Assembly: GCF_902713615.1 (NCBI RefSeq)
Contig: NC_052160.1
Coordinates: 35,145,202 to 35,209,201 of the forward strand
Length of the DNA: 64,000 nucleotides
Source: Scyliorhinus canicula
Lineage: Eukaryota
Direction of reading: 5' to 3'
Below are positions 1 to 64,000 of this stretch, in pieces; position 1 is the stretch's first letter; each line of letters starts with the position of its first letter. The translations under genes were made by a program, and so were the position numbers. The notes under the pieces were generated by a model that saw only the letters and a list, made by a program, of their open reading frames with translations, searched no databases and was not told the DNA's origin.

Positions 1-1357
1 CTTCAAGATTGTAACTTACCTGTGATGAATCTATTTGCTATGGCTTTCTAATTTAACCTTCCATGATTAGCAGGAAAGCTTACACTGAGTGGGCAAAAGA
101 ATATTTTACACATTTGGATGCATGATTGTGCCCTCTTATTGGTACCAATGTTCTTGCTGCGTTAGAAGCTTTTAACACACTAAAGGAAATGCTTCAGGAC
201 AATTGTGAGCAATAAGGCAAAAAAAAAAAATGATTAAGAGGTCTGTCTGGCTTTTCCAGTATTACCAATTCAAGAGAGGCCAATGTATTTGAACTGACCA
301 GTTCTTGCAGACAATTTAATGCATTTAAGGGGCCATTTAATATCCCCCCAGCCTGATGAAATCAAGGATCTATGAAGAACTGGTCAGAAGCACTACAATT
401 GCTAAATGTCAACCAAATGATTGTATTGGAATGAAGAATACTTGTGGGCGAACTGGATACAAGGGAGAATCTCTGTCCATGGTCCTGAAAACTGCCTCGA
501 ACCCAGGAAATATTAATTGACTATTATTCAGTGTACGGAACAGACTGTGGGTTTCCATTCAATTGTTCTGTAATGCGCTTGAGGCTTCAGAACATTTCAC
601 AGTATAGTAATATATTTACAGGATATTCTATTGGTATTTCACTGTGAGTGTAATGCTTCAATATAAAATTCACATGTGGAATGTAAGAAATAACGAGAGC
701 CACTATGCGTGTAAACTGATGCAGCGAGGAGGGGGTAAGGCAGACACGCATGACGTATTTTCTACTTCCACTGAAACAACAGGAGAACAAGCATACATGT
801 GAAACTCATCCTGCCTGAGGCAGGATGCACTTTTACTGGCCTCTGAACCTCCCATTGTTATTTGATAGAAGGACACACATGAAAGTGTTAATAGACGAAG
901 AGACCACAATGATTAGGTAGTATTTTAGAGCCAGACCCTGGAACCAAACATTCGCAGATCACACCTCCCCCAGGTGAAAAGCCTGACAGCTGCCTTTGTG
1001 CATCATAGATAGGAAATAAAAAGTTGTTAGGATGTAAGATGAATCCTCAATAACTTGTATGGATTTCAGATTGTCATTTCTCAGGCTTTAGGTTACATGC
1101 ACCCATGTAGTCACACACCCATCCGAGCAAACTCAATGGGAAAATCCTTTCCCAATTACAATAGAAGATTATGTGAAGGAACATTGAGTTACAAGATATT
1201 GTAATGGAGTTCTAAACTAGTTCAACCTTGTACTCATTAAATGTCTCTGAACATATTTATTCCCTCTTTCGTCAAGTGTCCACTGACAAAACAAATTGAG
1301 GAGCCCATGATCGCTTTATGTTGGATCTGGTGCATTACATTAAGTGTGCCATAGGTC

Positions 1358-1666
1358 AGAGGCATGGTAGTACAGTGGTTAGTACTGTTGCTTCACAGCA
1401 CCAAGGACCCGGGTTTGATTCCCGGTTTGGGTCACTGTGTGGAGTCTGCATGTTCTCCCAGTGTCTGCGTGCGTTTCCTCCGGGTGCTCCAGTTTCCTCC
1501 CACAAGTCCCAAAAGACCTGCTTGTTAGGTGAATTGGAAACTCTGAATTCTCCCTCTATGTACCCCAACAGGTGCTGGAGTGTGGCGATGAGGGGATTTT
1601 CACAGTAACTTCACTGCAGTGTTGATGTAAGCCTACTTGTGACACTAATAAAGATTATTATTATTT
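1358..1666 (+). mobile_element. HE1/V-SINE-like SINE, variant with ...GTGACACTAATAAAGATTATTATT tail
   Basis: tRNA-like head (CAGTGGTTAG A box, GGGTTTGATTCCC B box), V-domain core GTGTCTGCGTGCGTTTCCTCCGGGTGCTCCAGTTTCCTCCCACA and (ATT)n tail. Matches copies at 10381 and 27866. Confidence 0.9.
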
Positions 1667-1729
1667 TACAAGAAAATGTCTGAAGTTTTGCCATGTGTTT
1701 ACAGCAGCTACCCAATGAGGGGGAAACTA

Positions 1730-2429
1730 AGGCTGTATTTAAAGGTTGCAGCAGTGGGCCTGTCTACCAGCAGGAGAGTCGGTAACAACCTCCACCGTGG
1801 TCAATCCCGCTGCAAATAAAATTCCATCCGGCACCTACCCGATCAGTATCGGAATTCCCAGGTCCTGAAGGACAGATATCCCGCCACTTAGAATTGACGG
1901 CAAATCAAAGAACCGGCAGCTCTTCAGTACCGGCAGGAGTGGAAGCAATGACTGTTGCCGGTACTGCAGAATGCCCAGGAGGAGGAGCAGAACTAGAATC
2001 CAAGGGAGAGGGGCGGAGACTCACTGGGTTAGGCAGGAAGGCCCAAATTAGGGGAAGAAATAGGTCAGTTAAAATGGTGGGGGAGAATGTTCCTCTGGTG
2101 GGCTGCTCTCGTTTGGGTTGTGGTGGTGGCGGTGGCACCGGGAAGGTTGGGGGGGGGGGGGGGGGAGTGGGTGTTGCCTCAGCCGGTCACTGGAGGCTCA
2201 CCAACATGCCACAGTATTGAAATTAGACCTTTAAATGGTAATTTGAGGGTTAATTGCCCTCTGGCTGGGAAGGCAATGTTTAACTCTTCCCGTAACAGAC
2301 TTAATTGGGAGTTGTCAGGATGGGAACTGGTCCACCCTGGATCTTTCCACCCAATTATAAGGTCCCCTGCCGACACCGCGCCCCCCCCACTCAACCCACC
2401 AACTTTTGCGGAGACATTAAATTCTGCCT
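1730..2429. mobile_element. Non-autonomous Harbinger-like DNA transposon (decayed)
   Basis: Termini AGGCTGTATTTAAA / ATTAAATTCTGCCT are an 11/14 inverted match. Flanks are CTA/CGA and the body is GC-rich. Confidence 0.55.
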
Positions 2430-2567
2430 CGAGCAGCATGCACACAATGGACCCGCAATAATGTTGTGGACTTCTACTTCTGCTTTCCAATCAAGCTGTG
2501 CAAAATTCAGAAAATGTGAGCTGAATTTTCTGATGGGATATTCCTGCCCTCCTGCATAATTTTAACA

Positions 2568-3028
2568 CCATAAGATATAGGAGCAGAATTAGTCCTATCG
2601 GCCCATCGAATCTGCTCCGCCATTCAATCATGGCTGAAATGTTTCTCATCCCCATTCTTCTGCCTTCTCCCTATAATCCCTGATCCTCTTATTAATCAAG
2701 AGCCTATCAATTTCTGTCTTACAGACACTCAGTGGTTTGGCCTCCACAGCCTTCTGCGCCAAAGAGTTCCACAGATTCAACGCCCTCTGGCTGAAGAAAT
2801 TCCTCCTCCTCTCTGTTTGAAATGACCATCCCTTCAGTCTGAGGCTGTGCCCTTGGGTTCTAGATTTTCCTACTAGTGGAAACATCCTCTCCACATCCAC
2901 TCTACGTAGGCCTCTGAGTGGTCTCTTAAGTTTCAATAAGATCCCTCTCATCCTTCTAAACTCTGACAAGTACAGACCCAGAGTCCTCAACTGCTCCTCA
3001 TATGACAGGCTCTTCATTCTAGGGATTT
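2568..3028 (-). mobile_element. CR1 LINE 3' fragment
   Basis: Minus-strand translation IPRMKSLSYEEQLRTLGLY...RRNFFSQRALNLWNSL, followed by a CR1-type 3' UTR like the one at 23.5 kb. Confidence 0.92.
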
Positions 3029-5075
3029 TCCTGGAGGCAGCCTGTTGTTTGGCTGCCTCAGAGATCTTCGTCCAATTAATAACGCCAGGTGGGCTGTGTG
3101 GGCGAGAGGGAAAATCACAGCACCAGAGGCTGCAGAGGCTGGCAGCCCCACCAGAAGAGATGCGTGCTAGTAATGCATGCAGGGTAGCATGAGGGCACGA
3201 CCCTGAGGCCTCAGCTCCCGTGTCATCATTGTGGAGGAGCAACCACTTCAGAGATGGCATCTGGCTGCAGCTGTGACTGTGACCGGTTGATGCCAATGAC
3301 TCTGGGACGGTAGGGGGGTGTCTCTCTGCACCTCCAACTCCCTCCCCTCCCCCCCACCCGCACTTCTTTGCAGGAAGTACCCCTCTCTGGGTTGCAGCCT
3401 TATCAGGCAACTGGCACACTGTGCTCTAGCATGACATTTTCAGCATTTTCACCTCCTAACTCACCAATGGAAGAATCCAGAGCTGTGTCTTTTCTTCAGC
3501 AACTTTGATTGCTGAAGATGATTGCTGGTTAAGCCACCATTGATGCATAGAAATTGAACTTGTCTGTTCTGTTTGGGCCCAATTTGATATCGTAGTCCTG
3601 AAATCAAGTGATGGGCCACAAATTACTATATTTAAAGGTTCCATTTCAGACAGGTTGACAATAAGTCGCTTTATTTAAAATGGTGGAAGTAAAAATGTGG
3701 GAGCAAATCGAGTGTGAGGGATCCAAGGTTGACTTTGGTATCTTCCTTGCTATGCTTGAATAATAGATAAATTAGGGTTGATTTTCTTGCCCGCAATTAG
3801 ATTGAATTTAATAACTAGCAACTAATGGAGCAATTTTATGAATAATTAAGATTTTCATTTATATTCTGCTTCTCTGAAGACATAGGAAGAGCCACTAAAA
3901 CTGTTTAGCATAGGAGTTGAATAATTTCCTCTGTTAATTTTCAACATGGCTGAACATAACTAGTCGTAAGTGGAAAATAGTATCAGGCTTTGTAACTTAC
4001 TCATGTTATGAATTGAAAGAATATTGATTTTTATTTTCAAAACACCAGATGAACTAGACAAAAGCCATCTGAACATGCTCTGACAAAATGACAGTCCCTT
4101 CTAATGTCAGTGAGCTTAAGTGGAATCCTTTGTGACACCCTGTCTCCATCCCATGCTGAAGTCAGCCATTATGTCCATTGCATTATGTCTATCTCCTGAA
4201 AAATCACTGCACGTGTACATATTCAACATTTATGATATGTGACAATTTAGTGTTCGCCGATAAATATTTTGATATAGAAAATCTGTGACAGAAAAGTCAC
4301 TGTTCTCATCTACAAAGTTTACAGCATTTCAGGCAGCAACGCAACACTGTACAGTCGGAAAAAATTGTTACCATAGGTACTGATGATAAATGCATCTTTC
4401 AATCTATTTTATCACCTACCATATGGGAAGCCAAAAATGTTAATTTACAGCAGCTAAAAATGGCCATTAAAAATGGATTGATAGGCACTTTAGCTGAGCT
4501 AATAAACCAAAAATAAATATGTTAAGATGTGCACTGTGCTTAGAAAATTGCACACGATGAAGTTCTGACTTGTAACCTAGTAGTCAATACAATATTGGTT
4601 CCTGGATGGCACTTCAGCAGGCATTAGCCTCAAATATACACCAGTTTCTGTGCTGATTTTGTTGCCAGTAAACTTATGCCAAAACATCCTGTGAATCGCA
4701 TTTGTCTACACTAGACCTTACAAAATAGGGCAAAATGAGAACAAATGCTGTATGCACAAATTGTTGTCATTTACCTTACAACTGCTGATATTAAGTACCT
4801 GATAAGCTATTTCCCCCTCAGAAGAAAATCACCATTACTGCATATTGCTGTTGTTTAGTGGACCTTTTGTTCCAAACACAGGAGGAAATCTGTGCATATG
4901 GAGTGTGAACAGAGCATTCAGATGCTTCACAGCAATAGTGTTGCATTTTTTTCATGGTCTGGTAAGAACCACCAGAACTTGGAAAATGAGGAGAAGGCTG
5001 TGTGATTTGCAGATAAAACTAGTTGCGAGTTGAGATCCTGAACATTTTAGCACCAGGCTCGCTGGACAGAATCTC

Positions 5076-5263
5076 GGCCGGAATTCTCCAGCCGTTGTGA
5101 TTTACTTTTCCCGCCGGCAGCGCAACCCTGCCGGTGGGTATCCCTGTGGCGTGGGGTGGCTTTAATGGTAAATCCCATTGACAAGCAGCGGGATTTGAGA
5201 ATCCCGCCGTCAGCAAATGGCGCGCTGCTGAGAAACACGTGGCTGAGGAAGCAGAGAACCAGC
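5076..5263. mobile_element. Short Harbinger-like MITE (family A)
   Basis: Left TIR GGCCGGAATTCTCC, central palindrome at 5163-5180, degenerate right TIR and possible CTC TSD. Confidence 0.75.
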
Positions 5264-5422
5264 CTCTTATTGTTGGTTTGGCCTCTCAATTGCACATGCA
5301 ACTGAAAAGACAATGGGGTCCATTGTGTGGTGGACTCAAAAGGATTGATTTGGTGCAATTGTTGTGATTTCAATTTGAGCAGCACCTAACACTAATGTCA
5401 AAATAATCACTGCTGAGGTTTG

Positions 5423-5588
5423 GGGCTGGATTCTCTGCCGGCGAGATGCTCCTCTTTGCCGGGAGCCCGGGGGTTTTCCGATGGCGTGGGGCTTCCCCAC
5501 AATGGGAAACTCCATTGGCTAACTGGCGTAACGGAGAATCCCGCCGGCAGGGTGAAACAGAAATGTGGCAGGTCGGAGAATCCAGCCC
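5423..5588. mobile_element. Short Harbinger-like MITE (family A)
   Basis: TIRs GGGCTGGATTCTC / GAGAATCCAGCCC, flanks TTG/CTG and central palindrome CAATGGGAAACTCCATTG at 5500-5517. Confidence 0.85.
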
Positions 5589-7538
5589 CTGAAGTATTCA
5601 GAAATTCTGAGACTAACATTCCTAACAGATGTAGTTTATTTTTTAAATGGTATTGACTGGAAAATTCCTGGGGGTTTCTACACGCATCCGGCAAGATCAT
5701 GCGAATGAAGCAGGAACAGATCCCATAAACGTCCCAGCATAATTTGACTATGCTAATTAGTGCCTCATACTCAGAGCCTTTCATCTCTGCTGTGGTCAAT
5801 CTGTTATTACAGATATATATCCACTTAGTCCTTTTAAATGATGGAGGGACAGAGAGGCGTCCAAAAGATTGCAGGTCACTAAGACTGCTAGAACCTTGGT
5901 TCAGTTTAGGTACAAATTGCAGAGAGAAAACGCAAACAGAATTGTAAAGAAATCCATCATCAAACTCCAAAAGAAATCAAAGCTTCGCTGAGATCAGTTG
6001 ACTTCGAGCCACAGTGCGAGTTCAGAGAGACCTGTAATGCTCTGAAGGACATGCTCAGGGATCATATCTGCTTCTAGGAGACTCTGTAAACAAGTTAGCA
6101 ATGCAAAGAATTGTTAGAAATGATGGACATCCAAAACAAAAGGAAATGTTAGAAATGCAAAGTAGCTGGAAGAGAAAGACTGGATCATGTTTTGAGTGTT
6201 ATGAGCCCTCATTTGCCTTTCTGATGTGGATCAATTTACTGCGTATTACTCACTAGTTCAGTTCTTATTTCAGAGTGTTGAGATTGTTGTAGAGACCGGT
6301 AACTTTTCAAAAGAGAAATTCCAATTTGCAGTCAATAGCTAAAAGGACAACATGATGAGATTTCACGTGTAAGGTGTTTACAAACATAGCAAAAACTCTA
6401 CTGACTAAATATTATTTTTGTAGGCAAAAAAGTACACACTTCTTTAAGCAAACATTCAATTCTCCCAGAATCAGTCCAAAATGATTTTTAGCTCCTGAAA
6501 ATTTACTTCCAATATTTTCCTTTACCAGCCTGGGAACGTTTAACTCCAGAACTATCTTTCAGCATATGAGTTTTTCTGTAGACTAAAGCTCCCTCCAGCT
6601 AAAGCTAGGCGAATCTTCCAGCCTCATTTAGCTCCCCATGGATTTGGTCTTTCCAATCTCAGTGCATGCTTCCTCCCATTATCCTGCATGGTGACCCATT
6701 GCATCTTGCTGCCTATAGCTGCTCTCCATGATCCTGGCAAACTATCTCTACTGTCTGTGCTATGCAGTGAGATTTCGGGAAAACCTGTAACCCGATCTTT
6801 ACAATGGGTTCCTCTGCACTCTTCCCATGACAACCCGAATCACGTTGTCTTTATTGATTTGCTATTCCTTTGACCCTAGTTCTATCAAATGGACAGTTCA
6901 AAGTATATATTTTTACAACCTGACATTCTTACCATTTCCCTGGTACTTGGAGACTCTGAATCACAGCTGCCTTCATCATAGTTAGCAAGTGTAAATAACT
7001 TACATATTTTTAACAATAAAGTAATCTAAGCCTTCCTTTCATCTTTAGCAGCCCCATCATCCAGAACTGTCAGCAGACAGACCTCAGCACAGGTCACATG
7101 ACCCCTTCATTTTACCCTGAATTTAAGGAGGCAGTCCCAAAATATAATCTTATAATCCTCATTATTGCAACAGAAGTCCCACCTTACCAAAGGTGGTCTG
7201 AAGACAATGCTTAATGGCTTCATTACTCATGATAAATAGAACAACCAGTGTAGTAAATATGACTTTAAGTAAAACAACTCAGAGAAAGTTCAAATAATTT
7301 CGGTCTGCGACTCTGATCTAAAACCACAAGACGTATAAAGCTTGCTTGTTGCTAGATTAAGGTGATATTGCCCAAAACATCATCAGCCTGATTGGGATAT
7401 CTCTCCATCCACCAGAAGGGTGCTCCCTGCAGCTTGATTGCTTTCCACATACAAATAGTAACAGAGCGCAAGTCTTGGGTCAGGGCAGATTTCCATATTT
7501 AATGAATTGCAGTCTGTCAGTCGCAATGTAAAGACTAA

Positions 7539-8575
7539 GGGCGCGATGCTCCCAAAGAATTTCTAAGTTAATTTGTGGCGAGTTTTTCAGGGGTTTCCCC
7601 GACGCCGGCTCTGCCAGCAAGTTCCTCCCCGCCATTTAATGGCACTTAGTCACTTTTTGGAGCCCTGGGGAGTCTCTCACCGGTTTAGGCTGCACTCAGA
7701 ATTTTATTTTGCCCTGGTGACCTGAACACAGATTGGGGGCCACCATTTTGAAAGGGTGCCCCGAACTCTAAGTAAGATTGAGGGTCCCCCACATACTCCA
7801 CACATGGGCAATGTCACTCCCCCACACACATGGAAACCACCCCACACCCCCAAATGAGGACACCCCACTATGGGGTCCCTGGGGGACCCCCTCTTCATTG
7901 TCCCCAAGCCCCCTTCCACTACCCACTCCCCTCTAAGACCCCCACTCATCACTCACAGAACCTACCGGAGGCCCCTACTTACCTTGCCTGCACGCCCCCA
8001 CCCTTCACACCACCCTCCACCCTAATTTCATGGGCATGGCCCCCTTTGTCCCCTGAAACTTGACAATGCCACCCTTGTACCTGGGCATCCTTGAACTGGA
8101 ATCCTGGCACCAAGGCCGTGCTCCTTTGGGCTTGGCACTGCCACACGGGAACCTTGGCAGTGCCAGGATGGCAGTACCATGTGCCAGCTGGGCAGTGCCA
8201 AGGTGCCCACATTACAGGGGACCACCCTGCACAACCCTGGGGTCTCCGATGGCCGGGGAGACCCCCCAGATGCTGTTCCGCCTGCTCCACCTTTGTGTGG
8301 ATCAGCACTGATCGGCGCCCGGCTGCAGCCTCCCTGGGAAGGCTGGTGAATTGAGGGAGGCCGGTAGATCCTGGGTCAGTAGGTCGTAAGTAGGTTTACG
8401 ACCTACTTCTGGGAGCACCCTTTGGTCACGCCCATTTGGGGCAGAGTTCCGACACTGATCTACCGAGAGAATCTCGAGGGGTGTGGAGGCTGTCAGGAGA
8501 CACGCTGCAAGCCTCTCACGGCATTCCCCGGCCAGATTGTGCTCTCGCCTGAGCGCAACGTGGAGAATCGCACCC
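7539..8575. mobile_element. ~1-kb non-autonomous PIF/Harbinger element (family C)
   Basis: TIRs GGGCGCGATGCTCC / GGAGAATCGCACCC (12/14) and exact TAA TSD at 7536-7538 and 8576-8578. Homologous to 34800-35745. Confidence 0.9.
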
Positions 8576-9226
8576 TAAGAATGTCAACCACCTGTATTGG
8601 TACATGAAGGAAAGTAAATCCCAGTATCAGTATAAGACACAGTAAAACACAAAGGACTGTAAGCGCTCCTCAACAGATGGTGTTAAATGTGGACTTTTTT
8701 TCTTATTTCTGCAGGGAAATGCAGATACATTTCAATGAGCTAGCTGGATCTAGCCATAGTCCAGTTACTACATTATTATTCAATCAACCTTTATTTTAAT
8801 TTTTCAAATTTAATTAATGACTGTGGATGTGCTTTTTAAAGAAAGCTGCAAACTCTGCACATGTCGCCATATCAGATTCAATTCCAGTTGGAGGAACCTG
8901 TAATTAGGTATTTACCATTTAAGAAACATTTTGAAACAAACACAAACTGTGGTCTTCAAAGGGAGATGGTGGCATCGTGGTGAGGTCACTAGACTACTAA
9001 TCCTGAAACCTCAGTTAATGCTCTGGGAACATGGGTCTAAATCCCAATATGGCAACTAGCAAGAGTTAAGTTCAATTGGAATTGCAAACTCGTCTCAGTG
9101 ATGGTTGCCGATCATGAACTATCATTGATTGTCATAAAAACCCATCTGGTTCATGAGTGATCTTTATGGAAATTTGCTGGGGTCTGGCCGACATTTGACC
9201 CCAGACCCACAGCAATGTGGTTGACT

Positions 9227-10380
9227 CTTTTTTTAAGCACAAAACTAACTTATTTAACTTTTATCCACAATATCAACCCGATAACTGTCGGGCTGAGGCT
9301 AATTAACATCAGCAGAAACAGGAAATGAACATGGTTCAGTTCTGGATGGGAATAATAGCAAGATCCAATCACAGGAGTTACTTGTGATTGCACTGGTGCT
9401 TCAGCAGGCTGGATAACATAGTGAATCCCTTCCCACACTTGGAGCAGGTAAGCAGCCTCCCCTCATAGTGAACACTCTGGTGTGTCAGAGGTTGGGATAA
9501 CTGAGTGAATACCTTCCTACACATGGGGCAAGTAAACAGCCTCTCACCAGTGTGAAGCCGCTGATATCTCAGTTGGTTGGCTGACCAACGGAAATCTTTC
9601 CCACACTCAAGGCAGGAAAATGGTCTCTCTCCAGTGTGAACTCTCTGGTATACAGTGTGTTCAGTCACACAGTAAGAGCACAGTACACTGGGTGAAAATA
9701 GAGGGTCATAGATACATCTACGTTGCACCAAAGAGAGCCTCTCATCAGAGTGAACACCTTGAAGTTACATCAGGCCCAGAGAGATTTAAAACAGTTCCCC
9801 ATACCCTGGGCATTTAAAAGGTCTCTCATCACTATCAACTCGCTAGTAGTTTCAGCAGGGTGAGAAAGTGAGACAATCTCTTCCCACACTGGGAACAAGT
9901 GAGGGGCCTTTCCCCAGTATGAACTCACTGGCGTAATACTTGTTTGGATGACTGATTGGATCCCTTCCCACATTCAGAGCAGGTGACCAGCCTCCCCTCA
10001 GTGTGAATCGTGAGTTCTTAATGTAGACTGGTAATTAAAATCCCTTTCTACTTTTCCATGTCCTCTCCCCAGTGTGACTGCATTTATGTTCCAACAGGCC
10101 AGATCATTGGCTGAATCTTCGTCTACACACAGAACACGTGCACAGATTCTTCCCACTGTGAATAGGGTTTTCTTCCTTCCATGTTCGATATTCAGGTTAC
10201 AATACATTTGGTGACTATCAAAGTTTGACTGATGTTTGGCTTTAGTTTCCCAACTGAAAATCTTCCCCTTCTAATACCGAGCTCCTCCCCACCCCCTGGC
10301 TCCATCTCTCCCTCCATTTCACCATTTATTTTACTGCCTGTGGATCTGACAAACCAAGCATCTGCTGCTTGCCATCACCT
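9227..10380 (-). pseudogene. C2H2 zinc-finger pseudogene, probably a processed retrocopy
   Basis: Tandem fingers with HTGERPF linkers (HTGERPFSCLECGKDF...HTGERLFTCPMCRKVF...CSKCGKGFTMLSSLLKHQCNH). Upstream fingers are frameshifted, and a T run at ~9227 reads as poly(A) on the minus strand. Confidence 0.85.
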
Positions 10381-10686
10381 AATAATAATATTTATTATTA
10401 TTGTCACAAGCAGGCTTACATTAACACTGCAATAAAGTTACTGTGAAAATCTCCCAGTCGCCACATTCCGGCGCCTGATCGGGTACACAGAGGGAGAATT
10501 CAGAATGTCCAATTTACCAAACAGCACGTCTTTCAGGACTTGTGGGGGGAAACCGGAGCACCCGGAGGAAACCCACGCAGACACAGGGAGATCGTGCAGA
10601 CTCCGCACAGACAGTGACCCAAGCGAGAATTGAACCTGGAACCCTGGCGCTGTGAGGCAACACTGCTAACCACTGCGCTACTGTGC
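10381..10686 (-). mobile_element. HE1/V-SINE-like SINE (ATT-tail variant)
   Basis: Reverse complement of the 1358-1666 family. Confidence 0.92.
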
Positions 10687-11864
10687 ATCTGAACTGTGCT
10701 TTAAAATGACCACTGAGTTCTCGAACAATTCAGAATGGAGACCAAATGCTGGCCTTGCCAGTGAGCCCCATGTCCCAGGAAAGAAAAAAAAAGTATTTTT
10801 GATATTATTCCCTCCCTCAAGAATAGATGGATTTAAGGATCGATCACAAATCATAGTAAATGACTGCTCTTTAACATTCTAAAACAAAACTTCAAACATT
10901 ATGAATATTGCACTTGTAAATGTGAATCCCTTCATTGGCTGTAAATTTTTGTTTGATGAAGATTCATTCGTTCCGTTTCTTGCATTGTTTAAAATTAAAT
11001 TTGCCTCTAGTTGTGGTTGAATTTTATTTTTGGTGCATTGTGGATTTATATGTGACCACCTCACTTTCACTGTTTATTGTTGGTAGCTGCAATTTCAGTT
11101 AGCATGACTATAATTATGAAGAGGGGCATTCTGATGGGTATATTTATTTGCTGGCTTTTAGGAAAAAAGAGATGATCTGTGAAGACTTGAAACAGGCCCA
11201 TTTACACCTCAGGCAGTACTGCCACAGCCCCACATAACAGCCCAAATGTACAAAAGAAGGCATAACCAATTGGATATCAGGAGAGTTGACTTCAACTGGA
11301 TATTCTGACCCCGCCGCAGCTCTTGCTCATGCTCCCGTGAGACAGCCACAAGCAAGAGCTGAGGAAGGAAACAATAAAGCACACACGGCCACCAGGACGC
11401 AGGATGAATCATCCATTGGAACGGTGAACCAAACCTTTTGATGCATGGATATTTTGGGGATGAAATGTTGCAGTACAGTCCTGACAGGTGAACAAGTTTT
11501 ACCTTACAAAGAAGCATTAGGACCAAGAGGAGGCTTGGATGCAAACTTTGACAAATATTGAGTGCTAATTGTATTGCTAAAGTTAAGTATAAACTTCGGT
11601 ATTAAGTATCTTCAGGACACAAAAAAATGGACTCAGTTGAGTGGATCGTCCGAACCAACTATCTGCCCTTCTGCTGTCATTGGAGAGGGAGCAAGCTGTG
11701 CTCACTGGTATGGTTCTTGGCTTACATGACCAGTGCACATTGCAGAGGCCAGGGTACATCACTACCAGCCAGGAATGAAATTTTGGTTTGATTACATAAG
11801 TTCCCTTTGACATTTTTATTTTTGGTGATTACAGTCCTCCACCAAAGGGGAGTGCCTGCCCCTC

Positions 11865-11960
11865 TTTTTAGTCACGGAATGTGGGGGTCGTTGGGCTGGC
11901 ATTTATTGACCATCTCTAATTGCCCTTGAGAAGATAATGGTGAGCTACATTCTTGAAGGT
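11865..11960 (-). mobile_element. LINE 3'-end fragment (L2/CR1 group; tail shared with the MetaSINE-like SINE)
   Basis: GGCATTTATTGACCATCTCTAATTGCCCTTGAGAAGATAATGGTGAGCT matches 31915-32205. Confidence 0.7.
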
Positions 11961-12689
11961 GCAGTGTAGCATACCTGGCATTGCAGACTTGGGAAAATAT
12001 AATTGTTCTTATAATTTGCTTTAAATCTCCAATGTTGCCATTATAACCATTGTTCTGAGATCAATTGACCAAAACAAGAGTTTTTTTTAATTTTCAGACC
12101 TCACAGAATCATGTTGCAGGATTAATTGAGTATATTTATTAACAATTTGAAAAGGTTAATTTTTTTTTAAGCAAAGTGTACATTCAGTTTAGAAAAAAGC
12201 ATCAAGAAGATTGGCGGCTAATTATGGATAATATGAATATTGAAAAATGAATCTTATCAAGATGTGCAAAATTATCTCACGTCCATTAAATTGAATTCCT
12301 ATCTGTCCATCAACAAATGGGAGGTAAAGTGAGGGACATACTTTTGGAGGATACTGGCAATGCTTCAAGGGCAGTCAGTGTTTTAAATGGCTTTCGGAAA
12401 TCTCAATCTTAGAAATGCTGAGGGAGCAGTGGGATATTGGAGTTAATGTTCATCTTCATCACTTTGCTAATCTGGCAGAGTGGATCATTTGGCCATTCAA
12501 GAATCCAATTAAATTTTCTTGTAACCAATCAAATTGGGTGACCAATTTTTATAGGGAAGCTTGGCACATTCTTTGTTTCCTATCATTTTGTAAATAATAA
12601 TGATATTGATTCATCTAGGTGCATGGAGAGCAGAAAGAACTTGTATTTATTTGTAACTTCAAGATAGATAAAACAGCCCAAGTAACTTC

Positions 12690-13075
12690 ATAGCTGTAGA
12701 TCTGACAAAAAATTATGTCATCCTCAAAAAGAGATGTTAAAAGGGCGGCTAAAAATTTGAGCAAAATTATCTTTTTGAGTGGAGAGGGTGGTAGAGAGCT
12801 GGAAGGTTGCAAGGAATGAATTCCAAAGCATGGAGATTAGATGATTGGTGGCATGGATAAGAGTGAGACAAAACAATTTGGATGCACAAGAGGTCAGTGC
12901 TAAAGGAACAGACAGTTCTGGGGAGTGCAGAGGAGGGGGGGGGGGGGGGGGGGGGGTGCGCTCGAGGTTACAAACACAGGAAGATGCAAAGCCATGATGG
13001 GTTTAAACACAAAAATGAGAGGTTGAAATTGGTAGTGTTGAGGAACTGGGATGCAATGCAAGTCAGACCCTAATC
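12690..13075 (-). mobile_element. Decayed L2-like LINE fragment
   Basis: Purine-rich stretch with GAATTCCAAAGCATGG and GCCATGATGGGTTTAAACAC, resembling the antisense of L2 3' regions. Heavily eroded. Confidence 0.45.
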
Positions 13076-13102
13076 GTAATGGCTCTGTATGTTTACTCCC
13101 TG

Positions 13103-13719
13103 TGTCATGTGGGAGTACCTTTAAGAAATGGGTGTTTATAAAATAGCTGTAGTGAATGTACCTTTAAGAAATGAGTGTTTATCAGTGATATCAGAGTGTG
13201 GGTGGAGTTGAGCTGTCTGTCTGCTTTTACTTTTGCTTTGGGTTGTCTGCTACAGGGTGTGTTTTGGTTTCTTTTTGAGAACTGGATAGCTGCAGGAAAA
13301 GCAAGCAGGTGTATAAGGGTCTCTCTGCAATATAAAGACTGTCTCCAGATCATTTGGGTGATTGCAAAGTGACAACTGCTCTCAGTAGAGAATTTAAACC
13401 TGATCTCTGTGTTAAAAAGGGTCTTTTGTCTTATGGATGTTGCAAGATGGATGTTGACAGATTAAGTGTTACTTATAGAATATTGTATCTGTGGGGATGA
13501 TTGGTGTTGATAGTTGTTAAGATATTTACTGTGGGTTTATAAAGTGTTAACTGGTTTCATAAATAAACATTGTTTTAATTTAAAAGTACTTTAGTTCTCT
13601 GTTTCATCACATCTGTGAAGTGGGCCCTTGGGTTCCCCATAACCACAATCTATTCAAAATTATGGAACAGGTGAACTCCATGATACACTTTGGGGTTCTC
13701 TAAACTCTGGACCGTAATA
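13103..13719 (+). mobile_element. Solo LTR (~620-bp family)
   Basis: Starts TGTCATG and ends CGTAATA (decayed CATAACA). Flanks CCTG/CCTA, internal AATAAA. Homologous to 17057 and 47234. Confidence 0.9.
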
Positions 13720-14559
13720 CCTATGAAATAAGGCGAGTTAACAATTCATGTCAAATTTCTCTTACCCAATACTTGCTCAGTTTGCCTTCAGAGAGGCAGG
13801 AGAAGTGCACTTGCAAAAGACGTTGTTTGGTTCAGGTTGCAAAGCTCATAAGCAGATGTAGCGCAATGTGAGTCCAACTTCTGAACTAAGCGTAGAGTTG
13901 AAACAACTAAAAGTACCTGTGGCAGGCATGAGTTGGCAATACACCGAGTATTGGTATGGCATTTCAGTCATTAACTAACCAGTTGAAAATTCATAGAATT
14001 GGCAGCAGAAGCCATGAGAAGGAAGGGGACAACTATTTTATTGATTTTGACCCACCTGAAAACTGTCTGGAGAAAATAAATGGTAAAAGTCTGCAACTGA
14101 AACTGCTTCTGAGAGAAATAGAAAAAGGCAAGCTCCAATCAATAAGACCTTCACCTAAGTGTCTATTCTAACAGTTATGTCCATATATGCCTAATGAAAT
14201 AGATTAGTGCATTATCTCCACCATTGCCCTCTGCTCTAAATCAACTGCTATGAATATCAATTTGCAATGGACACTCATTTTGCAGCTTTATTGAATCCAC
14301 ATGCCGAGTTGACTCTCAAGACAGTTCAAATCAAAACCTATTTTCTTTGTTCCTTATTCTGTGAAATGCATGTGCAATCGGTTAGGATTTTCCAGCCCCG
14401 TGCACCTCGAGACCAGAAACTTCTGCTCGTGGTCTACTGACATTTCAATGGTCTTGCCAAATTGTCCGTCCCACTTGTGATGATTCCCACGGCAGGCGTG
14501 ACTGGATAATTAACCCCTCTGTGTTTTGCCTGTGCCCCTATGCAAGCATATGAATTCTG

Positions 14560-15430
14560 AGTAGGGGGTTCAAATGTTATAGCTGGCTGTAGACTTTCAA
14601 TGGGTATCTATTCGGACATGGTTCAGCACACCGTGAGTAGCTTACGTAGTCACTGTGTGGGACAGATGTGGTGTTGCCCGAACAAATGCTTCCATCAACT
14701 GTGGTAACTCCTGCCAACCCCTGGTGTGCACCTCCGAGGACATGCTGTCTGGAAGTGGACTGCGGGGGAGTAACAAAGTCATTGATGCCCTCCATCTTTC
14801 CAATTCACCAGCTGGTTGAAACATGAAAAAGAGAGACTGCTGTGAATTGGAGCCCAGCCAGAACATTTGTGAAACTGCATCTAATGTTCTAGCTTCTCAC
14901 CGCAGTCCCACTGCAAGTGGATCAGGAATCGTTATGTCCTGAAACATCATTGTAGCGAAGCAGCCAGCTGTCATCACCAAGCTTTGTGTGGTGTATGGCC
15001 ACATGCTGACGATATGGGAAAGTTGTATGTAGGCATCATGAGGTCTTAATCATTAGGTTTAGCAGTTAAGAGAAGACTAATTCTGGCCCTTTAACTAGCA
15101 GTTCTCATTCCTCAGTGTCATTGCCTGTTGCTGATCCTCAAGGTTACCTGATTACCTTATGTGTTGTCTTGATGTTGTAGCATTAGATGAGAGAGAACTC
15201 GGATTGTCATTCGCTGTGAGGCAAATACTAAAATAGAGAACTGTAGGTATCCTAACTTTTCTAACTGCCATGAGTCCAGAACATGTCTTCTGCCTCTGAG
15301 TCCGTGACCTTTGGACATGGGATACTTCAGTAACTCACAGAGGAGTCGCCTTCAGCCCAGAACAAAGCTTCCTTTGCAAACCATTCTGGAAGAACAATTC
15401 CTGAGTTACATCTTCAGAAGTTTAGTTTCC
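14560..15430 (-). mobile_element. Decayed Gypsy-type pol remnant (RT/RNase H to integrase Zn region)
   Basis: Minus-strand peptides QSTSRQHVLGGAHQGLAGVT...SRCAEPCPNRYPLK (integrase HHCC-like), LMMPTYNF and VFASQRMT occur in Gypsy pol order, with many lesions. Confidence 0.55.
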
Positions 15431-15459
15431 ATCATCCAGGCCTGGTTTAAGGGTTTAAG

Positions 15460-15798
15460 GGTAGCATGGTGGTTAGCATAAATGCTTCACAGCTCCAGGG
15501 TCCCAGGTTCGATTCCCGGCTGGGTCACTGTCTGTGTGGAGTCTGCACGTCCTCCCCCTGTGTGCGTGGGTTTCCTCCGGGACCTCCGGTTTCCTCCCAC
15601 AGTCCAAAGATGTGCGGGTTAGGTGGATTGGCCATGCTAAATTGCCCTTAGTGTCCTAAAAAGTAAGGTTAAGGGGGGGTTGTTGGGTTACGGGTATAGG
15701 GTGGATACGTGGGTTTGAGTAGGGTGATCATCGCTCGGCACAACATTGAGGGCCGAAGGGCCTGTTCTGTGCTGTACTGTTCTATGTTCTATGTTCTA
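15460..15798 (+). mobile_element. HE1 SINE (CR1-tail type)
   Basis: B box GGTTCGATTCCC, V-domain, and 3' GGGCCGAAGGGCCTGTTCTGTGCTGTACTGTTCTATGTTCTATG tail. Confidence 0.95.
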
Positions 15799-16064
15799 AC
15801 TGCAGTGAGCAAAATCTTCAAGTTGCGAATGTGAATCTCTGTTTTCATCGCAAGCCGTGGACAGTCTATTGAGATGCTGTCCACTCAATGTGAATGGTGT
15901 GGGTAGGTGGTATCAATGCAGGGCACCGCATTCTCAACACATTGCGATCATGGTCATTTTAAACACTGGATTTTCAACAATATCAACGTCACTAATTGCG
16001 GGGTGTGCGGGGGCCTCATTATTATTTAAATATTGGGTCAGCGTTGATCCCAAAGTGAGTTGGG

Positions 16065-16500
16065 AATATAGGAACAAAAGAACGGGAACAGGCCATTTAA
16101 TTCCTCATGTCAGTTCCACAATTCAGCGCGATCATGACTGATGTGCATCTTCAATTCATTCCGCTATATGCTGCAAATACCCTTGGCTAGTAAAAATGTA
16201 TTAATCTTCACTTTAAAATTATTAATTGAACCAGCATGTACTGTTTTTCGGGGGAATAGAGCTGCACACTAATAGCACTTCAGCATGAAGCAGTGTTTCA
16301 TAGATTTTCTCCTGAATGGCCTGGCTCTGACTTTAAGGACAAGGTTATGTTTCCCTTGTCCTAGATCCATGCCCCCTGCCCTCCCCCTCCCCCCACACCC
16401 CCACCCCCCCTCAACCAGAAAAAACATTTTTCCTCTATCGATCCGAGCAATTCCTTTCCAAACCTTAAAACCCTCAATTTGAAACACTATCCGTATCCAG
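16065..16500 (-). mobile_element. Decayed CR1 3' fragment
   Basis: Minus-strand translation FKVWKGIARIDRGKMFFLV...HNLVLKVRARPFRRKSMKHCF plus a CR1-like 3' UTR. Confidence 0.75.
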
Positions 16501-16869
16501 GGAATTCAACTGCTGAATGCAGCAGTAAATCCCAGTACCAAAGCTGTCAGTAAAATGTGGTGACGTGCCAAAGTGGGTCCAGCAGTGGGACGGGAAAGTT
16601 CAGCAGACTCTCTGACTTGCTTGATGTCCCGTGCTCACATTTAGTTTGTTCCCCACACATTGTGAATGCTGGCACCTATTTCAATGAACTGTCCTCAGAA
16701 AATGATGCAAGGGCATTTGCATGATGTGCTGTTCCCACTAGCACTGCGATGGGACAGCATAGTTGTGCCAAAGAGTTAGCTTGAAGCAGAAACCATCTGT
16801 GCCTTGACTGCCAGACGTTCTCACAATTTAAGCATTACTTTTATGATAATGCTAGCACACACTGACTCA

Positions 16870-17907
16870 GAGGAAACAGTGGCATAGTGGTTAGGACCCT
16901 GGGCTATTAATCCAGAGGACAGGCCAGTGCTCTGGGGACATGTGTTGAAATTGTAGTATGGCAGTGAGTGGAATTTAAAGTTCAATCAATAACAAATTTA
17001 ATTCTGGAATTGCAAACTAGTCTCAGTAATGGTGAGCATGAAAATATCATCAGACGTGTCATGTGAGAGTACCTTTAAGAAATGGGTGTTTATAAATGGG
17101 TGTGTAGTTCAGTATCTGTAGTGAGAGTACCTTTAAGAAATAGGTGTTTATTACTGCAGTGATGTCAGAGAGTGGGTGGAGCTGGGCTGTCTGTCAGCTT
17201 TTTACTTTTGTTTTAGGCTGTTTGCTGCAGGGTGTGTTTTAGTTTCGTTTTCAGAACTGGATAGCTGCAGTCACAGCCAGAAGGTGTATGAGAGTCTCTC
17301 TCTCTGTAATCTAAAAACTGTAAATCAATCCTGGTAATTTAAAACTAATAACAGTAGTGACTTTAACCTGATGTGCTTCTGGTAAAAGGTGTTTTAAGTC
17401 TTGTGGATGTTGAAAGGAAAGCTTGAAGGATTACTTAGTGTTGTATTCTTTGGGGGTTGTATTTGAATTAATGGTTGCTAAGATGTTCACTGTATGTTTT
17501 AAATAGGTTAACTTGAGTTCATAGAATAAACATTGTTTAGCTTTGAAAAATACTTTTCAATTTTTGCTCTACCACACCTGTAGAGTGGGCCGTGTGCTCC
17601 CCATACCACAATCTAGTAAGTTGTGGGTCAGGTGAACTCCATGATACACTTTGGAGTTCTCGAAACTCTGGCCCATAACAGACATCATAAAAACCCATCT
17701 TGGTCACTAATGCCCCCTTTATGGAAGGAAGTCTGCTGCTATTACTCAGTCTGGCCTACAGACCCTAGACCCATAGCAGTGTGATTGATGCTTATCTGCC
17801 CCCTGAAATGGCCATGCAATCAACTCAGTTCAATGTTAATTAGAGCTGGGAAACAAATGCTGACCTTGCCAGTGAGGCCAACATCTCATGAAAGAACAAA
17901 TAAAAAA
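16870..17907 (+). mobile_element. SlmI/MetaSINE-like SINE interrupted by a solo LTR
   Basis: Head GTGGCATAGTGGTT, then GTCTCAGTAATGGTGAGCATGAA [LTR] CATAAAAACCCATCT...AAATGCTGACCTTGCCAGTGAGGCCAACATCTCATGAAAGAA. Confidence 0.82.
17057..17680 (+). mobile_element. Solo LTR (~620-bp family)
   Basis: TGTCATG...CATAACA, flanks GACG/GACA, and a duplicated 30-bp unit GTGAGAGTACCTTTAAGAAATRGGTGTTTA near the 5' end. Confidence 0.93.
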
Positions 17908-19035
17908 GATACTTGTGTGCAGGATGTATCATGGCCATTTCACATCACTTGTAAAAGTCGTTACATTTTAAAAATCTAAATTGCAGCACCGCACTGTTTT
18001 TTTTCCCATTCCAGCACTTTAACCTCACTTGGTTGAAGCATGTGTTTGCTCCGTTAAGGGTATATCTAATAATCGAATCAGAAAACATGTTTACTTCATT
18101 GAAAGCTGTCTATGCCAAAAAGACCTTATACGTCAAACTGCTGCCGACGCAAAATAGTTATTTATTAAACTGACTCTAATTCTGATTGATTCCATATGCT
18201 CCCGGCCAATTTTGCAGCATTGAATCTTTAAACCACCTTTAACACTCTAAAAAAAGTCCCATGAATTTCAGAACAGTTAGTACATTACCTCGCAATGCTT
18301 AAGTTGTTATCTGTTTTCCCAGTAAACATGCATAATAAACAATTTTTTTGTTTTCATTCGACACCAGCCAAGACAGCTTTTTGATTCACTCATCCTGCTC
18401 TAATTCTCAGATGGAATGGTGTAATTACATCACACTTGCTCTCCAACTTAGCTTGGTCTGTGAATTCACTTAATAATGTACCATATGGTGTTCCACAATA
18501 AGTGTACAGTTGCTGCCCAATGCTTACGCCAACTCTCACCTGACAACCAATTTGCATGCCGTACATATGGAATGGGAGACACTTTGCAATGAATAAGGCC
18601 ACTGCTGGATCACTGTTTCGATAAATGATCAGTGGGCCTCCTTCTATTAACCTACAGTAATGGGCCTACTTCTACCCGTGTCATTCTCAGCACGCCAGGG
18701 TTGTGTGGCACAAGGCCACTGACTATTTTGTCATGTAATCAAGATGTGACAGATGCTCAATATCTGGATTTGCATGAGATTATAAATGCTGCTTTCCCAC
18801 CACATTCTAGTTTCAAGACCCAGTGCCCTCAGTCAATTTGATTAGAGTGCCTCATCCTTACTTATTTCACCTTTATACAAAAGGAATCCATTGCACTTTA
18901 CAACGTATTTCTGTTGTGGAACAGCAGCATTCATAGGTATCTTTTCTCCTACCTTGCTGCAACAACATCCAAGCATTTCTAAATTGGCCTTTCAAGGTGT
19001 GCATCACAGCTTGGAGGTTAAAGGTTAGAGGTCAG

Positions 19036-19315
19036 TGATGTACCATCAATTCGACTAAAGACACAATTAGGATCCGAACTGTGGCTTTAATCAGCTGGTT
19101 GTTAGCCCGGTGGTCGACTACAGAGAAAGGCCGACCGCCGGGAACTCTGGGTACTTATACCCCGCCTCAGAGGCGGGGCCTACTTGCTCTCGACCAATTG
19201 GAGAGCAGTCACATGACTAGTCCCAACCAATCGGATGAGAGGCACATGACCAGTCAGAGCCAATGGGAAGCCAGTGCTCTGCACCAATGGCAGTGCTCAT
19301 ATCCATACCACCACA
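19036..19315 (-). mobile_element. Short solo LTR (280 bp)
   Basis: TG...CA termini with exact GTCAG TSD (19031-19035, 19316-19320). Repeated CCAAT boxes, and TATAAG and ATTAAA on the minus strand. Confidence 0.88.
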
Positions 19316-19977
19316 GTCAGCATGCCATTTGTTCACTGGTTATTTTATAGCGGCACAATCCACATCTAAATGCAGCTGGGAGCAGTCTCAAACATCCACT
19401 TGTGCTGTGCACTTGCATAAACACATGTGGAATATTAACAAAAATATCCCCAAACTGATTTGCTCAACCTCGATCGCTATTTAGTTGATTCCACATGCCA
19501 CTCAATCTTAAGTGTTGAGTTTTGGAGCGAACTAATTGGAAACAACGAACATAAAGGCATTCTATCCGAGAATCTGACCAAAACTGAAAAGGTCTTTGGG
19601 GTTTGCAACAAAATCATGATCTGCTCCCCCTCAGGTCTTTATTGAATTCAGTCTGCTCTTGGTCCAAATGGATCAGTGCATTTCACTGAAAGAATAAATG
19701 TGAAAAAATTTTGACAGTGGAGTTCATGCCCTTACCACATCATCTGTCTAAACCAGAGCCTGAAAAAAGTTAACATGCCCAGAACGACATGGCATTGCCT
19801 TTGACTGAGCATGAGCAGGTTTCGAGAATCAAGTTTCATTCGCTTTCCATCAATTACAAGATTTGACTTTTCCAAGTATCATAATTGTCTTATTTTTACT
19901 TTCGCTAAAATCTCTGCATTTCTATGAACAGAGTACAAGCAACTGGTTCTGAAGAAACGCCCTTGTCCTGAAATATT

Positions 19978-20158
19978 GGCCAGAATTCTCCGGATCACCA
20001 GCCGCATGTTTCTTGGCCACGCGCCTTTCGCCCGCAGCGGGATTCTGTCTTCCTGCCGCTTGTCAATGGGATTTCCCATTGTAAGCACTCCATGCTACCG
20101 CAAAACCCGCTGGCGGGGGTCTGCTGCCGGTGGGAAAACTGAATTGCAATGGCCGGAG
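19978..20158. mobile_element. Family A MITE with its right TIR truncated at the L1 junction
   Basis: Left TIR GGCCAGAATTCTCC and central CAATGGGATTTCCCATTG. Colinear with 41829-42032. Confidence 0.8.
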
Positions 20159-20159
20159 G

Positions 20160-22539
20160 GAGGTGGTGGAGTGTGTGGGGGCAATGCAGTCGGGGAAGGA
20201 CCCATTCCCGGACCCGGATGGGTTCCCTGCGGAGCTTTATAAGAGGTTTGGGTTGGAGCTGGGGTCCCAGTTAGTGGAGCTGTACAATTAGTTGGTGGGG
20301 AGGAGTGAGCCCCCCCCCCCCCCCCCCCCCCCACCCCCAATGCTGCGTCAGGCGTGTATCTTGCTCATTGTAAAGACCCAGAGCAGTGTGGGTCATACCG
20401 GCCGACGTGAAGCTATTGGCGAAGGTGCTGGCAGTCCGGATAGAGAATGGTGTGTCGGGGTGATAGGGGAGGACCAGATGGGGTTCATGAAGTGGCGGCA
20501 GCATTCGGCAAATGTAAGGTTATTGTCTGTGAATATGATGCTCTTGACAGGCCGGGAGGTGGAGGTGTTTGTGTCTATGGATGTGGAGAAGACGTTTGAC
20601 CAGGTGGCTTGGCCATGCTTATACAAGGTGCTGTGGAGGTTTGGGTTCGGGCAAACCTCCCGGGTTTGTTGACTGGGTAAGATTGTTGTATGGGGCTCCT
20701 GAGGAGGTAGAGCAGACCAATAGTGTCAATTCTGAGTATTTTGGATTGCATCGGGGATGAGACCGGGGTGGCTGCTCTCCCCTTTGCTCTCTGCCCTAGT
20801 GATTGAACCATTGGCAATGGCACTTAGGGCATTGGGGTGGGGGGGGGGGGGGGGGGGGAGGTGGGGCTGGTGGAGCACTGAATCTCTATATGCTGATGAC
20901 CTCCTGTTATAGGTTGCAAGCCCAGAGGAAAGTTTTGACAGGATTATGGGGATCTTGGGGGAGTTCAAACTTTTTTCAGCGTTGAAGCTCAATATGGGTA
21001 AAAGTGAGGTATTCCCAATTAACACCCGGGGATTGGGGGGAGGGGGATGGCAGTGGTGATGGTGCGGGGGGGTGGGGGGGGTGGAGTTTAGGGAGGTTTC
21101 CGTTTCGGTTGGTAGAGGTGGGTTTTCGCTATCTTGGGATACAGGTGGCGCAGAGCTATGTTCAGCTGCACAAGTTGAATCTGGCAAAACTGGTGGAGGG
21201 AATGAAGGAGTGACTTTAGGAGGTGGGATGTGTTTCCTTTGTCGTTGGTTGGAAGGGTGCAGACGGTAAAGATGACGGCACTCCCGTAGTTTTTGTTCGT
21301 GTTTCAGAATCTCCCGATCTTCGTGCCCAAGTCTTTTTTTCGCAGGGCGAATAAGATGATTCTGAGGTGTGTGTGGGCAAGGTTCCCCGGACTGAGAGGG
21401 TGTTCCTGGAAAGGGGGGCTGACGCTGCCGAATCTGCGGAATGGTTATTGGACGGAGAATATAGCTATGGTTCGGAAGTGGGCGGTGGAGGAGAGGTCGT
21501 GCGGGAGCAGATGGAGGAGGCCTCGTGTAAAGTGACCAGTCTGAGGGCACTATTGTTGGCACCTCTTTTGTTTTCACCGGCCATGTACTCCACGAGCCCG
21601 GTGATGGGATTATGTGTTGAGGGTGTGGAATCAATGTCGGCAGCACTGTAGAATGGCAGGCAGGTCCCTGTGGATGCTGGTTTGTGACAACCACAGGTTT
21701 GTTCTGGCAATGCTGGATGCAAGGTTTCGGGGGTGGGGGCATTTGGGGTTTGAGTATTTTGGGGATCTGTTTGTGGGGGTAAGTTTGCAGAATTGAAGGA
21801 GCTTCAGGAGGTGTACTTGCTGCTGAAGGGGTACGGGTTAAGGTATCTGCAGGTAAGGGACTGCTTGAAGAAGGATTTGGGTTTGTTCCCGCAGCTGCCG
21901 TTTCCAGTCCTACAGGACAAGCTTCTGTCCGAGTACGAGATAGATGAGGGCAACGTGCCAGATATATATGGTGAGCTGAGGGAAAGGGAGGGTGCTCCAG
22001 TGAAGGTCCAGTGCAAGTGGGAGGAGGTGTTGGGAGGGGCGATGCAAGCTGGGATGTGGAGTGAGGCGCTGCAGAGGATAAACTTGTCTTTGTCGTGTGG
22101 AGGACTGACTTTAAGGTGGTGCATACGGCTCATATGACGGGGTGTAGGATGAGTTGTTTTTTTCCCAGGGGTGGAAGATAGGTGTGGGTGGTGTGCAGTA
22201 GTCTGGCGAACCATGTCCATATGTTTTGGGCATGTCCTTTGTTGGAGCAGTTATGGAAAGAGTTTGCGAATGTAATGTCGAAGATCTTGGAGGTGAAGGT
22301 GGCGCCGAGCCCATGGGTGGCAATATTTGGGGTGTTGGACCAGGAGTGCAGGTGGGGAGAGAGGCTGCCATGGTAGCCTTGGCCTCCCTGATAGCTGGAG
22401 GTTGGGGGGTCTGAGTATAAAAGGAGGAAGTGAGGGGGCAGTACAGGGGAATCAGTGCAATAGTGCATGGTTAACTGTTGCTGTTCACCTGTTTCTGTTC
22501 TCCACATATTTGAAAATTCGGCAATAAAATATTGAAAAA
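20160..22539 (+). mobile_element. 5'-truncated L1/Tx1-clade LINE ORF2 (RT plus C-terminal Cys-rich region), pseudogenised
   Basis: PGPDGFPAELYKRF, KLLAKVLAVRIE, DQMGFMK, SMDVEKTFDQV, YADDLLL, FRYLGIQV, LTLPNL and HVHMFWACP across shifted frames. AATAAA and an A-rich end at ~22523-22539. Confidence 0.92.
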
Positions 22540-22624
22540 CCCCCCACTGAAACCAAGACCGTGCTGGAATTCGAAAGTGGCTGGTTTGCAGGGCAAGAAA
22601 TCAGTACTTTAATTCAATTAATTA

Positions 22625-23107
22625 GATGGCCTCCCAATCTCCGAGGCCCCCGACCCCGGTGGCAATGCAGGGTGCCAGTCTGGCAGAGCCAGGGTAGCAT
22701 TAGCAGTGCCAGGGTGCCAACCTGCCCAAAAGGCATGCACCTCCGATCCCCTAGGAGACCCCCACGAGTGCCGTTCTATCTGGTCCCCGTTTATGGAGAC
22801 CAGCACTGATCGGTGCCCGCACGAGGTCTCCGAGGTGAGGGAGATTGATCCCATGTCTCTGGTAACTCAGGAAACTGCAAATTAAAGTGAGACTAGCCGT
22901 CTTGCTTTAATATGCAGATTTGGTAAAAAGTGATCTCGCCCACAATGGGCGGGATTCACATCTCAACGTCTTGCGAGATCATGTTAGTTCTCGCGAGGTA
23001 TTGTGAGCCGGGCAGATGCCAGGAGCGGGATCTCTCAGCTTTTGTTCAGCCACGTTGTGCCACGGCGAGCTGCTTTTCAGGTGCAGCGTGGCCATTAAAT
23101 CACGCCC
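22625..23107. mobile_element. Partial Harbinger-like MITE (family D)
   Basis: Ends ATTAAATCACGCCC. Its reverse complement aligns with the left arm of the 37524-41702 element across the hAT insertion. Confidence 0.75.
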
Positions 23108-23317
23108 GTTCTCGTGATATAAATAGAACCTCAAGAACCATTTCCGGTTGCAAACGCAATGAAACTGAAGAGCCGCTCCCAAAGAAAAGCATCAAATTAG
23201 TTTAACGAAAAATTAGTTTTTCGAAAAAAACCTTTGCAACCACGACTTCTTCGCTTCAAGGTACTTCGCTGATGGTCTCCCCCAGTCCAATCTTGAAGTC
23301 TCAAAGTGACAAGTTGC

Positions 23318-24813
23318 CGTTATATTCATGCACTATGATAATAAATGAATCAGTGTACAACAGAACATCGAGTTCAAGACTAGTTATTTAATGCTGAAGA
23401 AACTGTGGGTAGACTAAACTATTGCTAACCAAACTGTGGAGCTTCTAACCATGCTACCAACAGCTTCTGTGCCTCTGGTCAAGACTGCTTTTGTCCAGTT
23501 CCAGTGCCCTGTACCTCTTAGAACATAAGAACATAAGAACTAGGAGCAGGAGTAGGCCATCTGGCCCCTCGAGCCTGCTCCGCCATTCAATGAGATCATG
23601 GCTGATCTTTTGTGGACTCAGCTCCACTTTCCGGCCCGAACACCATAACCCTTAATCCCCTTTTTCTTCAAAAAACGATCTATCTTTACCTTAAAAACAT
23701 TTAATGAAGGAGCCTCAACTGCTTCGCTGGGCAAGGAATTCCATAGATTCACAACCCTTTGGGTGAAGAGGTTCCTCCTAAACTCAGTCCTAAATCTACT
23801 TCCCTTATTTTGAGGTTATGTCCCCTAGTTCTGCTTTCACCCGCCAGTGTAAACAACCTGCCCGCATCTATCCTATCTATTCCCTTCCTAATTTTAAATG
23901 TTTCGATAAGATCCCCCCTCATCCTTCTAAATTCCAACGAGTACAGTCCCAGTCTACTCAACCTCTCCTCATAATCCAACCCCTTCAGCTCTGGGATTAA
24001 CCTCGTGAATCGCCTCTGCACACCCTCCAGTGCCAGTACGTCCTTTCTCAAGTAAGGAGACCAAAACTGAACACAATACTCCAGGTGTGGCCTCACTAAC
24101 ACCTTATACAATTGCAGCATAACCTCCCTAGTCTTAAACTCCATCCCTCTAGCAATGAAGGACAAAATTCCATTTGCCTTCTTAATCACCTGTTGCACCT
24201 GTAAACCAACTTTCTGTGACTCATGCACTAGCACACCCAGGTCTCTCTGCACAGCAGCATGCTTTAATATTTTATTGTTTAAATAATAATCCCGTTTGCT
24301 GTTATTCCTACCAAAATGGATAACCTCACATTTGTCAACGTTGTATTCCATTTTCCAGACCCTAGCCCATTCACTTAACCTATCCAAATCCCTCTGCAGA
24401 CTTCCAGTATCCTCTGCACTTTTCGCTTTACCACTCATCTTAGTGTCATCTGCAAACTTGGACACATTTCCCTTGGTCGCCAACTCCAAATCATCTATGT
24501 AGATTGTGAACAATTGTGGGCCCAACACGGATCCCTGAGGGACACCACTAGCTACTGATCGCCAACCAGAGAAGCACCCATTAATCCCCACTCTTTGCTT
24601 TCTATTAATTAACCAATCCTCTATCCATGCTACTACTTCACCCTTAATGCCATGCATCTTTATCTTATGCAGCAGCCTTTTGTGTGGCACCTTGTCAAAA
24701 GCTTTCTGGAAATCCAGATATACCACATCCATTGTATGACACCTAGTGGTCGGAGGCCATATACACTTGTTATATACACTGTTTTATATACACTGTTATT
24801 GCATATCATTACA
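23318..24813. mobile_element. Short solo LTR split by a CR1 insertion
   Basis: Exact GTTGC TSD at 23313-23317 and 24814-24818, termini CGTTATA/CATTACA. The right end resembles the LTR at 45232-45572. Confidence 0.78.
23519..24734 (-). mobile_element. Young 5'-truncated CR1 LINE with a 327-codon open RT C-terminal frame
   Basis: DVVYLDFQKAFDKVPH, SGVPQGSVLGP, FADDTK and RPHLEYCVQFWSP, with one frameshift near HNLKIR and a (TTCTTATG)n tail. Confidence 0.97.
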
Positions 24814-26031
24814 GTTGCACTGAGAAGTTGCCTGGTACCCATCAGCTTCCCTACCTGCTTTATGTATGGCCGCATTTCAAATTTGTGAGGGGGCTTTGCA
24901 GCCAGAATGGATGACCAATTAGCACAATCTGACTGAAAGTTAACACTGACCTTATTATTTTTTGTATTTTACTGATGTAATGTTGTCACCATTTTTTTCT
25001 GTATTGTTGCCTTTTTAATTAACCATGCAAGAGAGCAGACAAGAAACCTCTCTCTGTACCTAGGAAGAGCACTGTGGGCTAACTGATTCTTCTTTCCTCC
25101 CTATATCGGCTTGTCCCCAAAGGCTGTTTTGAGCTTGAGAAGTCATGGTGCAGATGCAGCGAAAGTTCTTCAAGCCAGCCCTTCAAAGTGCAACATAATG
25201 ATGCAGCAATATGTTACAGCACAATGTACGCAGCTGTCTGTGTATTTTAATAAAAATTAGATCAAGCTAATCTCTTCTTCAAGATAGTCTCTTCTTTTTT
25301 TTGAAGTGCAACTATAGTCAAAATATTGTCTGAAATGAGAAAAAGGTAAATAAATAGAGTTCAAGCATCACCTTTCTAATATTATTTGGAAAGCATGAAT
25401 TATGAACAACAATGCCGTTGTAAGATAATAGTGTTCAGAAAATTGCATAGAAGAAAAATAATTATTTTACAACAATATTTTTATAGTAATTCATGTTTTC
25501 CAAATAATATTAAAAAAGAAAGCTACTTTTGTAGTTTAGTTATGCTTATGTATCTTTTCTGCAGTCCATTGTATGGCAAAGTATATTATTCAACTCTAAA
25601 GCCAAATTTTTACAATTAAGTTGTTGTCACTGCTATCGGTAGTTTCAAAATCTCTAGTTTATGTGTGACTCTCGTTTTGTAGTTTAAATTAATATGTTCT
25701 TCAGCATTTTCTGCTAAAATTGATGGAAGCCATTTTAATAAAAACTAAACCAGTATAATTGGAAACCAGTGAGATTAGTTAAGTAGACAGCCTTAATTGT
25801 GAGACAATTAAAGAATAAGTAATTCATTAATATAAAGGCTGGAAATATAATCTGGAATACAAATGTTTGTGACTATTATAATTATAAACATATTATTAAC
25901 ACTTGATTATTAACACAGAGTAAGTGTCGTGAGAATAAGATTGTGTGCTTCTCAGGCCACAGAATAAATGACAGAGGCTATGTTGACCAATTATTGCTCA
26001 ACATTCAAGCCTACCTCAAGGTGAGAGAATG

Positions 26032-26159
26032 GGGTGAGATCTTCTAGCTGTTCACACCAACGGAATCGTCCGGTTGACAGTGGTGGATCAGAAGATCCTG
26101 ACACCGGCCAACAGCGGGCTGCCTCTCAATGGCCACGGGGAAGCCAGAAAATCCTGCCC
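26032..26159. mobile_element. Internally deleted family A-like MITE
   Basis: GGGTGAGATCTTCT / AGAAAATCCTGCCC termini, flanks ATG/ATA. Resembles 61342-61536 in reverse orientation. Confidence 0.6.
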
Positions 26160-27446
26160 ATAGTTTGAGAAGAAGCATTGTCTTGAAGCTGAAGTGATGT
26201 GCGTAATTAGCTCAAAGCCAATGGACTAGTTCTTATTTCATTATTGAGAAGTTATAGGCCAATAGGCTATGTTTAAACAATTGGTTCAGGTGGGCTTTCA
26301 ATTTGTAAGGCATAAAAAAAAAGGAGTCTTGAGATGCCATTTTGGGTAAGGACGGGCAGCGACAAAGAGAGGTTAGAGGCACACAGACAGACAAAGAAAG
26401 ATAAAGAGGGAGAGGTGACGAGAGATGTAAAGATAAAGGCGTGGGTAGCGAGGGGGAGAGAGATGTTTATGAGAGGCAGAGAAGAAGAGAGGTGGTAAGA
26501 GAGTGATGCTTATTGAGAGGTGCTGCGAGCTGCTTTCGATGTTGTCACTTCACGACTTTGCCTGAGAAGGGTGGTGAAAAGTCTGTTCAATTGTCAAAGT
26601 TAAGCTTTCTCCTCTCACTGTTAATTACTGCTAATTGCTGTTAAGTGATACTTTGCTTTTTATCTTTGACTTGTTACCTTTTTAATGGTTAATAAACTTT
26701 CTGAATTCATCATTTCAAGTGTTCTTTTTGCCATATGGTTAAGTCTCTCGAACCTCACGTGATTTACAATTGTGGCGTTATTGCAAACAAGTGAACCCAG
26801 TAAATCTTAGTTCATATAAGTTAAAACACGTATATGGTATATCTAAGGAATAATTAAAAGCATATTGCATATTTATTTGCGTATTGAGACAATGTATTAA
26901 TTGTCTACAAAGAAGGCTATATCACCACCAGAGCACAATAATAAAGGGCCCATACACTGAGAATGGACACTTGGATGCAACACGTTATATTAAACGTCTA
27001 TCCGTCCCCAGAGATGTTTGGGTAGATTTTAAACATGTGTTGCGGATTGGCTATCTGTTATAGAAACAGCACCATTTTCATTTCAATTGATTTCCATTGA
27101 AATGTGTCCATTAGTTTAATGCAGGCATTAACCTGTTTATATTAAGTGTGCTAATGTTTCCATTAAGGTATTAGACTCGCATATAAACTATTAAGCTTCT
27201 GTCTATCATTACTGGCTGAAGCAATGTTGAGGATATTTTTTTTTCTGTTCCTCCAGGTCAACTGATGCACCATAACTTTATGTCTAACCACTGATATGCT
27301 TTTTAGTATTCACTCCTGTAATCAGGCTAATTACCTGAGGGGTGTACCCATGATTTAACAATTTGATAACATAACTCAAGAGTATAACAATAATCCATCA
27401 TTGTGATCTGAACCAGATTTGTGTGTTTTTCTTACATGTTTCCACA

Positions 27447-27779
27447 GGCTAATTTCCCCAAAATTCGTCAGAGTTTCAGGGTCTGACTGAAAACCGGTAT
27501 GTTTCTCTCCAGAAACACGACTAAATTTTCAGAACAGATTTTCTGGCACTTGGTGCACAGAAACTCTGGGGGTGTGGTTTGTGCCATCACTCTGGCAGGG
27601 CGGGGCCTGTTGAGCTGGCAAGGTCGGCTCCACAGAGGTGGTGGCACCACCTTAAAAGAGCATTTCGATCTACGTTTAAAACAAGTTCTCCCAACACTCT
27701 GAGCAGACAGGGAGGACCACCCTGACAAGCATCGGGGCAACGCCCCCACCACAGACGTATCAAGGACACTCCCCCCCCC

Positions 27780-27825
<46 letters not shown>

Positions 27826-28695
27826 ACCCCACCACCACACCAGTATCACAAACACCTCTTCCCCTAAATAATAATAATCTTTATAGTCACAAGCAGGCTT
27901 ACATTAACACTGCAATGGAGATACTGTGAAAAGCCCCTAGTTGCCACACTCCGGCACCTGTTCGGATACACCAAGGGAAAATTCAGAATGTCCAAATTAC
28001 CTAATCGCACGTCTTTCGGGACTTGTGGGAGGAAAACGGAGCACCCGGAGGAAACCCACGCAGACACAGGGAGAATGCCCAGCCTCCACACAGACAGTGA
28101 CCCAAGCCGGGAATCGAACCTGAGACCCTGCGCTGTGAAGCAACAGTGCTAACCACTGTGCTACCATGCTGCTCGCATGGCCATGCCCCATCCCTCTCCC
28201 AGGCATCAGGTCTCTCGCCACACATTAAGTGAACATGGAGGTGGGTTACCCCCTGACAGATCCCCCTTCATGCGCCCCCATGGCATTTCCCCCTTGGCAC
28301 TGCCTCCTGGCAGTGGCACTGCAATGGTGCCAGGTGGCAATGCCCAGTCTTGTCCTTTAGCCCCAGGATCTCCAGGAATATCTGCACCGCCGACATGTTC
28401 ACCAGAACTGGTTTTCACTTTTGAAAACCAGTAGTGATTGATGCCGTCATGATGTCTGGGCGCTGGTCGGGAGGATAGGTTGTGGGCGAAGGCACAGCCC
28501 TTTGAACAGTTAAGTTCATAGAAACCAGGTTCACGCCCCTTCTCGGTGTGAACCTGATCACGTCACTGGTAGGGGGGATGGGAAAGATCACAAACTGAGA
28601 TATCACCGGCGCAAATCCACTTTTGGGCGCTCGTAAGATTTAGCGACCATAATGTGATTTGCACCTGTGGCGAATGGGACCGCCAAATCTCACCC
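27447..28695. mobile_element. Harbinger-like non-autonomous element containing a SINE and a long poly-C tract
   Basis: Termini GGCTAATTTCCCC / CCAAATCTCACCC, flanks ACA/ATA, and a GGCAnTGCC array at ~28290-28350. Confidence 0.6.
27866..28172 (-). mobile_element. HE1/V-SINE-like SINE (ATT-tail variant)
   Basis: Closely similar to 10381-10686. Confidence 0.93.
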
Positions 28696-29236
28696 ATATC
28701 TGCCTCCTCGATACGTTTGAAAGGTGAATTTCAAAACAGCTGGTGAGGAGAGACTAGATATTATTGTTAGCTGCTTTATTTCACAGCAGCTAAAGATATA
28801 GAGCAACAGTGAATATCAGATTCAACTGTGCGTAGCTTGTATAATAAAACTAAATAATGAACATTATCCTCTCCCACACTTTGCTTGATTTAAGCAGAAT
28901 GACTCCAGCTTCTCTTTTGCACTTTAAGCTTCACATGTTTTGAGAAATATTTATGAAGGCTTTTACAGATTTCCGTTTGAAAGTGGGTGGGGTGAAATTG
29001 GATAGCTACTGAAAATGGGTATGGGGATCAGGTTGTGGGATTAACCCATGCCTGTTGACTGAAATGCAGGCAGAAAGCCAACTTCATGCTGCCTGCGTGT
29101 TAAAATGATTGCTGCATACAGCGCTTTTAATTGACTGGATGCATATGCAGGGGGACAAAAATCGCAACCTCCTAGCACCTATTAAATCTAATTTACACAG
29201 CTTAAGGCTAGCTCTTTAGACGTACATTGTGGATAT

Positions 29237-29460
29237 TAAAGGTAAAGTCGCCGTAGTCCGAGATGACCGTAGGCTGCTTCCCCTTTGAGGGGGGAGAGCT
29301 GACTGGTGGTGATTTAACCTGAGGGTCACCACACCTCAGGCAAGGGGCAAGGGACAGAAGGCAGGGCCCATCATGAATAACCTCAGCCGGTACAGGAATT
29401 GAACCCACCTTGCTGGCCTGGCTCTGCATCACGAACCAGCTGTCTAGCCAAGTAAGCTAA
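29237..29460 (-). mobile_element. tRNA-derived SINE with an RTE-like tail
   Basis: Minus-strand head TTAGCTTACTTGGCTAGACAGCTGG...GGGTTCAATTCC and tail GGTCATCTCGGACTACGGCGACTTTACCTTT. The head is related to 33385-33562. Confidence 0.78.
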
Positions 29461-29519
29461 AATTGTAGATGCAGGAGCTGCTGGGAATGTGAAACATTAA
29501 TAAATGACACAACATGGGA

Positions 29520-30060
29520 GAAAGTTGATTCAAAGGTTTTGAGTGCTGCACTAGAGGCCACGGAGGGGAAAGTCGGACATCAGAAAGGTGCCCTATATCC
29601 ACAACAGGCCAGGAGGCTCTGCAGACACTTCCTTTAAAGGCAATGGGAACAGACTTGCAGTCAATGCAAGCACTCCAGCCCCGAGGACATGGAAACAGCA
29701 CCACAGGAAGTGTAATGACCTCAAACCAGTAACCAAATGCCATAACTGACCAACTGCACCACTAACACCAGGCACTGCTCAATGCATCACATCCCCATCA
29801 CTCATCTACCAACAATTTCCATCAATTAACCCTTGTACCTAACATTCATTTGCTCCATCGCACCCTCACACAGTTAGAACTGCTGCAAGCCTGCACCCAT
29901 GTCTCACAGAATGCACGCACTGCCAGCTATTCACCCACGGCAGCCACATCAGCCAATCAGATTGCAATAATGCTCACTGACACATTGCCCTCTCTCTTGC
30001 AGGAGAAGGTCACACACACCCAGAACCAGCCTGAGCTAAATTGAGTGGGAAAGGTGAATC
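29520..30060 (+). pseudogene. Decayed Harbinger Myb/SANT-like DNA-binding gene (two exons)
   Basis: AALEA...RQWEQ...AVNASTPAPRTWKQHHRKCNDL, then acceptor CTCTCTCTTGCAG and exon 2 EKVTH at 30003. Confidence 0.7.
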
Positions 30061-31914
30061 TCCGTGTCATAATACCCATTTCATGCAATTTCCCAAGAGC
30101 AGCCTTCAGTTCTGGACATGGTGCTGGTTAAAATTGGAAGAGTCCATGTCCAACACGGGGCTGAATCAGTTGAAGATGACAGAATCCTCATTCCGATCCG
30201 CCTTCTCACATCTCACTTCCTCTTTTCACCATACTCACTTCTGAATTACAAACTACAGATAGTGAAAACCTCCTTACTGCTTCTGCACCCCCCACAACCC
30301 TCCCAGAACAGTCAAATGGAAAAATAAGAATAACGGTCCAAACTGTTTTTTTCTTTCTGGGCTATGCATCTGCCTTTCTCCTTTCAACCTGGACAGATAG
30401 TGATCAAGCAACAAGAAGACAATGATGCTAAATCCACACCATCATGCGATTTCCCACAAGCAGCCATTAGTTCAGGCACTGACACTGCACCTAATTTCGA
30501 GGACAGTAAAGAGAGCATCCGCATTTCTTGAGACATGGGCCGGAACATTCTGGACATTCACGCTGGCAGGATCCTACTGTCTGCCAGCAACACCTCTTCG
30601 CCACAGATTTCTAGGCAACGAGCGGTGTATTCAATGGGAAACACCATTGACAATGCTATCACGAGAAGATCACGCCACTGGTCAAGGGCGGGCCACCTCC
30701 CGCCGTAAAGATACACATGACGCTTTGTGCAATCAATCCCACTCATGGTCTATCCTGAGTTCTTCAGCAAAGGACACAAATGAGGATCTTTATTGGTGGG
30801 GGGGGGGGGGGGGGGATGGAGGAGGTAGACTGCTGGGTACACACACTGAAATTCTCAGTGCATCCAGAATTCTTGAAATCAATGTCAAGGAGCATGGAAG
30901 TGTCCACCACCAACCTGGCACAGGGCTTTGCATTGAGTTTGGCACCCCAAACCTTCCAACATTGAAGTAAGCTTCAATGAAGTTGAACTCAATTAGCACA
31001 TTGGTAACCTAACCATCGGACAGCATCTAATGGCTAATATCTCAGTTTCCATTAAACGTCTGGATATTAAAATGGAAGCTCAGACTGAAGTCATGCAAGA
31101 TCAGCTTGTTGCCATTCAAGCTTCGACTGTTGCTATTGTGATTATGGATATAGGTGTACAAAGGGGCTTGCAGCAGTACAACAATTTATCCTCTAATAGA
31201 TTACCATCCTCAGGAAAATAGAAGAAGGATCTCTCGGCATCTACCGACCCTGCTGTCTTTCGTTGCGCAAGGCGGCAGGTAGATTGCACCCTTTATATTT
31301 GACTGCAATGTCACAAAACTTCATTTTCCATTTGGTTTGGCTCATTTATTTAGTGGTGGGATTTATTTTTTGCATTATGGTCAAGGCAATGGTGTGACAG
31401 TCAGTGACAGAGGCACTGCTGGTGAATGCATATTTGAGATTGTGGTTAGTGGCATCTCATTTGAAATAGTTCTTCACTTACAGCCAGGGAAGAAATGGAA
31501 TGTATCAGTTGCCATTTCTCCCTCTCTCCCTCTCCTCCATCTTCCTTTGCTTCTCCTGCTCTGTGTGACCTCTGCTCATTCTCATAGTCGTTCTCTATTT
31601 TAAGGAAATGCTCTGTTACAGTGAACCCCGTCAGGCAGGAACTGGTTGTTGCAGAAATCTTGAAGTCAGGTAAGGTTATTCAGCACTTGTCACAATAATT
31701 TTTATGGGCCTCTGAAACTTTAGACAACTATGGAAAGCACCCAAACGCTTCCTGTGTAAGGCAACAGCGGGGAAAAAATCGAGACGTTGGTGAAAATCCC
31801 TTAAAATAGCCTTGCTGTGTGGAGTTTCTTGCTGTTTAACACAAGTGCTGCCATGCAAAGTGAAGAGAAGGTTAAGTACTGGAAGGTTGCTCGTCAAAAT
31901 GAGAGCATTTTTAA

Positions 31915-32205
31915 AAAATTCACTGACAGGATGTGGGCATCGCTGGTTAGGCCAGCATTTATTGCTCATCCCTAGTTGCCCTTCAGAAGTGGTGGTGAGC
32001 TGCCTTCTTGAACCACGTCAGTCCCTGTAGTGCAGGTACACCCACTGTGCTGTTGGGGAGGGAGCTCCAGCATCTTGTCCCAGAGACAGTGAAGGAACGA
32101 CGATATATTTTTAAGTCAGGGTAATGAGTGCCTTGGAGGGGAACCTCCATGTCCAGGTATCTGCTGCTCTTGTCCTTCTAGGTGGTAGCGGTCATGAGTT
32201 TGTAA
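31915..32205 (-). mobile_element. LINE 3' end (L2/CR1 group), putative partner of the MetaSINE-like SINE
   Basis: Minus strand ends ...GGCAGCTCACCACCAC...GGGCAACTAGGGATGAGCAATAAATGCTGGCCTAACCAGCGATGCCCACATCC, the same tail as the SINEs at 16870 and 32219. Confidence 0.82.
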
Positions 32206-32218
32206 GTTGATTTCATTG

Positions 32219-32575
32219 AGGGAGATGGAAGTGCAATGATATTGTCATTGGACTGGCTCAGGGGACGAGGCGAATGTTCAAATCCCACCATGACAGCTTA
32301 TAGAATTTAAATTCAGTTAACAAATCTGCAATGGAAAACTAGTCTCAGTAATGGTGACCATGACAACTATCCCTGATTGCTGGAAAAACCCATCTACATC
32401 ACCAACGTTATCTCAGTCTGGGATAAATGTGAGTCTAGATCCACACCAATGTGGTTGACTTTTAACTGGACTCGGAAATTGTTGAGCGAGCCACTTAAAT
32501 CAAGGACAATTAGGGATGGGCAGCAACTGTTGGACTAACCAGTGATGCCCGTAACCCATGAATGAATAAAGAAAA
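32219..32575 (+). mobile_element. SlmI/MetaSINE-like SINE
   Basis: GTTCAAATCCCACCATG, GTCTCAGTAATGGTGACCATGA, AATGTGGTTGACT, and tail AATTAGGGATGGGCA...CCCATGAATGAATAAA. Confidence 0.82.
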
Positions 32576-32761
32576 CAATTGTTGCCTGCCCTCGATACTT
32601 TTGGCAGATCTTAGTTGTGCACGCGCACTTACGTCTCCAATATGCTCCTGTGCTAGCCATGGCAAAAGTGTGCACACATATAGTGGATGCCATGTGTAGC
32701 TCCAAATGATACTGGTACCATCTAAACAACAAGCACCACCAAACCCAATTTTGCACGCAAT

Positions 32762-32948
32762 TGGTGAATTCTCTGCTGGCGGGAATCTCCGTTTTGCTCG
32801 CAGCACACTCCCACCCTGGGGTTTCCCTGCGGCATGGGGTGGCCACAATGGGAAATCCCATTGGCCAGCGTTGGGTGCTGAGAATCCCACTGCTGGAGAC
32901 GGCGCACTGCAGAGGAAATCGCGGCTGGGGAGGCGGAAAATCCACCCC
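32762..32948. mobile_element. Family A MITE
   Basis: TGGTGAATTCTC / GAAAATCCACCCC termini, AAT on both flanks and central CAATGGGAAATCCCATTG. Confidence 0.82.
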
Positions 32949-32977
32949 AATTTTACTATCCTTTATGTCAAGAACAT

Positions 32978-33291
32978 GGGGCGGCACAGTGGCGCAACAG
33001 TTAGCACTGCTGCCTCACAGCGCCAGGGACCCAGGTTCAATTCCCACCTTGGGTGACTGCTTGTGAGGAGTTTGCACATTCTCCCGTGTCTGCGTGGGTT
33101 TCCTCAGGGTGCTCCGGTTTCCTCCCACAGTCCAAAGATATGCAGGTTAGGTGAAGTGGCCATGATCAATGCACAGGATTATGGGATAGGCATGGGAGTG
33201 GGTCCAGGTAGAGTGCTCTTTTGGAGGGTCGGTGCAGACTGGATTGGCCGAATGGCCTCCTTCTGCACTGTAGAACTGCTGTGGATTCTAT
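32978..33291 (+). mobile_element. HE1 SINE (CR1-tail type)
   Basis: GGGGCGGCACAGTGGCGCAACAGTTAGC head, V-domain and GGCCGAATGGCCTCCTTCTGCACTGTA tail. Confidence 0.93.
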
Positions 33292-33384
33292 AAACAAAGG
33301 ATGCAAGAATAGCTAATTACCACATCAAACCTGTTCTTTCCAAATACAATATCTAAGGTACATTATCATGGACTCACCACTATG

Positions 33385-33562
33385 GGGGCTGGTTTAGCTC
33401 AATCGGCTAAATCGCTGGCTTTTAAAGCAGACCAAGCAGGCCAGCAGCACGGTTCGATTCCCATACCAGCCTCCCTGGACAGGCGCCGGAATGTGGCGAC
33501 TAGGGGCTTTTCACAGTAACTTCATTGAAGCCTACTCGTGACAATAAGCGATTTTCATTTTT
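33385..33562 (+). mobile_element. Short tRNA-derived SINE sharing its tail with the ATT-tail V-SINE
   Basis: Head GGGGCTGGTTTAGCTCAATCGG...GGTTCGATTCCC joined to CAGGCGCCGGAATGTGGCGACTAGGGGCTTTTCACAGTAACTTCATTG...GTGACAATAA. Confidence 0.85.
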
Positions 33563-34144
33563 TAATTTAGCCCCGAAGATACCAATCATATTTTCCATAT
33601 TTTGTCCAAATCATCAGAATTCCTAAACAGCATATATAACTGACGATGTAAAAATATTGCCATCAATTTGGAATGATCTCACGCTAAATTCTAAAACAGC
33701 TGAACTTGCTTCAGTGCATTGCCTAGTAGCTCCAAATCTTTTGGTTGTTTATGCAGATCAATGGGAAACCATAAATTAAAGACGCAAATGTCATCCTAAA
33801 TTGGATGAGTGGTGACTCACTATTTTCCACATTATCCTCTCTGTCCCACCTCCTTCCTACTCTGTTTGCGAAAGCCTGCCAGTGTCATGTCTTAGTAAAT
33901 TCGTTGTGTAGGTGAGCAGGTTGTGTATAATGAGCAACAGCTATAGATTGCTTGCAGCACAGAAAGAGACCATTTGGCCCATTAAGTCTGTACCATCTTT
34001 CTGCAAGAGCTACACAGCTCGTCCCATACCCCTACCCCATCCCTATGACCGTGCATTTTTTCTCTTCAGATAATTGTCTAGTTCCCTTAAATGAGAACAA
34101 CCTTTTACCCACTTTGTTGAAGATCAGAAAATAACAACGATAAT

Positions 34145-35773
34145 GGGGCGATTTTTCAGCCGTGCTGCACCCAGTGCAAATTGCGCTGTCTGGAAAATAC
34201 TTAGTGAGCCCTGAAACGGGATTTGCGCCAGGCGCCATACAGTTTGTGATGTTTCTGGGCACTCCCAGCAAAGGTACCCTGGTTTACTCCCTCATTGGGC
34301 ATGAACCAGATTATTTAAATCCTCATTTCAATTCGCAGGGCCTGTTTTTGAGCAGGATTCTCCTGGCTTCTGCAATTCTCCCCCAGGATGAAGCGGGCGT
34401 GAATCACTACTGGTCTCCATTGGAGTCCTGGTGTGGCCAGGGTGGCACTGCCAGGTTGGTACTGCGAGGGTGCCAATGGGCAGCGCCAATGAGTGGGCCT
34501 GAAGGGGTTGGTGCCTGAAGGGACATGAGGGAAGGGCATGGGGGAGGGAAGTTGGCAATTCCAGTGGGGTGTTGCTCACCTGGAAAGTGGGGCACAGTTA
34601 CTGGTGATCGGGTAGGGTCTGTCTCGTTACTCTGAGGAGTCGAATCTGCGGCCATGTTTAGGCCCCACCCCTCTCAATGCTACTGCAAAACGCTTCCCCC
34701 AAAAAAGAAGACGATATGAGAGAAGATCGCAATGAGTATTGTGCCGGAACAATCGGAGTGACGCACATCAATTATTTGATGTGCGTTAAATTACACTCAA
34801 GGCGTGATTATCCCAAAATATTTCTAATTTAATTTGTGGTGGGTTTTTCAGGGAGCTTCCCACTGCTATTCAATGACACTTAGTCACTGTTTTGGGCCCT
34901 GGGGAGTTTTTCACCGGTTTAGCTCACAGTTAGAATGCGTTTTAGCACTGGGGAGCCACCATTTTGAAAGGGTGCCATGATCTCTCAGTGAGCTTGTGGG
35001 TTCTCCACACCCCCACCCATTGGCAATGTCACTCCACACACACATGGATACTATCCCACACCCCACTATGGGATCCCTGGGCGTCCCCTCTCTTCAGGCC
35101 CACCCAAGCCCCCTTACAGCACCCCCTCCCTTCTAGGGCCCCACCCATCACCCACCCAACCTCCCAGAGGCTCCTACTTACCTGCCCTTCAAATCCCCTC
35201 CCGCCACCCTCATCTCATGGGCATGCCCACCCCCTCCTCCGGCCCTTTGCAGTGCCACCCCAGCACTCAGGCACCCTTGCACTGCCACTCTGGCACCCAG
35301 GCAGTGCTCCTGTCAGGGTGTCAGTGCCAAGTTACCAGCTGGGTAGTGCCAAGGCCTGCATTCCAGGGGGAGGGCCAGTGAGCTAACCTGCACTTACCCT
35401 GACAACCCTATGGCTCCCTGGCCCAGGACGACCCCGCGGGTGCCGTTTTGCATGGTCCACAGTTGTTTGGATAGGCGCCCGGGTGCAGCCTCCCTGGGGA
35501 GGCTATAGAATCGAGGGAGGCTGTGGATCCCGTGCAGGTAGGTATTAAGTAGGTTTAGGAGCTACTTCCGTGAGCATCATTCGGTCCTGCCCAGTTGGGG
35601 TGGGGTTCCGACTCAGACTCTCACGGGACGTCAGTGAATCCCGAGAGGCATGGATTCTGTCAGGAGGCTGCTGCAATCCTCTGCTGGCATTCTCCGGCCA
35701 TGTTGCGCTCAAGCAAGAGCACAAAGCAGCCAGAGACTCGCACCCTTAGTCACTTCTTGGGGAAATTCCGCCC
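34145..35773. mobile_element. Harbinger-like non-autonomous element hosting a nested family C copy
   Basis: AAT on both flanks (34142-34144, 35774-35776). Termini GGGGCGATTTTTC / GGGAAATTCCGCCC. Confidence 0.75.
34800..35745. mobile_element. Family C Harbinger MITE (nested)
   Basis: Colinear with 7539-8575 from end to end. Flanks TCA/TTA. Confidence 0.85.
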
Positions 35774-37049
35774 AATATAAAGATCAGGGTCTAAATTCTC
35801 CGCCACGAGACGCCGCAAACGTGAACAGGGATCGAGCGGAGAATTGAACATCCCACCAAAAGCAAGGTCCCCGTCCGGTGCCGAATCGGGCGCCATGCTC
35901 CACTCCCTATCTGGTGCCGATAACGAGGTTTGCACCCCACACCGGCGGTGGCATCTAAAACCGGCATTTGCATTCATTTAAATGTGAAAAAAGCGCGATT
36001 GACCCACTCTGATGTCCGCCTCCGCAACCCACTCTGCTCTGCGTCTCCTCTCAAGCGGAAGTCATACGTGCAAATTCACCACAGGTATTTACAAGCGGGG
36101 ACTGGGCACCATGGCTGTTGAGGGGATGAGAGAAGGTAAGCAAAGTTTGAAAAACTTAGAAATTGTAACGCTTGCTGGGGGTAGCTGCCAGGACCGGGGT
36201 GAGTAACCGGGAGTGACTTGGAGAGAGCTCCACAGATTCGGGGTGGCCAGGCTCAGGCTCCCATTGCTGCAGTGGTTGTTTTGAACGCACCCATTTGGTT
36301 CAAGGTCCAGGCCCCTGGCTGCTCACTCAGCTGACTGCTCACGATGTCCTGTAAACACTTAGGGAGTCTCTGGTTATTTAGGAGCCCACCCAGTCCACCC
36401 TTCTGGAAACCCCCAGGCTCCAGATTAATCATTAACTGGATGGATGTGCACAAGCTCAATCAGTGGAATACCAGGTACTGCCACTCAGTGCACTTATAGG
36501 AAATGCTGCCCCACTGCAGGGCAAGCAGGGGGATAGCAGAGCCCACCCCAAACAAAGAACACATGCACCGTTGCCTTTGGTACATTCCCTGGCACACTGC
36601 TCCACTCAGGGCACAGGCCTCACTAGCAACAGTATCAGCGAGCCCACTCCGCAGGATCACCAGCTGACTCCAAGCCCTGTCTGCCCACTATGCCCCTACT
36701 CCCATCCATCCTACCACAGCCTGTGTGTCACACCCAGGACCCACATCACCCTGCAGTTACACTCCCAGCAGACCCACACTCCCATGCCTTGCCCCCATCT
36801 GTAGGACCTGCCCACACACAAGCCTCTAAGCATGGAGGTGAGTCACATAGGGGGGGTCTATAGTTAGTAGCATGTGTGTGCAAGGCACCTGGCCATGGAG
36901 GGCAATACAGGTATTGGGACGTGGTGCAGGGTGGGATGTGAGGGGGATACAGGCAGGTGGGTTTTGATTACCCTCCAAGGGAGTGGGGATGTGAGGAACG
37001 AGGGACAGGAGTGATTGCAGGGGAACAGAGATGGTGACGAACCCAAGCC

Positions 37050-37290
37050 GCCCTACGGTGGTCAATCATCTTCTTCCTGCACTGCGTGCCGGTCCGCCTG
37101 GTGATGCTGGCAGCACTGACTGTCTCGGCCACCCCGCCCAGGCCCAGTGGACGGTGGCGGGTTGGAGCCTCCTGCCCCCCCCCCCTCCCCCCCCCCCTGT
37201 GGAAGAGAGGGTCCCACCTCTCCCCCACTGCATCCCATATTTGAGCAAGATCAGTCTCAGTGAACCTCGGGTCAAGACTCCTTGGAGCTA
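37050..37290 (-). pseudogene. Harbinger Myb/SANT-like exon remnant
   Basis: VAETVSAASITRRTGTQCRKKMIDHRRAA matches the W..VA..V....RT..QCRKK..DL pattern of Myb/SANT-like domains. Confidence 0.8.
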
Positions 37291-37655
37291 TCTTCTTGGC
37301 TGGAATGAGAGTGAGTGGGGAGTGGAGTGCTTATAAACAGCTGCAGCTTGTCGAGATCTCCAGCACCAATTCCGGCCCCAGTGAATCCGATGCCAGCGGG
37401 AATGAGAATTGCTCTAGATTCACGTGGGCAGAGTGCTGGCCCATGAGCATGTCCTGAATTTCTCCACAAATAGCACCCCCAACGGAAACACAAGCCCCAA
37501 TTCAATGCCAGTGTCAACACTTAGAGCGCGGTTTTACTGCCCCGCAACACACTAAAGTCAGCTCGCAGTGATGCAGCCAGTGGCGTGCAGAGGGGGGGGC
37601 CGACGGTGCATTGGCCCCGGGCATCCATTGGATGGGGGCATCCAATCAGAGAAGG

Positions 37656-37927
37656 GAAAAAAAAATATATTAAAAAAAAAATTTAAAAAAAAAAAAAAAA
37701 TTTTTTTTTTTAAATTTAGATTACCCAATTATTTTTTTCAATTAAGGGGCAATTTAGCGTGGCCAATTCACCTACTCTGCACATTTTTTGGGTTGTGGGG
37801 GCGAAACCAACGCAGACACGGGGAGAATGTGCAAACTCCACACGGACATTGACCCAGAGCCGGGATCGAACCTGGGACCTCAGTTCCGTGAGGCGGTTGT
37901 GCTAACCACAAGGCCACCGTGCTGCCC
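37656..37927 (-). mobile_element. Short A/T-tailed V-SINE variant inserted in the hAT 5' region
   Basis: V-SINE head and core plus tail AATTGCCCCTTAATTG...GGGTAATCTAAATTTAAAA. CAGAGAAGG is duplicated at 37647-37655 and 37928-37936. Confidence 0.9.
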
Positions 37928-38558
37928 CAGAGAAGGAAATAAGATAGTAATTTTAAAATTTCAGCGGTGATAAATCAATTTTTGGAGGCTCACCACACTG
38001 CAGAGGCAGTTGTTAGCCCTTTATTCCTTTAACATGGTGTACCCTTTCTGTCTAGAGAAAATGGTCCTTCTCCCCATCCCCCCCACACGCATGCGCATGA
38101 TGTACGTGGTGCAACCATCAAAAGCAACAAGCAGACGTGGCTGTTCGTTCCTGCGTTTCCTCGAGTCATAACTCGTCTTTTCTTCAGCTTTTTGTGCATC
38201 TAGATTAGTTCTTTTACCTACTCAGGTCAGTGAATAGCTCTAGAACAGGTGCAACTACAGTTTTTATAGGTTTTTTGGCGCTATTTAATGAAATATTTAC
38301 GTGGGATGTAGTAAGAGTGAAGCCTGGATGATCAGAGGACTGCTATGGCATTTAATCTCGGAATAGGAGACATTTATTCCTTAACATGCTAATATTCGAA
38401 TACAGATACCACTAATTTGCAAGTCTATGATATAAATTGCACAAAATTATCAGTGGAGAATCAGTGTGAAATAATTTGATACGAAGGAACAAAGAAATGA
38501 AATATGGTTTATCCGTCTGCAACTGACCGATTGTTTACCATTTTCTTCCCATTTTCTC

Positions 38559-41118
38559 ATGCGTCTTACGGTTTTTGAGATAGAAAATGAAATGTTACGA
38601 GTATTTCGTGTACAACCGAGTGGAGCACAGAACAGGAAAAAAAAGAGGGCCAGAGTCGAAGAAGAGTCCCATCAAAGAGGGGCATTAGATGCATGGATAA
38701 AAAGAAGTAAAGAAGAAGTAGGAGAACCTGGAGAAGTAAAAGATGATGTGGGTGCAGAGAAGGATTTTTCTGATACGGATTCAGCTCGGTCAGAACATAA
38801 TACTCTCTCTCCTCAGTCTCGTTGTCAGGATGATGATCCATGTGAAGAAAATAAAGAAGATATTTGCATATTTTTGCAAAGAAGCGATTTTGGCTGTTTG
38901 AAGAAACCGATTCCAGATCATTTGAAGATGACAATATTACAACATGGCCCTGAAAGATATCAGAATAAAAGTGGTCCATTTGCTGAGAAGGATGGGAGAT
39001 CATTTTCCAAACAGTGGTTTGATAAAGTTTCCACAAACGGAGAAATTGTGGAGAGAAAATGGTTGTTATACTCTCCATATCGGAAAGCATGCTACTGTTT
39101 TGTTTGCTTTTTGTTTTCAAAGGAGCATTTGTTGTCTGTGTCAAACTTTGGAAAGGAAGACGGTTTCTCCACTTGGAGAAAATTAAATCCAACAATACCT
39201 GACCATGAGAAAAGCCCTTCTCATAGAGCTCACATGAGGGAATACCTGAACCTTGTAGTTCGACTCCATCATTCAACTACGATAGATGCTGAACTTCAAC
39301 AGCAAATGTCTGCTGAAAAGAAAAGATGGAAAGCTATAACTGAACGGATTGTCGAGGTTATATCCTTTCTGGCAAAACAGAATCTGGCCTATCGTGGACA
39401 TCGAGGAGAAGGAATATCTGGGTTATCAGAGCCAGGGGAGACAGTCAGTGAAAATACAGGAAACTTTCTAGCAACAATCAGACTTTTGGCCAAATATGAT
39501 GACATCTTAGCAAAACACTTGCAAAGAGGGAAAGAGAAACCAAAAAGTGTCACCTACTTGTCCAACAGAATTCAAAACGAAATAATCAATCTTCTTGGTG
39601 AAACTGTCAAGAAAAATATAATTTCCGAAATTAAGGACGCAAATTATTTTAGCATAATGCTGGATTCAACTCCAGATATTGCCCATGAAGATCAGGTTTC
39701 TGAAATTCTGCGTTACGTTCATATTGATGAAAACAGAAAAGTAGAAATAAAGGAGACATTTCTGGGATTTTTTCAAGTCAACAAGAAAGATGCAGTCAGC
39801 CTGGTAAATAAAATTCAGGAAAAATTGGAAGAAGACAAAATTTCCATGAATGACTGTCGTGGTCAAGCATATGATAACGCAGCAGTTATGGCTGGAGTGA
39901 GAGGAGGTGTTCAACAAAAAATTCTTGAAGTTAACCCAAAAGCTGTGCTTGTGAACTGCGAGAACCACAGCCTCAATTTGTCCTGTGTCCATGCAAGCGA
40001 GGTGCAACCTGTTGTTGTTACATTTTTTGGCATTCTAGAAAAACTCTACTTTTTTTTCTTCATCTACTTCTCGTTGGGAAGTGTTAAAATAATTTGTCAC
40101 TCGGACTGTGAAATTGACAGTGTGACACAAGATGGAGTTCCAGCCATGATGCTGTGCAAGTAATCCACAAAGAGTGTGACAACGTTATTGCAAGCCTTCA
40201 ACACCTGCTGGAAGGAGAATTTTCAAGGAAAACTAAATCTGATGCAGGATCGCTACTGAACTCTATTCAACAGTTCCCGTTTATAGCTTTATTAAATTTT
40301 TGGTACTCAGTTTTATCATCAGTGGATAAAGTCTCAAAACGTTTGCAGGATCCGAAAATGGGGTTCCATGAAGCTTCTTGTGATCTGAGAGGACTTATTC
40401 ATATCTTGAATTTGAAGAATGACGAAATTATCCACAATGCAATAGATTTAGCCAATGAATATTGTCAAAATTGGGGAATACCAATTGCACGAACAAGGAG
40501 AAGAAGAATAATGCCTGGAGAGTCAGCAAGAGATAGTGGACTGACGGCAGAAGAAGAAATGAATAGAGTAATGGTAGAGATTGTGAACAGATTAAAACTG
40601 AAATTGAAGACCGCAGTGTCCGTCTTCAAAGACTCAGTGACCGATTTTCTTTTCTTCTGAACTTGAATTCAGGAGTGATTGAAGATGAACAAGAAAGAGA
40701 GAAATTAAAAAAGGAATGTTCAGACTTTGCAAATTATTATGACAATGATGTGGTTGCAATTCAGTTATATGACAAAATTATTGATTTTGTGATGCTCCTT
40801 CGAGCTGGAGGGAATAGAGTTCCCCCTGATCCTAAAGATGCTCTGGAGTCTTTACTGCAGTATGGGAGGGATGTCTTTCCGACGCTGTGTGTTTCATACA
40901 GATTACTGCTTACAATCGCATTTTCAGTCGCAAGCTGTGAAAGGTCATTTTCAAAACTGAAATTAATAAAAACATATCTGAGGTCTTCTATGTCACAGGA
41001 GCGACTGACCAACCTGGCTTTAATAAGCATTGAAAAAGAATTTCTCACAGCTGATGTAAAAAGTGAAGTAGTTCAGGTGTTTTGTGACAGGAGGTATCAT
41101 TTGGGGAAAAGAACTTAA
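38559..41118 (+). pseudogene. hAT transposase (TTF-type Zn finger, DUF4371-like region, DDE core, C-terminal dimerisation domain), disrupted
   Basis: PSGAQNRKKKR, WLLYS..ACYCFVC..HEKSPSH, YFSIMLDSTPD, GQAYDNAA, CENHSLNL, CDTRWSS (shifted frame) and SVASCERSFSKLKLIKTYLRSSMSQERL. Frameshifts at ~40050, ~40114 and ~40595, and a TAA at ~40090. AATAAA at 41117 and 41147. Confidence 0.95.
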
Positions 41119-41828
41119 TAAATTTGATTGATTTATATTAAAATCGAATAAAGTGTTTATTTCATGTTTCATCTGTGTTTATATATTCAAAATGTTTTCC
41201 TTTCTCATAATATTTCTCAGTATATTAGGTCTTATACTTGAGTCTTTGGGGCATACAATCAAGATTTGCCCCGGGCATCACCAGACCTCTGCACGCCACT
41301 GGATGCAGCATGGCCAATAGAAGTTGGGAGACCCCGTTCCCGAGATCTACCTGGCTAGGAACAACTCACAAGATCTAAACGCGATCTCGCCATTCAGTAC
41401 TGGTCTCCACAAACGAGGACCAGATGGCAAGGCACACGTAGGTGATCGGAGGCCCCCAGGTGCATGCCCTTTGGTCAGGGTGCTACCCTGACACTGCTGG
41501 TACCACGCTGGAAGTGCCAGCCTGGCACGCAAGCAGTGCCACCTGGATGCCAGCCACAAGGTGCCCAGGTGGCATTGCCAGTTGGCAGGGGTACTGCCAA
41601 GTTGGCACTGCCAAGCAGTTTCTTGGCAGTGCAAGCACCGGGAAACAGGCGGCTACAGTTGCTCACTATGGGACCTTGTTAACATTTTGTTAAATCGTGC
41701 CCTTATGTCTCCCAAATGGAGAATTTCGCCTCAGGCGTGTTCATTTTACTTTTCGTTAAAAATATGTACCAAATGTACCCAATATGCCAGCTGCCAATCT
41801 AGAATTAGGGGTTATTGTTTAAAATTAA

Positions 41829-42032
41829 GGGGAGGGATTTTCTGGTGCACCAGCCGCATGTTTCTTGGCGGCGCACCATTTACTGATGGTGGAATTCTCT
41901 ACTCCCGCCGTTGTCAGTGTGATTTCCCATTGTAATCGCCTCATGCCACTGGGAAACCCATGGGCGAGGGTGGGGGGGTGGGGAGCTGTGCCGGCGGGAA
42001 AAGGGAATTGCAACAACCAGAAAATTCCGGCC
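41829..42032. mobile_element. Family A MITE
   Basis: GGGAGGGATTTTCT / AGAAAATTCCGGCC termini. Colinear with the 19978 copy. Confidence 0.82.
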
Positions 42033-42034
42033 TA

Positions 42035-42325
42035 GAAGTCACTCATTTGAGACAGAGGTGAGAAATGTTTTGAAGTCGCTCATTTAAGACAGGGGTGAGA
42101 AATGTGCTCTCTCAGAGGGCTGAGAGTCTCTGGAACTCTCTTCCTCAAAAGACAGTGGAAGCAGAACCTGTGAATATTATCATGGCAGAGCTAGATGGAT
42201 TCTAGATTAACAAGGGGGCGGTGAAAGAGGTTACAAATGGATCAGACATGATCTTGTTGAATGACGGTGCAGGTTCAAGGGCTGAGTGGCCCACTCCTGT
42301 TCCTAATCCATTTGTTCGTATGTGA
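42035..42325 (+). mobile_element. CR1 3' fragment with a short tandem duplication
   Basis: GAAGTCRCTCATTTRAGACAGRGGTGAGAAATGT occurs twice, followed by CTCTGGAACTCTCTTCC and a CR1 3' UTR. Confidence 0.82.
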
Positions 42326-42872
42326 TGTGATCTTGAGGCACACAGTTTGATGATCTGCTCACAGTGGCCCTTAAATTCCATGACCTTTCTATTGCCATTA
42401 CTGCAGCAGGAAAGTTAGATTCTCAGAGAAATGTCCAAACTGGAAAATCTTCAGTAACAGCAGAAAAGCAAATTATGGGTCTGGAGCTCAATCCCTTGGC
42501 CACTGTCTTCAAAAACATTCGTATCATGGACCGAGCAGTACAAAATTATACACGCAAGTGAAATATGGCCTGTTTGGATTGGGAATTTCTCTGCGACACA
42601 GCTATCACAGAAGACTATACATTTCATAAAATTCCTCAATACATTTTAATAGTCTGTAAATATGTTTTGAGAATATGTCAAAGAGTTTTTCTAACACCTC
42701 ACCATTTTCACAGTATCACAGATGTTGATGTCAATGTTACATTAATTAGTTTATTAGTAATATAAAGCAAAATTGCAGGAGCATATTTTCATAAAAGGGA
42801 AATTTGCATGGATCTGATGTGTTTGTTTGTGTTTGTACAAGCGAACTGATAGATTTGAACAGCTTTGCACAT

Positions 42873-43102
42873 TGTAATACCTTGTAAGACTGACAATCAC
42901 CAAGTAGATTAATGAATAAACAGTTTATTATGGCAAATAACTATTTACAGGGTGAAATAAAAGCTACCGTGCTCCACAACCCCAAACTCCTAACAGTGAA
43001 ACCCGCACTCGGCTCCAGGATTTGGACACTCCAGACCTATTGGCCCTATGGGTCACATGACCCTCTGAGATCTCACCCCCTTAAAGTGGCAACGCCACCA
43101 CA
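42873..43102. mobile_element. Short solo LTR (230 bp)
   Basis: TGTAATA...CCACCACA with exact CACAT TSD (42868-42872, 43103-43107). Confidence 0.85.
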
Positions 43103-43504
43103 CACATGAAAATATATTATGATATTGGGATGGCTTTACTGAGGGGGTGATTCCATGTCCATTGGGAAACCGATTCAGTCAGTTGAGCTGCCCATTTGGC
43201 ATTGCCTGTTCTTGCACTCCATTGACTTTAATTAAGTGCCCAACAGGCAGAGTTTACAACAAACATCCACTCTGATTGGCTCAGTTTCCCATTTGGTAGT
43301 TAAGTAAAAACTCCCCCCTCCACCTTTTATTAACATAAATATTTACAACTATTATATGTTGCACATCACAATACAACCTGATCTCCATACTCCTCATACT
43401 CGTGCTCCTTGTATCGAAGAGAGGCCAAGTGATAATTTCTATCCAAGGCTTTGATAAAGGTTCACAGCCCATGATCACAACTCTTAAGGAAGTCCAGAGT
43501 TAAT

Positions 43505-43892
43505 AAGTGGGATTCTCTGGTCGCCAACGCCGAAATCGCATTTGGCGATCTGCCGGAGAATGGGCACTTGGGACTTTGGCAGGGGTTGGGGGCACTGTTG
43601 GGGGGGTGGTCCGGGGTTTGCGAGCCGGTCAAATGGGAGGCACTATTTTGCAGGCCGGGTCCCCGCGCGGCTGCCGCCATGTTGCACTGCAGACCCCCAC
43701 ATGCACGACCACAGACCCAGCAATTCTCCGGGCCGTATCGGAAGCTAGAGCCGGGTGCTCCACGCAGCTCGGCTGCGAGCCCCCAGTCAAACGGAGGATC
43801 GGTAGCTGTTTTGCCCTGAATGTTCAGTCATAAAACGCCACCGTTCCCACGCCGGCATCAGGACATAGCCTCAAAATCAGAGAATCCAGCCC
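43505..43892. mobile_element. CpG-rich Harbinger-like MITE
   Basis: GGATTCTCT / AGAGAATCCAGCCC termini with AAT on both flanks. Confidence 0.8.
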
Positions 43893-44473
43893 AATTTCTG
43901 TGAATAATTCTATATTATTCATTGCCCAACATGAATATTCCCAAAGACAATTGTCAAGCCATGGTGTTCCTATGTCACAACAATAGTCCAAAGTCATATT
44001 AAAAGGTCCCCGATTTGCTGAATGTTTTATTTATTCCAGATACATTTCTAAACAGCAACAAACACAATTGGATACACTGTTTGCACTCACTGTCATTTAC
44101 TTGCCTTGAATTGGAGGCTATCATTCAGCAAGCTGGTGCATTTTATGACAACCATTTATCCTTTGGTGAGCATATTATAATTCAAAATTCTATGGGGCAT
44201 CCTGCCTACTGATGACCGGAATGATACCTACTACCAGCTATAAATAAAAAGTCATAGCAAACTCAAAATATTTAACAATTTTGTGGTTTTCATGGGCACA
44301 TCATGGATTGAGTTCTGGGCAATGATCTCATCCTATTATTCAGACAGTGATTGTACTGGGACTGTGATTCATCCTGTTTATAGATGGTAACACTTGAACA
44401 TTTTGGCTTTTCGCCTTTACTGAAGGGTTGTGCATGTTTGAAAGATGGGAATTACAGCCTTGGAGTCTTTTAA

Positions 44474-44792
44474 GTGCAGAAATCCTCCATGCTACCCGCA
44501 AAGTCAGGCTTGAGGAAATAAATCTGGGGTGAAGCATTCTGAACTTGGTCGATTAATGGGTTGGATTGACAGCTGGAGCAGATTTTGCTGAGATGCTCTA
44601 ACTGAGCATTAACACCCTACATTCAAGTTCTCCAGTCAGTCAGGGAGGGTGGGTCAGATATTATGCTGACTCTTTCAAAGAAAGGATTTCCAAAGAAAGG
44701 GTAACTGGCATGATTTACAATGGTTCACCTGCACCATTGACTCTTGAGGTTGCGGCAACCACAGGAATGGAGAAGAAACGTGGGAGGGATTA

Positions 44793-44825
<33 letters not shown>

Positions 44826-46564
44826 CCCTGCTCCGACCACTACTCTCTCCCTCTCTTACCTGGAGGTCCTGCTGTGGGTTTCGAGGGCCTGCAGTGAGGT
44901 GGGATCTCCCAGAACAAGAGGAAGAGTCAGTCTCTCCAACCAGGCAGATGGGCAGGGATATGGCTGAGATGCGCAGCAGCAGAAATGTGGCCCTTTGCAC
45001 CCTAAAGACCATGCGCCAAGAAGATCCAAGATCCCAGGGCAGTATGAGGTGAGTGGCATATCACTTTCTGATGCCGGATTCGGACTCTCCGTCACAGCAT
45101 TTTCCTGCACACCTCAGGCCAACACACACTGCAGTTCCACTTACCCCTCGCCCTGCTGGCACACCTGCACTTGAAAAGTTGACAATTACCTCACGCTCAT
45201 CCTTTTTCCCTCTCACACAATGCCTCACAATTGTGATGTTCTTTGTTTGTTTAAATTAATATTAGCAAGGTTGTCGTGTTGCCACAAAGAACATGCAGAC
45301 TTTGTACTAAATCAAAGTCAATTTATTTACGCTACGCTAAAAATTGTGAATTCTTAAGTATGCCGAAAAAGCATACACAGAAAGAATACACAGAACTACT
45401 GAAAAACACGACTGTCTCCAACCCTCTCTCCTAACTCACCCCAAGAGTACGTGGACCACCGTGTGGGTTGTGAGCTGTGCTCTTACTCCATCTAGTGACT
45501 GGATGCTGTAATTACACACTGTTCTACATGATCATTCATATATACAAAGATGATATGATAGATATCATTACAACAATCTCCCTCCACAATGTTGGCCTTC
45601 CCTGTGTTACCTATACAAATCCACTGCTAGCACTCATAACGCTATGCTTTCTCTTCTGGCAGGAGAAGAGTGAGCATAAAACTTAAGGGAGAGGTAAAGA
45701 CTAGGTGTGGGAGGCATGTGGGAGGGAGGAGATGGCAGTGATGAGGGGCATGATAGGGTGGTTCTCCAGTGATGGGCATCTTCATGGCCACCTGCAATGG
45801 ATCCCACCTGGTCCACTGGGAAGGTCTTGTTCCAGCGAGTCCGACCAGGGAAATTTGAATCCTCAAAGGCACTGGAGCCATTCATGTTGGACGTCTCCCT
45901 TGCTTGGAACTGGATCTCGATGCCAATCCCCTCAACCCAGTGAGACAGGTGACTGAGGAAGAAGTATCTAGTGCTAGTCCTGCGGTTAATGATGCTGCTC
46001 AACTTGCTCTTCATGAGAAGTGCAAGGTGGATCTGCACAAGCTGCTCCCACGCCTGGCAACAGGGAAGTTCAGCTGACGGTGAGTGTAATGCAAAAGAGG
46101 GTGACACTCACAACTACCTTCAAGAACTGAGAGCGCACAGTGAGAAGGAATGCTGGAAAAGCTGCCTATTACCCGGCCATGGCTGCAGTTCTTCAGTTTC
46201 ACTGATTAAAGACTTCCCAACCTGTCAGTTTTATTGAAGAAGCTCTTCCCGCAGTATGTGGCTTGATGACCATAGCAGGTTCCACATAGCTTGCTATTGA
46301 AGTCAGAATCCATGGCTAAAAAACAATGAGCTCTCTGAATATTTAAATGACTTGCTTGACAGCTGCACCGGGTGATGTCGTATTTCCAGCCCAATGTCAC
46401 TTTTTGGGGATTTAGTACACTGGTTGCATCCAAATCTAACTCTCTTTGCATGAGAAAACTGCTCACCAGTGCCTCTTCCCCAGCCTGTGCAACACAAGTT
46501 TTGCAATCTTGTGCTTTCCAAGCAAAATATATTTCAGACTTCCAAACAATGAGAATTTCTGCAG
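44474..46564 (+). mobile_element. Decayed Harbinger-like element with a two-exon Myb/SANT remnant
   Basis: Termini GTGCAGAAATCCTCC / TGAGAATTTCTGCAG (12/15), no clean TSD. Exon 1 LEVLL...DMAEMRSSRNVALCT ends at GTGAGT (45049); acceptor CTTTCTCTTCTGGCAG precedes EKSEH (45663). Confidence 0.6.
45232..45572. mobile_element. Short solo LTR (341 bp) inside the Myb/SANT intron
   Basis: TGTGATG...CATTACA with exact ACAAT TSD (45227-45231, 45573-45577). Confidence 0.87.
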
Positions 46565-47049
46565 AATCACTGGGCTTAATGAGCATCTAGTGATTGAAAG
46601 CCACAAATTGTGGAACACATTCCAATAAGACACAACAGCCTCCATTGCAATAAGGAAGTGGGAAATGTGGGATTGGGGGTGATATGCAGGTGAGTACACA
46701 GCATGTCCCAGAAATGCCAAAGATTTGGTGCAGCTATAGCGTACATCCAGAGAAAATCAGGGCAAGACACTATAAAAGCCACAACATTTGATTTATACTG
46801 CGCAGGTTTAACATTGGTGCAGAGCCAAGAATGGTTTACATTGATGCTAAATTTACAAAAGGACCCATTGCAAGTTATATTATTGAACCTGCTGTAGTGC
46901 TAAAAGGCATAAAGCCTCCAATGAGCCCACACCACAGCTTAAAGTGAAATGCAATCGTATACATTTTTGAAATCTGAATATTTTAGAGAGGAAAAAAGAA
47001 AAGCTGATAATACAAAACTGGTTTATTCACACCTGAAAAGATTCGAAAG

Positions 47050-48472
47050 GTTCAAGTATAAAGTGGATAAATACGAGGTTATCCGCTTTGGTAGCAAAAA
47101 TAAGAAGGCAGATTATGATTTGAATGGGTCTAAATTGAGAGAGGTGGACACTCAGCAAGACCTTCATGTCCTCGTGCATCAGTCCCTGAAAGTAAGCATG
47201 CAGGTACAGCAAGCAGTAAAGAAGGCAAAAGCGTGTCATGGGAGTGTCTCTTTAATAAATTTTTTTGTCTTATCATATGGCTTCAGTAATGAGTTTGTGT
47301 GGTTGGAGCTGGGCTGTGGCTCTGCGAGTTGGTTTTACTTTTGCTTTGAGTTTGAACTGGTTTTTGTTCTGCACAGGTTGAAGAAGGTTCTGTTTTCTCT
47401 AAGCTGTTTCCAGACTGCTTGATAACTTGTTTTCTGAAAGAAATTCAAACCAGCTGTTTTGGAAAGGAAACAAGAGCATCCATACCAGGTTATGAGTGCT
47501 GTGTGCTGGGCCACACCTTTGAAAAAAGTTTTCTGGTTTATGGGATCTTGTTATTAAATTGGAGCAGCTAAGGGGGGGGGGGGGGGGGGGGATTATTAAG
47601 GGTTATACATAGAGTCCTGTATCTGTGTGGGGTATTTATGTTGGTAATTGATAAAAAATCGTTACTGTGCGTGTTTATTAAAATGTTAACTAAATTCGTA
47701 AAATAAACTTTGTTTTTGATTAAAAGTGCTTAAGGCCTCTGTTCAATAACACTTGAAAAGCAGGCCCTTGTGCTCTTTGTAACCAAAATCGATTAACAGT
47801 TGTAGATCAGGTGAACTCCTCGATATACTTTGGAGTTTTCTAAACCCTGGCCCATAACATGTGTTCGCCTTCATAGCGAGAGGATTCGAGTTTAGGAATA
47901 GGAATACTTTACTGCAATTGTGTAGGATATCGGTGAGGCCACACCTGGAGTACTGTGTACAATTTGGTGGCCTTATTTGAGGAAGGATGTTCTCTGAGGG
48001 AGTGCAGCGAAGGTTTACCAGGCAGATTTCTAGGTTGGAAGGACTATCATATGAAGAGAGACTAAGTCAGTTAGTATTATATTCTTTGGAGGTTAGAAGA
48101 GTGAGAGACGATCTCATAGAAACTTGCAAAATTAAAACAGGGTTAGACTGGGTCGAATCATGTTCCCGATGGAGGAGGAGTTCAAATCAGGAGTCACATT
48201 TTGAGGATAAGGGGTAAACGTTTTAGGACTGAGGTGAAAAGAAATTTCTTCATCCAGAGTGGTGAATCTGTGGAATTCGCTACCACAGAAAGCAGTTCAG
48301 GCCAAAACATTGTATAATTTAGAGAAGGAATTTGATACAGCTCTTAGGGCTAAAGGGATCAAGAGATACGGGGGGAAGGCGGGATCAAGGTATTGAACTT
48401 GAATATCAGCCATGATCATAAGGAATGGCTCGAAGGGCCAAATGGCCTCCTCCTGCTTCTATTTGTGATGTT
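47050..48472 (+). mobile_element. CR1 LINE 3' part interrupted by a solo LTR
   Basis: VDKYEVIRFG...QVQQAVKKAK [LTR] FAFIARG...RPHLEYCVQF...EGVQRRFTR...LSYEERL, then a CR1 3' UTR. Confidence 0.93.
47234..47859 (+). mobile_element. Solo LTR (~620-bp family, divergent member)
   Basis: TGTCATGGG...CCCATAACA termini and the shared 3' block CAGGTGAACTCC..GATATACTTTGGAGTT..CTAAACCCTGGCCCATAACA. Confidence 0.9.
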
Positions 48473-48689
48473 TCCATGGCTCTAGAACCCCATCAGAAAC
48501 CCATCAAAATTGAACGGTCTCACTCTTTTCAGGTGCTGAGAGGTTTGCTCTGAGTCCAACAGAATGGCCTGGATATTAGGGACGGTGGGAAATGACTGGT
48601 GCTTATTGTTCACTTTCTGACAGTTGCCCACAACATGTTTGTGGGTTTGAGAGTGTAAGTCTTGAACATATCCAGCGCCTGATCCAGTG

Positions 48690-48860
48690 CAGCGCCCTGT
48701 ACAGGGGATCAGTGGTGTGTACGTGCAGGGCAAGAAATAGGGTTTCCCGCCCCACCCGCCACAAGAACACCATGGGCGAGCCGCATACAATGGAGAACTC
48801 CAATGACCTCTGGCGGGATTCTCCCAGTCGCCGGGCGAACCTGGCTGGAGAATGACGCTC
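48690..48860. mobile_element. Family A-related MITE remnant
   Basis: Central CAATGGAGAACTCCAATG, internal GGCGGGATTCTCC and right end GGAGAATGACGCTC. Confidence 0.55.
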
Positions 48861-48903
48861 TCTAGTGAGGCTTGTAAGCAAATCAGCGTTCGCACTGTAT
48901 ACA

Positions 48904-49996
48904 GAGCAGAATTTCCCTCCCAAGGCCGAGTCAGGATTTGAGGCAGTCGAGCCGACAATTTCTTTCTACCAGCCAGGATGCCGGTCTGCCAGCATGTTCC
49001 CATCAATTTTTGGCAAGGGGTTCCTGCGGGGATGACAGCCACCTGCCTGCCTGCTTGTAACGAGTAGCCAAAAAAGCCAATTAAAATGCCAATTGAGGGC
49101 ACTTGTCATACGCCGTCTGGATTTTCCAGGTGGCCAATTGGGTGTGTCCCCCCCCCCCCCCCGATTATGTGGTTAAAGCATGCAGATCGAATCGCGGCAG
49201 CCTCTTGGTGGCTTTGCAGCAACGCATCCTGCAAAATAACACAGCATGGATCGACTGGGCTGCAAGAACTACAGCCACAGGGAACCTTGTGGGGGAGTTT
49301 CCCCTCTGCTAATTTTTACCAATTTACAAGTCTTCAGAGAAGTGGCTTGCAATCCCTCAACTAGAATGGCAGCTCCCACCTCTCTAGAGGCCTTAATTGC
49401 TCCGTTTGACCTAGCCAGCTAAGCATCCCACTATTTGTTCTTAATTGAACAAGGCTCCAGGTGGCAGCCTTTTAATCAGCCACCTCCTCAAAAGTTTCCT
49501 CTATAATCCTGCCATAACAAAGAAATTCCTGAGCTCTCAGACAAATACCAGACATCCATTAGAATACACAACACCTGAGCCCCAGATCAAATATCAATTG
49601 TTTGGGAAGCCATAGGGATTATTTGGAGGCATACCTTGCCATGGGGTGCAAGAATGGCCATGGGAAGTGGATGGGTGCCATGAATGATGCATGGGGAGCG
49701 TGTTAGGGTGAGTGAGTTTGAGGGGGAAGGGCTAGAGAGCCTTACTCTCCTTTATAATTAGATCAAAGATCCAGAGCATTGAGGAGGGCCTTTTAAACAA
49801 ACCACCTTTGCATCTGCCACCCCTATGGCTGCCTCTGAATTTTTTCACGGGTTGGCTGGCCTTACTGCAGCCAACATACACCAACACCATCACAAAGAAA
49901 ATTCAGACTCTGCAGGCACTTCCTTCAAAGGCAGGCGGGCTGAGACAGGAGATTTCCTGACACCCAACACCCATCTTGAGGATGAAAATACAGCCC
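48904..49996. mobile_element. Possible decayed Harbinger-like non-autonomous element
   Basis: GAGCAGAATTTCC / GAAAATACAGCCC termini, flanks ACA/AAA. Confidence 0.4.
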
Positions 49997-51871
49997 AAAG
50001 TTACATATAGAAGAAAGTTAAATGAAAATATATACTTTTAAAATCACGAACATTAATTATCTTGAGGAAATGGTTGTCCACACTTGCAAAAATTAATTCT
50101 TGAGGACCAAAGAGGTTGTTCAAGTAATTGTCATTCATCACGCCATTAAAGACTCACTTAACTCTGAATGCACTAGCCCTAATGTCTTCTGCCGTCTTTA
50201 ATGCAGAGTCCTCGGCATGTCCTGCTAGTCCACGGCATTAGTACTGAGTCTGTCAGTGAGGATTGAAACAGCACATCCTATGGAGGAGAAGGGTATCTCT
50301 GAGGATAATCTCCTAATTTAACTGAGTGCATGGGGACGCCAGAAGTGGTTGTCGACTTTATTTGGTTATAACGATGAGTGCTAATAGACTCACTGCTATT
50401 CTTATCTCACAAAAGTCCCTTTCTGCTTTTATTTCATATATCCAGCCCTTTTTACCTTAAAGAGGAGATTTTACCGTCAGGGTCATTCGAAAAAACAAAT
50501 AAGAAAAATTATGATTAACATGAAACGTTGATAGAACATAAGAAGAAATTCATTCATTTTAGGCTTGAATGAATTACTGAGGCTGACAGTGTGAGAGAGC
50601 AAAAATATCATGAGCAGAGATAGAGCCATTAATCTAAGGGGCCTCAGCAGCAATCCTATGTGTTGATGTAGTTCCTGAACTCTGGTGGGCTGAATACTTT
50701 TCCAAGTCAATACTCCTGGTAGTACCACCAAGAACAAAGATTAATCAGAAAACAGGTGGAGGTGAGCAAAACGGGAAGCTTTTTGAATTAAGCATAATCA
50801 TTTATAAATAATTTAGAAAATAATGCTATTCTGAGTGTCTTTACGTTTTGAGCCTCCAACCCACCCTTTTAATCTGGTAAATTGTTGCTCATAGGGCATT
50901 TAACTGGGCAGCAGGTATGAAATAATTGATATTTTTAAATATTTTGAACATATAAATTTAAAGGGTATTGATTTTACTGTATATGTAGAGGTCGGCCTGC
51001 AGCTATTGGGACCATTACACATTTATTTTTCCATTAACAGTGAGACAATACTGCAATATTAAAGACTTGAGATAATTTTTTATTTAATAATTAGCTATGT
51101 AATTGCTGTAGCCTCTATTAGTTAATTTATCACGCTGAATACCCATTGCGCCTTACAGAAAAATTGCTCCTAATTATAAGCATTTCACCTAAGGAGGAAA
51201 TGTTTTAATTAGTGTTGTTTATTCATTGAGGAAATATTGCACTCACTGAAGAATGCTCAAGAATGGATTGGAGAATGACAAGAGGAATATTTTCCTTTCA
51301 ACTATATTTTTAATTAGTTATTTAATTGTTTATTTTGCCCTTCTGCTTTGTTGACTGTTCAGCATCATGTACAAAACGTCCCAGTTTCTTCCCAAGAGGT
51401 GTTTTCCATTGTAAAAAGAAATCTCACCCTTAATGACAGCTGGCTTTACAAACCACTTCATATATTTCCTCAGTCCAACGTCAAACCTAATGAAAACCTG
51501 ACCAAACTTGTATGGGCAGATTTTTTTTTTTACCCTGCCAGTAGGCCACCTGTTTCTGATTATAACAGAGACTTCGGAATATGTGGCTAAGCCATCCACC
51601 CAGAGCTGGCAGGGGCCCCAACTCACAGTGTTCCTCCAGCTTCCATAAGGAAATCTAAGGCCTTATCCCTTTCCCTGATGCAAGACCTCTCGGAAACCCA
51701 TTCCCAACACTTACCTGAGTACCAACAGGCGGGTGATTTCCCAGAGGCCAAGAGCCATTTCCTGCTCATTTCCCACTGACAGAATAAGTGGTTGGAATTC
51801 TGGATGAACACTAACTGAAACCAGCCAGAAACCTGACAGCAGTTGGAATGTTAGGTTTGAAAAGGAGAAAC

Positions 51872-52100
51872 CTTTTTAAAATAAATTTAAAGTACCCAAT
51901 TATTTTTTTGTTTCCAATTCAGGGGCAATTTAGTGTGGCCAATCCATGTCACCTGCACATCTTTGGGTTGTGGGGGTGAAACCCACGCAGACATGGGGAG
52001 AATGTGCAAACTCCACACGGACAGTGACCCAGGGCCGGGTTTCAAACCCGGGTCCTCAGCGCCGCAGTCCTAGTGCTATCCACTACGCCACATGCCACCC
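51872..52100 (-). mobile_element. Short A/T-tailed V-SINE variant with a 12-bp TSD
   Basis: Same family as 37656-37927. AAAAGGAGAAAC occurs at 51860-51871 and 52102-52113. Confidence 0.92.
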
Positions 52101-53062
52101 AAAAAGGAGAAACTTAACACAGTTAATCAGATTCTAGTTTTTGGTACAGTTAACTTGAATGGGATGAGACAGATGATGGGAAACTGGAGTCCTGCTCACG
52201 AACCTGGCATCCGCCATTTCTACTGGGAGGGAGGGGAACAAGGACTGTTTGTAGTTTTCACATCTATGGTTTTCAGAGGCAGCTGCACATGTTAAAGTGC
52301 TGCTGCCTTCAAATTGATCCAGGGATTTAAAAAGGAAACAAAGGAAGATCAGAAAAATAGTAAGAACCCCGAAAAGGAAGAGAAACTGAATTTTTGGAAG
52401 GATATCACGATTAAGGCAAATGGATTTTACAATTATCTTCAAAATAAAATGTTAGTCACGAGTAATGTGAGGACCTTAAGAAGCAGATGGAAGAGTAATA
52501 ATGCAAATTATTAGGAAATGGCAGACTTGTTGAATAATTACACCGTGCCAGTCTTTACAGCAGAAGGAAGAGGATAACATACCTGATAACCCAGGGAAGC
52601 TAATATGGAATCAAGGGTTGGAACTCTCATTTAAGAAGTATAACAGCATTAAAATTAAATAATGGCAGTAAAGGCTGAAAAATCCCTGGGTCTGTTGGTT
52701 TCCATTGTAGAGGTTTAAGGGAAGTAGATGGGGGAACTGAAGATGCTGTCAACATAATATTTCAAAGCTCTCTTTATTTCAGGATTGAAACGTACCTTCA
52801 TTATTTCAGAAAGGTAAGACAGAGAAATAAGATCATAAATCTGTCAGTTTACCATCTGCTGTAAGGAAGTCATTAGAATCCATTATTATGGAGAAAGTGA
52901 ATAAGTACTTTGAGAAATTTAAGCGGGGTAGAGAAAGCTAGCATAAATTTGTAAAGAGTAGGTCATGTCTAACAACCTAATCAAATATTTTAAGCCAGCT
53001 GCTAAAGTGGCAAACAAGGGGATGTTTATGTTTGTATGGACCTCAAGACCGCGCTTGGCAAG

Positions 53063-53324
53063 TGTGAGATCCAGACAGAGAGACCACAAGGAAGCGATGA
53101 TGAAAGCTAACAAAGGTTTAAATCACACAATAAACCAGAAATATAGCACTCCACTCCCCAAAGGGTCTCCCGCCACGACACACATCCGCGTCAAGGTTTT
53201 TATGTCCGGTTGGCTTCCCTTGTTAAGGGAAAGTCCCACGTCCTTAACGGAGAAGCTCGTATTCTTCCAAGGTCATTGAGAACCTGACAGCCCACACCCC
53301 GTGACTCTCATGAGGTTTACAACA
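53063..53324. mobile_element. Probable short solo LTR inserted in CR1
   Basis: TGTGAG...ACAACA interrupts the CR1 AFDKVPH-equivalent region. Flanks GGCAAG/GTCATG match imperfectly. Confidence 0.65.
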
Positions 53325-54160
53325 GTCATGTCCTCATACGGGACTGTTAGCTAAAGTTAAAGCTCATGCAACCGAAGGCAAATTAATAACCTAATTATCA
53401 GATTGGTTAGGTTGGAGAAGGCAGTTGGTGGAGTTAAATGAGTACAGATAGGGTACTTGAATTGGAAGGAAGTCCACCAGGACCTGTGCTGTATTTATTA
53501 ATAACTTCAGACAATAGCTCAGAACCATATATTCAAATTTGCTAATCACAGAAATATTTGCATAGTAAGTAGTGTATAAGTAAGCCTAAAATTACAAAGG
53601 AACATTGATAGTGCATGGACAAAACTGAGAGATGGGTCAAAAAGTAGGCAAGTGCAAGGCTGCCTTTTTGGACCAAACCTTCAATTCAATATTGGACATT
53701 ATGGAAAGGCATTTAATTCATATCGAGTCTGTAAAGCTTAGCTATGTAACTTGTCTGTGTGTACTTTCTTTTCACTTACTGATATTTAGCAGATAAACCA
53801 ATAATGTACAGGGCATGAGCAATATGGCGACATAAATGTAGTGATCCAAGTATTGTTAAAATGGCGTAAACCTGGAAACAATGGAGGTCCAATAATATTT
53901 AGGGGACTACGTACAATGATCGGTGAAATGTATTAGTCGGGTATAAATAAAAACAAAAAGAGTAATGGGATGCCTTTAAAACTGGGAGGTGAGAACATAA
54001 AGGAAAGGAGGTTTTGCTGCAGCTATACCAAGTCCTGTTTAACCACATCTGGAGTATTTTGTACAATTCTAGACACTGCACTTTAGAAATGTAGGCCTCA
54101 GACCGAGTGCAAATTGTTCAGAATGTTACCAGTGCTCCAAGAGTTAGTTTGTGAGGCGAG

Positions 54161-54378
54161 GGCCGCAATTCTCTGGCCGTTCACTGATGGTGCGATTCTC
54201 TGGTCTCGGCGGCAGTGCACTCCCACCCACAGGTTTGCCGATGGCATTGTGTGGCTTCAATGGGAAATGCCATTGAAAAGCGGCGGGGCAGAGAATCCCG
54301 CCGCCAGTGAACAGTGTGCCAAATTCTCCATACTCGCCAGCAGAGTAGCGGGTGAATTTGAAACGGAGAATCCTGGCT
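54161..54378. mobile_element. Family A MITE inserted in CR1
   Basis: GGCCGCAATTCTCT / GGAGAATCCTGGCT termini and central CAATGGGAAATGCCATTG. Confidence 0.82.
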
Positions 54379-54542
54379 GGGATTACATAAAGTAGGCTTT
54401 TAAGCCCTGGAATAAGGAAATGGGTGATTTCATTTAGGATCTTATACAAATTGGATGGCCAAGTAGTGAGAAACCTTTCCCACTGGTGGGGGAGTCCAAG
54501 GCAAGGAGATATAGGGCAGGATTCTCTGCCGCGAATGGGAGT

Positions 54543-54682
54543 TTTGACAAAGCTTTGACAAAGAGCCATCGGACTCAAAACGTTAGCTCTTTTCTCCCTA
54601 CAGATGCTGCCAGACTTGCTGAGATTTTCCAGCATTTTCCCTTTCGTTTCAGATTCCAGCATCCGCAGTAATTTGCTTTTAA
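54543..54682 (+). mobile_element. Penelope-like element terminal fragment
   Basis: GGACTCAAAACGTTAGCTC...CAGATGCTGCCAGACTTGCTGAG...TTCCAGCATCCGCAGTA, homologous to 60095-60193. Family assignment is from recollection. Confidence 0.65.
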
Positions 54683-54689
54683 AGAGTAT

Positions 54690-55420
54690 TGCAAACTCTA
54701 TTGCACACGAGACTGCACTTAGGGTCAGAAAAAACCAGTCTTGTGAAATTTTGGAAGCCTCGAGGACCTACTTTGAACTAGCTATTCATGGTAATTATGA
54801 ATGCAATGTGTTCAACATGAGTGACCAGTAAGAGGGGGAGAATATTGGCATGTACATGACTGCACTTAGACATCTAGCTGAATTTTGTGAGTTTTGGCAA
54901 CCGAAAGATGATCTGACCAGAGATAGGATGGTCTTGGAAACTATAAATCCCATCGCGATAGCACATATGCTGACAGAAAAGACCTTTACTCTCAAGAAAG
55001 CTATTGATATGTGCAGAAGCTCTCAGGTTGTTAATCACCAGCTGGAGAGCATTCATGGGGGAACTAACCAGGCTTTGCACTATGCAGAGAGGCAGCCCAT
55101 GCCTTACAAGCACATTACAATGTGGAAAAGGAACAAATATTTGCATGAGGAGAGCATGTAAGATGAAATGAAACATGTCCAGCATGGGAAAGCGGTGCAT
55201 TAACTGTGAGAAGCTGAATCACTTTACTAGTGCCTTGCTAGAAATAAAATCCGAGCCCAGAAAGATGATTCCGATAAATCACTCTACACCTAAGAACAGG
55301 TTGGCATTGTCACGTCTCAAGGCAAAAAACAATGATTTGTGACTACTGGAATGATAACTGCTGAAGGACAAGCATCAAGTTGGGATGAAGTGTCAGATGC
55401 CACCTGCACCTGCAAATTAA
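54690..55420 (+). mobile_element. Gypsy-type gag remnant (capsid region plus CCHC knuckle)
   Basis: YECNVFNMSDQ*EGENIGMYMTALRHLAEFCEF...RDRMVL...TLKKAIDMCRSSQ, then CPAW and KRCINCEKLNHFTSA(C) across frameshifts. Confidence 0.85.
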
Positions 55421-55525
55421 AGTGTACGCAGGACATTTTATCTTTTTTTGGAAAGGGGGTTGTTTGGAGAAGTGCCTTTGTGCACTGTGACTTTTCACAG
55501 TCCGATGCCAGCTTTTATGTAGAAA

Positions 55526-55878
55526 GAGCAGCACGGTTGCACAGTGGTTAGCACAGTTGCTTCACAGCTCCAGGGTCCCAGGTTCAATTCCCAGCTTGGG
55601 TCGCTGTCTGTGCGGAGTCTACACGTTCTCCTGTGTCTGCGTGGGTTTCCTCCGGATGCTCCGGTTTCCTCCCACAGTTCAAAGATGCGCAGGTTAGATG
55701 TCTGGCCACACTAAATTGCCCATAGTATCCAAAAAGGATAAGTGGGGGCTACTGGGTTACGGGGATAGGGTAGAGATGTGGGCTCGAGTAGGATGCTCTT
55801 TGTAAGGGCCGGTGCAGACTCGATGGGCCGAATGGCCTCCTTCTGCACTGTAAATTCGATGATTCTACGATTCTATGA
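55526..55878 (+). mobile_element. HE1 SINE (CR1-tail type)
   Basis: Full head, V-domain and GGGCCGAATGGCCTCCTTCTGCACTGTAAATTCGATGATTCTACGATTCTATG tail. Confidence 0.95.
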
Positions 55879-56564
55879 AGACTTGAGAGCAGAAGCCATT
55901 TCATCCACCACTTTGAACAGATGAGGGGTGGGTTATTTCCTTTTTTTTCTTATGGTAGGTTAAGTAGAGAGAAACCTTTCCCAACAGAGGGGGATTCTAG
56001 GAAGAGGACACATCACCATAAAATCAATGCCATTCAAAAGAGAAGTTCAAACACATTACCTCACACAAAGGGTGGCCAAAGAGTGGAACCCTCTCCCACA
56101 AAAGGCAGTAACGTGCCAGCTCAATTTACAATACCAAATCAGAGAATATTTATACATTTCCCCACTGGGAATGAAGAAAAGCTCAGCTAGCTTCTCCAAT
56201 GCCTGAAGCTCCCCAGTAAACCACCCAACTCAACTTGAACGCTCCTGAAGTTTACAATTCCATTACCAAAAATAGATAAGAACAATGAAGGAAAATAATG
56301 TGAAAAGACCTTTTCGGGAAACAAGGAAACAAAGTAGGTACTTGAATGTATTTTCAGTTGCGAACTTATGTCAGAAAAATAAACATCCGTATGTGTAGGG
56401 TTTAATTATGGGGAAAATAAAGGACCACAAAGGTTTATGAATATTATGTGGTCTCACAAAATCATTTCGTGATTTAAAATATGAGGTGCTTACAAACAAG
56501 AAAGAACCAAGACAGATGTGTAATTTCAAGTAATAAGAATGATCATCAGCAGGTTCTAAAATAG

Positions 56565-56810
56565 ACAAACTACTTCTCGCAGAGGGGCAAACTTATGGAA
56601 CTCAGTGCGGTGGAATCTGAGTCATTAAATAGTTTCAAGAAGGAGATAAATTTACTTCTGATTTTAAAAATTGGGTTAAAGGGATTTGGGGAAAGTTCGG
56701 AGGGTGGATTTGAGACCAGGAAGAGATCAGCCATGATCTGATTGAATGGCGGAGCAGGCTCAAAGGGCTGAATTGCCTACTTCTGCTCCTAATTCCAATG
56801 TTCCTATGTT
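56565..56810 (+). mobile_element. CR1 3' end
   Basis: ATCAGCCATGATCTGATTGAATGGCGGAGCAGGCTCAAAGGGCTGAATTGCCTACTTCTGCTCC...TTCCTATGTT. Confidence 0.88.
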
Positions 56811-57037
56811 ACACTCAACCTTGGGGAAGCCAGCCAGCACAGGGCGCCAATGAACTGGACTATCATCCTCGAGGTAGGTGGCAGGAGTTGGGAAATTGGC
56901 CAGCATGATCAGCCCGCCTTGGGAGAAAGTGCCTGCAAAAGATGAGATTTATGTTCAGGGTGAGTGATGGCACCGTGCTAACTGGAGTCCGGACCTCCAG
57001 TCCCGGAATCATGCGGAGTCAGCCACAGGCTCTAGCT

Positions 57038-57140
57038 TGGATTTGGATTTTGTGTATTGTCACATGTACCAAGGTACAGTGAAAAGTATTTTTCTGCGAG
57101 CAGCTCAATAGATCATTAAGTAAATGAGAAGAAAAGGAAA
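57038..57140 (-). mobile_element. LINE 3' end (Rex1/Babar-like)
   Basis: TTGGATTT...TATTGTCAC..GTACAGTGAAAAGTATTTTTCTGCGAGCAGCTCAA, with a second copy at 61622. Confidence 0.7.
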
Positions 57141-59899
57141 TTTAAGCCATCACACTATTTCTACCCCCACACATTCCCATGCACCCTCTATACTAATCCA
57201 TGCACCTGCACCCACCCCCTATTGGCTCATCATACTCGCTATGCCAACTTATACCCATGAACCTGCCTTCCAATGGCCCCTCATACCTTCTATGCCAACT
57301 TAAAGCACTTCTGTGACCATTCACCAATGACACTCTGTACAGAACCAACTAATCCTATAGTGTAGTAACAATGACATTGTGAAAAAGCTTTAAAAACTGT
57401 CATTCATTCACTTTTTAAGAAATGGCTTTTTTGACAACCCTATAAAAATATCAATCATCCAGACTTTTATAGCAGAAACTGTCAGCACTGGATGCCCCTT
57501 CAGCTCATGTAAATAAACATTAAGAATTGAGGAATACATCTAAGAGAAAAAATGTCAAACACTGGTTTTCCTTGGGTACAACTACTTCAACAGGCTAATC
57601 GATATCAGCCAAGCCTCATTAAACAATCTGGGCTGAATGTGAAGGTGTGCTGGGAAACCTTTTTTATTCCAGGTAATGACCTCCTTCTGCCCATCTCTCT
57701 CCTGTCTCCACATGTTCAGGCAAGCAATTATCTCTGAGCATGCAGGTGTGGCCTAGGAGTTATAAATTTGCCTCCACTTCCCACCCGCTCAATTCCCACT
57801 CCAAGATGGAACTTTTACGGTCCCTCCTGTTGATGGGTCTTTTTGATCCCGCCAAAGCCTTTTGGGGAACTCGGCTCTTATTCTGACCCCACCCTCTCGA
57901 CGAAAGGACCATAAAATTGCACCCCAAATATATTTATTCATTGTCTGGAAAAGTTTGAGAATTCTGTTACCAGTCATTTAAACAAAGCTAATATTCTGTT
58001 ACCAATCTTTCAAATAATTCTGATCATGGCTTGACTTATGAGATACAGATTCAATCCTGCTGATATTTAAACCATCCCATCCCATCTACTTGATGATATC
58101 ATCAATTCAACCAACAAGTTACAAAAAACAATCTCAGCATTGTATAATTAGAATTGTTACTGTTGTACTGATCCCTTTGCTGTCGAGCTTTGTGGTACAA
58201 ATTCCGGTACACCGTTAATTTGAATTCACATTATCTTACTTGTCCATGTGCTGAGATGTTTTTGGCTTCCTCTTACCAGATCATTATTTTTATTCTGCCT
58301 AGAGACATAGATATGTATCATCACTCGGGGCAATAGCTGGATGTGGCCAGAGCATAGAGCTTAACAAAAGCCAACAAGCTCGCTTTATTAAGTGTTACAG
58401 TATATTGTCAATAAAGATGATAATATCGGATTGGAAGATCACAACCATCAAGAATGAATCCGTGATATATTTTTACTTGCCTTCATTTTTAACTTGAAAA
58501 TAGTACAACGTTTCCTGGACACAGGCGTTTGGGCTCCTTGTTCAACAGAGAAGCCAAATGATGGTTCATTGGTTGCAAATTAGGATAATATCCTCCTGAG
58601 TCATGAAAGGTTTTACTGAACACATTAATTGGAGCATAAGCTTTGGAAAGCTTAACCTATCTAATTTTCTTGTGAATGAAACATTGGCCTTTTCATTATT
58701 CACAGTTCAAATAACCAGAACATTTTCTATGAGAGGCAAGCCTAATGTAAGAATTCCTTAAATGCAGCGATAATAAAGAGATAAGTAGGCAGAGAGAATA
58801 CTGTACAGTTGACTGTATAAAATCATCCACGTGATCACAGCATATTCAGAAATAACAAGTTGCTTCCCGTTCAATTTCTTTCTATAGCATTTCTTACCGA
58901 AGCAGACAAATACTCAATTAATATCCAGACAATGTTCTCAACTTTTAATGCTTTTATTGCTCGGAACATTAAATACTGTTTGTCAAGCAAATCAATCGTA
59001 TTCTGGCAGACTGCTGTTGTTAAAATTCTATCTATTATCACGGTGATTGGTTCCAAATTAGATTCAGTAGCATGCATGACTGATTAAATAGGCTGAGGAA
59101 CAAATATTGATCATTCACTTGTAAACAACTTACAGAAATCTTGATCAAATGAAAATACTTCTTGATCAATTAGTTATGCATTTACCAAGGTCCAACTGTA
59201 ATAACATACAACATGGCAATGAAGGAGCATTTTTATGCTTCAGTCACAACTAGAGTTAAATTACTTATTGATTAACTTTCAAATAAGGCATTGCTACAAG
59301 TTTAGGATAAAGTAGTGGGAATTGTTCCCTTAAGCAGACTGACCAGCTTAACTTAGGTTCGAATCCATACATCTACTCTTCTGCATTTCAACATTCTTCC
59401 AACTCTTTTGCAGGACCCAAGCGCCTTCACAGAGATTTACTTTTTAACTAATTGGTGTCTTATATCTGATGATTTTATTTTTATGTCTCCCACCATTCAC
59501 TTCCAGGGACAGTCCAAAGACTTCCTAACACAATGGGAATAAAGTGGTTGGGAAGGCATGGCTAATGGCACTGCTCTTGTAGGCTAACGCATTGCTTATT
59601 ATTAGGAGTGCAGGGTGAAACAACAGAGACGTGGGCCATGGTGGGTCGGCAGGAGGGTGGGGAGGTGGGGGAAGCATTTATTAAAAGAAAGACAATTACG
59701 CATTGTGCTAAACCTTAGAATTCTAAAGGTAAACTTTCCATGAGAGACTAATCAAAAATTCTTAATAGCTATCTGCTTAACAATGAAATTTGAGGTTGGA
59801 AATGAAGATTGATTTAATCAAAAATATTTGCAAACTCCTGAGCTTTCAAAGTGCCATACAATGGAAGGGAGTTACAGAACTACGCAGAACCTTTTCTGT

Positions 59900-60345
59900 T
59901 TTTTTTTAATAGTCTCTTTTGCTGGATGTGGGTACCATTGGTCAGTTGCCCAATCCTAATTTCCTTTGTAAATAAAAGTAAAATATTGCAGATGCTGGAA
60001 ATCCAAAATAAAAACAAAAACTGCTGGATAATCTCAGCATGTCAAGCAGCATCTGTGGGGAGAGTATTGGAGTCCATATGACTCTTTTGCAGGAGATCTG
60101 TAGAAGGTTATATGGACTCAAAACATTAACTCTGCTTCTCTCTCCACAGATGCTGCCAGATCTGCTGAGATAATCCAGCAGTTTTTACTTTTAGTCCTAA
60201 TTGTCCTGAGAAGTTGGTGATTAGCTGTCTTCTTGAACCGCTGAAGTCCCTGTGGTGTAGGTGCACCCACAGTGCTGTTGGGGGTGAGGTTGGAAGTGGA
60301 GTTCCAGGATTTGACCCAGCGACAGTGAAGAAATGGTGATATGGA
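59900..60345 (-). mobile_element. L2/CR1-group LINE 3' end split by a Penelope-like inverted repeat
   Basis: Matches 31915-32205 on both sides of the insert. TCCTAATT is duplicated at 59954-59961 and 60195-60202. Confidence 0.75.
59968..60194. repeat. Inverted pair of Penelope-like terminal fragments (fold-back)
   Basis: AAAAACTGCTGGATAATCTCAGCA...GCAGCATCTGTGG...GAGTCCATAT is mirrored by ATATGGACTC...CCACAGATGCTGC...TGCTGAGATAATCCAGCAGTTTTT. Confidence 0.8.
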
Positions 60346-60576
60346 ACCAAGGGACAAATAAGGGGGAACTGGTGGGTATAGCATGTTTGGATTTTCAAAA
60401 ACGTTCAATAAACTAATGCACAAGAGGTCACTGTACAAGCTTGGGATTGATGGGATTGGGATAATATATTAATATTTATTGAGCATTGGTTAATGGTTAA
60501 AAAACAAATTCATAGTAATAAAATGGTAATTTAAAGGTTGGTAGGTTGTAACCAGTGGAGTACCACAAGGATCAAT

Positions 60577-61310
60577 GGGCGGGATTCTCCGACCCCCCGC
60601 TGGGTCGGAGAATCGGCGGGGGTCGGCGTCAATCCCGTCCCTGCCGGCCGGCGAATTCTCCAGCCCTCCAAAAGTCGGCGAGGCGTGAGTCGCGCCGCCC
60701 GCCCCGGAGAATGGCGGGAACCGGCGTGACTCAATGGGCCCCGGGGCTGCCCGAAGTCTCTGGCCCACGATGGGTAGAAGTTCCGCTGGTTTTTTGCCGG
60801 TCCCGCCGGTGTGGATCAGACTAGGTCCCTTACCGGCGGGACCTGGTGGCGTGGGCGGGCTCCGGTGTCCTGGGGGGGGGGGGGCGCGGGGCGATCTGGC
60901 CCTGGGGGGTGCCCCCACGGTAGCCTGGCCCGTGATCAGGACCCACCAATCGGCGGGCGGGCCTGTGCCGTGGGGCACTCTTTTACTATGCGTCAGCCGT
61001 GTCAGCCTCCGCAATGGCCGACGCGTAGGTGACCCCCGCCCTGCGCATGCGCGGGGATGACGTCAGCAGCCACTGACGCACCCACGCATGCGCAGACTCT
61101 CACCGGCCGGCGGGGTTCCTTTGGCCCCGGCTGGCGTGGTGTCAAAGGCCTTCCACGCCGGCCGGCAGGGCACAAACCACTCTGTCGCCGGCCTAGCCCC
61201 TGAAGGTGCGGAGGATTCCACTCCTTTCGGGTGGGCCAATGCCGCAGTGGTTCACGCCACTCCGTCCCGCCGGGACCCCCCGCCCCGCTGGGTATGGGAG
61301 AATCCCGCCC
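60577..61310. mobile_element. Young CpG-rich Harbinger-like MITE (734 bp)
   Basis: Perfect 14-bp TIR GGGCGGGATTCTCC and exact AAT TSD. Removing it restores CR1 SGVPQGSILGPQLF. Confidence 0.95.
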
Positions 61311-61341
61311 AATACTTGGGCCTCAGCTATTTCCAATCCAT

Positions 61342-61536
61342 GGGCGAGATTCCTTGGCCTCACACTTTTCTGTGTTTCTTGACCACGGGAGGTGGCCCGC
61401 AGTTGGCCGGCAGCAAGATCTTCTGGTCCCATCACTGTCAATGGGATTCGCCACTGAATTCCATCCCATGCTGCTGGGAAACTGTCGGCGGGACCGGAGA
61501 TCACACCGGTGTGAACAGCCGGAAGATTTTCTTCCA
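61342..61536. mobile_element. Family A-like MITE
   Basis: Left TIR GGGCGAGATTCC, central CAATGGGATTCGCCACTG and CAT on both flanks. Confidence 0.75.
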
Positions 61537-61621
61537 CATCATGATGAGGGGATTGAATGTAATGTATCCGAGTTTGCTGATAATACAAAGTTGGATGGAA
61601 AGTAAACTGTGAGGAGGATCA

Positions 61622-61878
61622 TTGGATTTGATTTGTTTATTGTCACGTTTACTGAGGTACAGTGAAAAGTATTTTTCTGCGAGCAGCTCAAACAGCTCAT
61701 TTAGTACATGAAAATAAAAGAAAAGAAAAAAAAAACACTTAATAGGGCAAGGTACACAATGTAAATAGACAGATACCGACATCGGGTGAAGCAGACAGAA
61801 GAGTAGTATTAATCAGGTCAGTCCATAAGAGGGGTGTTTAGGAGTCTGGTATCAGTGGGGAAGAAGCTATTTTTGAAT
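61622..61878 (-). mobile_element. LINE 3' end (Rex1/Babar-like)
   Basis: Same terminal block as 57038, extending into NSFFPTDTRLLN-like coding on the minus strand. Confidence 0.75.
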
Positions 61879-64000
61879 TGGGGGTGAGTCTAGCAATGTA
61901 TAAGCTGAGTATGTAAGCTTCGATCTTATTGAACAGTGGGAGAGGATCGAAGGGCCAATGATCTACTCCTCCTCTTACTTCTTATGTTCTTAACATCCTT
62001 CAGTATTCTTTGTCAATAAAATTTGATTCCAGAAATGGTTTTGTCTCCACTGATGTAGAGCAACACTTTCACTCTCTTCCTCTTAATAAATAACCAGTAT
62101 TTCCCATTATGTAAATCTGCCTTAATATTCACTAATCAATTCAGTTTTCAACAGGAGAGAATTCACAGTATTATTCTTGGTGCTTAACGTGTTCTCATTT
62201 GGAGATGCTTAGTGGTAACCTTTCAGCAAATGCCACATATCACTTGTCGGATATTGCAGAAATGCAACCAGAGCAGTACTTCATTTTGTCTTGTATTGAA
62301 GTGAAAATCTTCTGTCATAACAGAAAGGGACCAATAAAATGGGTGGGTGAGATTGCATGAGCGAATACAGAAAACCAATCATCTTTCTGACTTCCCAGAT
62401 GTGTACGTTAAAGCCAAGAAACAATATTCATGCTCCAAACAACTGCTGATTTTCAGTTGGATGAAGATATTACTGCTTTTTCTGTTACAACACACTAACA
62501 ACATTTGAACAAAACCAACAAATAGGCAATATAAAAGGGGCTATTTTTTTCCTCCAATTCCTTTCTGCTATGCACCATATACGGTACGAGGGCAAATGGT
62601 CTCCATTCAGTGCAAAAGGAAACCAATAATTACATTGCTAATTAACTGAAAATGATGGGAAAAGGCCATAACACATGTCACTTTAATTATAAATCCTTTA
62701 ACATTTTGCTAAAATCACAAGGATAACAGCTGAATAACGAAACCGTTCCTTTAATGATTATTTAATAATTGATGGCAGTTCATGAATAATCAAATCTATA
62801 TTTTCATTGATGTTGCACTACCACAGCCTGCATTTGACAAAATTTGCAAATTAATTCCTAACAAAAGTAGAATTTTTAATAGGCAATCAATCATCCCATA
62901 GATATTGATGGGAAGAAAGAGAAGGGCAATCTCATAATTTCCTTCTTTAGGGCTCAAAGCCATTTAGCACAAGATTTTAGAATCTATCTAAAGTGTCAGC
63001 TCTACTTATCAAATTTGTTAAACAAGCCCTAGTTTACTTCCATTGTTCCTAATACAATTTGTTTAACAAGTAATAAGGGGATCTGCCATTAATTGACTAC
63101 AGCTACAGTGACCCCACTGACAAATGACAAGCTGCATTTAAGCTATGTTTACCATCTGGCTGCATATTATGTATGAGATAAAGCTTCTAATTATTTTTGC
63201 ACTGAAAGGGATTTTTAATAATTGAACAGAATTAACTCTTCCAGAGTAAGGCTTTTTTGTACTTGGAATTTGTGGTTACTATTTAGATAGCCTTAACCAC
63301 TCCGTCAACCTTACTGTTAAATTTACACTCCCTTCATAATTACGAAACATCAAAAACATTTAAATCCTAGTTAGAACAATTGTGAACATTGTTACAACAA
63401 TTATAAAATTGGGTATAGCACCATGCATGATATGGTAAAAATCATTTGTCTAGTTGAGAATGGTTAAGAATATAAATTGTGCAGCTGTTGTGTGACAGGC
63501 TCAGCAGATGTGTACACAATCTATAAGCTGTAAAGGAAACTCAGTATCCCAAGTAGATTGGAAAATGAAAAAAAAAATGTATTTTGAGCAAAGAGCAAAG
63601 TGAAGATGAAGGCTTATTTTCATATTCTTGCTGTCATTTATCTTGTTCATCATTTGCTCCTGTTGTCTTTCAATGTGCCTCTTCAGATGTGTGCATGGAA
63701 GAAAGCAACCATGGACCTCTTGCCTTGCAAAATCACAGACCTACTAAAGGTTTCCCTCACAAACTTGCAAAATCGGAACACTGCTTTCCAAAACCTTGCT
63801 TAAAATTGGGGTAACAATGTCTAATTGGTGTTGGGATACATTTTGACTCTGGAGTGTTGGAATATTGATTTTATTTTAAGATAATTGACAGAGAACCAAA
63901 GAGAAAATGAGGAGAATTGTTTTTTTGACAGTGAGTTGACTGGAACCTGCTGGCAAAAGTGATATAAGTAGATTCAGTAGCACCTTTCAAAGGGGAATTG

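What the first reader, a model, noticed from the sequence alone, without database searches (positions are those of the whole stretch)
34145..41731. Two MITEs inserted at the equivalent ACAC|TTA site 25-26 bp inside their host elements' right ends
Seen: the 34800-35745 element sits at TTACAC-TTA-GTCACTT, 25 bp from its host's terminus (35773). The 37524-41702 element sits at CAACAC-TTA-TGTCTCC, 26 bp from its host's terminus (41731). Hosts and guests belong to different subfamilies, and the same CACTTAGTCAC motif is also carried inside family C (~7643, ~34878). Inference: these Harbingers carry their own preferred target site, producing self-targeting, nest-building transposition (a safe-haven strategy). 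This is the best candidate for an undescribed system here, but it rests on only two events.
Basis: partly seen in the sequence, partly recalled or inferred. Interest (0 to 1): 0.8.

Follow-up and report, generated by a model that had tools for sequence, protein, structure and literature searches.

The report
Harbinger MITEs nested in Harbinger ends
Two old transposon fragments sit at the same spot, about 25 bases inside one end of two other related transposons; this most likely reflects the known sequence-specific target choice of this transposon superfamily rather than a new system, but only two events can be seen here.

Summary
A family C MITE (34800-35745) and a 447-bp MITE later hit by a hAT (37524-41702) each lie at ACAC|TTA, 25 and 26 bp inside the right terminus of two other Harbinger-type elements (34145-35773 and 35788-41731). 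Contigs from two individuals and a sister taxon span the junctions, so this is not an assembly artefact.

New here:
- The two host ends are homologous.
- Host 1's end is also homologous to family C's own left end.
- That end type carries TAA at positions 26-28 from the terminus. It is occupied in both hosts and empty in both family C copies.
- All three TWA-duplicating insertions in the window follow (A)A-S-AC. This resembles the published Harbinger3_DR target AAACAC-CWG-GTCTTT.

Best reading: ordinary extended target specificity of PIF/Harbinger transposases meets a target-like motif inherited in the ends of this clade. Elements therefore land in each other. An adaptive "safe haven" is not shown.

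Given the first event, the chance of the second landing at the equivalent site is about 1/26. No genome-wide test was possible with these tools. Four unchecked first-reader notes on other pieces of this genome report the same pattern. Extended Harbinger targets and MITE self-insertion are already published, so I rate this a new variant of a known kind.

The parts
34145..35773 (.). Host 1, a non-autonomous Harbinger-type (PHIS) element of 680 bp without its guest, flanked by AAT/AAT (34142-34144, 35774-35776)
   Evidence: the two 45-bp ends are similar (1/1000 shuffles reach the score). The body is low to moderate copy in read contigs.
34797..34799 (.). Left copy of guest 1's target duplication; it reads TCA and was presumably TTA
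   Evidence: The right copy at 35746-35748 reads TTA.
34800..35745 (+). Guest 1, a family C MITE
   Evidence: 68% identical to the free copy at 7539-8575, which has a TAA/TAA duplication.
35749..35773 (.). 25-bp tail of host 1 (its right TIR) cut off by guest 1
35788..41731 (-). Host 2, a Myb-only Harbinger derivative of 1.76 kb without its guest. Duplication is CAG/CAG (35785-87, 41732-34); TCA/TCA is also possible.
   Evidence: ends are similar (0/1000 shuffles reach the score). Body is high copy.
36971..37330 (-). Fossil Myb/SANT-like gene of host 2
   Evidence: 45% identical to P0080, E 1e-7. P0080 carries PF13873. The fossil itself gives no Pfam hit.
37521..37523 (.). Left TTA of guest 2's target duplication; the right copy is at 41703-41705
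37524..41702 (.). Guest 2, a 447-bp TWA-type MITE (37524-37577 plus 41310-41702) carrying a later hAT insertion
41706..41731 (.). 26-bp tail of host 2 (25-27 bp depending on the boundary call)
7539..8575 (+). Free-standing family C copy; duplication TAA/TAA, left flank AAAGAC
7564..7566 (+). Unoccupied TAA at positions 26-28 of family C's left end, homologous to the occupied host 1 site
   Evidence: H1_R against C1_L, 0/1000 shuffles reach the score. The same holds at 34825-34827 in guest 1.
7643..7653 (+). Internal CACTTAGTCAC motif of family C (second copy at 34877-34887), part of a roughly 28-bp module homologous to host 1's right end; unoccupied
37549..37559 (+). ACAC-TAA-A-GTC motif 29 bp inside guest 2's own left end; unoccupied

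Best explanation
Two independent, ancient, fixed nested insertions of TWA-duplicating PIF/Harbinger MITEs landed in a homologous subterminal module, ACAC|TTA|(N)GTC, 25-26 bp inside one terminus of two older Harbinger-type elements.

Inferred mechanism: the mobilising DDE transposase, with its Myb-like partner, reads an extended, roughly palindromic target centred on the 3 bp that it duplicates, as shown for other members of the superfamily. This clade of elements inherits a target-like sequence, with a TWA at positions 26-28, in one of its ends. Resident copies therefore supply a large share of the good landing sites, and elements pile into each other.

Shown: the anatomy, the homology of the sites, the shared flank, and the presence of the nested structure in other individuals.

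Inferred: that the flank is recognised by the transposase.

On this reading, nest-building is a by-product of target specificity.
For: - Exact junctions and duplications.
- Free family C copy with TAA/TAA.
- Host right ends are homologous, with the TTA aligned: 4/500 shuffles; 5/1000.
- Host 1's right end is homologous to family C's left end, with TAA at 26-28 in both: (0/1000).
- Left flanks of the three TWA-type insertions are AAAGAC, TTACAC and CAACAC. The published Harbinger3_DR target is AAACACCWGGTCTTT (PMC3016246).
- With the guests removed, only 4 sites in the window fit [AC]CAC-TWA-N0-1-GTC. Two are the host ends and both were hit.
- 2 of the 3 TWA-type insertions in a window with 2355 TWA sites lie in these ends.
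- Junction-spanning contigs come from other samples.
Against: - There are only two events.
- The motif was defined from them, so the count is partly circular.
- The right half-site is weak and is shifted by 1 nt in host 2.
- The two internal CACTTAGTCAC copies, the guest 2 motif and two other matching sites (5389, 5821) are empty.
- No target logo could be built.
- No genome-wide map could be obtained.
- No transposase gene is present in the window.
Confidence: 0.55

Rival explanations
1. Coincidence. Insertions choose any TTA/TAA, and two of them happen to lie at equivalent positions.
For: There are only two events. The probability of the second event given the first is about 1/26, which is not extreme. 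Host ends are more AT-rich than the GC-rich bodies, so TWA sites cluster near the ends.
Against: The sites are homologous nucleotides with an identical ACAC-TTA. A third insertion shares the A-S-AC flank. 2 of 3 insertions fall in about 50 bp of a 64-kb window with 2355 TWA sites. The superfamily is known to read 9-15 bp (PMC2836001).
Confidence: 0.2
2. Terminus-tethered targeting. Transposase or Myb-like protein bound to the resident element's TIR captures the incoming element and directs integration a fixed distance (about 25 bp) inward. Proximity to an end matters, not just the local motif.
For: Both hit sites are 25-26 bp from a TIR, and guest and host TIRs are similar (GGGCG..ATT..CC). 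Copies of the motif that are not next to a live-looking terminus (7643, 34877) are empty, as are end-proximal TAAs lacking ACAC (7564, 34825).
Against: The counts are 2/2 against 0/4, which is far too few. The free family C copy at 7539 is not in any recognisable element end yet has the AAAGAC flank. No such tethering is described for this superfamily in the papers read.
Confidence: 0.1
3. One reading: an evolved landing pad. The elements maintain their own preferred target so that new copies land harmlessly in old ones (a safe-haven strategy).
For: The TWA at 26-28 is conserved in three lineages of ends. The motif is exact in two family C copies that are only 68% identical overall. Other first-reader notes on this genome report the same pattern but are unchecked.
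Against: Conservation between copies of one family reflects descent, not selection. A perfect 12-mer in a 1-kb alignment at 68% identity is expected a few times by chance. The motif may instead be a protein-binding part of the end. Hosts and guests make different duplications, so the benefit would go to another lineage.
Confidence: 0.1
4. One ancestral nested composite that later multiplied, or mis-drawn host boundaries, so there are not two independent events.
For: Duplications would be copied along with a composite. Host 2's boundary is ambiguous by 2 nt.
Against: Guest 1 and guest 2 share no full-length homology. The hosts share only their end modules. Both hosts have matching duplications and significant terminal inverted similarity.
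Confidence: 0.05

Closest known systems
Harbinger3_DR of zebrafish (NuwaI group, CWG duplication), with its palindromic 15-bp target AAACACCWGGTCTTT
   Same: Vertebrate Harbinger, 3-bp duplication, and flanks A-A-S-AC before the triplet and GTC after it (host 1 site ACAC-TTA-GTC). Two-protein system with a Myb-like partner (fossil present in host 2).
   Different: The central triplet here is TWA, not CWG. The match is 8/12 flank bases at host 1 and less at host 2. Specificity here is inferred from three sites and has not been assayed.
Maize PIF/mPIF and rice mPing: 9-bp extended target around TTA/TAA
   Same: TWA duplication, Tourist-like MITEs, and preference extending beyond the duplicated triplet (PMC2836001).
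   Different: Those are plant elements. From memory, the PIF target is the palindrome CWCTTAGWG, which the host 1 site matches in 8 of 9 bases; I could not verify this motif in the held papers.
Self-inserting rice MITE families (Castaway, Gaijin) and MITE multimers (Jiang and Wessler 2001, as summarised in PMC5172404)
   Same: Tourist-like MITEs found nested in MITEs far more often than expected, and attributed to insertion preference.
   Different: I could not read the original paper, so I do not know whether a fixed position near an end was reported. Here the site is a conserved subterminal position, and host and guest differ in duplication type.
PHIS superfamily groups with other 3-bp duplications (Pangu ANT, NuwaI CWG, NuwaII C|TNA|G; PMC4482050)
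   Same: The hosts make AAT (host 1, and the element at 60577-61310) and CAG or TCA (host 2), with GG/AG-starting TIRs.
   Different: No transposase is available to place them. The two hosts have homologous ends yet different triplets, which fits none of the groups cleanly.

Membership tests
PIF/Harbinger (TWA group) non-autonomous elements / Tourist-like MITEs (the guests) | 3-bp target duplication TTA or TAA | tested here: met
   Guest 2 TTA/TTA, free family C copy TAA/TAA, guest 1 TCA/TTA (5 of 6 bases).
PIF/Harbinger (TWA group) non-autonomous elements / Tourist-like MITEs (the guests) | Terminal inverted repeats of about 14-25 bp | tested here: met
   GGGCGCGATGCTCC against GGGTGCGATTCTCC (12/14); GAGCGCGGTTTTAC against GGGCACGATTTAAC.
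PIF/Harbinger (TWA group) non-autonomous elements / Tourist-like MITEs (the guests) | Mobilised by a PIF-type DDE transposase plus a Myb-like protein | not testable with these tools
   There is no transposase gene in the window, and the guests are non-coding.
PIF/Harbinger (TWA group) non-autonomous elements / Tourist-like MITEs (the guests) | Extended target preference beyond the duplicated triplet | tested here: inconclusive
   Three sites share A-S-AC upstream. This is too few for a logo.
Harbinger-type two-gene elements (host 2) | Myb/SANT-like second ORF | tested here: met
   The fossil at 36971-37330 (minus strand) is 45% identical to P0080 (E 1e-7), and P0080 carries PF13873. The fossil itself is below Pfam detection.
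NuwaI / Harbinger3_DR-like (host 2) | CWG duplication | tested here: inconclusive
   CAG/CAG fits and gives gap-free TIRs (11/14), but TCA/TCA and AGG/AGG also fit because TCAGG flanks both ends.
Pangu group (host 1) | ANT duplication, TIR starting GG or AG | tested here: met
   AAT/AAT and GGGG.../GGGC.... The transposase-based criteria are not testable.
Self-inserting MITE families (rice Castaway/Gaijin type) | Genome-wide excess of insertions into members of the same or related families | not testable with these tools
   Only a 64-kb window was available. The read-laying output was truncated, and no other copies could be fetched.

The most novel reading that the evidence does not exclude
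Integration needs both the ACAC-TWA motif and a nearby Harbinger terminus. Transposition proteins sitting on a resident element's TIR would recruit the incoming element and place it about 25 bp inward. This would be a homing mechanism that makes Harbinger ends dedicated landing pads and drives stack-building in this genome.
Probability: 0.12. Interest if true: 0.7.

Novelty: new variant of a known kind. Interest (0 to 1): 0.4.

Why it matters
If the position-26 site proves to be a genome-wide hot spot, it would be a clear vertebrate case of DNA transposons whose ends serve as preferred targets for relatives. That would help explain how nested transposon stacks form in large, repeat-rich genomes. 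It would also provide a natural data set for reading the extended target code of PIF/Harbinger transposases, which is of some interest for site-directed integration tools. As it stands, the finding is a well-documented pair of events consistent with known behaviour of the superfamily.

Tried and rejected
1. Laying contigs of four public runs on 34100-37700 at 80% likeness. This confirmed the junctions and gave copy-number contrasts. However, only 15 of about 500 joints and 24 of about 5200 loose ends were listed, so no map of interruption points could be made. No joint skipping guest 1 was listed, which proves nothing.

2. Harvesting other copies through pseudo-ORFs.
- The host 2 Myb fossil and the ORF next to the site gave no hits.
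- The hAT ORF gave only other species plus one 5.2-kb metagenome contig without Harbinger ends.
- The exhaustive search found three Myb-like relatives, but they lie on chromosome-scale records whose DNA the tool does not serve.

3. Exact-pattern scans for conserved family C stretches in metagenome, prokaryote-genome and viral collections all returned 0 hits.

4. A strict in-window scan for TWA plus TIR pairs found only the free family C copy and one probable chance pair at 14204/19734.

5. Single-end scans found no further ends of these types.

6. The orientation of guest 2 relative to family C could not be settled, because the shared central region is itself repeat-rich. No orientation claim is made.

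7. The idea that one composite multiplied was rejected for lack of guest-to-guest homology.

8. The original PIF, Harbinger3_DR and Jiang and Wessler papers are not held. Their content is cited through PMC2836001, PMC3016246 and PMC5172404.

Full report
**What is there**

The stretch 34145-41731 is a stack of DNA transposon remains in a vertebrate-like, repeat-rich genome with 44% G+C.

- **Guest 1 (34800-35745)** has Harbinger-like TIRs. It is 68% identical over about 1.05 kb to a free-standing copy at 7539-8575, which is flanked by a perfect TAA/TAA duplication.
- **Guest 1's flanks** read ACAC-TCA on the left and TTA-GTCACTT on the right.
- **Host 1's tail.** Downstream of guest 1 lie exactly 25 bp ending in a TIR-like GGGGAAATTCCGCCC, followed by AAT. 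The same AAT precedes GGGGCGATTTTTC at 34145. Host 1 (34145-35773) is therefore a 680-bp element with an AAT/AAT duplication.
- **Guest 2 (37524-41702)** has a perfect TTA/TTA duplication and matching TIRs. Inside it sits a hAT element (37578-41301) with TIR CAGTGGCGTGCAGAGG, an 8-bp duplication GATGCAGC and transposase ORFs. The original guest was therefore a 447-bp MITE.
- **Host 2** runs from 35788 to 41731 if its duplication is CAG/CAG. TCAGG occurs on both sides, so TCA or AGG are also possible. The tail beyond guest 2 is 26 bp, or 25-27 bp with the alternatives.
- **Host 2's coding remnant.** It carries a decayed Myb/SANT-like gene on the minus strand (36971-37330). The fossil has no Pfam hit. 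It is 45% identical (E 1e-7) to a protein that carries PF13873.

**Is it real?**

Contigs assembled from public runs span the critical junctions:
- host 1 into guest 1: X2 record 18, 34561-34829;
- guest 1 through the host 1 tail into host 2: X1 record 2, X2 record 20 and X9 record 26. X1 record 2 and X9 record 26 have no differences.

These come from two samples of the species and from a second labelled organism. The nesting is therefore not an assembly artefact, and it is shared among individuals.

**Are the two sites equivalent?**

Yes. Host 1 and host 2 have no body similarity, but their right ends align significantly, and the two TTAs fall in the same column:
- ...ACAC TTA -GTC... for host 1;
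- ...ACAC TTA TGTC... for host 2.

Only 4 of 500 and 5 of 1000 shuffles reach the observed scores. This accounts for 25 against 26 bp.

**New observations**

- Read inward from the terminus, host 1's right end is clearly homologous to family C's own left end (0 of 1000 shuffles).
- Both have TAA at positions 26-28, followed by GT(G)TAATTT. In the two family C copies this TAA is unoccupied (7564-7566 and 34825-34827).
- The internal CACTTAGTCAC of family C (7643 and 34877, exact) lies in a roughly 28-bp module that is also homologous to host 1's right end.
- Guest 2 carries ACAC-TAA-A-GTC 29 bp inside its left end.

A subterminal TWA about 25 bp inside one end is therefore an inherited feature of this group of elements.

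**More than chance?**

- Host 2 without its guest has 26 TWA sites in 1762 bp. Only one lies within about 200 bp of the right end. Host 1 has 13 TWA sites.
- If insertions chose TWA sites at random within hosts, the second event would hit the equivalent site with probability about 1/26.
- More broadly, the window has 2355 TWA sites and three recognisable TWA-type insertions. Two of these sit in the two host ends.
- With the guests removed, only four sites in the window fit [AC]CAC-TWA-N0-1-GTC, against about 0.8 expected. Two of the four are the host ends. This last count is partly circular, because the pattern was read off the two sites.
- The evidence is suggestive, not conclusive.

**What explains it?**

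PIF/Harbinger elements are known to read more than the duplicated triplet.
[quoted passage not shown] The three TWA-type insertions here have left flanks AAAGAC, TTACAC and CAACAC. AAAGAC is the exact reverse complement of GTCTTT. Host 1's site also has GTC on the right. In other words, the flanks follow the same A-A-S-AC / GTS pattern around a different central triplet.

The simplest reading is that ordinary extended target specificity meets a target-like motif carried in the ends of resident relatives. High-copy carriers would then dominate the pool of good sites; host 2's body is represented by thousands of contigs. Nesting would follow without any special strategy. The recognition step is inferred, because no transposase is present in the window.

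**Rivals**

- *Pure coincidence* remains possible (about 0.2).
- *Tethered targeting* is a more novel possibility: proteins bound to the resident TIR would place the incoming element a fixed distance inward. The tiny tally fits this. Motif plus terminus is 2 of 2 occupied. Motif alone is 0 of 2. Terminus-proximal TAA without ACAC is 0 of 2. These numbers cannot carry weight.
Identity of a 12-mer between two copies of one family reflects descent.
- *A single ancestral composite* is rejected, because the guests lack homology to each other.

**Comparison with what is known**

- Extended targets in this superfamily are established.
- Groups within it with ANT, CWG and TNA duplications are described (PMC4482050). 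This accommodates the hosts' AAT and CAG.
- In the papers I could read, I did not find a conserved built-in site at a fixed subterminal position that relatives hit. I therefore rate this a new variant of a known kind.
- Four first-reader notes on other pieces of this genome describe the same pattern. They are unchecked and count only as leads.

**Limits**

I could not obtain other genomic copies.
- The read-laying output was truncated.
- Pseudo-ORF searches found nothing.
One is GCA_902713615.2, which I recall, from memory only, to be a catshark assembly.
- Pattern scans of the public collections were empty.

The decisive test, a genome-wide histogram of nested-insertion breakpoints along the host consensus, remains to be done.

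Noticed in passing
37578-41301; L001:274-4335: The hAT inside guest 2 has a 97.7% identical copy at a different locus on an ENA metagenome contig. Contigs of organism C give depth 0 over 37609-37700, while organisms A and B give thousands. This fits a recent arrival. Its nearest protein relatives are scattered across arthropods, tunicates and molluscs.
   Followed up: partly
35774-35787: Host 1 and host 2 were inserted only 8-11 bp apart. Each duplication is preceded by GAT (CGAT|AAT and AGAT|CAG). This hints at a separate flank preference for the host-type lineage, as another first-reader note (s1-216922) suggests.
   Followed up: partly
7539-7682: The first 140 bp or so of family C look like a mini-element. 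They consist of the left end plus an inward-facing module resembling a right end (TIR-like GGGGAGTCTCTCACC about 30 bp after the internal TTA). This suggests family C was built on a small palindromic MITE.
   Followed up: partly
60577-61310: Another element has near-perfect TIRs (GGGCGGGATTCTCC) and an AAT/AAT duplication, but no TWA near position 26 in either end. The built-in site is therefore specific to one end type, not general.
   Followed up: partly
37285-37527: One 276-nt contig from organism C, about 82% alike, aligns across the host 2/guest 2 junction by 4 bases (record 12). It could be the diverged orthologue, or a paralogous host copy with a similar guest at the same site.
   Followed up: no
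34764-34790: An almost perfect hairpin (ACGCACATCAA / TTGATGTGCGT) with TTA in its loop lies 10 bp upstream of the guest 1 site. That TTA was not used.
   Followed up: no
1350-1665, 10381-10698, 15460-15729, 27866-28169, 32981-33272, 37711-37925, 51882-52091, 55528-55852: A SINE-like family of about 300 bp, 74-89% identical between copies, has one copy inside the hAT. This makes the stack four levels deep.
   Followed up: no
5075-5258, 19986-20158, 32800-32954, 41820-42013, 54191-54320: A further MITE family has GGCCGGAATTCTCC-like TIRs and unclear duplications. One copy lies about 90 bp downstream of host 2's right end.
   Followed up: no
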